This document shows positions 1-64,000 of a stretch of 64,000 nt of DNA, piece after piece. This DNA is from Squalus acanthias (Eukaryota), in assembly GCA_030390025.1 (NCBI GenBank), contig CM059430.1:3906001-3970000 (forward strand). The letters are read 5' to 3'. Both the position numbers and the translations under genes were made by a program. The stretch's first letter is position 1. Each line of letters opens with the position of its first letter. The notes beneath the pieces were generated by a model, which was not told where the DNA came from, ran no database searches, and saw nothing but the letters and a program-made list of their open reading frames with translations.

Positions 1-1957
1 TAATGCAAGAAGAAACAGAGCAGCGACAAAATGTGGGCACCTTGTGTTTGAGATCTGCAGCCATGCATTTGTAATTGGGCAGCTAGGAGGTTGATAGGGG
101 ACCAAAACACACAAAGCAAACCCAGCTCCAGAAATTACGTAAATAAATAGCATTTATTATTTAGTACAACAGCAGAACAATTGCAACGTTTCCCTATTTT
201 CTTAAGGCTACATTTAATTTTTGACAGCACACAGCAAAAATGCACAGGAAAATGCTTAAGTCTGCACAGGACCATTCTGGTACAAGACCAATGAAGTGTT
301 GGGAACCCTGAATTAAAGAAATAGAAATCTATGAGACTAGTACCTTACATCAGCACTTTCGATAGTCGGTACTAAAAGTACTGACAACAGGATGTACTGC
401 TTAATAATGTGCTATCAACCATCTTCTCCAATCTGCTGCCAACCTGCTTAAAGGATGATCACATCGTTTAAAATCATAGATTTTTATATAATGAGTGATT
501 AATGACTGCTTCCTCTCAAAAATGCCAATAGCAAATATGTGTTCTATTACAAAAAAGTTTTTTGTGTAATCCTTTTGTTTCAGACACCATGAGGCAGAAC
601 TGAAATCAGCAAATGCTATTCATATAAGGGCAATGGCTTCAAACGCCCCTGTTTGTTACAAAGAAAGGGTAACAATAGAGATCGTTCAATGTTTTTCTGT
701 TTGAAGCGATTAAATGCATTCCAAATAGTGCATATTGAGTAGCACTATACAATTATGCTTCTTTCCTGCCATCTCACTGCCATTAGGTATTGAATCCTTG
801 GGATTACCTATTAGTAATGGGTATGCAGTTTTATTGCTCATTTTGCACTCACAACAGACAAACAAAATCTTTAAATATCTAGATTTCTTCATCTGCAAAG
901 ATGATCCCACACATAGAAATGTCAATACTATATAGTTGTGGGCCATTCAGCAGTGAGAAGTTAAAAACTTCAGCCAGAGTCACGAAAATTTCCACACCCC
1001 GTCCCCGTCTAAAAATGTGATGATAGAGAAGGTTCTGGAACATGTTCAAAAAGCAGTAAAAATGTCAAGAGAAGAGTTCACAACTTAAAGGGGCCATTTT
1101 TTTAAAGCTGCAGCACTGGGGTAAATCTCAGGTCATGTTTTGGGGTATTCAATAAGACTGTGCCCGTTTACTGTTTAGTTGAGGTTTCTCAATCTGCGTT
1201 CTGTGCCCGTGCCTGGCATTTGGTCAGTTCTGGATTGTGGAAATAGGGTCACATTCAGTGAGTTGCGTTAGCGCCATGTATACATACACGAGAACATGCA
1301 AAGGGAAAAACTCTCAATACTTTCATTATCTTTGAATATACTGGTGGCCAGGAAGAGGAACTAACTTGCAAATCTAGATAAAAGTGAACAAAGTCTCTAC
1401 ATATGGACACAAAGGGCTGGATTTTTCCGGTGCTCAGAGGGCGGGTTTGGAGGCGGGTCCGCTGCCAAAATAGCAAAGATTGACAGCAGGTAGGAAACCC
1501 GCTGTCAACCCGCCTCCACGCGAGTCTCCCAGGTGTCGGGTCTGTCTGCGCAGAACTGACCTGACTCCAAGCGGCAAGGCAGACAATTTAGATCATTAAA
1601 TGGTTTGTTAAGAGCCAATTTAATGCGATTTTGAGCCTACCTTGCAATTTTACGTGCTCCCCCACGGGTTACCCGCTGCTCGGGGAACACGCCAGCTCAC
1701 CCTGTCGTGAGTTGAGTCTGCTTTGATTTATCTGATAAGTTGACAGCTGCAGAAGTGGTATAAAGGATACCATGTTGCAGATGTTCAGTTTCAGAAACTG
1801 TTGGTTACTGCATTTGTAAGACATATGGAGATTTCTTTAGCATGCAAGTGTTTAGAGCCAACTGTATATCCAGTGCCACCTCATTGGAACAGCCTCTCTC
1901 ACCACTGACAGATCGCTTCTGTCATCTCACCTGCAGCTGCCATCTATTGCAGCAACA

Positions 1958-2155
1958 TCGGTGCCCTTGAAAAAATCAGACCTTGGTCCTCTGAATCCTT
2001 CCACGATCAGCCCCAACACTAACATCACCAACCTCATCAGCAACCTTCTCCGCCATCACCTGATGCTGCACAGGACACAGGGCATCAACTCCTGACAACA
2101 TTGCTGCCCGGGAGGCCAGCGATGGCATCACCATGGCCAGGTTTACTTCACTTGA
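1958..2155 (+). pseudogene. Internally deleted Harbinger transposase remnant (N-terminus joined to C-terminus), copy 1
   Basis: Convergent with the Myb ORF, as in vertebrate Harbingers. Ends in NIAAREASDGITMARFTS, resembling Harbinger transposase C-termini; no DDE core visible. Homologous to 32560-32783. Confidence 0.45.
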
Positions 2156-2660
2156 CGCTGTTAACCCTGGCTGTCACATGATGTGCCAGATTGACACCAC
2201 CCCACACCAGCACCATAAAGCATTCCTTTAATGTCCAAGCCATTCCATTCACACTCATCACTATAGCGGGGGGTGGGTGGGGAAGTTATGTCCGAACATT
2301 CACTGGAACTCAGTAAGACACTTCTCAAGGTGCGCACAGATCTGTCCAATAAGGTGAAGTGTTGAAAATATCGATTTCACTGTATGACAACACTTTACCA
2401 GAAACTTCACATAAACATTGACTAAACCTCTCAAGTGCCTACCGTTGTGTGTTGTTAGTTGGTATGCTTGCAGTAGGATGAGGGTGAGTGTGAGGGGTGG
2501 CTAGTGAGATGGGGAAGTGATAATGTAGATAGGGAGGGGTGGGTGGAGTAAGTAAGGATGTGAGTAAGGATGTGCAGGAGTAGGGTGTGGAAGGCAGAGT
2601 GATGGGGATGCGATGAGTGGCACAGCAGGATGAGGTTGAGTATGGCATTGCAGTAACGCT

Positions 2661-2891
2661 TCCTGATCGACTGAGATCATTGAAAGGTTGGCGCCACTGC
2701 AGCCAGGGACCCCTGACGACATCGCTGCTTGTGTCCTCCTGTGCAATGTGCAACCAGACTGTGTTGATCTCCTGGGGAGGTCTCTTCCGCCCATGGGAAG
2801 GGAAGAGAATCTCCCTGCGTGCTGTGACTCCCTCCATAAGCATATGGAGGGAGTCATGCGTGAGCCTGGGTGCAGACGTGCACCTTTGTGC
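2661..2891 (-). pseudogene. Harbinger Myb/SANT-like (trihelix, NAIF1/MSANTD-type) DNA-binding domain remnant
   Basis: Translation APRLTHDSLHMLMEGVTARREILFPSHGRKRPPQEINTVWLHIAQEDTSSDVVRGPWLQWRQPFNDLSRSG fits the Harbinger ORF2 pattern (PRF..LL..V..R..LF...W..IA..V....R.W.QC.K.FNDL). It lies within ORF 2439..3014(-). Confidence 0.75.
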
Positions 2892-4764
2892 AGTGCTTGT
2901 CAGTGTTTGCAGCACCTCAATGCTGCAGAGCACTGACAGCACAACTGTCAAACTCAATGTGGCCGTGGTCCCTTTAAGGAAACCGGCCGATGACGCGTCA
3001 TCAAATGACGTCATCAGACCCGCTTCCTGTTAATTGGCCAGGAACCCCGCAGGGCGGGCTTAACAAGGCCAATCTACGGAAACTCTTTGAGAGAGCGGCT
3101 GCAGACGGGAGCGGGACCGGAAACCGCCAACCAGCTCTCCCGCCGCTGTCCTGCCTCCTCAGGGAAAATCCAACCCAAAATGTTTGCAGGTGCCGTTTCC
3201 AGCTTCCACACAACCAAAACCCTTCACCAATAAAACCTTTCAATGAATTAAGTGACAAATCAGTGTTCAAAAATAGCAGGTTCGTAGCTCATTGGTTAGT
3301 TCCCAGCTCATTTTCTAAAGTAACCCAGCAGACATCACGAGGAAATCACTTGTGAAATTTGGTCCAAATCCAAAAATTAATTTTCAACTGATTTCTAGAA
3401 GATAACTCGAAGCTTCACCACTTCAAAAAGGAACCTAGGGGCTCATGAAGGAAGTGCACTTACACAGTTTCTTTAAAAGTTGTTAATTGTTTTCAAATTT
3501 TAAAGTGACAAATTAGTGTTCAAGAACAGATAGATAGAGAAAACCAGAAGATAAATCCCACGCTATAACCAATGCGGTGGAATTAAAAACAAACCAACTT
3601 GTTTTATCTGTGTTGAACCATAATTGTCAGGCAAACATGTTTCTAACCCTTGACACTCCCTGAAGTATTCTTCATTTTAATGTGTTTTCATCAAATAAAA
3701 TGAAAACTCTGAAGTGAGCTGATATTTTGCTTACTCAAGAGATTTATTTAAATGAGGGGTTGGTTTATTAGTTTTGTACATTGTTTCATTGCTCTATCAA
3801 GGCAGTACCACAGCTAATCTGGTAGTTACTCTACGCTGAAGTGAAGTATGCAATACATCCATCTCATTAACACTTCCACCATACGATACTCATCCTACCA
3901 GACACATACCTAAGGAGGTCACAGGTGGCCTCTTTTGACATCAGACAGAGGCCTAACTCTCCTGCATGTCTCCTCAGGCAAGAATGGTGGACTGGATGGT
4001 GCTTTTTAAGTGGCCACACTGGTGTCCTTGATCTGGGTGCAATTGGATTTCAAAGAAGCAGCAATGAAAGTGCTTGGCTGCAAATCTTGGACTGGAAACA
4101 CTCCAGGTTCCGCAGTGACAAGGTACAGCCATTTATTAAATATTACAGTACTGTATATTCACAGGCTATATGAATGCAATGTGTATGTTTTGAAAGCTGG
4201 AGAGGAAAGTTGGGTTTTTCAATGTCACAATTCCACAAAAACAGCTTTGATCTCCACTTTTTTATTCATTTATGTTTAAATGAAAAATCCCAAGTTACCA
4301 CCTGTGTTTATAACCCTTCTGTTTGATGTCACTGAGCGGGGCCACACTATGCCGATTCACACCATGTGTTAAATTCCAGTTACACACTGCCATCTGCCAT
4401 TCTCTCACACCAGCCAATCCAACCTGCATTTGGTCATTACTCAAAGTTGCAATTGCTCAGTATTCTGCACAGAAACATTCCATACATAACCCGCACTGCA
4501 TTCAAAAGGTTCGGCTTTTTCTAAATAATATTTTTCATAATATTTTGATAGTTGCTATCTTAAAGGAAAGAAGCTGTGTCAACAACTAGAAGTTGGCATT
4601 AACAAAGATTTCAGACCATGTTCTCAATTACTTATAGCATTCAGTTAAATTACCCTCTTCTCCAGTTTTCTATCTCAAAGGGCATTCTTTTTGTTTATGT
4701 GCCACTTTTGGGGAAGCAACTAAATCTGCTTTCATCAGAAGAAATCTGATGACTTTCAGTGGAT

Positions 4765-6385
4765 GAGGCTTTTCAAAATTCGTGTCACAGAATTAATGGA
4801 AAAATAGCGAGCTGGATTAAAAATTGGTTTGGCAAGAGAAAACAGGATGTGATGATAAATGGATACAAGGTCTAGGTGGAGGTTGTTGATGATTGAAGTT
4901 GTCGAGCAGCCATTCAGCTCTACTGTTCTCAGTATTCATAAATAATACGGAGTAAGGTGCTTTTACTAAAATTATAAAATTGGCTGAACACAAGCAGCTA
5001 ATTTGGTCAGGTGATGAATATAAGCGACTTCAAAAACATTCAAAGGAATCTAAACAATTAAGCAAATAGGCTAAAGATGGATTTTAATGTAGATATATAA
5101 ATGTAAGGTAATGCATGCTGCAACAGGAAACATATGCCAAGTATACCAAATGAAAGGATGTCCATTAACAAAGGTGGAAAAAGAAAAGCACTTGGGTGTG
5201 ATTATTGATGATTCACTGAAAGTTTCCAGTCAATGGAAAGCTGTTACGAACAAGGTAATCAAGTATTGGGACGCATCTCAAGGGCATTTGATTACAAGTC
5301 CAAACAAATTATTTTAACTTGGTACAGATCATTGGTTGGACCAGATATGGAATATGTGTATGCAAATTTGAGTACCATGTGGCGAGTGTCTCACCTCCTG
5401 ACTCCCCAAAGCCTTTCCACCATCTACAAGGCACAAGTAAGGAGTGTGATGGAATACTCTCCACTTGCCTGGATGAGTGCAGCTCCAACAACACTCAAGA
5501 AGCTCGACACCATCCAGGACAAAGCAGCGCACTTGATTGGCACCCCATCCACCACCTTAAACATTCACTCCCTCCACCACCGGTGCACCGTGGCTGCAGT
5601 GTGTACCATCTACAAGATGCACTGCAGCAACACGCCAAGGCTTCTTCGGCAGCACCTCCCAAACCCGCGACCTCTTCCACCTAGAAGGACAAGGGCAGCA
5701 GGCGCATGGGAACACCATCACCTGCAAGTTCCCCTCCAAGTCACACATCATCCTGACTTGGAAGTATATCGCCGTTCCTTCATCGTCACTGGGTCAAAAA
5801 CCTGTAACTCCCTCCCTAACAGCACTGTGGGAGCACCTTCACCACACGGACTGCAGCGGCTCAAGGCGGCTCACCACCACCACCTTTTCGAGAGCAATTA
5901 GGGATGGGCAATAAATGCTGGCCTTGCCAGCGACGCCAACATCCCAGGAACGAATATTTAAAAAAAAATCTCTGTACTGATGTTTGTTCCGAGAAGAGTG
6001 ACACAAATTATTCCAGGACTTTATGGTTAAGCTATCAAGAAAAACCCGCAGAACTGAATTTGTTTCCATTGGAGAAAAGAGGATTGAAAGCCTGAATCTT
6101 GAAAAATGCTGTAAGGCACGGATCACATGAATGTAAGCAAGTTATTTGATTTGGACCACGAGTATAGAACTACAGTACACGTGTACAAATTTACAAACTT
6201 CAAACTACACTAGAGGTGAAAAGCATTTTCTCCCCACAGGGTAGGTGATATGAACTTCCATCAAAAGCAGTTAATATCAATTAACTCCTTTAAAAAAAAA
6301 AGCTGGATAAACATCTGGTTTGAAGGTTAAAGGCTCTGCATGTACCGAGGTGCTCCAATCCTCTATGGAACTTCGTAGTTCCTTT
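4765..6385 (+). mobile_element. Old, degraded CR1 LINE ORF2/3' fragment, interrupted by a younger LINE at 5378-5968
   Basis: Broken CR1 RT motifs: WIKNW..RKQ.V.ING (~4814), EKEKHLGVIIDDSLKVS, GNQVLGRISRAFDYKSKQIILTWYRSLVGPDMEY. It resumes at ~5990 with RRVTQIIPGL...LNLFPLEKRG. Confidence 0.75.
5378..5968 (+). mobile_element. 5'-truncated non-LTR retrotransposon 3' end (CR1/L2-superclade family 'A'), copy 1
   Basis: Encodes IYKAQVRSVMEYSPLAWMSAAPTTLKKLDTIQDKAAHLIG (RT C-terminal region). 3' UTR GGGATGGGCAATAAATGCTGGCCTTGCCAGCG followed by an A-tail. Near-identical copies at 13285 and 39120. Confidence 0.85.
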
Positions 6386-6386
6386 G

Positions 6387-6455
6387 TTCCACAGGTGACA
6401 TTTTCATGGTCCAAGTTCCTTTGCTACTTGGACCATGAAAATGTCACCTGTGGAA
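6387..6455. repeat. Perfect inverted repeat: 30-bp arms, 9-nt loop
   Basis: TTCCACAGGTGACATTTTCATGGTCCAAGT (6387-6416), loop TCCTTTGCT, ACTTGGACCATGAAAATGTCACCTGTGGAA (6426-6455). Confidence 0.97.
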
Positions 6456-6489
6456 AGTAACTGGCCAGGATTGCATAATGGAAGTACAT

Positions 6490-7022
6490 TTACATAAGAC
6501 GTAGGAGCAGGAGTAGGTCATTTGGCCCCTCGAGCCTGCTCCGCCATTCAATAAGATCATGGCTGATCTGATCTTGGCCTCAACTCCACTTCCCTGCCCG
6601 CTCCCCATAACCCTTGACTCCCTTATCGTTCAAAAATCTGTCTAACTCCACCTTAAATATATTCAATGACCCAGCCTCCACAGCTCTCTGGGGAAGAAAA
6701 TTCCAAAGATTCACAACCCTCTGAGAGAAGAAATTCCTCCTCATTTCCGATTTAAAAGGGTGCCCCCTTATTCTGAAATGATAATCCCCTAGTTTTAGAT
6801 TCCCCCACGAGGGGAAACATCCTCTCTGCATCTACCCTGTCGAGCCCCTTCAGAATCTTATATATTTCAATAAGATCCCCTCTCATTCTTCTAAACTTCA
6901 ATGAGTATAGGCCCAACCTGCTCAACCTTTCTTCATAAGACAACCCCTTCATCTCCGGAATCAACCTCGTGAACCTTCTTGGAACTGCCTCCAATGCAAG
7001 TATATCCTTCCTTAAATTTAGA
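6490..7022 (-). mobile_element. CR1 LINE 3' end (HER1-like shark CR1)
   Basis: ORFs 6752..7090 and 6580..6831 give [39 protein letters not shown]...MRRNFFSQRVVNLWN, with the typical CR1 3' UTR. Confidence 0.92.
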
Positions 7023-7204
7023 CTGATATTCTGAAGTATTCCATGATTATCTTTGGAGGATATGGAGAAATATTGCAAAACTTCCCTCAAGTATAGACCA
7101 GATTATATGGTTTGTCGAATGAACAGGTTTGTTAAGCATAATAGGTTTCGTGGGCCACTCCTTCTTAAAATGTTTATACCAGGTTGTTCCTGGCTGTTGT
7201 AGAC

Positions 7205-7918
7205 CCTTCTTTAAATATGCACATCAGGCTCCAATGATGTCATCAGGCTCCAATGATGTCATCAGGCTCCAATGATGTCATCAGGGCCTGATGGCTATTT
7301 CAACCAGTGGCCTGAGCAGGGAAGCAGTCGTAGCTTTCTTGCCAAGTCAACCTAGCGGGAAAGAAAGAGTCTGGCGCAGCAGAGGCCCAAATAGGTCCAT
7401 TTCTTAAAAAAACCTTTCCTTGTGGACCCAAAAGGAGCACGGGTGCTCATCCGGGCCCCACAAGGAAAGTTTAGGCCTCCTCTGCTCCGAACTCCCTCTC
7501 TTCCCGATTGCAAAGACCCTCCTGAAACTCCCTACCCACGGCACAGCCGAGTGCTGCGGAGCGTTATTTTAGACCTCGGCGGTGGCCTTCTGTCGCCCGA
7601 CATTCCGTCTTGCGTGGCCTAACCAGCAGCCCTTAAAGGGATTGTTGCTGGCTGTTCCAAAAAAAAACCAGCCCAGAAAAGCTTCTGGGTCATATTTTTT
7701 GTGAAGCCAGGCCGAGCAGGAGTGCTCCTCCTCGCTCCCAGGACACAACCTGTGGGTTGGTGTGGCATCCGAGCCGGCCTGGCGTCGTGAGCTGCGGCCG
7801 AACTCCTGCTCAGCTTGCCGGCGAGATGTGAAATGAGGCCCGAGTTCAAAATGGCTCAGGCCTCCTTGCCTACGTGCGCACTTCGTTGGTCCGCTGCCCT
7901 GAAGTGAAAATTGGCCCC
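7205..7918. mobile_element. GC-rich non-autonomous DNA transposon (Harbinger-like MITE) fragment
   Basis: Ends in GAAAATTGGCCCC (TIR-like). Carries the GGAGCAGGAGTGCTCCTCC hairpin motif shared with 40052-40515 and ~63570. Left TIR not identified. Confidence 0.5.
7222..7285. repeat. 19-bp tandem repeat x3.4 (CATCAGGCTCCAATGATGT)
   Basis: Three exact units at 7222-7278 plus a partial CATCAGG. Confidence 0.95.
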
Positions 7919-9879
7919 AATCATCCAGTGGCATCTTCTGGCAACATTGCGCTGCTGTTTGCTCACCTCGACGGAGGAATTTACGGCCCAGCATCTTCCA
8001 AATGAAAAGCTCTTATTCTGAGACAGAGATTCTTCTTTTCCGGTAATTTTTTTTAATGAGTACTTCTGAAATAAAAAGCAACTGTGGAATTCGCAGCCTT
8101 ACTGCACTTCAAAAAAAAATGTCACTCACAAGGTTGCCTGCTTGCTCGTGAAAAGTCATAAAGGGGAAAACGGCCCCTTTTATCTTTGAGCATCAGATTC
8201 ATTGAAATGCTTTGCATTTACGTCCATTATTAAGAGGGGGATGAGGAAAGAAATTAATGCACTTAGCCTTTCACGGGTATATGCGCATGTACAGTGGTTA
8301 AAGAGAATGGCCAGGGAGAGGACTGCAGAAACCTGTGCATTTTACTGGCGAGCTCAGCCCAATTTAGAGCCCTACACATTTCAGTGGTTTCCTCAAAAAC
8401 AGATCCCTCTGTGCAGCCTTCTCGACCCTGTGCAGCTGTGCTGTGCAGATGTCCAGCTGCTAGCATTGCTTTTTCTTACCATACGAGCAGCGACACTTTT
8501 GCTTTCCTTCCACTTGCCGGCTGACTTCGTCATGGATGGGCTTCCCAATAAAAGTGATCCCTGGTGGGGGCACATTATAAGAAGTGCTTGATCACAACTG
8601 TAGTTTGGACAATGCACCCTGACTGGGATCATTTCTCACTGGGAAACCTTTCCGACACAAAGTCACAATGGAGAGGGGAAAAAAGGGTTTTTGCTTTGAA
8701 GATGTCAAAATAAGGAAGAATATCAAAATAGCACCAAAAAAAGAATTGCTGCTTTATTGCAGAAGTTATAAGTTGGATTTATTATCTCGATGCTAGTGAG
8801 ATTTTTAACTGCCCAGCAAAATGATGTTGAAGACTGTATTGAAAATAACAGTCCCATCATAAACTGCTTAACGTGATGCATTCCAGCACAAGCTTAAAAA
8901 CCCTCCTCAAGTAACAAACATGGCTCAACGCTGGATAGTAATCGTAAGTAACCCACACAGGGTAAGAGCTCGGAATCTCGTCTTTAGAAATGTGCATCTT
9001 TGCTAATGCCAGATTTTAGATATTTCTGGTTGTTCTAAACTGTCCTATTGGTATAAATATAGGACGTCTTCGCAACAGGTTGGTTTGGGGTAATGTAGTA
9101 GCAAGTATGATGCGCAGCAAGCGGCCAAGAGCTTCCCAAGAGGGAGCGTGCGGAGGAGGGGGAAGACACAGCAGAAAAAGCAGAATGAGGGAGAGTAACT
9201 GTAGGCCACCATCATGCACGACCTTGTAGCCAACTGAGGAGTTGCACAGGCAGGGCCTGACGCCAGTACTTTGCCCACACACTCAGGCAAAGAATGGTAT
9301 GTGAGAACTAAATAGGAAAGCAGAGCCAGAACTAGATTAATGGCTTCAACATTCATAGACTGAAAGTTATTGTTTGCAATGTTAGAGATCAAACATGCTT
9401 TCATATGACATTCTGCCCTCTATTTTAACTGAGGCATTCATTTTATTCTAAATGGGTTAATATCTTTATTAAAATAGCAGACAGAGGAAACGTTAAGTAT
9501 TCGTACACTAATATTGCAAACAATAACTGAAAGCCCTAAGTACTCTTAAGTATAAACTCCAGACAAGCTTAAAATAGTGGAGGAAGATCAGTTATACAAA
9601 CAGCATAGTGTATTTGGAATATTTCCTTTTTCTATGTCCAATCATGTTTCTCATTTGTGTGACATGCTACAAATGAACACAGGGAGACTTTATTTTAAAG
9701 ATTCAATAAAGTAACAAAAACAAGTAAACCTACTCTCAAGTAATGGCAGTTCAGTGCCATGAGAAGTATTTACTGAGCTGGTTCATACCATGTTTCTGCC
9801 TGTTGAGTGCCATAAGACACATTTTCTGATTTGGCTCATACAATATTGGTGGCACTGTAGGACCTGCAATGAGGTCAGG

Positions 9880-10020
9880 TGTGCTCTTGAAGCGCTGTAA
9901 CCTACAAGGCTACGGACCAAGAGCTGCAAAGTGGGATTAGGCTGGATAGCTCTTTTTCGGCCGGCACGGACACGATGGGCCGAATGGCCTCCTTCTAGGC
10001 CGTAAATCTCTATGATTCTA
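9880..10020 (+). mobile_element. CR1 LINE 3' tail fragment
   Basis: CAAGGCTACGGACCAAG...GACACGATGGGCCGAATGGCCTCCTTCT...CTATGATTCTA matches the tail of the CR1 copy at 38320-38445. Confidence 0.85.
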
Positions 10021-11705
10021 AGATCATGCTAGTTGAACGCATTCAATTGTGATTAAAAACTGGGAATGACAAAGCTATTGAGAAGGGGACATTTTGGTCA
10101 TATTTTTTGTGCAAAGATTAGGATATAACCTTTCCTTACAACCCAAGGCATGCTAACCTGAACTGCACCCACCCTTCCTCCACAATGACGTTGAACGAAT
10201 AGGTGGTGCCATGGCGCCCAGCTCGAGTAGTTCTGCTCAAAAGCAGTTTGCGGCACCATTCAGACCCACAGAGATATTTAAATAATGGGAGAGCAATATG
10301 GCCACAAGAACAAGGATGCCCTGGAGCAGTCACTTACCGTAAGCTGCTTTATTAAACAAAACATTTTTAAACTAATGTCAAAATGACAAGATGAAGAATG
10401 TCTAGACTGTGTTAGTAATGCAACTGAAACAGATGGCAAATGAAAAGCATAATCTTGTGCTCTGCCTAGTGAGACCTGGCTTTACCCTGGCCTTATTTAT
10501 ACCTGTGTGTTGGTCACCCCCGTGAGACGGATTGCCCTTTCCTTCCTGCTGCTGTTACAGCCAGAGTCAGAGAAGTAGGAAGAGCAAAATTATAATGGGA
10601 GCTGGCATGGACTTGGGCCTGTATTCAAGGTAGTTTACATAGGTGCAAAGGGCACCTGCGTTCCCTCAACCCTCCCTCACATGCAAGGCACGGGGCAAAA
10701 CTGAAGCCCAGATATATTGGCGTATTAGCTCCTCCATTAGTGTCCACCCACCCGTACCCCATTCCTAGATCCTTGCTGCTCTGCAGCTGCCATGATATTG
10801 TAACTTTTGAGCTTCGCGAAAGCATATTTATCTTATTCTATCTTCTGGGGGGGTTTTTTTTTTAAATGAGATAGAAAGCAATTTTTCTTAAGAAGTGGGT
10901 AAGCACTGGCTGATTGTGATTCAGACAATGCACTCTCGCACAATCCGCCAGCTTCACTGCATCTGAGAGCACAGACTGCGATCTCTGCCAAGAACTACTT
11001 CTGTTTCAAATTACTATCACTGTAGAACAACACATTCAGATGCTGCGACGCAGCTAGCTTAGTCAGAGCCCTGCTGAAACATTAGCGTCCTTCCTGTCAA
11101 CTCACTGTGCTTCACAACCTCTGCCAAGCAAGCAGCTGTCAACCCACCGATTCAAAGCTGTGGCAATGCAGCCTGCTGATCCTGTTCCGATACACTGCAA
11201 GTATTCATGAAGACAGAAACTCACCAACAGTACACAAGTACATTCAAAATCTATTCATCTAGCTTTTTGCCAGGTAGCTTTGAAAAAGCACATACACACT
11301 GTCAAACAAAAATTAACTCTTGGAGTTCCAGAGTACTTTCAGTATGCCGTCACTTGATTGAAGGGGATCAGAATTCAGAAAAGGAACGCAGGATTTTTCC
11401 TCTTGAAAAGTAGTTTTTTTTAAAATCATAATGAAGGCCTAATAAATGCCAACAACTAGGACTGATGTCACTCAAACACTGTAGATACTGATTCATCTTT
11501 TACGATTCAAAAAAAAAAATCAAGGTATTTGCAGTCTGCCTTTTGACCCAAACACTGCTTCGGACAATAACCCATTATTGTTCCATACTATAATGACTCA
11601 CATCACAGTCCTTGCAGCTTATCTCTGGCTTCCGATTCAAAAGACAGAGATGACCTCTACTGGAACCTTTGATCTACACCACAGCAAGCTGCCAGCATCA
11701 GCAAA

Positions 11706-11842
11706 GCTCAAATTGGTGGCACTCTTGCCTCGGAGTCAAGAAGCTGTGGGTTCAAATTGCAATCCAAGACTTGAGCACTACAGTGCAATACTGAGGGAGT
11801 GCCACATTGTCAGAGTCGCTATCCTACAGCTGAGATATTAAA
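11706..11842 (+). mobile_element. tRNA-headed Deu-domain SINE fragment (SacSINE1-like)
   Basis: A/B-box-like head (GCTCAAATTGGT...GGGTTCAAAT) followed by CAGTGCAATACTGAGGGAGTGCCACATTGTCAGAG...GAGATATTAAA, which matches the Deu-domain as I recall it. Confidence 0.65.
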
Positions 11843-13284
11843 TGGCTACTTGATAGAAAACCACTCGACACCTCCTAGCTGTGTTTGACTAAAAGAGGCA
11901 TTTTCCTACCAACAGGAAAGTGGGAGAAAGCACAAATTATAACAATTCACAGAACTGCCCAAGTTGGTAACAGTAGTGATCTTGTTGTCGACTGGGTGCC
12001 ACCTTCACACAAGCTTCTTTCGTGAAGGTGGCATTGCCCTAACTCTACAAGGATTGGCAATAGAGAAACCCACCAAGATGGGTGGGCTATTTGTTTACAT
12101 CAAGAGTTTTCACCGTGCACAACTGAAATTTCTGCTGACCAGGCTCTTTCAAAACATGTCCACTGGTATAGGCTTGGCATCTGTAGCCTGATATTACAGT
12201 CCTCAAGGGGTTAATTCCATTCTACTCAGCTTCCTGTTGCTAGGCTGAAACAGTATTTACTGATGGATAGCCAGTTCCATTCTGAAACTCTCCATCATGC
12301 TCTATTGTTTTGCTGCCTTGTGCCTCTACATCATTTAATGAGATTAGCTTTCCTGCATGCCTCTGCTGGTCAGCAAGGCCTGATATAGCAACCCACACCA
12401 AACAGAGTACATCTGCAAACAGTCAAATACTGAAGATATTACCAGCGCAAAAGATACTTATTCGTCTCCACTATGAATAAATTACCAGCATCGCCAACAC
12501 AGCCAAGTGAACAACTTTGACAAACAAATTATTTGTTTAACTGAATACTAATTAAAGCAAAACATTATTGCTCAACAGCTAGTTTTTATTTTAGTTCTTA
12601 CCATGTGAATGTATCAAGCTCTACGCTAAGTAAATATCTGAATCTTTTGATTCCAGCTTTGTTTCTGAGAGTAGTGAGTTTACACCAAGGCTGCCCCACG
12701 TACCTCTTAGACTTTCAACCATGATGATGTACTAAAGTGAAATCAATAGTTTCAAACAGTTTACCTTTTCAAACGCATTCACAAGTATGGCAGAAATTTG
12801 ATTTATTCACATACACCATCATTTAAATATAACCTCCTGTTCACCAGCTCTGCAACAACCAATTCATTCTGCAAACCAAGAGTCTGTTGATTATTGAAAT
12901 GAGTAATCAAATATTCTGATACAATAAACCATCACAACCCACAGCCTTTGGTTCCTGGTTTAAGGTAATGCGTTGATGCCACTTTAAACGAGTCTCAGCT
13001 CGTTCAACATACAGGGCTTTTGAAGCCGAGACAAAGCTCATTTGCCTCGCTAATAAATAAAGGTCAAAAAATACATGTGTGTTTGTTTTACTACTGAAAC
13101 TATACCAAATCCTGCATGTGAACAACACTGCGTCACTCACAGACCAACTGGATTGGGGACAAGATAATGAGCCCGTTCCGTTAATCACAATTCTTTAAAA
13201 AAAAAATCAAGATAAATTTCAAGCAATTTCTTCAGAACCTTACAAGGTTTGATCAAGTGGGAAATGTTAAGGACAGCTAGATCC

Positions 13285-13892
13285 AAGCAGCCCGCTTGAT
13301 TAGTACCCCATCCACCACCCTAAACATTCACTCCCTCCACCACCGGCGCACCGTGGCTGCAGTGTGTACCATCGACAAGATGCACTGCAGCAACTCACCA
13401 AGGCCTCTTCGGCAGCACCTCCCAAACCCGCCACCTCTTCCACCTAGAAGGACAAGGGCAGCAGGTGCATGGGAACACCACCACCTCCAAGTTCCCCTCC
13501 AAGTCACACACCATCCTGACTTGGAAATATATCGCCGATCACAGAATCACAGAATCCCCACAGTGCAGATAGAGGCCATTTCGGCCCATCGAGCCTGCAC
13601 CGACACATATCCCACCCTATCCCCGTAACCCCACGTATTTAATCCCCCTAACACTAAGGGTCAATTTATCATAGCCAAATCAACCTAACCTGCACATCTT
13701 TGGACTTCATCGTCGCTGGGTCAAAATCCTGGAACTCCCTCCCTAATAGCACTGTGGGAGTACCATCACCACACGGACTGCAGCGGTTCAAGAAGGCGGC
13801 TCGCCACCACTTTCTCAAGGGCAATTAGCGATGGGCAATAAATGCTGGCCTTGCCAACGATGCCCATATCCCATAAACGAATAAAAAAAAAA
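13285..13892 (+). mobile_element. LINE family 'A' 3' end, copy 2, interrupted by a SINE
   Basis: Near-identical to 5522-5968 and ends in a poly-A run. Split at ATATCGCCG|...|TTCATCGTCG by the insert at 13538-13705. Confidence 0.88.
13538..13705 (-). mobile_element. 5'-truncated HE1-type (V-SINE) elasmobranch SINE
   Basis: The minus strand reads GTCCAAAGATGTGCAGGTTAGGTTGATTTGGCTATGATAAATTGACCCTTAGTGT...GATGGGCCGAAATGGCCTCT...GATTCTGTGATTCTGTGAT: a V-domain-like body plus a CR1-derived tail. Confidence 0.8.
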
Positions 13893-14458
13893 GTTATGCT
13901 AACCCGATATAAAACACTAGTTTGGCTCCAGCTGGAGTATTATGTCCAATTCTGGGCACCACACTTTAGGAAGGACATGAAGGCTTTGGAGAGGGTACAG
14001 AAGAGATTTACTAGAATGGTTCCAGGGATGAGGGATTGCCGTTACATGGATAGACTGGAGAAGCTGGGGTTGTTCTCCTTAGAGCAGAGAAGGCGAAGAG
14101 GAGATTTGATGGAAGTGTTTAAAATCATGAAGGGTTTAGATAGAATAAATAAAGAGAAACTGTTTCCAATGGCTGAACAGTCGGTAATCAGAGGACACAG
14201 ATTTAAGGGGATTGGCAAAAGAACCAGAGGCGACATGAGGAAAAACTTTTTTACACAACGGGTGGTTAGGATTTGGAATGCACTGCCTGATAGGGTGATG
14301 GATAGAGATTCAATAATTGCCCTCAAAAAGGAAATTGCAGGGATATGGGGAAAGAGCGGGGGAGTGGGACTAACTGGATTGCTCTTCGAAAGAGCTGGCG
14401 CAGACTCGATGAACCGAATGGCCTCCTTCTGTGCTGTACTATTCTGTGATTCTATGAT
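13893..14458 (+). mobile_element. CR1 LINE 3' end
   Basis: YKTLVWLQLEYYVQFWAPHFRKDMKALERVQKRFTRMVPG...MRKNFFTQRVVRIWNALP, followed by the CTGTGATTCTATGA tail. Confidence 0.92.
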
Positions 14459-16137
14459 AAGGCACTTCATAGGCTGGTCAATATTAGATTGCATACAGAG
14501 TGGCTTTTCCTGGTGGACTTCCCACTAATTTGATATTAATTCCATTAGATAATGAGCTTTTATTTGGAATTATAGTGCAAGATGGACTTCAAATACTTTC
14601 CTTAAACTCCAGGACACAAATTCCAGTTTCATACCGGTTCCTATGTTCATATATGGAAACCGCTTCTGAGTCAACCTGAATAATATTTAGTTTTTCTTCT
14701 TAATTTTAACTAAAATAACAGTCACAAAAACACGGGGACTTATCACACACACAAGTATGACTTCTAAGCCAGGCTGGAGAATGTAGAACATAAACTCATA
14801 TCACAACTACTTTGAAACAGCGCGAATTGATTAAGGCAAAAAGCAGCTGAACCATACAGGCCTCGACTGTCCCACGTTCAGCAGATGAAGAGAGGGGAGA
14901 AAACTGCTACTAAGTAAAAATAAACACATTTTGGTGAAAGAAAACACACACGTTTCATTCCTCGGTGGGAAACTGGAGCATCGTAAAATGCTTCTGCCAG
15001 CAGAAAATAACCTGAAGCAAAAGGTTTTACAAGTCCCAAAGTTTTATAGGCTGAATATACTGATCTGAAGGTAATCAAAGCCACATTCTGACAGACTGAC
15101 CATGAAGCTTTTTTTATTTAAAAAGAACACCTTTTTAAGATAACTTGCACCATCTTCTGTGAGCGTGTCTGACAGTACAGTCCGCACCATTTTATAAACC
15201 TACTGTTTTACGTTTTTAAAAAAATGATATTTGGTCATGAACTAGTGGTTCTAATCAAGAATATAAATTGGTTTCTAACCACATTTTTATCTATGCCAGG
15301 CATTTGGATTGAGCCTGAGATTAATGCAAGCCACCATCAAAAGTCCAAAGCCTTGATCATTTTCATCGCTCAGCTACTTCAAAGATAGTAACTGCTGGAT
15401 CCCTTTAATTTGGGTTTTCTCAGCCAGATTTCAGAAATATCAAAAAAAATCTTTCCTTTTCTTTTTTTTTTATTGTCTTTTCATTTAATTTTTATATATA
15501 TCGTTATTGCCTTTAGTTCTGAAGGACTCAAAAACTGTGTCACAGAATGAGAATCTTTTTTAATATCTCAACTTAATGAGACTTTTTCAGTGTTACTTTG
15601 AATTCAGATCATAATTAGGTAGAAACATTACAAAATTTGTAGTTCGGCCCATGCATATTTTATACTTTAAAATTTTAATAAATGCTTTCAACTGCAATTA
15701 TATTTGCATCATTGATCTTAAAGGTGTAGATTGTTACTATACATTCTGTTATATGAAACACAGCTGTGGTACATTTAGATTACTTTTTTCTCTTCTCCTC
15801 CAACAAGGAATTGGGCATATGGGCTCCTCCCAGGCCTCTGGCCGTGTTGCTCTGGAAGTGGCAGGTTTTGCCTGACCACTGACCTGGTTCGCACTTTCTC
15901 CCATTCACCCTCCCTCTGGGGAAGCACCTCCCCCCACCCCATTCCTCCCACTTAGCCTTACATGAGACTGACATAATTCAGGAAACCAGAAGGTTACTTA
16001 AAAGATCCCAGAAACTGTTAACATTTATACTTCTTTGCATGGAAAATACATAAATATCGTTCAGAGGCTGCAAGTTGCAAAGTTACAGGAGTCCTTTTTT
16101 TTTTAAATCATAAAACTAAAAATATGCATACATGACA

Positions 16138-16538
16138 TTTCCTGATGGCTCAGTTTGTAAATGTACACCCGGTGTTGTGTGAGCCATGCAGGTCAGGAAG
16201 TGCTCAGGTTTGGTCCTTGTCTGTACTGAGTTAGTTCTTCTCAATGCGGGCACTATAATTGGCCCCCCAGTCAAACTCCTTAATTTGGAAGGGAGAAAGA
16301 TAACCAAGGTTCTTATTCCTGATCACTATATTGCGAAGTGTGCATGGTTGAATGTAAGTGGATGACAGGATTAGGCTTAACTGTAATGCCTGCCACAGTT
16401 GGAGAGCCTGTTGATATTTACTACCTTGGTTTATACATGAAGAATGGGCACTCAAGCAAGGCACCAGAGACAGCTGGTGCCTATGGAACCATTCCCCAAC
16501 ATGAGATAGCACCTGCAGCAAAGGTAGGAAGAAAAGAG
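16138..16538 (+). mobile_element. Ancient tRNA-derived SINE (family 'S', AmnSINE2-like by recall)
   Basis: Shares blocks TCTGTACTGAGTTAG, CACTATAATTGGCC, TCCTGATCACTAT, GACAGGATTAGGCT and CATGAAGAATGG with about 9 other copies in the window. Confidence 0.65.
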
Positions 16539-17327
16539 TTGACAAAAATATCTACAAATGTATTGCAATACCTGCGTGCACTCCTTATAAACTGCCTTGG
16601 ATCTTTTTATTAAATCAACACATGTTTAAAATCATCACCCACAGTCTACAGCAGTTTCTAAACCTGATAATTGTATTTATATCAATTAAGAAAAAGATGC
16701 TGCAGCTTTACACTGTTGCGTTTGGTTTAAATCATTGGATGTGTTCATACTGACTACGTTGACTGGCAATTATTCAACAACCTGTGCTCGTGTGTTTTGA
16801 TAGTGCACAGTCCACAATTGATGTGTAGCACCCAACACCACACGCAGTATTCCCAGATATTAATCCTGCAGGTTGTGTTATTTAATAATACATATATTAT
16901 ATATCCTTTCTATTAGTGGAGAGCGAAAGATTTCTATTCACACTTCACCACAGCTGCAATGCACCAGTTGTCACTACATTATTCCTTACTCACGCACACA
17001 GGCAGAAGCTCAGGAAACTACCTTCTAATACTAAAATGTCTTCCCAGCGCCATCCTTTATGAAATTCTTTGTTGCCAGCAGAGGTCAGCCTCAGGAATGT
17101 GCACTCATCGCTGGCCTCTGCTTTTCGCTCTCTGGTATCCAGCCAATCACACGACAACTCCAGGGCTTCAGGTAAAAGAGCGGAGGTCAGTCACACGACT
17201 GCACAATTGCAAATGTACTTAAATTCAGCTAAACTGTAAGAACATGAATACTTGCAACAAATAGCTCTATCTTTGAATCTATCTTTGAAATGGGGATACT
17301 TCCTCAGTTCCTATCCACAGCAGTTTA

Positions 17328-17575
17328 AAGAACAGAACGAGGCCATTCGGCCCATCGTGTCTATGCCGACTCTAAGCTTAAAGCAATCCAAAACTAATCC
17401 TGCTGCCTTGTGCTCTCCCAATGGTCCTGTATCTTCCCCATCTTCAAAAATGTATGCATTTTTCGCTTAAATCATGCAATGGTCTCCGCCCCAACGACTC
17501 CCTGTGGCAAAGCATTCAGCGTTCTAACAAGCCTCTGGGTAAAGAGGCTAACTTCTAACTTCTCACCGTACTCTC
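17328..17575 (-). mobile_element. Degraded CR1 3' fragment
   Basis: GAGGCCATTCGGCCCATCGTGTC tail; the minus-strand translation includes FTQRLVRTLNALPQGVVGAETI. Confidence 0.75.
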
Positions 17576-20401
17576 TTGGGTCAGGTGAACACAAAATCGT
17601 TTTGCTACAGATGTAGGGGAACAATGCAAATAGAACAGGCCAGCCTGCAGTCAACCACCAGTGCAAGACTGTGATGTTCCAGCTCGAGACATCTGACCTG
17701 CAAGAGACATCCACCCACCTGCGCTGTGAACGTATTGAGAATGCCAGTCATTTGGCATGGATACACTATCTGAACTAAACGGCACTAATATTGCTGTTAC
17801 AGGGATAGGAAGTGCTTTGTTGATATTGCTGTTAAAGAGGGAGGAAGTATGCAACCGCGACTTGTACTGGACCTCAAACCTGAGCTGAGCAAACTTTATA
17901 TTAGTTAATGTAACAATTATCGAATATCTTTCTTAGCAATACAACCCTGTAATGTAAACAATACATAATTGTAAAAGGATCAATAACTGCAATCATTTTG
18001 ACCATGTTAATTGTAAATAAAATTGTTATAACATGTCGACCTCATTTCCTTTCTCTCAGCATCATCCTAACAGATGACCATGCCAGGTTCCCATTATGTG
18101 CTCGGAACTTTATAGGTTCTCAATCAGACCTGATCAATGTGTCGAGATAATGCATGGAGTAAGTAAGACTCTTTCAAAATGCAACTTTAAAATCAATGGA
18201 GGGGACAACATAATGAGTGGTGTCCAAAGCCCAGAGGAAACCATATGCTGGGCTGTTTGCGATTATATTTTATCATGGGCTGATAAACAAATCACTTTTA
18301 ATGAGTACACAGCATATGCACGTTACTCAGGTCTTTCAGCCTCCCAGGAGAGCAAAGGTATATTACTGCTGTAAACATCTTGAGTGGATCAGCAGTTCTA
18401 CAGGTGCAAGGCACTTAAACCTTAAAATAAAGCAAAAAAAGCACAACTTTTCAAGGCAAAGCAATCATCAACACATTACATCAGGAAAAGCAAAGTAGTG
18501 AGCATAAATGTATATATCCTTAGCCATATTTCATCGCCATCAGTCGTCTTCAGTGTTTTTCGATGTGGGGGATTCCCCTACAAATATTTTATTCTGGGGG
18601 AAACCTTGTATTGAAACACTTGCAGGGACTCTCACCCTCCTAAACTTTAAGACTGTGCCATTTACTCCAAGACAACCTGCCATTGCTGGCAAGAACAGGT
18701 TTTATTAGAAACAGAGAGAAAAGGAAGTAACATGCTAACAAGTCAACAAATACAGATCTCAGAGATCCTCTGGGATCCGGGAATCCCAGTTTGAAAGAAG
18801 AAATGATGATCAACATAAGAAATGTTTCAAGGTGATGTTTTCCACAGATGCCATATTTTGCTTTGGACAGAGTGCTACAAGCATTCTCTTAAACATTCCC
18901 TTCCTTTGCGATTTGCAGGCGTTTAAAATCCACATTTGCCATCATCTGGCCTTTCTGATCTCTCTAACTCTCTTCAGCCATATAGTGGTGCCTTCATTTA
19001 GATTTCTCGACAATAAAGGTCTTCTGCTATCAGGATGATAATGATGTCACATTGTTTGATAATACTGGTTAAAATAAATAAGGAAACTACCTTATCAACA
19101 GGGTATTTTGTTAAATTAAAAGATTTAATAAAACTGTTTATTTTGCCAATGATTCTACGAAGAGGAGTTTCTCTTCTTTTGCTCGGCACACTGAGGAGTT
19201 TGAGGATTTCCAAGTAATTTCTGTCAGCAGAATACCCTGTGACATCACAATCTGGTGGCAAAAACTCCGAGCAATCTCTCCGTACCATCCGATCGCGACA
19301 ATCACAAAACTGAAAACACTCGCTGTGGTTTTTTTTATTGTGTAAATGAAATTGATAAAATTAATGCCAGGAATTAGATGTTGCAAGAATGTTCTGAGTG
19401 TTAAGTGGGAGTCATTTGGAGCCTGGAGTTTCCCTTTAAGGGAGCCAGTGGTCCAAAACAGTCCTGTGACGGTGACTGCACCCGAAAAACAGTGTCTTCA
19501 TAGTCACCATGTTGCATTCAGTTTTAATTGCCACTTGTCATTTTAAGGTAGCCATTTGCCACCTGGCCACTGGATTTTTATCCATTACACTCTAATGAGC
19601 GCAAAAATGTAAATGAAAAAAAAACTGGACCTATTTAGATAAAGACAATTGCGGTCTCGAGACCTGGGGCAATCGCACCCATTAGTCAGTCACAGACACA
19701 GTGATGTGTAACAGACATTTACAAAGACAGGGCTGTGACGCTGTCCAGCTGGGACCAATCCTGCTGTGAATTTGGGAGGGAATAAAATCCATGAACGGTC
19801 AGGCTGTGCTGAAAGGCCCTCGGTTTTTCTCACACTTCCCCTTTAATTCCAGGAAAAATATGACATTATCACTTTAACAAGAACCTATTTGATCAATCTT
19901 GGGTCAAGTTCAGAGATGTAAAACACAGCCACCCCACAATCATGGTGCAGTCTGTGCTGATCGAGTGTGTGGCTCACTCTGATATTATTTATGGAGAGGG
20001 AAAAAAACGAAGATAACTACAGATTGCGTTGCTATACACACTTCACACATTTAACATAGGACCATAATGTGCGTCTTTGTTGTCAGTCTGCACAAACTAG
20101 GTTGGAAAAGTATAAGAAGACTCCTAATAGATTCCAGCCATTGTCCCAGGTAGCCGGCGAAACAACCAGCAGTTGGAAATTCTTATGGTAATTTGAAAAC
20201 TATTAAAAAAGGTAAAATTGCAAAAGGTTGCGTGAATTTTGTGTCACCATTGCCTGTTCGAAATGTCAGAAAAGTACCTTGAATTTTTGGATTGGGAAAG
20301 CTTTGGTCGGATTTTAAATGTGTTTTTATATTTAAAGTACAAATAAACATTTTAAACTGATCACTGAAAGACCTTGCTTACTGAAAATGATGTTTGAAAT
20401 T

Positions 20402-20586
20402 GGTCAAATTGGTTAGCACCAGCAGCGCAAATCGAGCCGATGGGGAATCGGCAGAGCCTTTCACACCATATTCCACTTTCTTTCCCATGGACTTCAATGG
20501 AAAAAAGTATGGGTCAAGGTGTAAGGCAGACTGCTGAGTCACTATCAGCCCGCTTTTCACTGCTGTTGTTGACCAATTTTACCCCC
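20402..20586. mobile_element. Palindromic MITE (~185 bp)
   Basis: Imperfect inverted repeat centred on CCATGGACTTCAATGG, with ends GGTCAAATTGGTT and ACCAATTTTACCCC. Confidence 0.7.
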
Positions 20587-20994
20587 ATAATCTAATTAGG
20601 AGTTGCGTGCGTGTGAAAAAATACTGCAGCGCACAGTGAGACGCGGAGCCCTGGATTTGGTTTATAAATGCGCTGAACCGCCACTCTGTACAACTACTTC
20701 CTGTCAATCACAGGGCAAGGAGTTGCTGCTGCAGAGTGGATATCAGCGATGTTTCTCGACAAGATCCCATTCTCCAGAATTAGAGAGTGAATCAACTGAA
20801 TCGATCACCTTTGAAACAAAGTTTTTTTTTTGCAGGCTATCGCACTTTCATGATAAACTTTAAAACAGTAACAGTTATTTGTGGTGCATGTCGGCCAGTT
20901 CAATGAAATAGATACTGTTCCCTTTCAGAGGAAAGGGTGAGATGCACTTTCCTCCCTTCACACCCAAGCCACCAAACAGAAGCACAGTCACCCC

Positions 20995-21140
20995 CTGCAG
21001 CAAGCAAACAGGGTCACGATCATCTACTGCAGCAAGCAAACAGGGTCACGATCATCTACTGCAGCAAGCAAACAGGGTCACGATCATCTACTGCAGCAAG
21101 CAAAGAGGGTCACGATCATCTACTGCAGCAAGCAAAGAGG
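20995..21140. repeat. 32-bp minisatellite x4.5 (CTGCAGCAAGCAAACAGGGTCACGATCATCTA)
   Basis: Units start at 20995, 21027, 21059 and 21091, with a partial unit at 21123. Confidence 0.95.
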
Positions 21141-21369
21141 AAAGGAGTCCCTCGCCTCCCTCCGTGACCAAACGGGGCCATCTCCCCCTGGAATAAGGAA
21201 ATCTGTTACTTAGTTGAGAATATAAATTTAAAGGTTGTATTGCTGTAAGTGCTCCTAAAGGAGGTTCAACTTTTCTATGTTGTGATCAAAATAAGACTCT
21301 CATGTACATTGACCTTGCTCTTACTACACCATTAGAGAATAGGAATACAAAACTGCCCTTTTTTTTAAA

Positions 21370-21625
21370 AAAAGGTAAATGACACCCAGCCCAACAGTCT
21401 GTCATGTCTGCCATTTGTCATACAAATGAGTCACTGGGACAATTGTTTGCACTGACTGCTGGGATTGGCATTAATGACAGATGTGGGCTACACTGTCAAA
21501 ATTGAACTGGCTATTACAACTGCACACTGCTAATGATTAATAAGGTGCATTGAAATTAAAGTCAGCACAAGCAACATTAGAAGAATGTCATTTGTCACTG
21601 ACAATAAATTTTAAATTTTGGCCCT
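21370..21625. promoter_or_regulatory. Candidate enhancer/CNE with TALE (Meis/Tgif) core cluster
   Basis: Eight TGACA/TGTCA cores in ~225 bp, AP-1 TGAGTCA at 21427 and TAAT sites; no repeat similarity. Conservation is untested. Confidence 0.45.
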
Positions 21626-22301
21626 GAAAAAAAAAAACGGTTGCTTGGCTCCTTCAAACCACGCAGTATAACTTGTTAAAATAATCAAGAAAGGGGAGAG
21701 TGGGTGAGGAGAAGGCCAGTCATAGAGATGCAAGGCTGTTCCTCATCTCTGTGGAGTCTCCATTTGGGTAAAAACAAATACTCGCCAGTATTTAAGATAT
21801 AAATGTTGTTTCAAATTTCTAGATATATATTATATGCACACACAAACACATTTTAAACAATATTGAGAACTGAAAAAAGATCCATCTGCTCTATTTTTAC
21901 TTATTCACTCTGAGCATATTTCAATTGCAAATACAACTTTTCAACCACTTGCCAAATCCTGAACAATTCCAATATAATTTTCAAAAAAGTGTAAATCTAT
22001 GGGTGCTTTATAAATTCAGAACCTTTATATGGATATGGAGCACTGTTCCACAGATAAGTTAAGTCGATAGACACTTGGAAGGCTTCATTTCTGCCGATGT
22101 GTGCCATTATGTGATTTCACTGCTCTCCAACGCCACAGGAAGGTTGGTCATTTACTAATGGCCACCTGGGTAAAAATAAACCAAACCCTTCACCCCAATT
22201 AACAAACACATTGGTGGAGGTTTACTTGTTCTTTGTTGTAAGATCCAATGAAAACAAGGAATAATTATCTCTAAATAACTAACCATAGACTAGTCTACTC
22301 C

Positions 22302-22321
22302 CACACACACACACACACACA
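22302..22321. repeat. (CA)10 microsatellite
   Basis: Read directly from the sequence. Confidence 0.9.
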
Positions 22322-23079
22322 AACATGTCTGATATTTCAAAATGGCAACCGATCGTGCACACTCAAGGAAAGTAGTAAATGATGGCTTTTAAGAAGTGGT
22401 TGTTTACACATTCACTCAGCAACAGCCACTCAAAGAGCTTGCACATGTCCCTGCACTGATTTAGCAGGAGGCTGCTGACACAACTTCTCACACAAAGAAG
22501 GGTCTGAACTGCTCTCTGACCTCTTCTGCACAGATAATGTATGAACAAAAAACTGACTGCAGGAGAAAAGATGCAACAATAAATGTTTAATCTGAATATA
22601 CCAGATTCATTTTGGAACGAAAGTCTCCTAACAATCATTATTGGCACCACAAGTACAAAGCACCTTTGGAGAAGAGGGGTGGAGTGACTGAATGGTGCTG
22701 CCTACTGGAAATGTCAGAGTTATTTCCCCCGTAACCTAATGCCCATTGTCAAAAGCTGGTGCACTTTAGAAAAAGTTTTAACGGAATGAAAGCAGAAGCT
22801 CCACAACTCAACACTGTATTGTATTAAACATGGACTCTGAAGTCAGTCCAAATAGGATATACACAACATCGGGACTATAAACAAAAAATAAAACAGGTAA
22901 AAAAAAAGACCTGTAATGTGCTGCTGAAAAGTTTGGATTTGAGACCACTGTTGATAGGTTTGGAAATAAAAATGGTCGTCAGCAGGTTAAAATAAGCTCT
23001 TTCATCTATTTTAAAGAATCTCCTGAAGTTTGAAGAAAGGCTTCAGCAAATGATATATTTGTTTCTAAGGGCGTTGCGG

Positions 23080-24335
23080 AATGAAATTTCTGATGACACA
23101 TCAATGACATATTTTCTGGGTGCTGGGGTGCAGTGAGCAGGAGCAGCAGATCGATTTGTCCCCACTTCCTATCATAACCTTGCAAGTACGCGAAAAAGCC
23201 AGTCAGCTGAAGTTCTTGCAAGTTGTCAAACGCAAACACCTGCCGTCGGCATTATACCTACAGCTAAGGATTAATTTTTCTGGAGCTCTGCCATTCAGGC
23301 ATCTCGATCACTATTAGAGAGCTCAAACAGGGGGGGGAGTGAGTGCATTCTGATTGTTCCTTCATGTCTCCTTTTTGTCAGGTTTGATCCGTGCTGTCTC
23401 GGGACCCCGAGAGCCGAGCTGTGGCCTTGTCATTTGAAAACATAGGTTAGCCTTGCTGCCCGGCAACACACGCTGACTGACAGCTGACACCGCCCCAGCT
23501 GTGCCTGGAGAGGAAAGTTGAGGGGGAGGGAGGGGGCTGGGTCACATGTCGGGGCACAGGACTGCAAATAAGCTCCTTAGACATGAAGTTTTTCTTTCTC
23601 TTTAGGTCTACAAAATTCTGTATTTAAGAAATTATCTGAAAATAAAATTGACATTATGCCAGCACCAATGATTGGATGCTGGATAAAAATGTCGTTGTAT
23701 TTGTAGTGTGGAACATTTATTTTAAAACCAGTTCAAAAATTCTACGTGATAGGAATATGGCCTTAATCAGAGTTTATTTTGTGAAGAAAAGTACTACTAA
23801 AACGAAACAACATCTTCAAATTATTAATTCATTCTGAAACAAATTATTGTTATGTACTTAGCATGGGGTGTAACAATTTTACAGAACCACCCGCCACAAA
23901 ATCTTAATATTACTCCTTTAATGGCCATCTCATTAAGGAGCCTGATCAGATTCCTTTGCCAAAGTAAATATTTAACAGGATCTCAAATTGAGAGCTTTAA
24001 TTTTATCACTATGCCAACAGTGGAGTGTAAAGCCCTTGCAGAGATCCCATCCTCGAAATGCAAATAAGAGCGATTAAAACACAGTTAATATCAAATAAAT
24101 GAAGGCAATTTACATATTGCATTAATTGTACTGTCAGAGTGTGTTTGCCGGGATTAATCCTGCGATATTTTCAACTCTAAGGCACAATACCTGGAAAAAA
24201 ATCTTGGAAGTTTGTAATTCTTAATGTTTCATTGGCCTATTATTGCCTTATAATTGGTTTCACTTTAATGGGGCATAAAAAGTATTTATTTTTACAAATA
24301 AATTTATCCATGAAAACGCCACAAAATCATGGAAA
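23080..24335. promoter_or_regulatory. Candidate CNE/enhancer cluster
   Basis: TE-free unique sequence containing TGACTGACAG (Pbx/Meis-like, 23474), octamer ATGCAAAT (24058), GGATTAATCC palindrome (24151) and many TAAT cores. Confidence 0.4.
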
Positions 24336-24842
24336 TATATACTTTTTAAACCAGGTTTGTCATTTTTAATTTTGCTTTTCCTGGTGCGCAAGTTTAAGAT
24401 CGGTGGAAAAGAAAAGTGGACCAATACATGTGAGCTGGTATTCGACAGTCCACACTCGACATTCTTTCGGTCTTATTCATTCATAGACAACCAAACCCAT
24501 CGATGTAACAGTCCTGTTAATATAGTTATATTTAATGCTCAGATGCCACACCTTACCCAGTCCAGCTTGTTTTGTCAAATTCTTCCAACATCTGCTCTTT
24601 CAGCTCTCACAACTAGAAAGTCAAAACAACTACTGGGCCTGAACTGGACTGTGTGACAAGGCACTAAAAATATAGAACAAGAAAGGGACCAGTTTCTTGA
24701 CTTATAAAACTGCACCATAAATCCCTAAGTGCCCCAATGGCTCTGTGACTAATGCCAGTGCCCAGTGTGATACTAAGCCACACAGGCTATGATCAGACCC
24801 TGCTCTCGGGCAAGATAGCTGATGCTCCCCACAACAACCCTG

Positions 24843-24988
24843 AGAAGTCGCACAACACCAGGTTATAGTCCAACAGTTTTATTTGAAATCACGAGCTTTC
24901 GGAGCGGCTGCTCCTTCGTCAGGTGAAGAACTTTACCTGACGAAGGAGCAGCAGCTCCCCAGTCCAACACCGGCATCTCCGCATCATG
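24843..24988. mobile_element. Penelope-like element pLTR remnant (inverted arrangement) with 12-bp TSD
   Basis: Exact TSD ACAACAACCCTG at 24831-24842 and 24989-25000. Internal inverted segments CTGCTCCTTCGTCAGGT / ACCTGACGAAGGAGCAG, plus a hammerhead core typical of PLE pLTRs. Confidence 0.8.
24889..24926 (-). ncRNA. Minimal type I hammerhead ribozyme motif
   Basis: Minus-strand RNA UCAC-CUGACGA-A-GGAGC-AGCC-GCUCC-GAAAG-CUC-GUGA has the conserved CUGANGA and GAAA boxes, a 5-bp stem II, stem I UCAC/GUGA, an NUH triplet CUC, and palindromic AGCU in place of stem III. Confidence 0.75.
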
Positions 24989-26349
24989 ACAACAACCCTG
25001 GCAGATACCATAATTAGTCTCTGTCTATGAGGATAGAAAGGGGGGGGGGGGGGATCTAAGCCATGGTTCTTGCTCCTATCCAGTCCCTGAGCCTGTGGAG
25101 CATTTATGGATTTATTTAAGGCTGCAGTTTTACAGGTAAAGAAACTGGTCCCTATCTTGTACCTCCATGTCTCTGCCAAAATCAGTCTGTAACAGATCAC
25201 TGACAAAGTGCGTGATGGTGCTGGATTGGGAATGGGGGGGGAGGGGTAGGAGGAGGGAATTACAATTAACAGAAGAAGAGAGATGTTTCCTCTGTAATTA
25301 ACAACCTGCCAACTGAATCACGGGAAAACGCGCCTTTGATACATCAGATTTTTGAGAATGTATTTTTATTTGGGGTGGTTAATGAAAGAGAATAAAAGGC
25401 ATCCTCCTGCTTTTTTGTTAAAAGAATTTCACCCTCAGGGTGACTTGGCCTTAAATGTTTCCAACCTCCCTCAATCTCTAGGAAGAAGCGCGCACCTTCT
25501 CTTCAAATAGCTCAAAGCAGATTGGTGAATGTGGCCGACCGCCACTTTGAAGGGCACTTTTTTTCCCCGAAAAAAATAATAATTCTTTGTGGTCTATATT
25601 GTGATAAAGCAAAAAAACATACTGCAGTTAATTCCTAGAATATGCCGGCACCAGTATCTCAATACGTAATACTTCTTTATTATATTAATATATTCAGAGA
25701 AAAATCTAGCTACTGGGAAATACCACATGGATACTTTTGTATGTATTAGAGCACATCTTATCAAAAGTATGATAAATCAGGCAGAATTCTGCTTCTAACC
25801 TTCGCAAGTGTGTATTGACCACATATTGTAGTGTTCTAGGAAAAGCTGATAGCACAACCTTGCGTTCAAAAAGCCACATCTTTGTAAACACATTTACCAT
25901 TGTCAGCAAGCTTCTCTTTATTGTACAAATGCTACCGAGTACTGAGGAGAATTGCCCTAAGGATTACTACGACACTAATCAAATGGGTATTTGTATCTTA
26001 CCAGGTCTGAAATTGATCAAAACGATCAATCGCAGATCAGTTCTACAAGGCCTCATTAGCTTTGTGCAAACATAGTTAACAAGTGCTTTTCAACCAGTTC
26101 CAGAACCCAGACGGAAATCATTCAATTGAGTTGATTTTCCCCGATATTGAAAAGTTGTTGTACTGTGCTGGCATGGAGACAGTTTAAAAATAGGGAAACA
26201 AATGTAACTGTTCTCAATTTTTGTTAACAATTATCAGCCCCAGTCAGATTATTTTGATACGTTTAGACAAAGAGTGTGCACTAATCAGTGGATTAAACTG
26301 CATTTCTCAGGTACTGGAGTATCTAAACTAATTCAGAATTAGAGCATTA

Positions 26350-26790
26350 TTGGATGGCCAAGAATTCGCAACGGCTGCAACATTCTAAGTGCAAACACCA
26401 GATATGATCAACCTTTCCGGATTCCTTTGACTTTCCCTTAACAGCTCGCTGGACAACAGGAGCTTTTATAGCTCACCAAAATAATCATATGGTCACCGAC
26501 CCAACAGGCCATCAACCAGGATTCGACTGGTCACGTCGTAGTTGGGAGCTCCTCGACCACTTTCGAACTGGACAGGGGACAGTGTGCCTCAAATCTTCAC
26601 CTATGGGGCCTACACATGTGATGGCGACACATGTCCTTGCAGACAAATACAAGCCATGCCCCATGTCGGTGAATCATGCCCGCAAATTAAACTACCTGGT
26701 GACCTACTTGCTTTGCATGCTGGTGATGACAGTGCTCCAAGATGGCTGAAATGATATGCTGAGGCTGCATATGTTAAATAATAACAATAA
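26350..26790 (+). mobile_element. Vingi/Ingi-type non-LTR retrotransposon 3' end
   Basis: DPTGHQPGFDWSRRSWELLDHFRTGQG, then after frameshifts TCPCRQIQAMPHVGESCPQIKLPGDLLALHAGDDSAPRWL (C-terminal CCHC-type finger). The tail is (TAA)n-like: AAATAATAACAATAA. Confidence 0.75.
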
Positions 26791-27625
26791 AGGCTAAAGA
26801 GCCTTAATTTCTCCTGTCTATCACCGTATCTCAATCTTTTGATACCAAGGATGAACCTTGTGGCTCTTGTTCTGCATTGCCTCCTTGGCTTGAATGTTTC
26901 CTTTTATGTTTTGTGTTCCGCTTTGGCCACCAATTCTCAAGGTACAGACTGACCAGGGTACTATACAGTTTTGGCATGACATCTTCTGACTTATACCCAA
27001 CTGATCTAGCAATACAATTCAGCATTCTGTTCACTGTTTATTGCTGCTCCACCGCGATCTGACATGTTAAGTGCCGTATCTACTATCAGATACCTTTCTA
27101 CTTCCTCTTTAGCTATTTTTACACCATCCATAATATACTTAAATACCCAGTTTCCTTCCAATGTCTTGCACTTGTCTGTAATGAATTTCATCTGCCACTG
27201 ATTTGCCCATTTGCAGATTTTATCTAATTATTTTTGTAGTTTCCTTACTGATTCCACCAACATGACTGCCCTCTAGCTTAGTAACATCTGCAAATGTGAC
27301 CAATTTGCATTAGGTTTCCAAATCCAATATAGATTAGCAACAGTAGGCACAGTCCACTCAGGTAGGCACAGTCCACTCAGGTAGGCACAGTCCACTCAGG
27401 TAGGCACAGTCCACTCAGGTAGGCACAGTCCACTCAGGTAGGCACAGTCCACTCAGGTAGGCACAGTCCACTCAGTCCTTCCCCACTCCTGCTATCATTC
27501 GAACAAGACCCCACTGCCTTCTTTCCTTCAGGCAATTCCTCACCAAGTTCAACAGTTTACCTTGAATTCCCACTGCTTTCAGTTTTAGTAGCTGCATTTT
27601 GTCGGTAACTTTACTGAATGGTTTG
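26791..27625 (-). mobile_element. Old degraded CR1 ORF2 fragment
   Basis: Minus-strand peptides KFADV-like (~27285), MKFITDKCKTL, NRMLNCIARSVGYKSEDVMPKLYSTLV, RQEKLRLFSL. Confidence 0.75.
27343..27475. repeat. 19-bp minisatellite x7 (GTAGGCACAGTCCACTCAG)
   Basis: Seven exact units, embedded in the CR1 relic. Confidence 0.97.
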
Positions 27626-27768
27626 AACAGCTGTCCTTTCACCTTTGGGGCTTACGGTTCCTCCATCTGCTGACTGTAAGGGTCTTTTGTGAAGTGATTT
27701 TACTGCCATTTTCTAGTGGGGACCAGTCAGTGCTCAACTGAAATGAGGAGGAAAATTCTATTGATTGC

Positions 27769-27868
27769 ATTTTCGTCAACGAGACTAAAATTAGGACTGA
27801 AACCTTTATGACGATTAAAACTAGTAAAGACTAAAACTAAAAAAAAAAGATATTTCTGTGACTAAAAC
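27769..27868. mobile_element. Possible DNA-transposon subterminal relic with GACTAAAA repeats
   Basis: ATTTTCGTCAAC followed by repeated GACTAAAA/ACTAAAAC motifs, resembling fish non-autonomous DNA transposons as I recall them. Confidence 0.35.
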
Positions 27869-28724
27869 AGCAGTGGTACATGTCTGCAGCATCTATTGCC
27901 TCCCCCCCCCCCGCAACCACCACCACCAACTGCACAATTGGGTCATGAGTTTGTTGGTGGGGGAACAGAAGCTCCACGTAGCTGCAGCAAGGGCTGCTCT
28001 TCTGAAGCTGGGGTTAAGGCATTTTCTTTGATGGGGCGGGGGGTTGCAGAGTCGAGGGAACTTTATTCAGTAACAGTCATGCTACATCCGATCTGGGAGT
28101 GCCTGGTACAGATACTGGGTACAAGAAGTGAAAAAATATTTCACTCTCTTTCCGTCTAGCGTTATCAAGCAGTGGTTAAGTACAGATTCTATTAATATTA
28201 GATTACCATTGTACCGATAAGCTAATTCTTAGCTTTTACTTTTAAAGATAAGCACTTTGCGCAGTCAAAGTATTTGCAGAGTTTCCAGGGTTACACACAG
28301 TCACACGATGCCTGAAATCATGATGCTATATTATCTGGGGCAGTGAGAAGGTGCAACGGCCAGCATTTAAACTATTAAAAAAAAGTTGCATTGTTTCTGA
28401 AGTTAAACAGCTTCTTTCACCTGATGTTCTATTCCATTTAAAGTACTGTGCTCAAAAATGTAAAAAAAAAAATAGAATTTGCGGAAAAGCCAGTGCACAT
28501 GTTCATACAAGCTTTCGGAAGCTGCAGGCGTGAGAACTGTGACTTAATCCACTGGTACAATCAATCTTTCAGCAGCAGGCAAAAAGAGGTAGCAGAGGTG
28601 AAGTTTTCACCACTGTGACGGTGCTCTAGTCGGTTAAAGCATAGTTCAGGTACTCTTATACTACAGCTAATGGTTTGAGACTGGTGCCTGCTGAGAACAG
28701 CACAGCTGATCCCAGTTTTCGGGT

Positions 28725-29140
28725 CCCCCCCCTCCGCCCCACTGATTTTCTCCCTTCCTGAAACCTCGATACTTGCTGGTGTAGTTTCTCAAGTGCCAGA
28801 CACCCTTCAGTACCTCGCCCAAGTGACCATCCTTCATGTGTGAGCATCTGCCAACAAGCTATTCAACCACGGGGGACATCACATTCAAGTCCAATCTTGT
28901 CCTAACCTGATGCTCTCACACACGCATTTCCAGCAGAAATCACTGGATAGCAGCCATAAGCGAGAACCTTGATCATTTTGTCCTTCCCTATCCTAAGAGC
29001 ACTGGGACTAGCTGTAGCACCCCCCGACTGCTGTCCCAGTTGACATCAGCTAAACCACCACAGACCAAGGACTGAACCTGGAATCTTCCTGGTCCATAAG
29101 GTTCTGCTACTCACTGTATTAAGCAACAGAGCCATCGGGA
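28725..29140 (-). mobile_element. Family 'S' SINE, near full length
   Basis: AGTACCTCGCCCAAGTGACCATCCTTCATGTGTGAGC...CATCAGCTAAACCACACAGACC...GAGCCATCGGGA is the reverse complement of the family. Confidence 0.75.
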
Positions 29141-29819
29141 GAGCGCCAAGACCTGAGTTATGCTGCTGGCTCCATGTTGCTCTCTGGTGTCTGAATATAG
29201 ATTCTCCCACTGAGTCGCTGGTCACATTAAAAAAGATTAATATTACAGTTTAAAAACCATTTGGGAACTTTTTAATTTTTTATTCATGTGGGCTGTGCAA
29301 AATTAGCATGCAAACATATCGACTATTTTAATGGAGGCATGAATGTATTTAAAATGAACAAGTTACCCCCTACATTAAAATAGTAGCTGAAGGAATTTCC
29401 TCTGGGTGCACAGTCCGACTTCTTTCCGACAATGTTACATTGAAAAAAGCACTTCTCTTATGGCACAAAACCAACATTTCCTTTATTTAAAACTAGAAAG
29501 TGAATTGGACGGAGTAGCAGCACTCGGAAGCACGATGTTAAAAGACACGCTACCCACTGCTGAATGGCATCTCAAATATATTTGCCCTTGAGTTAGATGT
29601 GATTAATAAATCAAGCTATGGTAAAAAGGAAAAGAAACAATACAATTATAAACCACATATATGCTTGCATTTAAAAAAAACCTAAAACAACAAAAAAGAG
29701 TTACATATCCTCAAACCAACAATTGTTGCCAGGCACAGTTATTTGGATGTGCACATAATAATACAGGAACTTCACCAAGTGCCCTGGGGGCTTCACTGCA
29801 TGTACAATAACCACAAATC

Positions 29820-30310
29820 TTTTGAGTGACTCATGTATTTACAAACCAAGACATGTTGAAATCAAAGGAAATACCACACAACATAATTTGCATCAACATG
29901 TCGGAGCCATTACAATTACGAGTCAGGCCACAAAAGGTGGAGCGCGTGCATCTTTCCAACTTGTACACTGCAATACTGTGACAGTTAGATCACTTTGAAC
30001 GGCTTCCGTTATTGTAAAAAAAAATTAAAGGGCAGCCCATTGTGACAGGTCATTGGCGGAGCAGAACTGCTTCAACTGGTTTTGTTTGTTAGGATCACAC
30101 TTCCAAACAGGAAATTATAGAGGCAAAGGCGCACTCCCAGCTTAGAAAACAGTCGTGGGAGATGCTTCATCAACATTTTAATCTTCTCACCCCTTTGCCC
30201 ACTTCGCCCTCCCGGGACTATACATTTCACACTTTGAGAATGAAGCTGTAAAGCGTGTATTTTCGGAGGCTGCCCAGTGCAACAATTGATGGCATGTCTG
30301 CAAACCATTC
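29820..30310. promoter_or_regulatory. Candidate enhancer with dense TF motif array
   Basis: AP-1, FOX, p53/p63-like half-sites, TCF, RUNX and octamer motifs lie nearly abutting in 29827-29902. Confidence 0.4.
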
Positions 30311-30443
30311 AAACAATATTGCACAAACAGTGGAGGATATCAAAATAAGTGAAGGACTTAACATGTTGTACACTGGTCACACACTTGTCAGCAAACTGTG
30401 AGGCAATGCCCAATCAAGGGGCTCAACAGAGTAGCTCAAGCAT

Positions 30444-30620
30444 CAACAACTTGCATTTATATAGTGCCTTTAACATAGTCAAACGTCCCGAGGCGCTGCA
30501 CAGGAGCCGAATCAGACAGAAACTGACACCGAGCCAGAGAAGGAGACATGTGACGAGAAGCTTGGTCAAAGGAGTGGGTTTTAAGGAGTGTCTTAAAGGA
30601 GGGAGAGAGGCGGAGAGGCT
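30444..30620 (-). mobile_element. L2-type LINE 3' end
   Basis: CAACAACTTGCATTTATATAGTGCCTTTAAC...GAGGCGCTGCACAG is the reverse complement of an L2 tail; the minus strand translates as SPSFKTLLKTHSFDQA. Confidence 0.8.
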
Positions 30621-32559
30621 CACAATTTACAATCGTCATCTGAACACTCAGCGTACGTTACTGTTTAAAATTATTTTTGAACTATCAGCTGTCTTTTATT
30701 TAGCAAATAAAAACCAAGTTGATTTCTCATCATTGCGACATATTTCATGTGTTGGTTTGACACTGTTGTTTGCAGTTGAAAGTGGTGCTATAGGACAGAA
30801 GGCATTACCGTTATATAATGTAGGTCCTGAAGGTGTATTAAGTCAAATGATCAACCTTTTAGCGTTGCAGAGTTAGCTTCACAATAGATTGCTAGAAAAC
30901 AAATTATCTTGATATTATAATGTAGTAATGGACACAAAACACTCTGCCAGATACTACATATACTGGTACGAGATTAATATTGCTAATTCTGGAATCACAG
31001 CCATGGGATTGCTAGAAATTGCCAGCGGCTATAACCCAGGGGTGCTGTTTAGCTCAAGTTTTACAACATCATTGAGGCTCCCAACTGTACTATAGGACTG
31101 CAAATTCTCAGCCAAAACTACAGAGTACAGAAGGGAGCTAAGAGTGGGTACTGTAAAAATCACAGGGAAAATCTTAAATCAGACTTTAGAAATGTGTTAG
31201 AAGGAACTTGCAACAGCTTAAGCAGAAAACAAACAAACATTTCAACAATTTCATTCTAATAGGGCAGTCAACATTTCCAGTGATTTAGATGTCGATGCTG
31301 CCAGTATCTTTGCGAATTTCTATCTTCTCATCCACAGAATTTACTGCTGATTAGACCTTTACTGTCGGGGTATGATGTCATCGCAATCCCTCAATTGCCC
31401 TATTTGGGAGTTTAGGACATGCCCCATTTACAGAGAAACGTACATGGATACATAGATGTGTGGAGTTGGCATCCTGGTTGTCAATGTCATCTCTTTCTGT
31501 CAGTTGGCTGCAAGAGTGGGGAAATATCCCCTCACATTGGGCCAGAACTTCCTATCAAAATGATGGTGAGGCTAATGGCACTCGCTGTTATTTATGCGTA
31601 AAGGCTACAGCAACTTCAGGCGAGGGGCAGATGTGCGATTAAACCCAAATATCCAAACGTTGCTGTCCAAGTTGCGCCACTCTGCCGTTAGCTCCGCGAA
31701 AGCAGCATCTCGCTTTCTGGCTCACTATTCATTGAGCGGCGTGAAGTTGTATTTGTGTGGTAGACACAAACTAAACTCGCGACAGAAAGTTAAATCTTGT
31801 CATTTCAAACACAAGTCCCCTTTTAACGACGTGATAGGTGTTAATTACTGCCAATCAACCTCGCTGGCACTGAAATTAATGATTAGAAGTGTGGAATCTC
31901 ATCCTTCAGGTTTTAATTGATGTTGGAGATGTTTAAAATGTCAAATTAAATTTTTTTAAACAATTTACTTTTCCTTTCTGTCTCTTTTTTACCTCTTAAT
32001 CTAATCTTTCTTTCCCTCTCTTTGGGCTGGATTTTACGGGGGGGTCAGCGGGCGTGATCGGTGGTGGGTCGGGTAGGAAAGTGTTTTTTTCCCCCCAACG
32101 GGTCAGGACCCCGCTGTGAACTCGCTGCCACGCGCCTTTACCAAATGTTGGGTCCGTCAGCGCTGAGCAGACCCAACACGCAGCGGCGGGGGAGGCAATT
32201 AAAATCATTAGTGGCTTGTTTACAGCCACTTATCAATGGTTTTTTCCCAGCTTTTTGGATTTGACAGGTCGCCCACCAGTTTCCCACTGTGCCTAGACCT
32301 CGTCTGTGAAGCTGAGGCGGGAGGTCAGTAGCCATTGAATCAGCTGATGAGTTGACAGCTTCAAATGTCAACTCAAAGCTCCCAGCTGATTGAGATATGT
32401 TCCCTTAACCACTAGCTTCTCTAAACTGCTTTTGCACTACAGATTCAGGATGCTGCAAGTCTTTACACAAGTCTCCATCCAGTCTGATCTCATTACCTCT
32501 CCCACCATTGACAGATCTCTTCTGTCATCTCTACTTCACCTGCCATCTATTCCATCAAC

Positions 32560-32783
32560 ATGGGTGCCCTTGAAACGCTCTCACTTTGGTCCTCAGAATC
32601 CCACCACGATCAGCCACAACACCAGCAGTACCAGGCGCATGAGGCACACCAGCAGCACCAACAACCACACCAACCTTCTCCGCAATCAACTGATGCTGCA
32701 CAGGACACAGGGCATCAGCACCCAACCACATTGCTGCCCGGGACGCCAGGGATGGCCTCACCATGGCCAGATTTACTTCACTT
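32560..32783 (+). pseudogene. Internally deleted Harbinger transposase remnant, copy 2
   Basis: ATG start MGALETLSLWSSESHHDQPQHQQ... joined out of frame to HIAARDARDGLTMARFTS. Confidence 0.45.
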
Positions 32784-33289
32784 GACGCTGTACACCCTGG
32801 CTGCCACATGATGCGCCAGGTTGGCACCACCCCACACCAACACCATAAAGCATCCCTACAATGATCAAGCCATTCCTTTCACACTCATCACCATTGCAGG
32901 GGGTAACGTTATGTCTCACCATTCACTGCAACTCACCAAATCACTTCCAAATGTGCACACAAATCTGTCCAAGAACGCAAAGTGTTGAAAATAAAGGTTT
33001 CAATGTTTGACAGCATATTAACAGAAACTTTACATGAACATTGCCTAAAACACCCAAGTGCCTACCCTTGTGTGTTGTTAGTTGGTATGATTGCACTAGG
33101 ATGAGGGCGCGTGTGAGGAGTGGCTAATGAGATGGGGATGTGATAATATAGATAGAGAGGGATGGATGGAGGTGCAAGGTAAGTTGGTGTGAGTAAGGTT
33201 GTGCAGGAGTAGGGTAGGGCAGGCAGAGTGATGGGGATGTGATGAGAGGCACAGCAGGCTGAAGGTGAGTGTGGCTTTGTACTAACGTT

Positions 33290-33483
33290 TCGTGATCTAC
33301 TGAAATCATTGAAACATTTGCAGCACTGCACCCAGGTCCTCCTGACGACATCTCTGCTTGTGACCTCCTCTGCAATGTGCAACCGTCGGAAGGGAAGAGA
33401 ACCTCTCTGTGTGCTGTGACTCCCTCCATAAGCATATGGAGGGAGTCATGGGAGAGCCTGGGTGCAGCCGTGCACCTCTGTGC
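33290..33483 (-). pseudogene. Harbinger Myb/SANT remnant, frameshifted
   Basis: AAPRLSHDSLHMLMEGVTAHREVLFPSDG, then a 37-bp deletion relative to copy 1, then LHIAEEVTSRDVVRRTWVQCCKCFNDFSR. Confidence 0.75.
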
Positions 33484-34161
33484 AGTGCTTGTCAGTGTTT
33501 GCAGCACCTCAATGCTGTAGAACACTGACAGCACCAATGTCAAAATAAAGTTGGCCATGGTCCCTTTAAGGAAACCGGCTGCTGACGCATCATCAAATGA
33601 CGTCACCAGACCCGCTTCCTCTAATTGGCCGGCAAACGCGCTGGGCAGGCTTAACAAGCCCAATCAGGGGAAATTCATTTCAGAGGCTGGGATGGAGACA
33701 GCAGTGGGGTCGGGACCTGCCAACGACATCGCCCGCCCCGGACCCGCTGAGGTTCGTAAAATCGCGGCCTTCATTTCTCTTTCTGTACTTGATTTGACAT
33801 TTAATTCACCCACTCTAAATTACACTTCCTTCTCAGTCCTTGCGCTGTTAATTTCACAATCCTTCAATCTGATTGGTTAAGGAGACACACAGTTGCTTGC
33901 CCTGTTCACTCAAAACCCAGATGCCCGGTTTCCCTCGCTGCGCTGTTATCAGCTCGCACTTTCAGCAACTTGCCATGCAAAAAAATTTAAAAACTTACAC
34001 ATGCAAGGGTATTTCTAACTAACGGCAGACGCCATTAGCTGCCCTGCTGCACCAAATTAAGGCCCATTGTGTTATCAGGCTGCCTGCAGTCGGTACTCAA
34101 GAATATATATAGAAATCTACCTATTTATAAACACAAGCTACTAAATATCTTAAACTCTCTT

Positions 34162-34510
34162 GCCCTATGTGCTGAATTAGCTGATCTAGAGGCTAGAGCA
34201 ACAATGGGCCATTAACATGGCCTTTAGTGTCCCTAGGTTAATGAAAGGGGGGGGGGGCGGGGGGGGGGAATATCAGGCAGAATTCCCACTACTTATATCT
34301 CTCCAGTGACTGATGCTGGAACGAGCATATATGTGGATGTCAGGTGAGGACAGATCAGGCTCAGTTGTGGCGCGCCACCCCACAAGGTTTGAATACCTTG
34401 TCTAGGATCACACTTGGAAGAACATTCAAACTACCAGAGAATGGCCAGCTCTCATGGAACTGTGCCCCAGCGTGCCTACTGAGGAGAGATGGGGAGAGAT
34501 GAGAGGAGAA
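34162..34510 (+). mobile_element. Family 'S' SINE
   Basis: TGTGCTGAATTAGCTGATCT...GTGGATGTCAGGTGAGGACAG...TGGAACTGTGCCCCAGC. Confidence 0.7.
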
Positions 34511-35954
34511 AAAAAAACAGGGATCAAAAGGGGGAGATGTTTCAAAACAAAATTCCCTCCTACCCTATCAGCCTCTCCCACCCATTAAGCATTCTATACA
34601 GACGGCATCAGGCTGGACCTTTAAATTCTGATTTATTAATGCTTACAGGTTTTATACAGGATTTATTGTACCCAAGTTAATATTAAACACAGCAATTTCT
34701 GCCTAAGGTGCCAGTGGAGGCTGAGTTTGTAGCACAGCAAGCTGTGTATATGCCCCAAACTTCCTAACTGCTGCTTCATTACTTGGAACACATTAAACAA
34801 CTGTGCATTGGGAGTAGAAAATGAGACTGTTAAACCAACCTGATATAATTCTCATCAACAAAGGAAAAGAGAACAGATCAATTAAGCCTCCACAGTGTAG
34901 CAACAAAGCATATCTGAGGCTGAGAGATTTAAAGGAATTGACTGCAGAAGACACTCTTGGTCGACAAGTAAGGAGGGCCAGTTTTAAATGCCGTCCAAAA
35001 ATGTGTGTGCGTACGTGGCAGGAGGCGAGGACAGGGGTGTCTGGGGGGAGCAGAAGGATGGAAGAAGAGAAGACTTGGAAAAATACATCTCGTTGATGGC
35101 TTAAAGGGCCAAAATGTGAAGGACTTTTGACAGTCTTTACTGTGTTAAGCCGAGTGAATATGAGGTCGGAAACAAGGACAGCTGCTCTAGAAACTATTAA
35201 CACTAATGGTTTTCCACAATATCCTCAGACTGTACTTTGGCTATATATACTCTGACTGTATTAACTAAATTCAGTCAATATCATACACACCATTGCTACA
35301 TGAATTGCAACAGCTCACCTTGAAATTTTTCAATTAATAAAAGTAGCCCACTGCCTGGGCAGAGAATGTACTGCTGTACAGTCTTCGTGAACAGGCAGTT
35401 AATCAAATGACTAATAGATCACCTTGAGTAAATGTGTTCAATAAAATGTTACTCACAGTATATAATAATGCACTCCTGAAAGTAAAGTGAGTGTATCAGG
35501 AACACATCTGGAAATATTTCATCGCAGAAATGCTGATTTCCTGTGTGTGGACCTCTTGAGTAAATACCTTCAATAAAACATTAGCCCTATCTTCATCACA
35601 ACAATAGCTCCCTGTAGTAAATGGAGTTCACTGAGAATGTTTCCGGGTTAAAAAAAAAATGTTTCTGCTGTAATTTCCTTCTGTGTAATTATACAGCAGT
35701 TGCTCATAACACCCAGAAATATAAACATACTAAATGGGTTTTTTTAAACAGCATTACACATGCAAGAATGTGAAACTTCTAAGCTGTCTTCTGAGCTTCT
35801 GTGTAAGGGCTCCTCTGCAATTTAACACTGGTGCGTTACTCTGCACTGCTTGCTTTCTTTAAAGCCCCGATCCCTACACAATTTTGGTAGATAGCGCAGA
35901 TCTCCTCTGAGAAAAACTTAATTTTAAACGTTATGATCCACAACAGTTTTTTTG

Positions 35955-36415
35955 TTATTCTTTTCTCACCAGTTTTCTCCCCTCCCTTCTGAAGACATTT
36001 CAATAGATTTTCAACGTGCTGCCCAGGTGTAAAACCATGGTTACAGATCAGCTGCCTGCTGCAGAAATCGCCTGATTTTCATTTCCATCGTCCAATCCAC
36101 AGTGCCAGTGTCACGCCCGATGACAAGTTGGAAATCGATCTCAATGACTCCCTGCTGGGTTAGGGTTCCACAGGGGGGATGGGGTGCATCCCAGAGAAGC
36201 CCAACCCTCACCTGACGTCTGTAACCATGTTCTTCCTGCAGAAGCCACTGGACAGCTATCAGGTGTGGGAAACCTGCTTGAATGTTCCCCTCTCTAACAC
36301 AGGGGCACTGAGGCCAATGGCACTGATCCTCCTAGCTGAGATAAGCTAATTCAGCACAAAGCAGGGACCTTCCAGGTTTGTAAGGCTCACCTACTCATTG
36401 GATAAACTCTCTCGG
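35955..36415 (-). mobile_element. Family 'S' SINE with MITE insertion
   Basis: CCTCACCTGACGTC...GGGGCACTGAGGCCAAT...GCTGAGATAAGCTAATTCAGCACA. Confidence 0.7.
36001..36142. mobile_element. Short palindromic MITE inside the SINE
   Basis: Inverted ends TAGATTTTCAAC ... GTTGGAAATCGA; the SINE resumes at AATGACTCC. Confidence 0.55.
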
Positions 36416-37885
36416 TCTTTGGGGAAGTCTGTAATCCCAATTTCTGCTTAACTTCCACAAATTGAAAAAGATCTCATTAGGGATCCCTGTACCTTCTGAA
36501 AGAGGTTGCTGATGGTGGGACTACTGGACAGATTTCAGATACAGGAAAGTATCCTTTCCACCATAGAGTAACATTTACACAGGTCACCTTTGTATAATTC
36601 AGATAGTTGAAGATATACACATTGTTTGAAAGTAATCACCTAAGGCTACTCCTTTGAATCTGATTCTGGGATTGTGCTGTCAATGACATTCAGTAAACAT
36701 TTCTTCCTCCTTTATATTGCTGTGTTTGACAGTGAATTTAGTTGGTCCATTCATTTATCCAGAGGAACCATAACTTCTAATTCTGAACTGGAAATTGATC
36801 AGACCTCTCAGTTTTTGGAAGAAATCCTAATCTGAAGCTCCAACATTTTAATAGGTTGATAGGTACAGGCAGTCATTAAAAGGACTTTCAGAAAGCCCAA
36901 AAGAGGCACTCAAGGGGATTTGTGGTCCTGAAGATTTCTCTTCAGGGAATTAATTGTATGAATAAACTCTACATCAGATGAACTCCATTTTAGCAACGGA
37001 GAAGGTGTCTGAATGATAAAACGCTCACGTCAAAGTAACAGATTTGGATTCCAAGAAAGCAGAGGGTTGTCTTACTAAAGATGATCTTAAAAAGAACTCA
37101 ATTTATCAATCTAATAACAAAAAATCATCTTCAAAATACTTCTTTGGATAGTAGGCTATCAATCACAAAGTGCTGCGTGATAAATCACAGGGCTGAGTGT
37201 TTGTGCATTGGTGACTGGAGGGGTCCGTGCTTGAACTGCTATATTGTGACCTAGTCCAGAATTCCAGATGTCACTCGGGGTTGGGCAACTTTCAGCATCG
37301 TCATAGAGGGCAATTAATCTCTCTGAAAGAAAACGTCAGAAATCCAGCTGAGGATTGCAGGACCCTCCACACTCTTCAAACGTGTAAATTAAACCACAAA
37401 CTTCATTCAACAGAAAGCACTGGGCCCATTCATCATCATGAAACAATGTTTAAATCCTCCATCTGCCAAGGTGCTGCTTATTTGAATCAGGAACACAACA
37501 AATGAACAAAAACGTTGATGTCCACCAAGATCACAATGGAATGGGGGGGGGGGGAGCTACCTGTTTGACTGATTTCTGAGTTTATTATCCATGGACCATA
37601 CAGTAAATTAATACAGAAGACAGAGAACAAGCAACTGGAAACATTCTTTCAAAACGCTTGCGATGTCATAAACAATTCAACCACGCCAAGTCTTTGTTTG
37701 AGGTATTTGTGACTATTGCAGCGCTTCATATGAGAATCAAGAATCACTAACAGAACCACTGGTTACCCTCCCACTTGTTCAGATCTTAACTGTGCTGTGA
37801 AGATTAATTGTGGATGTCTCATATCGATGAGAATTGTTTGGATAGATATAAATCAACTAATACAAGTTATACTGGTTTTGTACTC

Positions 37886-38445
37886 CCGAAGCTGGAATAC
37901 TGTGTGCAGTTCTGGTCGCCACACTATAGGAAGGATGTGATTGCATTAGAGAGGGTGCAGAGGAGATTCACCAGGATGTTACCTGGGCTGGAGCGCTTCT
38001 GCTATGAAGAGAGACTGGACAGGCTGGGGTTGTTTTCCTTAGAGCAGAGAAGGCTGAGGGGGGACCTGATTGAGGTGTACAAAATTATGAGGGGCATAGA
38101 TAGGATAGCTAGAAAGGAACTTTTCCCCTTAGTAGAGGGGTCAATAACCAGGGGGCATAGTTTCAAGGTAAGGGGCAGCAGGTTTAGAGGGGATTTGAGG
38201 AAAAACTTTTTCACCCAGAGGGTGGTTGGAATCTGGAACTCACTGCCTGAAAGGGTGGTAGAGGCAGGAACCCTCAACATTCAAGAAGCATTTAGATGAG
38301 CACTTGAAACGCCATAGCATACAAGGCTACGGACCAAGTGCTGGAAAATGGGATTAGAATAGACAGGGCTTGATGGCCGGCGCGGACACGATGGTCCGAA
38401 GGGCCTCTTTCTGTGCTGTATAACTCTATGACTCTATCTATGACT
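37886..38445 (+). mobile_element. CR1 LINE 3' end (young)
   Basis: [34 protein letters not shown]...FFTQRVVGIWNSLPERVVEAGTL, followed by a CTCTATGA-repeat tail. Confidence 0.93.
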
Positions 38446-39119
38446 AAGCCCAACTCAGTGAGTCTCCCGGCAATTTAGACACATTTCAACCACTTTTAGA
38501 CATTGCGTGATGTTGCTTGGGTTCAAAACAAGTTTGGATTAAATCTGGTGTAAACAGGAAAACACATTCCAGAGGTCAAAAGGAAAAGGTGATTTGCATC
38601 AAGGTACTGAGGACAGTGAAAGCTGAAAGGTGTATTCATGTCAATCAGGGGCAAATTTGATGATTGCGATCACTTGCAAGCGAACACTGCAACAGAAATC
38701 ATGGAAATTATTCAAGAAATCTACATTACATCCTCTCCTCTGTCAAACTGAACCCATGTTTTATAAATAGTGTCTTGCCTGAGGAGAAATTCCACCAGAA
38801 ATTTCAGAGACCTGTGGTGACATTAGAACTTTGGAGATGAAGCGCACTGAGAATGCGCAGCAGTCAGCAGTGATTTCCTCACTTTTATTGTAGGAGTACT
38901 TAGAAGTGCTGGGGCTGCTCGTGGCTTCACTGTCTAGCTCTTCACAACTCTAAACAACTGTGAAATATCAATGGAACAGACTGCAGCACCACTGCTTCTA
39001 ACATTGCACACATTGTTTTTCAACTCCTGCTCTAATTAAGAAAATAATATCAGAGGCGTGCTGTCATTTCACCTGTCAGATATTTGTTATCTTCCCAATG
39101 AACATCACTGCTGTTGCTG

Positions 39120-39567
39120 TTTTTTTTATTCGCTTATGGGATCTTGGCGTCGCTGGCAAGGCCAGCATTTATTGCCCATCCCTAGTTGCCCTGGAGAAGG
39201 TGGTGGTGAGCCACTTTCTTGAACCGCTGCAGTCCGTGTGGTGAAGGTACTCCCACAGTGCTGTTAGGGAGGGAGTTCCAGGATTTTGACCCAGCGACGA
39301 TGAAGGATCGACGATATACTTCTAAGTCAGGATGGTGTGTGACTTGGAGGGGAACTTGGAGCTGGTGGTGTTCCCATGCACCTGCTGCCCTTGTCCTTCT
39401 AGGTGGAAGAGGTCGTGGGTTTGGGAGGTGCTGCCGAAGAAGCCTTGGCGAGTTGCTGCAGTGCATCTTGTAGATGGTACACACTGCAGCCACGGTGCGC
39501 CGGTGGTGGAGGGAGTGAATGTTTAAGGTGGTGGATGGGGTGTCAATCAAGCGGGCTGCTTTGTCCT
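39120..39567 (-). mobile_element. LINE family 'A' 3' end, copy 3
   Basis: Reverse complement of 5516-5968, with poly-T at 39120. Confidence 0.9.
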
Positions 39568-39691
39568 TGTTGTTGAGAAGTTCTGACACTGCAATGGTGT
39601 CGAGGCCGTAAAGGTGTGTCAGTACAAGAAACACTGAGTAAACTGGTCTCAGTGTTTTAACGCTTATTAAACTAAAGTAAATTGTTTAGGA

Positions 39692-39948
39692 TTCTCTGAT
39701 GGTTTAGCAGATTTAGGCACTTGAGTATTTGAATCGTACAGGGTTGGAGGTCCCAGGGTTGATGCCTGCTCTGTCATGAGTGAGCTGATCACTGCTGGAG
39801 TTACAATAGTATGGACATTGCATGAAGGCAGGTTTGGGCTCAATTTCCCCGATGTCAGGAAAGCTGTTGACACTCACTGCCAAGGCTCACAGATGAATAA
39901 TGGTTACTTGGGCGAGGTACCATAGATACCAGGTGTCCATGGAGAACA
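39692..39948 (+). mobile_element. Family 'S' SINE, internally deleted
   Basis: GGTCCCAGGGTTGAT...GAGCTGATC...GACACTCACTGCCAAGGCTCACAGATGAATAATGGTTACTTGGGCGAGGTACC. Confidence 0.7.
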
Positions 39949-40051
39949 TTATACAATAAAAATAGCAATACAATCATTATGCGAGATCCTTTGCTAAAAC
40001 ACCCTCCTTAACTATCTTTTATGTTGTTGCAACCTCAAAGACAGTGTTATA

Positions 40052-40515
40052 GGGCTCAATATTAACCCTCTCACGACGGGCTGGAGAGGGTCGGTTAAAC
40101 ATATTAAAACGGGGAACACGTCCCCAAACTGCCACCGGGTTTTGTGTTGAGCGAGTGTCCCATCTTAACATATTTAAATCAGGCTCCCACAGTGCAATCG
40201 GGAGCCTGATTTAAATTTAACAGTTGCCACGCGGGTTTCCCAGGGCGTGGGAAACCCGGCAACAAAAGGGAGGTGGTAGCTGCCAGCTCAAGAAGGTAAG
40301 TGCTTTTTACAGCACTCCTTGTGGATCAGGAGGAGTAGGAGTGCTCCCCCCCCCCCACCCCAGCCCCTCAAGGAAGCCTTGGGCCTCCCGTCTGTCGATC
40401 GCGGCCTCTCTCTCCACCCTGCCGCAATGTCCAACTCCGCCCGCAGCCGGCCTGCCTATCAATTTGGCCAGTTGCCAGCTAGGAAACGGGAAAAAAAAAG
40501 AGATCCAGCCGTTAA
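40052..40515. mobile_element. GC-rich Harbinger-like MITE fragment
   Basis: Starts GGGCTCAATATT. Contains a perfect 17-bp internal inverted repeat (40172-40216) and the GGAGGAGTAGGAGTGCTCC motif shared with 7205-7918. Confidence 0.55.
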
Positions 40516-41514
40516 ATTCTTCATCTATTCATATTGGGGAAGAAGGAGGAAACTGCACAGACTCCCGGTAAAGGCCACCCATTACATCACAGAATTCCAT
40601 TACCATCCACCCACTGATCAATGGCCACTTCTAGCTTTAGTAAAATTGGACACAACTGCTCGATTTTCTTCGGTAACTGAGAAACCATCATTTTCATCTC
40701 CTATTTACAGCTTTCCAGTTCTGGGAAACATTACCTCATATACTGAACTGTAGATAAAAAAAATGAAGACTGCATAATCTGATATCTCGGGTCAAAGAAG
40801 AGAAAACATTCCCCCAACTGTAAAATCAGCAACTTTCTTACTGGTGAATGAAAGCAACAATGTGAAGACAAGTTACTGCAACAAGGTTCCTAACCAATAA
40901 TTCTGGACTATTATTTGCAAAAAATACAATAAAGGGCCATTTTATTTTTTGTGCTGTTATTATTAAGTGAGGAAAGAGCACATATTGCCCAGCATACTCA
41001 TTCTTAACTAATGCGCTCTGACCTAACCTCTGAATGCTATCAGTTTCCGATATAACATCTCTATTAGGTTGTAAAATAAGTAAATATACTCCTAATGACC
41101 CAAGTGCTTAATGATGCTATTGAACAAATCAATTCTCTCATTCCCTTTGTCAGTCGCAATCTCTCCTGCCCAGATTTAGCCCTTATCTAATTCTAACACC
41201 GAGGTAGCACATTTGTAACTTTGTAAGCCTGGAACTTAATACACAGGCCTATATTTGAGGCACAATTTCATAACACATTTAAATAAAAAAAAAGGTAATG
41301 TGATAGCTTTGAAGAACCTTGTCCAAAAATACTAACTCCTTTTTTTATAAATAGTAATCCAGTTCTGACTGTCTTTCATTGCATTTTACCTGTAGAATGC
41401 TGGTCTCTAAGCATTAATCTGCCAGTCACTAAACTTAGAGACATTAAAAACAAATTCACAGGGACGCCCTGATCAACCACTGTACCAGCTTTTGATTCGG
41501 TTACACAACTGGAT

Positions 41515-42560
41515 TTTTTTGCTTCCCACTTTTATCCCCTCCTCTCCTGAAGACAATGGTTACGATTCTCCTCCATGATCCTGCCTGAAATCTCGTTGGA
41601 TCGCAGTGGAGAATGAGGGAAAATTCGGCTGGTGGGGCCCATCACCGCCTTGACTGGGATTTTCACTCCTCAGCGAGGCCGTTACTGGCCACTCCTTCCC
41701 CGCCTGTCACATTAAATGTAGGTGGGGTGGGGGGGGGGCGGGAGTGTAGGGGAGGCTGTGTCCTCAGCAGATTTCCCTCCTGTTTGCCCTACTTAGTGCC
41801 GCTTCCCAGCGCCACCCCATGGGGAAGGTGGCGACAGGCTCGAAGATGCAATGGTTGTGGCCTTCCGGTCATTCCACGGAGGGAAGAGGGCCTCGTAGTG
41901 GCCACCTCTCCCTCCATTCAGGCCCCCTAACACTTATCTGCTAATGGCCCTCGTCTTGGCCGAGGCCTCAGAGGGACAGCTGGTCTGATCTTTGGGATGC
42001 TTCTCCCCCTTTTAGGTCCTTCACTAGTTCTTCTGATGCTGCAGCCATTTCCCCGCAGCAGCACCATCGATATATTCCGATACACCGGCGGGCTCCCTCT
42101 TGGTGACATGAATCCTGCTGGGGGCCCACAGTGCATCGCTAATGAGCCCTATCCCAGGGAACTGGGATTGAGTTGGAGCAAAAGTCCTGCCCTGCTGGAA
42201 CTCTGCCCCGAAGAAGACAATCCTGGCTATTCTGGGGTATGGCTTGATAGGCACCTGCTGCTCTCCAGTACCTCGGGCAAATTGTCATTCATCATGTGCA
42301 AGACTAGAGATTGCATGCCAACATCTTTTTAGACTGGGAGGGGTATCACAGTGAAGTCCAAACCTGAAAGTCCACATAAATTAACTCATTATATAACAAT
42401 TAGAAGCAGGAACTTTGGCTGATTTCTCTTCCCCTTCCTATCCCAGAGGCACTGAAGCCAATTGTAGTGTCCCTATTACTGCCTTGGAAGGTACCAACTA
42501 ACATAGCACAGAACTGGTATTGAATACGGGACCTTACTGGCGTGTAATGTGTGTGACCAA
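41515..42560 (-). mobile_element. Family 'S' SINE interrupted by a ~650-bp insert
   Basis: TCCCCTCCTCTCCTGAAGACAAT | insert | ...CCAGTACCTCGGGCAAATT...GGCACTGAAGCCAATTGTAGTG...AGCACAGA. Confidence 0.65.
41558..42209. mobile_element. GC-rich insertion, probable non-autonomous DNA transposon
   Basis: Interrupts a SINE; GAAGACAAT appears on both sides (41549-57, 42213-21). TIRs are weak. Confidence 0.45.
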
Positions 42561-42829
42561 GTGTGGAACTGAACCAAACACCAAGTCATTGGTAGAGCTT
42601 TTGCAACTTTGCTCGAGGACACATTGTCCTGTTTTTATAGACTGGAGGATTCAAAATCCAGTTTGTTAACATCTGAATGGGATATTGGCATCTTTGACAA
42701 ATCTTGTGCCCGTTTACAATTTCCCAGAAAGTAAAGCTCATTTTTAAAAATGTATCCTTGGGATGTAGGTGAAAACTGACACGACATTAAATATTTCCCA
42801 TTTCTCGTTTCCCTGAAGGCATTAAATCT

Positions 42830-43056
42830 CAATCACATGATGCGAGACAGGAGTCACATGGTAGGGGTGGCAATTCCCTTCCTAAAAGTACCTTAGTGAA
42901 CCCATTGGGTTTTTATGACAATCCGGCAGCTTGCATTGTTATTTTTCTGCTGCCAGTCAACAAATTTATTGAACTGTATTTCAAAACTTGCCATTGTGGG
43001 TTCTAAACTCAAGACATCCAGGTTGCTGTTGCAGTACCATAAACACTAGGATACCA
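42830..43056 (-). mobile_element. Degraded tRNA-derived shark SINE
   Basis: Minus strand begins GGTATCCTAGTGTTTATGGTACTG...GAGTTTAGAACCCACAATGGCA (A/B-box-like), then GCTGCCGGATTGTCATAAAAACCCAATGGGTTCACTAA. Confidence 0.6.
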
Positions 43057-43584
43057 TTTAGCCATGCCACAAACCATATTGCAAGGGTGCCATCAAAGCA
43101 GAAAAATGCCTTGGCTGGAGCACATATTGCTCTAATGCCCTGCAAGAATCATTGGGAGTTACCCTTCCAACAAGTCTTTAAATACGCAAGTCAAATGTCT
43201 TTTGAGACATAGCACTTGAGCAAGTGTTTGGAAGGCAGTCAAGCATATAACTCCAGGATATCACATATATAATACTGATTGCTCATTGAAGAAGACTTTA
43301 AAATGTTAACTTTGGTGACTTTTTAGTTAACAAATTTAAAATTGCATTACATCCACAGCACGCTACAAATAATGAAATACGTCTTCATTTGCAGCTGATG
43401 ATGCAATTAATTGTTGACTAATATCTGTTGCACAATGAAAGTACATTTCTTTTTAAATCAATTTTTACAGTTTTGTCCCCTTTTTGTTTTCTTTCACACC
43501 CTTTACAAATGCCCAGCAGAGAGGGTGGGCAGGTAGGAATTCCATTTCCATACCGCTGCCAATGCTCCTCTGCAACCATCTGCT

Positions 43585-43839
43585 GTGAGACGTGTGCAGT
43601 AGCTCAGGTGAGACGTGTGCAGTAGCCCAGGTGAGACGTGTGCAGTAGCCCAGGTGAGACGTGTGCAGTAGCCCAGGTGAGACGTGTGCAGTAGCCCAGG
43701 TGAGACGTGTGCAGTAGCCCAGGTGAGACGTGTGCAGTAGCCCAGGTGAGACGTGTGCAGTAGCCCAGGTGAGACGTGTGCAGTAGCCCAGGTGAGACGT
43801 GTGCAGTAGCCCAGGTGAGACGTGTGCAGTAGCCCAGGT
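43585..43839. repeat. 23-bp minisatellite x11 (GTGAGACGTGTGCAGTAGCCCAG)
   Basis: 11 units at 43585-43837; only the first carries a C>T variant. Confidence 0.97.
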
Positions 43840-44984
43840 TTGCTCCACTCCTGATTCCCCTCCCTCTGTCAGCATCCCAGCTGAAAACAGCAGGTCAATG
43901 CATGGGATTTCACCAACAGGAATCGGCGTCATACCACTCCAAGGAGCTACATTCGCAGCTACTGTATAAGGTATATAACCTACATAATCAAGCAGGAGCA
44001 GGATTAAGTGTGGAGCAAGTCCTCTCCATAATGCGGTCTTAAGATGCCATAGTAAAAACATGCAATAACAAGAGATAACTTAAAAGGCCCCGTCATATAT
44101 GGATCTTAACATTAAGCTGTGCGGTACTGGCGTGCAAACACTTAACGCATTTATGCAAAATTTTTCTCCACTGTTTTAATGCTGGTGTTAATCTGGAGCA
44201 ATAAATAATGCAACTTCCATCAAAGGCAGTAGTATATCAGAGTATATTACAGCGGAGAAGAACTGTACCAAATATTGTAGAGAGCGGCTGACACCATTAG
44301 TGGGAATGGTCCATATATCCCATAAATCTGTTCCCAATGCTATACTATCAAATGGAAAATGACTTATTTATGTAAGTAAACATCATTTTGCCCTCTCTAA
44401 CCTTTCTCCAGCCAAGGCTGAAATCCCTCGCTTATTATGACCTTTTAACGATCAGCAGACCATACCACTGACCTCTTCCTGTGAGCAATAGCCTCCCTCT
44501 TTATTAATAAAGTGCATGAAAAATGTAATCTGCAGTCTGTATTGAAATACAGTGTGGCGCAGCAATTAAACAGGCAAGGGGCCAAGGGAGCATCCTCATT
44601 AACAGCAGAGCAGGGTCATCAGTCTGCAGCACCTATCAGGCAACCGGACCACAGGATCTCATCAGTCTTACAAAAGCACCTCTGCACTTGGCAGAATTAA
44701 TGTAGGTATGAATGCTTTAATCACGGCACCGAGCACTTCATTATCAACTTTGGGGTGGGGAGGTGGGGGGGGGGGAGAGAAGAGGAAGGAAAGAGAACCC
44801 TTGGTCAAGATAACTAAAAAATAAAATCATTAGTCACATGAACATTTTTAAACCGCACGCTTTAAAAAAATAAATAAACAGCAACAACTGATTTCTTTTG
44901 CCAGTACAGTTAGGGCATCAGGGCTTTGGTTGCAGGCAGCCAATACAGGAAGGTGGCAGGACGCTACGCCACCACTGCATTCTT

Positions 44985-46900
44985 AAAATAAAACTTTCCG
45001 AGCGGCCTGTGCTCTGGGATCATTAGGTGCACTTGATAAATTACGTCGTGTTTCTACTAATGAGGTCTTCAGTTCATTGTTGGATACCAGTAGCCTCTCC
45101 CAATTATACAAACTGTCGTAACTACACGAGCTATCAGCACAGAAACTATTGCAGAGATCTGTGGTGGGGTGGGGGAGGAGAGGGGCGCCTGTCGCTCCTG
45201 TGCCTTGACAATACAAATCTTTCAATAATCAGAAAATGGTTTACGATGAACATTCTCAATTAAGTAGGTAAAATGTGGCCGGTTTATGATGCAGATAAAT
45301 TGATGGCTACCATCACTGTAAGAGAAGCCTGGCTTTTATTTTCATACATAAATAACACCAAATATTTGCTAATGAATGTAATTTCATTAACGGTGCATAA
45401 TGTCACTGCAGAAGTCAAGCATTTGGTGAGAGTACACGAATCTGATAAATATCTTCAGACAAAAAGAAAGCCAGTAATGGATTTTGGTGGCACGTTTTAT
45501 GCTACTCAATCACTGTTTTGCACCAGCAGAATGGCCGCAGACATTTTGTGTAAGTAACATATTAAATATCTTCCCACCATATGTTGAGCGTGTGGATGTG
45601 TCAGCTTCAGCTTTTAAGCTACGGACACTTACCACATATTCAAAAATATTAAAATACAAATAGAAAGCATTATTTTCTAGCGAGAACGAGGGAGAGAAAA
45701 AAGAAAATTCCCAGTGCTTTGGTGTTATTCCACATTCGTAGAATAAAAGCCTTGTGCACAATCCCCTGGGTAAAACAATGCTACCTGTCAAATGTCAGGT
45801 TTGCCCAGCTCCTTTGATGAGCTGTTAGTTAGCACATCTAATTGCACCGACAAAGCTCAGCTGATTTGGCAATTCATCATTAACTTTAAGCCTCTTGTCC
45901 CAATATTAAAAGTGAACACTGCAAGTCTGGGGAGGACCGCTCAACACTCTTTCACTAATCCCTGGGCTATTTTGCCTCTGCTTCATCACCTTATTTCATA
46001 CCGATGCCAAAGATCTTAAGGAGGAGAATCAGAACGGTAATATTTTTTTTCCCCTGCTCGCACATTTAACACGCACACACAAACACAAATAGATAAGACA
46101 CACATGCACACAACCCAAATGTGTGTGGGGAGGGTGCTAGCTGTGCACCTTTCATTAAATTATAGGAAGGATTGAGTAGCCATGGACTGAAAGGCTTGTC
46201 AGTGAGAAATAATTACTCCAAATGTGTCCTTTAACCTCTTTACTGCTCGAACTCAACAATACATTGCTGCATTTTAATCAAAACAGATCGGCCAGTTCAC
46301 TAAAAACAGGCCCTGGGTGCTTTAGATATGCAAAGGGCAAAAGCCCAGACTTATACACAGCAGAACCATTTCTCATGAGGCAAAGCTGCATTGCATTTCA
46401 AATCCTGATGTTTGTTTTAATGTCACAATCTAATTTGTCATTGCACTGATCAATACTTTCTTGGTATTAGAATGCTGGAAAATAACAGCCTTTGCTGTTT
46501 TGGCTCTTCCAAAACAAGATATTTGCATTTTAATCTTACGGATTTCTGGAAATAATTTCATCCATTCCTTTGATGAAATTAGTGTAAAAATAAAGATAAA
46601 ATTCAAAAGCATTTCTACTAGAGAGTGAACGCATAGGTAAATATTGTTTTTTCCAATTAGCTGGCCAGTGCTCTATCAATAAAAATGCTGGTCCAACCCT
46701 TGCCCTCACCCAGCTATCAAATCCTTTCACAGGTAATGAAATCTCAGGCTCATTTTATTTGTTTTATTGAAAAAGAAGACAGTGCATCTGCATTGAGGAT
46801 TACCATAGCTGTTCTCGTGAACTGTCAGATTCAAATCAGCAGAATATTATTTATTCATTTCCTCCAGCCTCCTGGACAAAGTTTCAGTTAAGTTTATGGA
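44985..46900. promoter_or_regulatory. Candidate CNE/enhancer cluster
   Basis: About 2 kb of TE-free unique sequence with AbdB/Cdx-type TTTACGA (45240) and TTTATGA (45283), TCF CCTTTGAT (~45812), TGTCA and TAAT cores. Confidence 0.4.
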
Positions 46901-49900
46901 AAAAAATAATGCAATTTGCAGTATAATTTTATAAAAATCTTAATTTTTAATGGATTAAATTTTTTCTTCATAGGCAAATATAAAGATTACAGTTCATTTC
47001 CTCTGAAGTAGTCATCCTCTGACACAATTTATTTGAAATTCCTCAATCATTATGACAAGGATCGACAAATAAAAGAGAAGGATCTGACTGGTGACAGTGT
47101 TGAAGTACAACCTATTAAGGCCCCAGAAAAGGGATACTGTCTCTTTAAATATCTCTTCCTTTAAATATACTTTAGGGCATGACAAAGATTTCCTCATTTC
47201 CTTTTAAGAGTGCTTCACTGAACAGTGTAGTTCAGAGATCGATGCAGTGATTGGCAGCTAATGTTTTTTCCCTGTTATGTCTTAGTAAATTCAGTCTGAC
47301 AGCTGTTCTTACTGATCAAAAATGGCAAAGGTTCTTTGATTTTTGTATATAAAAAGCTGTAAACAGCACTGAAGAGATGTCTTAATTGTGTCTAACGACT
47401 TAAAAAGGCAACACCAAGCAGATGAGATTTTAAACTTTGGGTGCATTGCCTTAAATCTAACATTGTGCCCAAAGAAGGCCTTAGAAAGCACACAATGTGC
47501 TTACATACCCTTCCACATACTGCAGCTTTGATAGAACCCTGATACAATCAAATTCAAGTTCTTCTGATTCACACAAACTGTTGCCAGGTCCCAATTCTAC
47601 TCTTGTGTTCTGTGTAGAGTATAGGAGGTATTTGCAACTTCTGTCCTACCTGATATATTCCATTCATGGAGAGGCTTACTGCACAGCAAACGGTTTGATA
47701 TTGATTAGTTACATAAGAGGCTGGTGTATATGCGATGAAGGGGTGGTTTAGTTATACTGGTCAGCCTCCCACAAAGGATTAGGAAGAGAATCAAATGGTG
47801 TCCCATGCAATAAGAACAATGTTAGGGCAACAACTACAATATAACCTGAAGTGGTTAAAATCAGTGTTATAAGGCTGGAATGAAGAGAATTCATTGCTGT
47901 GGAGGGAGCAGAGAATGACTGATTTCGCCAACAGTACTGATAGGAGCCAAAAGCCCAGCAGGCAAAAAGGGAGGAATTGCAAAGTGCTTCGAGAGCAACT
48001 TTTGGCTTCTCAGATGAAATAGTATCGTGTAACTTTTATGGCAGTCTAAGTTACACAGCTGGAGGAGATGAACAAAGGCAGTTCGAGGGAGGCAAATAGT
48101 TGCGAGTGGATCTATTTGTGTGATGTGCATAGGTGGATCAAGGAGGAATCTCCTGGTCATTAGAAGAACACGCTGGTCATCTTCAATTTTAAAATATCTG
48201 CTGGAATCTGACGCGGTGACAAAGATTATCCGACATATAACACTGTGCTCTCGCGGACGGTCGGGTGGTACACTTTTCTTTCACTTCTGGGCTTGGGTTC
48301 AGCTCAAGCCCAAAATAGTACGATGAGAGTTTCCACTGCCTACTGTAAGGGCACTTAATAAAATATGTTATAATATTCTAAACCCTGTGAGTCTACTGCT
48401 CAAAGCTCCCTACAATCTGGTACAAACTAGCACTAAAATGGTAATGTCACCTCTGAAGGCAGAAGAGATGCCTGATATGGGAAATGGTAATGCCACACTG
48501 TGCAGCATGAGGGGCTCCTTTGATGATGGGATTAAACCCCATTGTTGTGACAGAGTTTTACACTACAGCTAACTATGCTGTATCTGACCTGGGAATGTTT
48601 GATGTTGACACTGGATGCCAAAAATGTAAAAGTATCCCATTCCCTAGCACTGACATCCCTCACCTTAATAAGCACAAAAAACATCCTCTTTCCAAATTGC
48701 TGTCTTGTCATTTGTTGGAACTCAGTATTGCCATAACTCCAATTTAAAATATAGATTAAACTTTTAACAATGTGATAAAACATATTTGCACTATTGATCT
48801 TACAAATTATCTTCTGTACTGTGATTCTTACTTTTCATCAAACAGTCAGACTAGTCATTATATATTTAATCACCAGTGGGGGGGAGGGGTACGAATGACT
48901 TCAACATTAGTCACTTCCGTAATGATAGGTTTTCTTATTCTAGGTGCTGACAGTAACATAGTCTCTCACAAACAACCTCAGATTTCAGTGCTGGAAGTGC
49001 CAACAAAAGGTGAACATGGCTTTCAAACATGAGCAGTCCCGCTCTCATTAATATTTGTATCATTGTCTAACAAAGCACACATCTGTGACTCACACAACTT
49101 TCTGTTCGCACAATAATATATATCTATACACACACAACTCCATTTAGAAGGATCGCTCATCAATGAATATTTGTGCTAAGTAAACAGAAGAGTTTCCACT
49201 CCAAACACAATCATTTCAGAAATTACACAGCAAAACTTACTAATATTGCTTGTAAATTCCTGACGCATGAGTAAAAGACAGGAAGCAACCAAATTAAACC
49301 TACGGGATCTTTTGTGGGTTAGAAATTCTCTTTTAAAATCATTTATTTATTCTGGTCTTCCCTGAAATCAGCCCACGGATCATGCACACGCATATTTGAA
49401 GGTGGCTCCTTTAACTCCACAAAGACTGCAGTCAAAGTTTCCCCCTTAAAATTAAAAAAAAATAGAATTTACTGCTCATTTGATTTCTGATGTAACCATA
49501 TTCTAAATATTACTGGTAATCAGATGTTTACAACACATCTTAGCAAAGTGCATCATAAAGAACTGGTTTGTTTTTGAAAATATTCATAACCACTTCAACC
49601 CCATTTCATTTTTTCAAATGTCGACTGCACTCGTGGAATCGGATCAGCTGCAAGGTTTGCTGCTAAGTGTCTGTTTTGTCCACCTATGAAGCTCTCAGAC
49701 TCAAATACAGGGGCTCACTCACTAATTCCACTCCCAAGTATATTTTGCATCAGTGGACAGCAAATAGTACAGAAAGGCAATTAATTAATCATCACTCAAA
49801 CCAGATTCTGAGTTTGTAAAAAAAAATAGGCATTTAAACACAGTAAACAAACATTGGACAAGGCACTGTATGCAAAGGTGGAGTGGCTGAAGCATTTCAG

Positions 49901-51589
49901 GATTTCATGTTTGACTGCACTTTCTCTGTCCATAGGGACCAATCTTCTCCTGCCCTAAGTCCCTTAAAGCCCTTGGCTTGTGAACACATCCCTCATAGAG
50001 ATGGGGCAGACTCCTCGCTTGAAGCTGGTACATGGTTTTCTTTTAAATGGTCTTTTAACAAGCATCCGATTGAACCCTCAAAGGCCCACTAGTACCTCTT
50101 CTTAAGCACCAGGTCAGGAAGAGAGCGACATTTTCAGGATTCAAGAGTGTTACCCTATTTTCAACTCCGGTTTGATTTAAAGGGACAGTGAACATGATTT
50201 GGTCTGCCTCAATTATTATTCCAAAGTACTTTTAAAAATAAAATAAAAACCTGCTTCATATTATTAATAATTTAAAGATTGCAACAGAATAAAAGAATTA
50301 AAATAATTTTTTTTCCAATGCAACAGGGAAGGTTGCGACTTAAATTGTGTTTCAAAACCTGGGTATTGTCTTGCATGAGGAGCACACAAGTCAGACTACA
50401 GGGTGCTTTAGTGACCAGAGGAGGGACGCCAAAGATTTAAAAAGATAACAGTATTTATTTTAAATCACCTGTTACCCCGACATTAGTACTGCAGCTGGCT
50501 GTGACCAACCATCTTCCCAGCTTGTAGTTCTTACTCATTATACAATTTGACTAACTTTCTGAAGCCATCTCTACCCTGGGATGGAAGAGCAGCAGTTTCA
50601 TTTTTGATGGGGCAAAAAATGGGACTAACGGAAGTTGAAAATAGGACAACAAATGCCCTTCTCTTTTCTTTGCCTCACTCACTGAGGTCTGTGAGGGGAG
50701 GAGAGAGGGAGGAAGGAAAAAATAAATGATCTTTTACATGCGTCTTGGACTGGGAGGTGGACTACTTCTGCCCACAATGATGGGTGTACCACCTAAAATG
50801 TAATACAATGTAATGCAGTAACTCCTCTTTAGTGAATGCTAGAAATTAAAGTAGAACAAATGAAGGGCATTGTAAAAACGGTCAGTGACTTAAAATGCCC
50901 TGCAAGCGCACCTTTACCACAGTACCCGAAAAAATAGGATTTATCCCTCTGCCTTACACACCTCTGGGTAGTGGACTCACTTCACCTTCCATTCCTTATG
51001 ATATTACTCCTCTCCCCGCCACCCCCACCCCGAACCCCCAGTGGAGCTGTCCACCACCCTAGCCAGCCTGTTATTAACAGTCCCATTAACAAATAGCATT
51101 ACCGGTATCCTGGAACTTGTGCTAATATGTATAGTCCCTCAGAGAACCATCTGCTGCCCCCTACACAGCAAAAGAGCTCCATCAATGGACAGAGCTTTGC
51201 AAAACAAAAACTCCTCATACCGGTAAGCATGGGATAGTGGGACCGATTTTTCATTGCTATCTCCTCACAGTAACCTTTGATAGGAATATTCAGTATCAGA
51301 TGTTCAGCGCAGTCAATTTCACATAAGGAAATACTATGTTAGTGACCATTTATTTAAGATCAAAAAATATTTTTTTAAACTTCGTTGACACACACTGTAC
51401 TAATTTGTATTAACTGGACACATCTGTCTATCAATTCTGGTCGTTCATATCTGCATATTTTACTCCATATAGTTTTAATTAAATAAAACAAGTTTCAGCC
51501 AGACTAAACAGCACAGCTTAGAAACAAGTAGAAATGAGATAAAGAGACCATGTAGGGCCTTGATGTCTCTGTGAGTTTATACAGCAAGT

Positions 51590-51705
51590 AACTCAAGCAC
51601 ACAGAGCATAAAGATCCCCAGTCCAGTCACAGCCACAACGGCATTAGGGGCACTGTAATTGACCTCGCCTCCTTTGGCTTGGGAAGAGAAAAACATTGGC
51701 CAGAG
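51590..51705 (+). mobile_element. Family 'S' SINE fragment
   Basis: TAGGGGCACTGTAATTGACCTC...GGGAAGAGAAAAACATTGGCCAGAGG. Confidence 0.5.
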
Positions 51706-51843
51706 GACACAAAAGGCATCAAGGGGTATGGGGAGAGAGCGGGAATATGGTATTGAGATAGAGGATCAGCCATGATCATATTGAATGGCGGAGCAGGCTC
51801 GAAGGGCCGAATGGCCGACTCCTGCTCCTATTTTTCTATGTTT
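51706..51843 (+). mobile_element. CR1 LINE 3' tail
   Basis: TKGIKGYGERAG, then GATCAGCCATGATC...GGCCGAATGGCCGACTCCTGCTCCTAT. Confidence 0.88.
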
Positions 51844-53369
51844 CCAGGAGAAATAAGCAGACCACATAATACACGTTAAAAGCTGTACCCTTTAAATGCG
51901 ACCAAGGCAGTCGAACAAAATGGATGGTATCCCTTTATTCCAATGGAAGTGTAAACATTATTTATACATCTGAATGCAGTGCTTGCTGTACATTAACCTG
52001 CTGCTGCTCGAAAATGCAAATGTGCGAAACCACTGAAATGAGAGTTGTCTGACCTCTTTCAACCATCTGTGTCTGTAAAAAGAAAGAGTGGAATTCACAA
52101 ACCCCCTTCTGTTTACCTGCAATTTTAATGACCTCCTCTCTTAAATCAAATCATACGGTTCCTATAAAGGTACTGTATTCATTTAAAAAAATTTTAAAAG
52201 AATATTTCTTGATGAGAAAACAAGGTGTGAAAGATATTTTCCAGAGCAACAATGAAAACCAGATGACAATCTTTCTACCGCAGGAGAGCTTTATTACAAA
52301 AGGATGTAATCTTCAAACACTTCTCGGCTGCTTAGGAACGAAAATGGAGAAAACATGAGCACACAATGGCAGGTGATTTATAGACTGCAGGCATGCAGAG
52401 CGAAAGCAGCCAACAATTAGGCAAAAAATTGTTATTAATACATGAGAAAGGTCTAAAGCATTCCGAGGACACACAAAAAGTTCAGACCAAGAAAAAAAGG
52501 AAAGAAATTAATCAACGGGAAAATATTTGGAATTGTGTAAGACTTGCTGGATGAAGGTGGAATTGCACAGTGCAGAAATATTTTATTGCTAATCCTTTCA
52601 GGTTTTTCCAAATACATATTTCCCCATCCCCCCCGCCCCCCCACCCTTTTTAAGGTGCCGTAACACTGCTTTCATCTTCCCTCCCCAGTCTTTCCTAAGT
52701 AACTTGATGGGAATCTGTAATAAACGAACAAAAGGTATGGTCCTGACAGAAGGTTAAAGGGGAGGCAAGAGGTCCTTCTCACCAGTGAAATATCATTCCA
52801 ATCCTCATATGTGATATTCTATTTCTTTTACATCTGTGACTTTTCACTGTTATCCTGTTGCTAAAAAAAATTGGGGGACACATTGAGAGATTAATGGGCA
52901 GATCACATTCCATGCAGCTGTTATGCACGTGGAGTGCAGCAAGCAACCAGTGTTCTAACACCATCCTCCAAGTGCTGCCATTGACCAACAGCGAGAGCGC
53001 GAGTGCATAATCTGCAGGATACAATGGCCTTTTTCTTGCACGGTGGAATTGTTTTCAAAGGAAGAATACGCAAAGCTTCGTCCCACTGCTGCCTATCCCA
53101 CCAGCTCGAAGATAAAATCATTTTTGTTTTTCTTTTAAATCATGGAGTTTGCTTAAGACACCTAATTCAACCGCAAAAAGAAAAGAAAAACAGGATGCAT
53201 TCCAAAAAGAATGGAGTTCCTCGCTTCACTATACTGCACTCGCAAAATAGTCTTCATCTACAAAACACAACTTTTACTAATTCTGTCGGATTATTGTTCC
53301 CTGCTGTCTATTTCTAGTTCGGAAGGATTGCAATTGCAACCTTTTCTTCTTTCCTCGTCACTGTCTTTC

Positions 53370-53640
53370 TTGTCCAGTTTCCCCAATTTTCTTCCCTCTC
53401 CCCCCGCCCCCCCCCCCCCCCCCCCCCCCGAAGGCAATGGCTTGTGCTGAGGTGCAGTTCCAAAGGTGTTGAGAACTGACCGCTACTTTGCCTCATTCTT
53501 CATGCGTGGGTCTGGACATTGCGTGTAGAGAGGTTACTGGAATACAGAGGGCCTCATAGCCGAGTCTAATCCTATGTTCATCCAGTGTCTACAGACATAC
53601 TTTCCAGGAGAGGTCAGCGGATAGTAATCAGGAACAATAC
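53370..53640 (-). mobile_element. Family 'S' SINE fragment containing an expanded poly-C tract (53401-53429)
   Basis: CATTCTTCATG...AGCCGAGTCTAATCCT...ACTTTCCAG...GGATAGTAATCAGGAAC. Confidence 0.6.
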
Positions 53641-53839
53641 ATAAATCAATCACTGCCATCCCTGCACTGTCATTTTACTGACGATCACTGCTCTCACACT
53701 CTACTCAGGAACCATTTTAGATCTACTGTTTTTTTTTAAAAAGGTGGGTTAGGGGGAGGAGTAGGAGGAAACACTGAGAAACATCCAAACTACTCAGGGT
53801 TTGTTTATTTAGCTTCACCTATATTGTGGAATATCTCTT

Positions 53840-53990
53840 TTCTCCACCATTTCTTCCCTTACACTTCCTCTTTTTAAAAGGCAGTCCTGTTATATCTCAA
53901 GCAGATGGACATTCTTCACATCAGCCTGGACGATAAGTGACAATGTACTTACCATTCAACCATGCGAGGACATAATAGCCAAACCCGAAT
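53840..53990 (-). mobile_element. Family 'S' SINE fragment
   Basis: GGACATTCTTCAC..AGCCTGGAC...ATTCAACCATG...AGCCAAACCCGA. Confidence 0.45.
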
Positions 53991-56900
53991 GAGATACACT
54001 TTCAATTTTCAAACAAACTCCTTACTTAAGATGCAGGTTCCTCAAAACTACAAGACACACAGACCGACAAACAGTAGCAGTTTAATACAGTGCCCTTTCA
54101 GGCTTCCCTGAAAAGTAAGTGGCATTTTGTTTATTTCCACTGTGATGAAGTAACACTACATATGCTGTAAAAATCTTGCTCAAAGACACTGAATTAATGA
54201 CAGAATTTGAAAGCTCTGCAAGTGAAGGCTGAAGGTTCAATAATCGCCTTCATCACAGCAATGCCTTCGATAGTTAACACCCATTTACGTGCTAACCACA
54301 CAAAAAACAGCACACCAGAAGTAAAATTTAAAAAAAGCCTACAAATGACATCAAATGGGCTGGCATTAAATCAAACCAGCAGGATTTCGAACACTCAGGC
54401 ATCTTTGTGTTTTTTTACTTCAAAGGCTAATGATCAGCCCTTTACCTTAAGGCTCAAGACCTAAGTAAACTAGCTGTGAACAAATTGGGAGATTATAAAA
54501 TTAAATTCTCCCCATATCGTAAATGAATAGTCTGCTTCAAAAAGCTGTGCATTTGTGTGATGTCACAATTTATTGGAATCCATGAAAGGGTCACAGTGAT
54601 TTTTTTAAAGTTATTTTGTATTCTTTTGGAAAAATATGTAATTTAGTCAAAGGATTCTTCCAATTCGTTCTTCTGAGGCAGTTTTAAAACTATTAAAGGC
54701 TGCCGTTAAAATAGAAGTACTGCCATTAAGTTTTAGTTACTTTAAGTGCTCCAGGTTAATATTTCAAAGAGTTGTTTTTTTACAAATTGCAATGGCAATT
54801 GATATTTGGAAGTGAGTTTTTTTTTTACATACACCCATCTAGTGAAACTGTGAATGAATTCTTTATACTCATGCTTAGGATTTTGATACAAATAGCAAAC
54901 AGTGGGGATCTTCCACCTGGTGCATTAAAATCTTACACAGAAAAGGAGGACAAAAAAAAATCCCAGAATATCATGTGGAGACTATTGCTGCTCAGACTCA
55001 GTGATTGCTTCTATCACAGGCAGGATCGCATCTGTCTTTTAAATTTGAGTTCAATTTTAGATAACCCTTTAGCAAAGTGCTTCTCCTGAATAAGAACACG
55101 CCCGTGACTGTTACACATTATTGGTTCGTGTACATCTACTGGCTGCTAGAATTGCACTTTTCAATTACCTGAAGAATGAGACCTAAAATAAAATTAATAC
55201 ATCCATTAAAAATAACATAGCACAGAACTGACATGGAGCTCCACAGTGGAACTTCAATTCAGCAATACTGGTGACGTCATAAACCACTAACAAACAAACT
55301 CCAGTGGTTTATGAACTCCCAGACTACATTATTGATTTAAACTTTGTTCTTTATGATATAAAGGAGATTCCGCATTAAAAACAATCTTTGCATTTAGTTT
55401 TTCTTATTGTCATGTTGTGACTACTCAAAACACAGTAGACATGGCACATTATCGATGATACAGTAACAAATCTGTTGGTGGCATGGGACCTGAAGGCATG
55501 AGTCATATGATTGGTACAGCAGTATTATTTGGATTTTTTTGGTAGTAGATTAGCAGGAAATAATTCTTTTAATTATTAGTTAGTAGGAAGGCAAAATAAT
55601 CTTTTATGGAAGAGAGTCAGTCAATATTCCTGCTTCATTATGCTGAACATTGGAGCCCTCAGCCTGAAAGTCAATCTCTGAACTTGACTACTTCTTCATT
55701 TGAAAAAAATGTGTCATCAGCGCTTTTTGAAACATTCCAAGCTGACTGCTGATGAAGGTTTTAGTGTGGAGCCAGGGTTATTACCTCTACCCCCTGCACC
55801 ACACATTTGGGTTCCTCTGATTCCATGGTATAGGACTTAGGCTGAGGTTGGTACACGTTGGAAACTTAAAAATCTAAACCTGGGCCAGTCCACTCTATTC
55901 TACAAAAAACACCCCTACAACTTTGTAACAAGCATATGCCAATCATGTGCCCAATATCTTACATTTCCTTTGGTCAAAAGGCTTGTAACACACCCTCGCT
56001 GGAGTCACATCACAAGGTTCAGAGATAGTTTGAAAAAATGGTAAGCTGTCAGGAGTTTATAGCCACCATGAATAAAAATGTAATTTTGGCCTCAAGCTTT
56101 GCTTTTGCCTTGACATCATCAGGACACACTATTATTGCCTCCTCTCCATAGCAGTCATTTATTTACAAATGCTCACAAAAAGAGGAAATATCAGGGCATC
56201 AAACAGAAAGAAAATTTAAAAAATGCATTCTCTTGTGGCAGTCGAGTCGCATGACTGTTAAAACATGCTATATATAGCACCATCCCCTTACACTAAATTA
56301 TTACATTAGCCCTGATTTGATCTGTGGAGATGCCTCTTATCTAGTGAAATCTGGGAAAATCCAAACAAAGAATAAACAAAGGATAAGCCCCTCCCAATGA
56401 TATTCTGATAAAACTGGGGATGCTAAAGAGGTTACTCTCTCAAACACACCCTTAAGCTACCTTTAAAGTACCATATACATGCCACAGAATAATGTCTAGA
56501 CATTCACCTCCGGATCTGTGTTGACATGTAATGATACTGGCAGACCACTAAGCTGCTCTCTCTCCTCTTTCACAGCTCAGGTTCCAAAGAGACTAAAGAA
56601 TGCTAACAATAAGAATTAGACGGACAAATCATTAATTTATGAGAGAAGTGCATCCGCTCGCTAATTAAAGTATATTCTCAACTAAGTTCCAATTATTAGT
56701 CAATGACCTCATCCTCAGGCTAACCATTGTGTTTGTGTGAAGGTGTCACTAGCAAGGATGCTTCAAGCACCATCACTGCATTAAAAAAAAACACACAGGA
56801 GCTAATTTCTGCCTTACTACAGTGTTTTCCTATTAAGATCCCGATAAAGTACTTGTATTAAAACTGTTGGTTGCTGTTTTTCAGAATTTAATTAACATTT

Positions 56901-57838
56901 TTATATAATGGCATAGTTTAACAGAGCGGTTGCCAATTAAATATTCTTCTTTCTTTCACCATCAATTTCATTTTAAAACAGCCCAAACTTTCAAGTCGAA
57001 ATGTGGCTAGATTTTTTTTTCTGCAGGAGCAGGGATGGTTGGTCTATAGAATAAGTATCACATTATGGGAGGTTAGAACCAAGTATTAAATACTCTCATC
57101 AAATTCGTTACATTTCTGATTGGAATTCCGTACTGTTTAAACAGAATACGAAGAAAAGCAACAGCTTGTGGAAGTTATCAAAGGTTAGGTACTGAGAAGG
57201 GACAAAATGCATATTTAATTTTTGACACAGGTCTATCACTGCACTACTTATTAAAAAAACAAGAGACAAAACAGTAGCAGTTACTTTTACTGGTAACTTG
57301 TGTGTTGTTGATAATATTGTGAAGCTGAGACTTTTTCCCCATGCATGCATTAAGCCCTTTGAACAAATAAAAACACTTTTGAGATTTGACAATCAGGAAT
57401 CTGAACTTGTGGAAAAGTTTCAGCTGTCTTGACCCAGATGAATCTACTATTTGCCACAGACTTCAGTCCACTTCCACCTTCAAAATCTAACAGTGATAAA
57501 GCCTTCAGATGAAGGTGTCACAACAGAGGATTGTTCCCCAATCAAAATCCTTGGACTGTGAGCATTTTACAGCATATGACAAGATATTAGGCAGGACCAC
57601 CCGCTTGCAGCAATGTTGTGATATGTTGTAACAGCCAATTTTTTTAAAAAGACAGAATTTGACAACCTTTTATAATAGAATAAAGCACTAATTCCTCCAC
57701 TGCCCACATCTAACATGGCTGCTGCAACGCTGCCCGACAGCTTTCTGCTCCACGTTACGAGACCTACAAGATTTACCCAGTTGCATTACCTTCCTGGTTA
57801 CTGAGTCTGCTGTATCATCGCCTTCGCAGTCCACCAGC

Positions 57839-58479
57839 CATAGAATCATAAAATCATAGAAGATAGGAGCAGGAGTAGGCCATTCGGCCCCTCTAGCCTG
57901 CTCCGCCATTCAATGCGATCATGGCTGATCATCCAAACTCAGTACCCTGTCCCTGCTTTCTCCCCATATCCCTTGATCCCTTTAGCCTTAAGAAATATAT
58001 CCAACTCCTTCTTGAATCTATTTAATGAATTGGCCTCAACTGCCTTCTGTGGCAGAGAATTCCACAGGTTCACCACTCTCTGGGTGAAGAAATTCCTCCT
58101 CATTTCTGTCCTAAATGGCTTACCCCTTATCCTTAGACTGTGACCCCTGGTTCTGGACTCCCCGACCATCGGGAACATCCTTCCTGCATCTAGTTTGTCC
58201 TGTCCTCTCAGAATTTTCTAAGTTTCAATGAGATCCCCTCTCATTCTTCTAAACTCCAGCGAGTGTAAGCCCAATCGACCCAATCTCTCTTCATACGTCA
58301 TTCCTGCCATCCCAGGTATCAGCCTTGTGAATCTTCGCTGAACTCCTTCCATGGCAAGAACATCCTTCCTCAGATAAGGTGACCAAAACTGCACACAGTA
58401 CTCAAGGTGTGGTCTCACCAAGGCCCTGTACAACTGCAGCGAGACATCCTTGTTCCTGTACTCAAACCCTCTCGCTATG
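57839..58479 (-). mobile_element. CR1 LINE 3' end (HER1-like)
   Basis: [40 protein letters not shown]...MRRNFFTQRVVNLWNSLPQKAVEA, with a CATAGAAT-repeat tail. Confidence 0.93.
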
Positions 58480-59327
58480 AGCCAGTTCCAGATGAGAGGA
58501 AGAAACAGTCATGTTCAATCTGGTATGGCCACTACTGATCTGACAGTATAGCTCTCATGCACAGCATTGTTGTCCGAGTGTGCTCCTATTGGTGATAGTC
58601 AGCTCTGCCATCTTTTGCCAAATCCAAAAGCAAAAGTAAGACAGGCAGGATAGAGGTGAGATCATGGCTTAAGTTTTATTTGATTATGAAAATGAACTGA
58701 AAACCTTGCCAACTGACGTCCCCGATGTCGTAAGTGGAGGAGGAAAATTGGAATTCTGTTTTAGGTTTCCAAATTTCCTGCTAGTTGGACTCTACAGTCA
58801 GAAATTTGTCGGGTTGTAGCCCTGGTGTGGGTTTAGCAGTGGAGCACATCACCTCAGGAGCGAGGGAACGTGCGCCTTTCTCAATAGATGGAGTCTGTAC
58901 TTTACTATCAGCCTTCTTCCACTGGCAAAACGCGCGCAGAATTTTATCTGACAGCATGACAGCGGACCATTGGAACTGCAAACAAGACCATCATCACCAC
59001 CATATCCTACACTTTAATGCTCACAGTTCCACATTGCTGTGCTTTCAGAAGCATGGCAGCATCTGTTGGTTGGTGAAACTCTGCTTTAACCTACCTGACT
59101 GTTATTGCTGATAACAAAATGGATTCAGTCTGCCTACAAAAGCTTATGTGATTAGTAAAATTATAGTCACTGACTAGCAAATACAAAAAAAGTCTAAAAA
59201 GCCCAAGATATAATTTCTAACTATTTATTCTCAAGAAGGTCCCCTAATTTTCTATGGAATTTATCTAGTCATCTTTGTAACTATTCATGTAGAACGAATA
59301 TTTAAGCTTTATCAAAAATTAGTTCAA

Positions 59328-59660
59328 GCTTCCCCAATGGCCTAGTGGGCAAAGCTACTGAAATACTAAAATTGCAGGTTGGATCCCTGGTCTGTGGCAG
59401 GTCTGCTGGTGTGAGCCAGGGGTTGCTGCACTCCTGATTACTACCCAGGGACCCCTGCTGAAAACTGCACATGTGGACATTGGTTGAGGACACGATCACA
59501 CCTGGCTGTGATGCCCCCCATAAGTGAATAGCCCATTGACACTCACTGCCTAGCTTCACATATGAAGAATGGTCACTTTAGTAAGATACTGGAGGTTGCT
59601 GGTGACCATGGGGTCTCTACCTTGTAGGGAGTGTCAGTAAGGAAGGAAAGGGCAGAGAAT
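59328..59660 (+). mobile_element. Family 'S' SINE
   Basis: CCCCAATGGCCTAGTGG...GGTTGGATCCCTGGTCTGTG...GGCTGTGATGCCCCCC...GACACTCACTG...TGAAGAATGGTCAC. Confidence 0.75.
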
Positions 59661-62600
59661 TACATCAACTGTCTTACTCCCAACTCCCCCCAAGTATCAG
59701 CAACCTGAATTGATTATTCCGTTTGTATGACAAGAGTGCTTAAAAGGACTTAAGCTTTTAATTTAGAACTATAAAATAAATTCAACTGTCCCTTTCCTTC
59801 TCTGAGAGAAGTAGAAAGCCTCCCAAGTGTCTCTATACTCTCTTGTGTCAACTACAATGAAAATTAACTCATTCCCATCTTAACCACTGAAAAAAACCTA
59901 TGGAGGGAAGATGCAATTCATGAATTCTCAGCAACTGGGCCTAGAATGGAATCCAGACCAATGTTCTTCGTGTGTTTATTGGGTGCTCTGTGGTTAATTA
60001 ATGCTGCACTGTCCCAGTTTTGTTTGTCTGCAAAGCTCTATTTTAACCCCATCAACATTTGTTACACAAACTACCCCACAAATGTCGTGACAATACCCTG
60101 GGCATTTCAAAATACTGAACCTACAGAGATAACAAAAAAAAAGTTGGGCACTGTTGCCACAAGGTTTATGAGGAAGAAGCAAATCAGGAGCTCGGTGGCA
60201 GAGTTTCCATTCACAAAATACATGCAGTTGTGAAAATATACTTTCAAACAGCTTTATTGACAGGATGTTAATGTTATTGCTACTGCAGTAAACTAACCCT
60301 AAATAGTCCTGCAATGAGCTCATTTTTTATGCTTTTCAATTCCTATTAACAGTTCTTAAACAAAGAGAATACTGTATTGGTTACACTGGACTTGGCTTCT
60401 CATAATCAAAGGCCTACAAAACTTGCAGTGCCTTTGACTATTTTATGCTTGTCCTACATTTTATTCCAAGGGCATGAATTATAATTTTACTATGCCAGAA
60501 ACACAACCGTGCAATGCAGGGTTTTTTTTTAAAAATAAAGCAACACAGCATTTCTCAACCTGTGGCCCCAGGCTCATCCATGAACCTTGACAGCAAGGCC
60601 AGTGGGACACCAAGATGTTGAGGGGAAAAAAAAAAATCAACGTTTTAAAATCTGTATTCATTCCATGTACATATCGCGAGCCCTGGACTAGGGTCAGGTC
60701 AGTCCGAGTGAGCCTTGTATACAAAAGAGTGAGAAGCACTGGCCTAATGGCCCTAATCTGCAAGGTGTTAAGGCAGAATGTGGTTGAAAGTTTACATTGA
60801 ATCCCCTAAGGAACAGAATATCACAGCACTGATGGAGATTTACTGATGCTCTTTCACATGTGTGAGAGCCATTATAATGGCTGCTACTGCATGAAGATTT
60901 TATTTTTGATAGTCTTCAATGTAGTTTTTGTGGTCCAAAAGGGTTAGACTGTGATTGTAGGATTCACAACATTGAGGCAAATAGGCCCTGAAGTATGCAT
61001 GATGGACACGTAAGTAACCATTGTTATTCTTTTCAATAGCTACACCATCAAAGTTTAATTCTGGCCAGCAGCTTGTTAGGTTAAGCATTTTGAATGAGAA
61101 CAGCTGCAACGGTGGTATTGATATACTGTACTTAATTCAGTTGAAATTTCCTGATTGTGAAAAATACCTGATCTGAGCCTGTTATTCATTTAATCAATAG
61201 GCTCAGTGTAGACCTGGGGCCTCACGCAAGCCTGTCAGGTCACATTCAGGCCTTTGATGTAACAAAAGCAATTATTACATTCCTGGTGATGAGCGGTACC
61301 TGCCTGCTGCACAACAGAACACTGCCTGTGTCGACACCCTTTTTACTGTGCACAGCCCTGCTGGAAAGGGACACATGATATTTCTACCCAAACATAAATA
61401 TATCCTCCCCTTGGAGCAGGCTGCCACTTCTGAGCAGATCCTTAGAGCAGGCCCCATTTCCCTTATCCTGAGTTTTGTTGCCAATGCACAGCCATTTAAT
61501 CATCTCTGTCTTTGTACAGCCTCTTAGACACTCAGCAGAAAATATATAGCATGGTTGCTCGTGCAACGTAGGAAGGCAGGATTTTAAAACATATATCTAG
61601 GGTATCGTTCTGTAGTTTATTAATTCATCATGTCACAGAAGGGGTTTTGGACAGGGTGTCAGTATTTTTATAAATGTACTTAACTCTCGCATCAACTTTT
61701 TTTTTAAATTACAATGCGGGAGACTGACAAAGTTATTGATAAATTCAGAAATATTACCAGTTACCTTTCAATTCAACTATATGCACAGTTTCAGTGACAA
61801 AATATGCCGTTCTCTGTATGAGGCATCCAAAATTAAGCTAATGCAAAGCACTGGACACCAAGCAGCTACTGAATATTTTTTACCCAGGATTGATGGGGAA
61901 AGGGTTGGGGGTGGGGGCGGGGTGGGGGGGGGGAGCACTGCTGGGTTATAATAATACATTAAAAGTTTTCCTCGTCTCGAAAAATTCAGCAACACTGGCT
62001 TCAGCCTAAGTGAATTCCACTTTGAAAGAAATCTCTAAGGGTTAAAAAGGTAATAGAATTATAAGATTTATACCATTTTGCTTCACTGTGCCAAAGAATG
62101 TATAAATTAATTAGAAGCAACCCTCCTTGATAATGTCTATCCATTCCTTGTGTATGTATAAACGCTTAGAGCGTTCTAAAAGGCAACTTTTAAAAGGTAG
62201 CATTTTTTTTTTAAATGTTACAATTTAAGCTGGAGGAACTCTACTGCTCAACAGTTGAAACTGAATTGATTATAACTATGAATAAACCAACTTCAGCAAA
62301 TGCAGACAGCAGGAAAAGGGAGAGGGAGTACATTAGAGATTTCAACTGCGATAGGACCTACACTTGCACTCACTCTGTAACTGGCATCTGGAGCGGATTT
62401 GCTACAACAGACATTGAAGAACTAGATTACATCCAGTTAACTGAGCTCTAAACTGATTATGCATGTGCCAAACTAATGGATTACATTTGCAAGAGGAAAA
62501 ATAACATCCAATCAATCTCAATTACTGCAGACCACACCAGCCTAGATAAACTTGAAAGTATCCAGCAACTACCCGCAACTGCACCTCCCCTCCCCACCAA

Positions 62601-62838
62601 TAGTTCTACATATCGGGCTTGGTACATTCAGTCAGAAACAAAAGTAGCTGATGGAGAAATACCATCACTGTGTTGCAGCAAGCAGCAAATAGGCTGTAAC
62701 CCTTTCTGTGGGTTGTCTATCCCAATATTTACTAACTATAGAAAACACTGTTCTCTACGAGTTTGTGGTTTGTCTCCATCTTTTCAAGTCGCTCGCCTGT
62801 GATATTGTTCACACTGTGGGGGCAAGGGGGAGGGGGGA

Positions 62839-62983
62839 GGAGGTGAAATTCGACTTTGGTGGGGGTATAAAGCGAGTGGCAGCAGTTTGGCTGCCCATTA
62901 TACACCCCACTTGGGCGGAGTGTATAAAGGTGGCCAATCAGGTAATGACCGTTTCTTGCCACTGCCAGTTGAATCTCACCCCC
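62839..62983. mobile_element. Palindromic MITE
   Basis: Ends GAGGTGAAATTCGAC and GTTGAATCTCACCCC; inner arms TTATACAC and GTGTATAA. Confidence 0.6.
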
Positions 62984-64000
62984 AGAGCATGGGGATCAAG
63001 TGCAGTTTTCAGGTAGAGTGGGTTTAGAGGGCGGGGGAATAATTGGACGAGGCCATGCACATGTAATTCAATCCCCATTTTAAAGCCAGACATTCTATCC
63101 GCATTTTTATATTCCATTGTAAATTCCCAATGTCCACATGTATATTGGGAACTACCTATGTAAACCTGTCAGGCCGCAATTCCAGACGTCTGGCAGTCGT
63201 GGTGCAGCAATGCCTCTGCTGGCAGGAGAGTGTAATTACAGTGTTACAACTTTACACAGGAAGTTTAGAGCATGGAAAATTGACAGGAAATACTTGTAGA
63301 TGCAAGATTTTTAATATTATATGTGTCATTCTATTTGTGTTTTTGCAGAAAGGAACTATTTATAGAAGGTAGGCATAAAATTTTGGCTTAATGGAGCCTA
63401 AAGTGGCCCAAAAATTGAGGGGTTTTTAAAAAAAAAAAGAAAACAATAGGACTTTTGGAATAATAGAGCACCGAAATCCCAATCAGAGGCCCCGCGTTCA
63501 ACTCCCAGCTTCAACTTTTATGGGAACTTGCTTTCCCCTCAATGGGTGAAGATCAGCAAGTCCCAGCCAGGCCACCAGGAGGAGCACTTCGAGCTTGGAG
63601 AATGCTCTGTCCACAGGAGAGGGAAAGGGAGGAGGGGAATGGCCTTGGTGAAGCCCATATTCTAGACCGTCCCACCATCCCAGAGAATGGAGCATGTGTG
63701 CTGGAAGAAGGGAGGTGCAAGGACCTAAATGGGGAAAGTATAAATTTTAAATAGTTGAGTATTAAGAATGTCTATACGGTTAACAGTATGTAGTTTATTT
63801 ATGCATCGATACAGTATTCAGTGTAATTTATAAATCAAAATATGTAACAGTTTGTGATAAAATAAAATCAAAGTTCAGGAATAAAACATCAGCAATAAAA
63901 TTAAAGTGAACTGCATTAAGAGGCACTCTGCTGTTAGAAGCTTTCGAAGCTTCACTTTAAGTACACACACACTCACAGGATGGGGAAGAGAAAAGAATAC

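Follow-up and report, generated by a model that had tools for sequence, protein, structure and literature searches.

The window, by which we mean the whole 64-kb stretch of DNA analysed here, contains an insert of 146 bp lying between exact 12-bp direct repeats (24831-24842 and 24989-25000), as was seen when the window was compared with itself. One contig of a related species holds the corresponding site empty, skipping exactly 158 bases (24830 to 24989) and keeping a single 12-mer whose 12 letters fit either side of the skip, with flanks that diverge from those of the window at about 5% of letters. Because the related species has a true empty site, the 12-bp duplication is not a chance repeat, and because it lacks the insert, the insertion must be younger than the split of the two species. 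The exact 12-bp target-site duplication of the original prediction is thereby borne out, and a genome search for paralogues of the host DNA with the site empty gave two weak partial matches only.

The insert shows the hallmarks of a Penelope-like element (PLE), namely an inverted 5' copy, a one-sided tail, and the target-site duplication. Its parts (Table 1) are numbered here with +1 as the A two bases before stem I of the hammerhead and with the start codon at +128. Read from left to right, they are the duplication, an inverted arm from +88 to +2, an extra A, a direct arm from +1 to +28, a 72-bp deletion, the stretch from +101 to +130, and the duplication again. The inverted arm (24843..24928) is identical over 86 nt to three other family copies that were fetched, and the window copy must therefore be young. 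The two arms mismatch at 2 of 28 positions, both of which are family polymorphisms, and they form an inverted repeat of 28 nt (24901-24928/24931-24958) with 93% complementarity.

Table 1. Features of the PLE insert, in window coordinates
Feature	Position	Strand	Remarks
Target-site duplication, left copy	24831..24842	+	2-nt microhomology: final 2 bases shared with the parent element
Inverted arm	24843..24928	-	pLTR/5' UTR; inferred PLE mRNA positions about +2 to +88; without tail
Minimal type I hammerhead, complete	24889..24926	-	4-bp stem I, extra A, 5-bp stem II, AGCU palindrome; stem III absent
28-bp hairpin of both arms	24901..24958	.	On either strand, predicted trap for the ribozyme's 5' half
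Untemplated base A at the head-to-head junction	24929	.	Templated by neither arm; most family copies have G
Direct arm, 5' piece	24930..24958	+	Inferred mRNA positions +1 to +28; half of a hammerhead, stops after stem II
Private 72-bp deletion junction (+29 to +100)	24957..24960	+	2-nt microhomology
PLE 'tail'	24959..24988	+	Ends in the parent-ORF start codon, 24986-24988
Target-site duplication, right copy	24989..25000	+	Exact repeat of the left copy; empty site in the related species

The original prediction had placed a second hammerhead copy at 24935-24958 and had it lose its GAAA by deletion. This deletion is real, but the copy starts at 24930, and the 72 bp that are gone comprise not just the GAAA but also the cleavage site, the 3' strand of stem I, and most of the 5' UTR. 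By the family plan, the insert would measure about 218 bp without the deletion, which is within the common family range. The deletion junction has one match in the 3.7-Gb genome when searched genome-wide. In a separate search, biased to window-like junctions, with 40 of 2,111 candidates scored, and kept out of all frequencies, the window alone gave a full-query match. As for the wording "severely truncated PLE", it holds for the size of the insert but not for its inner ends, which are not random and lie at the likely 5' end of the mRNA.

The insertion is itself enclosed by a decayed and older inverted repeat (24677-24750 / 25082-25160, about 78% over 79 nt), which is also present in the related species, is nearly single-copy in this genome, and is possibly an old non-autonomous DNA transposon. 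The window also holds dispersed repeats with LINE-like frames (1498-3144 and 32110-33737; 5508-5968, 13285-13893 and 39117-39575; 6502-7102, 13842-14528 and 37808-38299), one dispersed-repeat pair of 1.7 kb at 76% identity, tandem arrays (20967-21140, 27343-27475 and 43585-43839), and short palindromes without relation to the PLE (6387-6455, 2825-2856 and 40172-40216).

The parent element and its hammerhead

A 40-nt piece taken from the tail region has 7,926 exact genome matches, and the family must have at least that many copies. We found a parent locus (L061) with the structure pLTR-ORF-pLTR and a unit of 3,120 bp, in which an 892-aa ORF, open throughout, is flanked by 775-bp direct repeats that are 98.8% identical and that the window arms match at 96-100%. 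The ORF matched RVT_1 in Pfam (E 1.3e-8) and gave no GIY-YIG match there; compared by eye with the definitions of PMC8557442, it shows a DKG motif and, in VVY..C...C..WYIG, a probable GIY-YIG-type nuclease with two inner cysteines, preceded by a C-x4-C-x2-C linker. A CX2-5CxxC linker between RT and nuclease is common to Neptune and Nematis (PMC8557442), and the linker sequence marks the parent as a likely member of one of these two clades; solved structures gave no match to the parent protein. Judged from these sequence features, the window insert belongs to an endonuclease-bearing PLE, having an ORF with RT and C-terminal GIY-YIG domains and partial-tandem pLTRs with a hammerhead. The PLE origin first proposed for it is thus supported, since the parent element was found and the arms match its pLTRs.

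The original prediction of a complete minimal hammerhead without stem III on the minus strand agrees with the sequence, to which an unpaired A at 24915 is to be added. On this strand, stem I pairs 24926-24923 with 24892-24889, CUGACGA occupies 24922-24916 just before the unpaired A, the 5 bp of stem II join 24914-24910 to 24905-24901, and GAAA follows at 24900-24897, with the palindromic AGCU replacing stem III. C17 falls at 24893, and its placement gives a predicted cut at 24893/24892, the same position as first proposed (~24893). The whole motif order of PLE minimal type I hammerheads (CUGANGA, extra base, stem II, GAAA, palindrome, NUH, stem I) is present. Those described for metazoan PLEs in PMC4209133 likewise have a short stem I, an unpaired base before stem II that is described as conserved, no stem III, and a palindrome at 15.2/16.2, and opposite-strand pairs of them 100-700 bp apart were already noted in that paper; the window hammerhead differs from these motifs in its stem II of 5 bp and in its partner, which is adjacent, half deleted, and predicted to be inhibitory. 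Rfam models, the covariance-type check that had been suggested, did not match the motif, with no hammerhead at gathering score in the whole 64-kb window and none at E up to 10 in 24600-25250, where the 5 weak matches were all far below gathering scores.

The fold of the inverted repeat has a z of -6.2, and none of 200 shuffles was equally stable. For the minus strand, the prediction is a hairpin of -64 kcal/mol vs. -40.7 with the hammerhead enforced, and the predicted probability of the hammerhead fold is about 1e-16 with the inverted segment and 0.13 without it; on a minus-strand transcript, the complementary segment precedes the hammerhead and is predicted to make the 28-bp hairpin with it. 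The inverted segment is thus predicted to trap the window ribozyme, and this fold prediction supports the earlier suggestion that the inverted copy switches it off. Two isolated units gave no dimer co-fold in the minimum-energy prediction, a method that does not model the core.

One more possibility, first raised for an active ribozyme, is that the window copy is active or regulated and cuts a minus-strand host transcript. This would be favoured by the intact core, with C at position 17 where the family majority has U (72/77 readable direct arms), and by the fold probability predicted without the inverted segment. However, the trapped fold is favoured in the model by about 22 kcal/mol, with the trapping strand being made first, and single minimal hammerheads showed no cleavage in vitro and their dimers only little (PMC4209133). 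A second hammerhead copy was found nowhere else in the 64-kb window, and no host exon came out of a Pfam scan of 150 of the 389 stop-free frames of at least 55 aa, a scan that short exons or a large intron could escape and that gave two weak matches, below cut-off; the insertion is, besides, lineage-specific. We therefore regard such cutting as scarcely credible, given that the motif depends on a partner, that the fold prediction has it trapped, and that no host exon was found where it lies. An effect of the window copy on a host transcript is unlikely, and the copy itself probably does nothing. Across the family, the cleavage triplet is CUU in 72 of the 77 readable direct arms and CUC, as in the window, in 4 of them; CUU is a poor hammerhead cleavage triplet, and for this reason the dominant family allele may cleave weakly.

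Ends of the family copies and how they may arise

We sampled 90 copies from the first 100 listed matches to the tail piece, one match lying inside another locus and the last nine being left out. The sample covers the first 39 Mb of one contig and is unbiased for 5' structure, and it was selected for an intact tail, so that the 3' ends of the direct arms are biased in it. An adjacent inverted arm was present in 68 of the 90 copies, and the end statistics of inverted arms use 65 of these, three complex or very short arms being set aside. The outer ends of the direct arms lie at +124 to +147 in 90/90 copies, and those of the inverted arms at +83..+101 in 61/65, with a tail in none of them; target-site duplications of 9-16 bp are found in 65/90 copies (mode 12 bp, 71% A+T).

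The inner ends cluster at one place, given that 37 direct arms start at +1..+10 and 6 at -10..-1 (P 1.6e-6), and that 29 inverted arms end at +1..+10 and 4 at -10..-1 (P 1e-5). A TATA-like hexamer stands exactly at -30 in 60 of the 76 copies having parent-like upstream DNA. The base before a direct arm starting at +1 is G in 14/14 cases (13/13 without the alignment artefact L125), compared with 21/76 where the arm starts elsewhere, whereas the parent base before +1 is C or T, and G with parent-like upstream DNA was seen in none of the fetched copies. In the genome as a whole, 3,121 occurrences of the 17-mer that begins at +1 have G in front of them and 366 have A. Of the loci whose arms both lie at +1/+2, the first 68 have G before +1 on at least one strand in 52 cases and on both arms in 3, with the proviso that in 17 of these 52 the G could be the parental -1 base read from the opposite strand; likewise, in about half of the 13 cases the opposite arm ends in this very G, and a parental -1 base could account for the frequent T-G junction. 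The junction base of the window copy is A, unlike the family-majority G.

An extra G at complete 5' ends of L1 insertions has been read as a copied cap (PMC11702581), and we infer from the junction sequences that a capped mRNA starts at +1 and that cDNA synthesis running off this end, not random truncation, produced the short arms. For PLEs, we found no description of a cap-derived extra G in the literature searched, with subscription papers and Repbase outside its reach. A near-complete ORF copy (L062:2849-5528, L039) has its direct arm exactly from +1, preceded by G, together with an inverted arm with a tail, and has the look of a full-length cDNA that extends from the inferred cap.

The inner ends at +1 might instead reflect RT stalling or RNA processing at the base of the hammerhead, the stub then being an ordinary 5'-truncated and 5'-inverted copy. 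Indeed, +1 lies two bases before stem I, and an intron in D. virilis ends at the 5' end of helix I (PMC4209133). However, there is no splice acceptor AG before +1, the TATA at -30 stands with an initiator-like context, as noted for a rotifer pLTR (PMC3846280), and a stall leaves the excess of G unexplained. At the ribozyme cut itself (+35..+39) the inner ends do not pile up, with 2/90 direct and 0/65 inverted arms ending there. We hold stalling or processing to be improbable to a high degree. Ribozyme-cut RNA as the main template was also rejected on this lack of a pile-up, which is in line, by analogy, with the uncut RNA that serves as template in vitro.

So many short copies could also come from a non-autonomous ribozyme mini-element that propagates itself, in the manner of a retrozyme or MITE, and measures either 146 bp or, if the window copy is a deletion derivative, about 218 bp. 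Both arms start at +1 or later in 45 of the 90, as short two-armed copies, 44 of which measure 135-241 bp; both arms reach +1/+2 at roughly 1,200 loci (1,786 matches, at 68 loci per 100 listed); and three loci share one inner junction. The stubs, however, have no internal TATA box, their hammerheads are head to head and not in tandem as in retrozymes (bioRxiv 10.64898/2026.07.22.740005), and they lack the first 172 nt of the ORF, which the anole protein needs on its RNA (PMC11167929). Moreover, the 72-bp deletion junction is unique in the genome, so that the search for further copies of the 146-bp structure, proposed as a check on a distinct family, speaks against one, and all 45 short copies differ in their four end positions, without the shared internal junctions and ends expected of such a family. 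The 146-bp form of the tiny non-autonomous retroelement first suggested is thus largely refuted, and the mini-element as a whole seems to us more doubtful still than stalling or processing. The three loci with a common inner junction (L101, L102 and L109) have an inverted arm that stops at +20, a two-base filler with G as its last base, and a direct arm from +1; their outer ends and arm alleles differ despite the junction, which we read as recurrence, partly unexplained.

More has to be said about the self-priming proposed for rotifer PLEs, in which one cDNA or antisense template folds at the palindrome and copies itself into the inverted arm, the junction palindromes being read in that way in PMC3846280. 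In its favour, the two arms agree in subfamily markers in 49 of 51 pairs (25.7 expected) and in 34 of 34 pairs, and in L068 and L102 they even have rare variants in common. On the other hand, the inverted arm extends further upstream than the direct arm by at least 5 nt in 21 of 65 copies, reaching up to 2.4 kb from +1, while in those copies the tail sits on the direct arm alone; each arm thus holds sequence absent from its partner, and neither can be a fold-back copy of the other. The outer end of the inverted arm is also fixed at +83..+101, spacer-less perfect palindromes and junctions with G on both arms occur, the window arms differ at two polymorphic sites and those of L003 at 4/5 markers, and the G before +1 is indicative of a capped sense template. 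Self-priming is in our judgement unlikely, if less so than the two preceding readings, and the family sequences speak rather for capped sense RNA being primed twice, once from each target strand. The 21/65 copies with mutually exclusive arms fit the two-strand reaction of the anole protein in vitro (PMC11167929) and argue against the antisense self-priming of PMC3846280.

Two separate RNAs are not required for this, since the arms nearly always share subfamily markers, and one RNA, or a later conversion, is a possible source of both. Within subfamilies, loop alleles agree in 25 of 34 pairs vs. 20.7 expected (P 0.04). Of 38 pairs, 9 differ in loop II. A two-RNA origin as the rule was rejected, with the marker agreement between arms being far above chance and mixed arms a minority.

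Most likely, then, the window insert is a single young copy of the front end of a hammerhead-bearing PLE, doubled head to head, with a private 72-bp deletion, and the likely dead-end product of two primings off the 5' end of a capped mRNA. In this course of events, the pLTR promoter, with its TATA at -30, would initiate transcription at +1, and the capped RNA would carry the hammerhead from +3 to +40 and its start codon at +128. The GIY-YIG nuclease would cut the two target strands about 12 nt apart. One target end would prime at about +129, which gives the tail, and the other at about +90, without a tail; with priming in the 5'-most copy of these sites, both cDNAs would be short, would reach the cap, and would often gain a C opposite it. 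The cDNA ends would then be joined through 0-2 nt of microhomology or filler into a palindrome of 200-230 bp, of which the window copy would have lost 72 bp, either during insertion or afterwards. Having neither TATA box nor ORF, such a stub should neither transcribe nor mobilise itself. The inner junction common to L101, L102 and L109 is a point against the two primings, explicable by a re-copied palindrome, although their direct-arm alleles differ.

We further incline, with less assurance than for the window copy itself, to the general proposal that PLE inverted repeats are two reverse transcriptions, one per cut strand, from two fixed internal sites of a capped sense RNA to its 5' end, leaving thousands of stubs in the genome whose palindrome centre bears the cap as an extra G, and that some of them (the window copy and L003) join two RNAs, so that a particle could carry two templates. 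If true, this would settle the question of a sense or antisense template left open in PMC3846280 and would make the uncut hammerhead RNA the template in vivo.

Known systems and the interest of the family

The shape of the stub is already described, given that the inverted 5' copy, the one-sided tail, the duplication, the TATA with initiator, and the opposite-strand hammerhead pairs are all in print. PLE insertion units (PMC8557442; Pen2a_Av, PMC3846280; D. virilis Penelope, PMC2377424) resemble the window family in their inverted 5' copy, a 30-40 bp one-sided tail, and a target-site duplication, as well as in a pLTR with TATA and initiator and a start codon at the pLTR end. The window stub differs from these units in being without an ORF, in having both arms from the likely transcription start, and in its 146 bp after a private deletion. 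How PLE inverted repeats and tails form is left open in PMC3846280 and PMC8557442.

The closest biochemical comparison is PAc, a Poseidon element of the green anole and thus of a clade other than that of the window family, whose protein, in vitro, cleaves both target strands and extends them, taking uncut RNA as template and starting reverse transcription at two internal sites that delimit the tail (PMC11167929), much as we infer for the window family. The PAc sites are about 110 nt or more inside the ORF and its hammerhead overlaps the start codon, whereas the window family would have one site near +90 and the other at the start codon; the window parent, unlike PAc, has the Neptune/Nematis linker. 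In LINE-1 twin priming (PMC11702581), both target ends prime, the duplication is preserved, and an extra G stands at complete 5' ends, as we read it in the window family; the difference is that L1 cDNAs cover adjacent parts of the RNA, while those of the window family overlap almost wholly and so give a palindrome. Non-LTR retrozymes (bioRxiv 10.64898/2026.07.22.740005) are like the window insert in being non-coding, PLE-derived, and provided with a type I hammerhead, but they are head-to-tail tandems able to circularise, whereas the insert is head to head and single, with one arm incomplete.

The window copy is an ordinary member of its PLE family with a private deletion, and the evidence for a capped template and double priming at the level of the family is the more interesting part, above all for retroelement specialists. 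Several thousand short, young, and independently made junctions let the start site, the cap, the priming sites, and the nick spacing be read from the genome, and the predictions drawn from them are testable in an existing in vitro system. The several thousand 85-bp hairpins, if read through, could also yield small RNAs against the family, which is speculation on our part. As a further observation, four of the 30 copies with longer tails (L032, L036, L037 and L057), from a search whose query favoured ends like theirs, have a 3' flank that enters the same LINE-frame stretch at the same base; this LINE frame is presumably CR1-like, and the common flank arose either at a preferred target sharing microhomology or within a chimeric subfamily.
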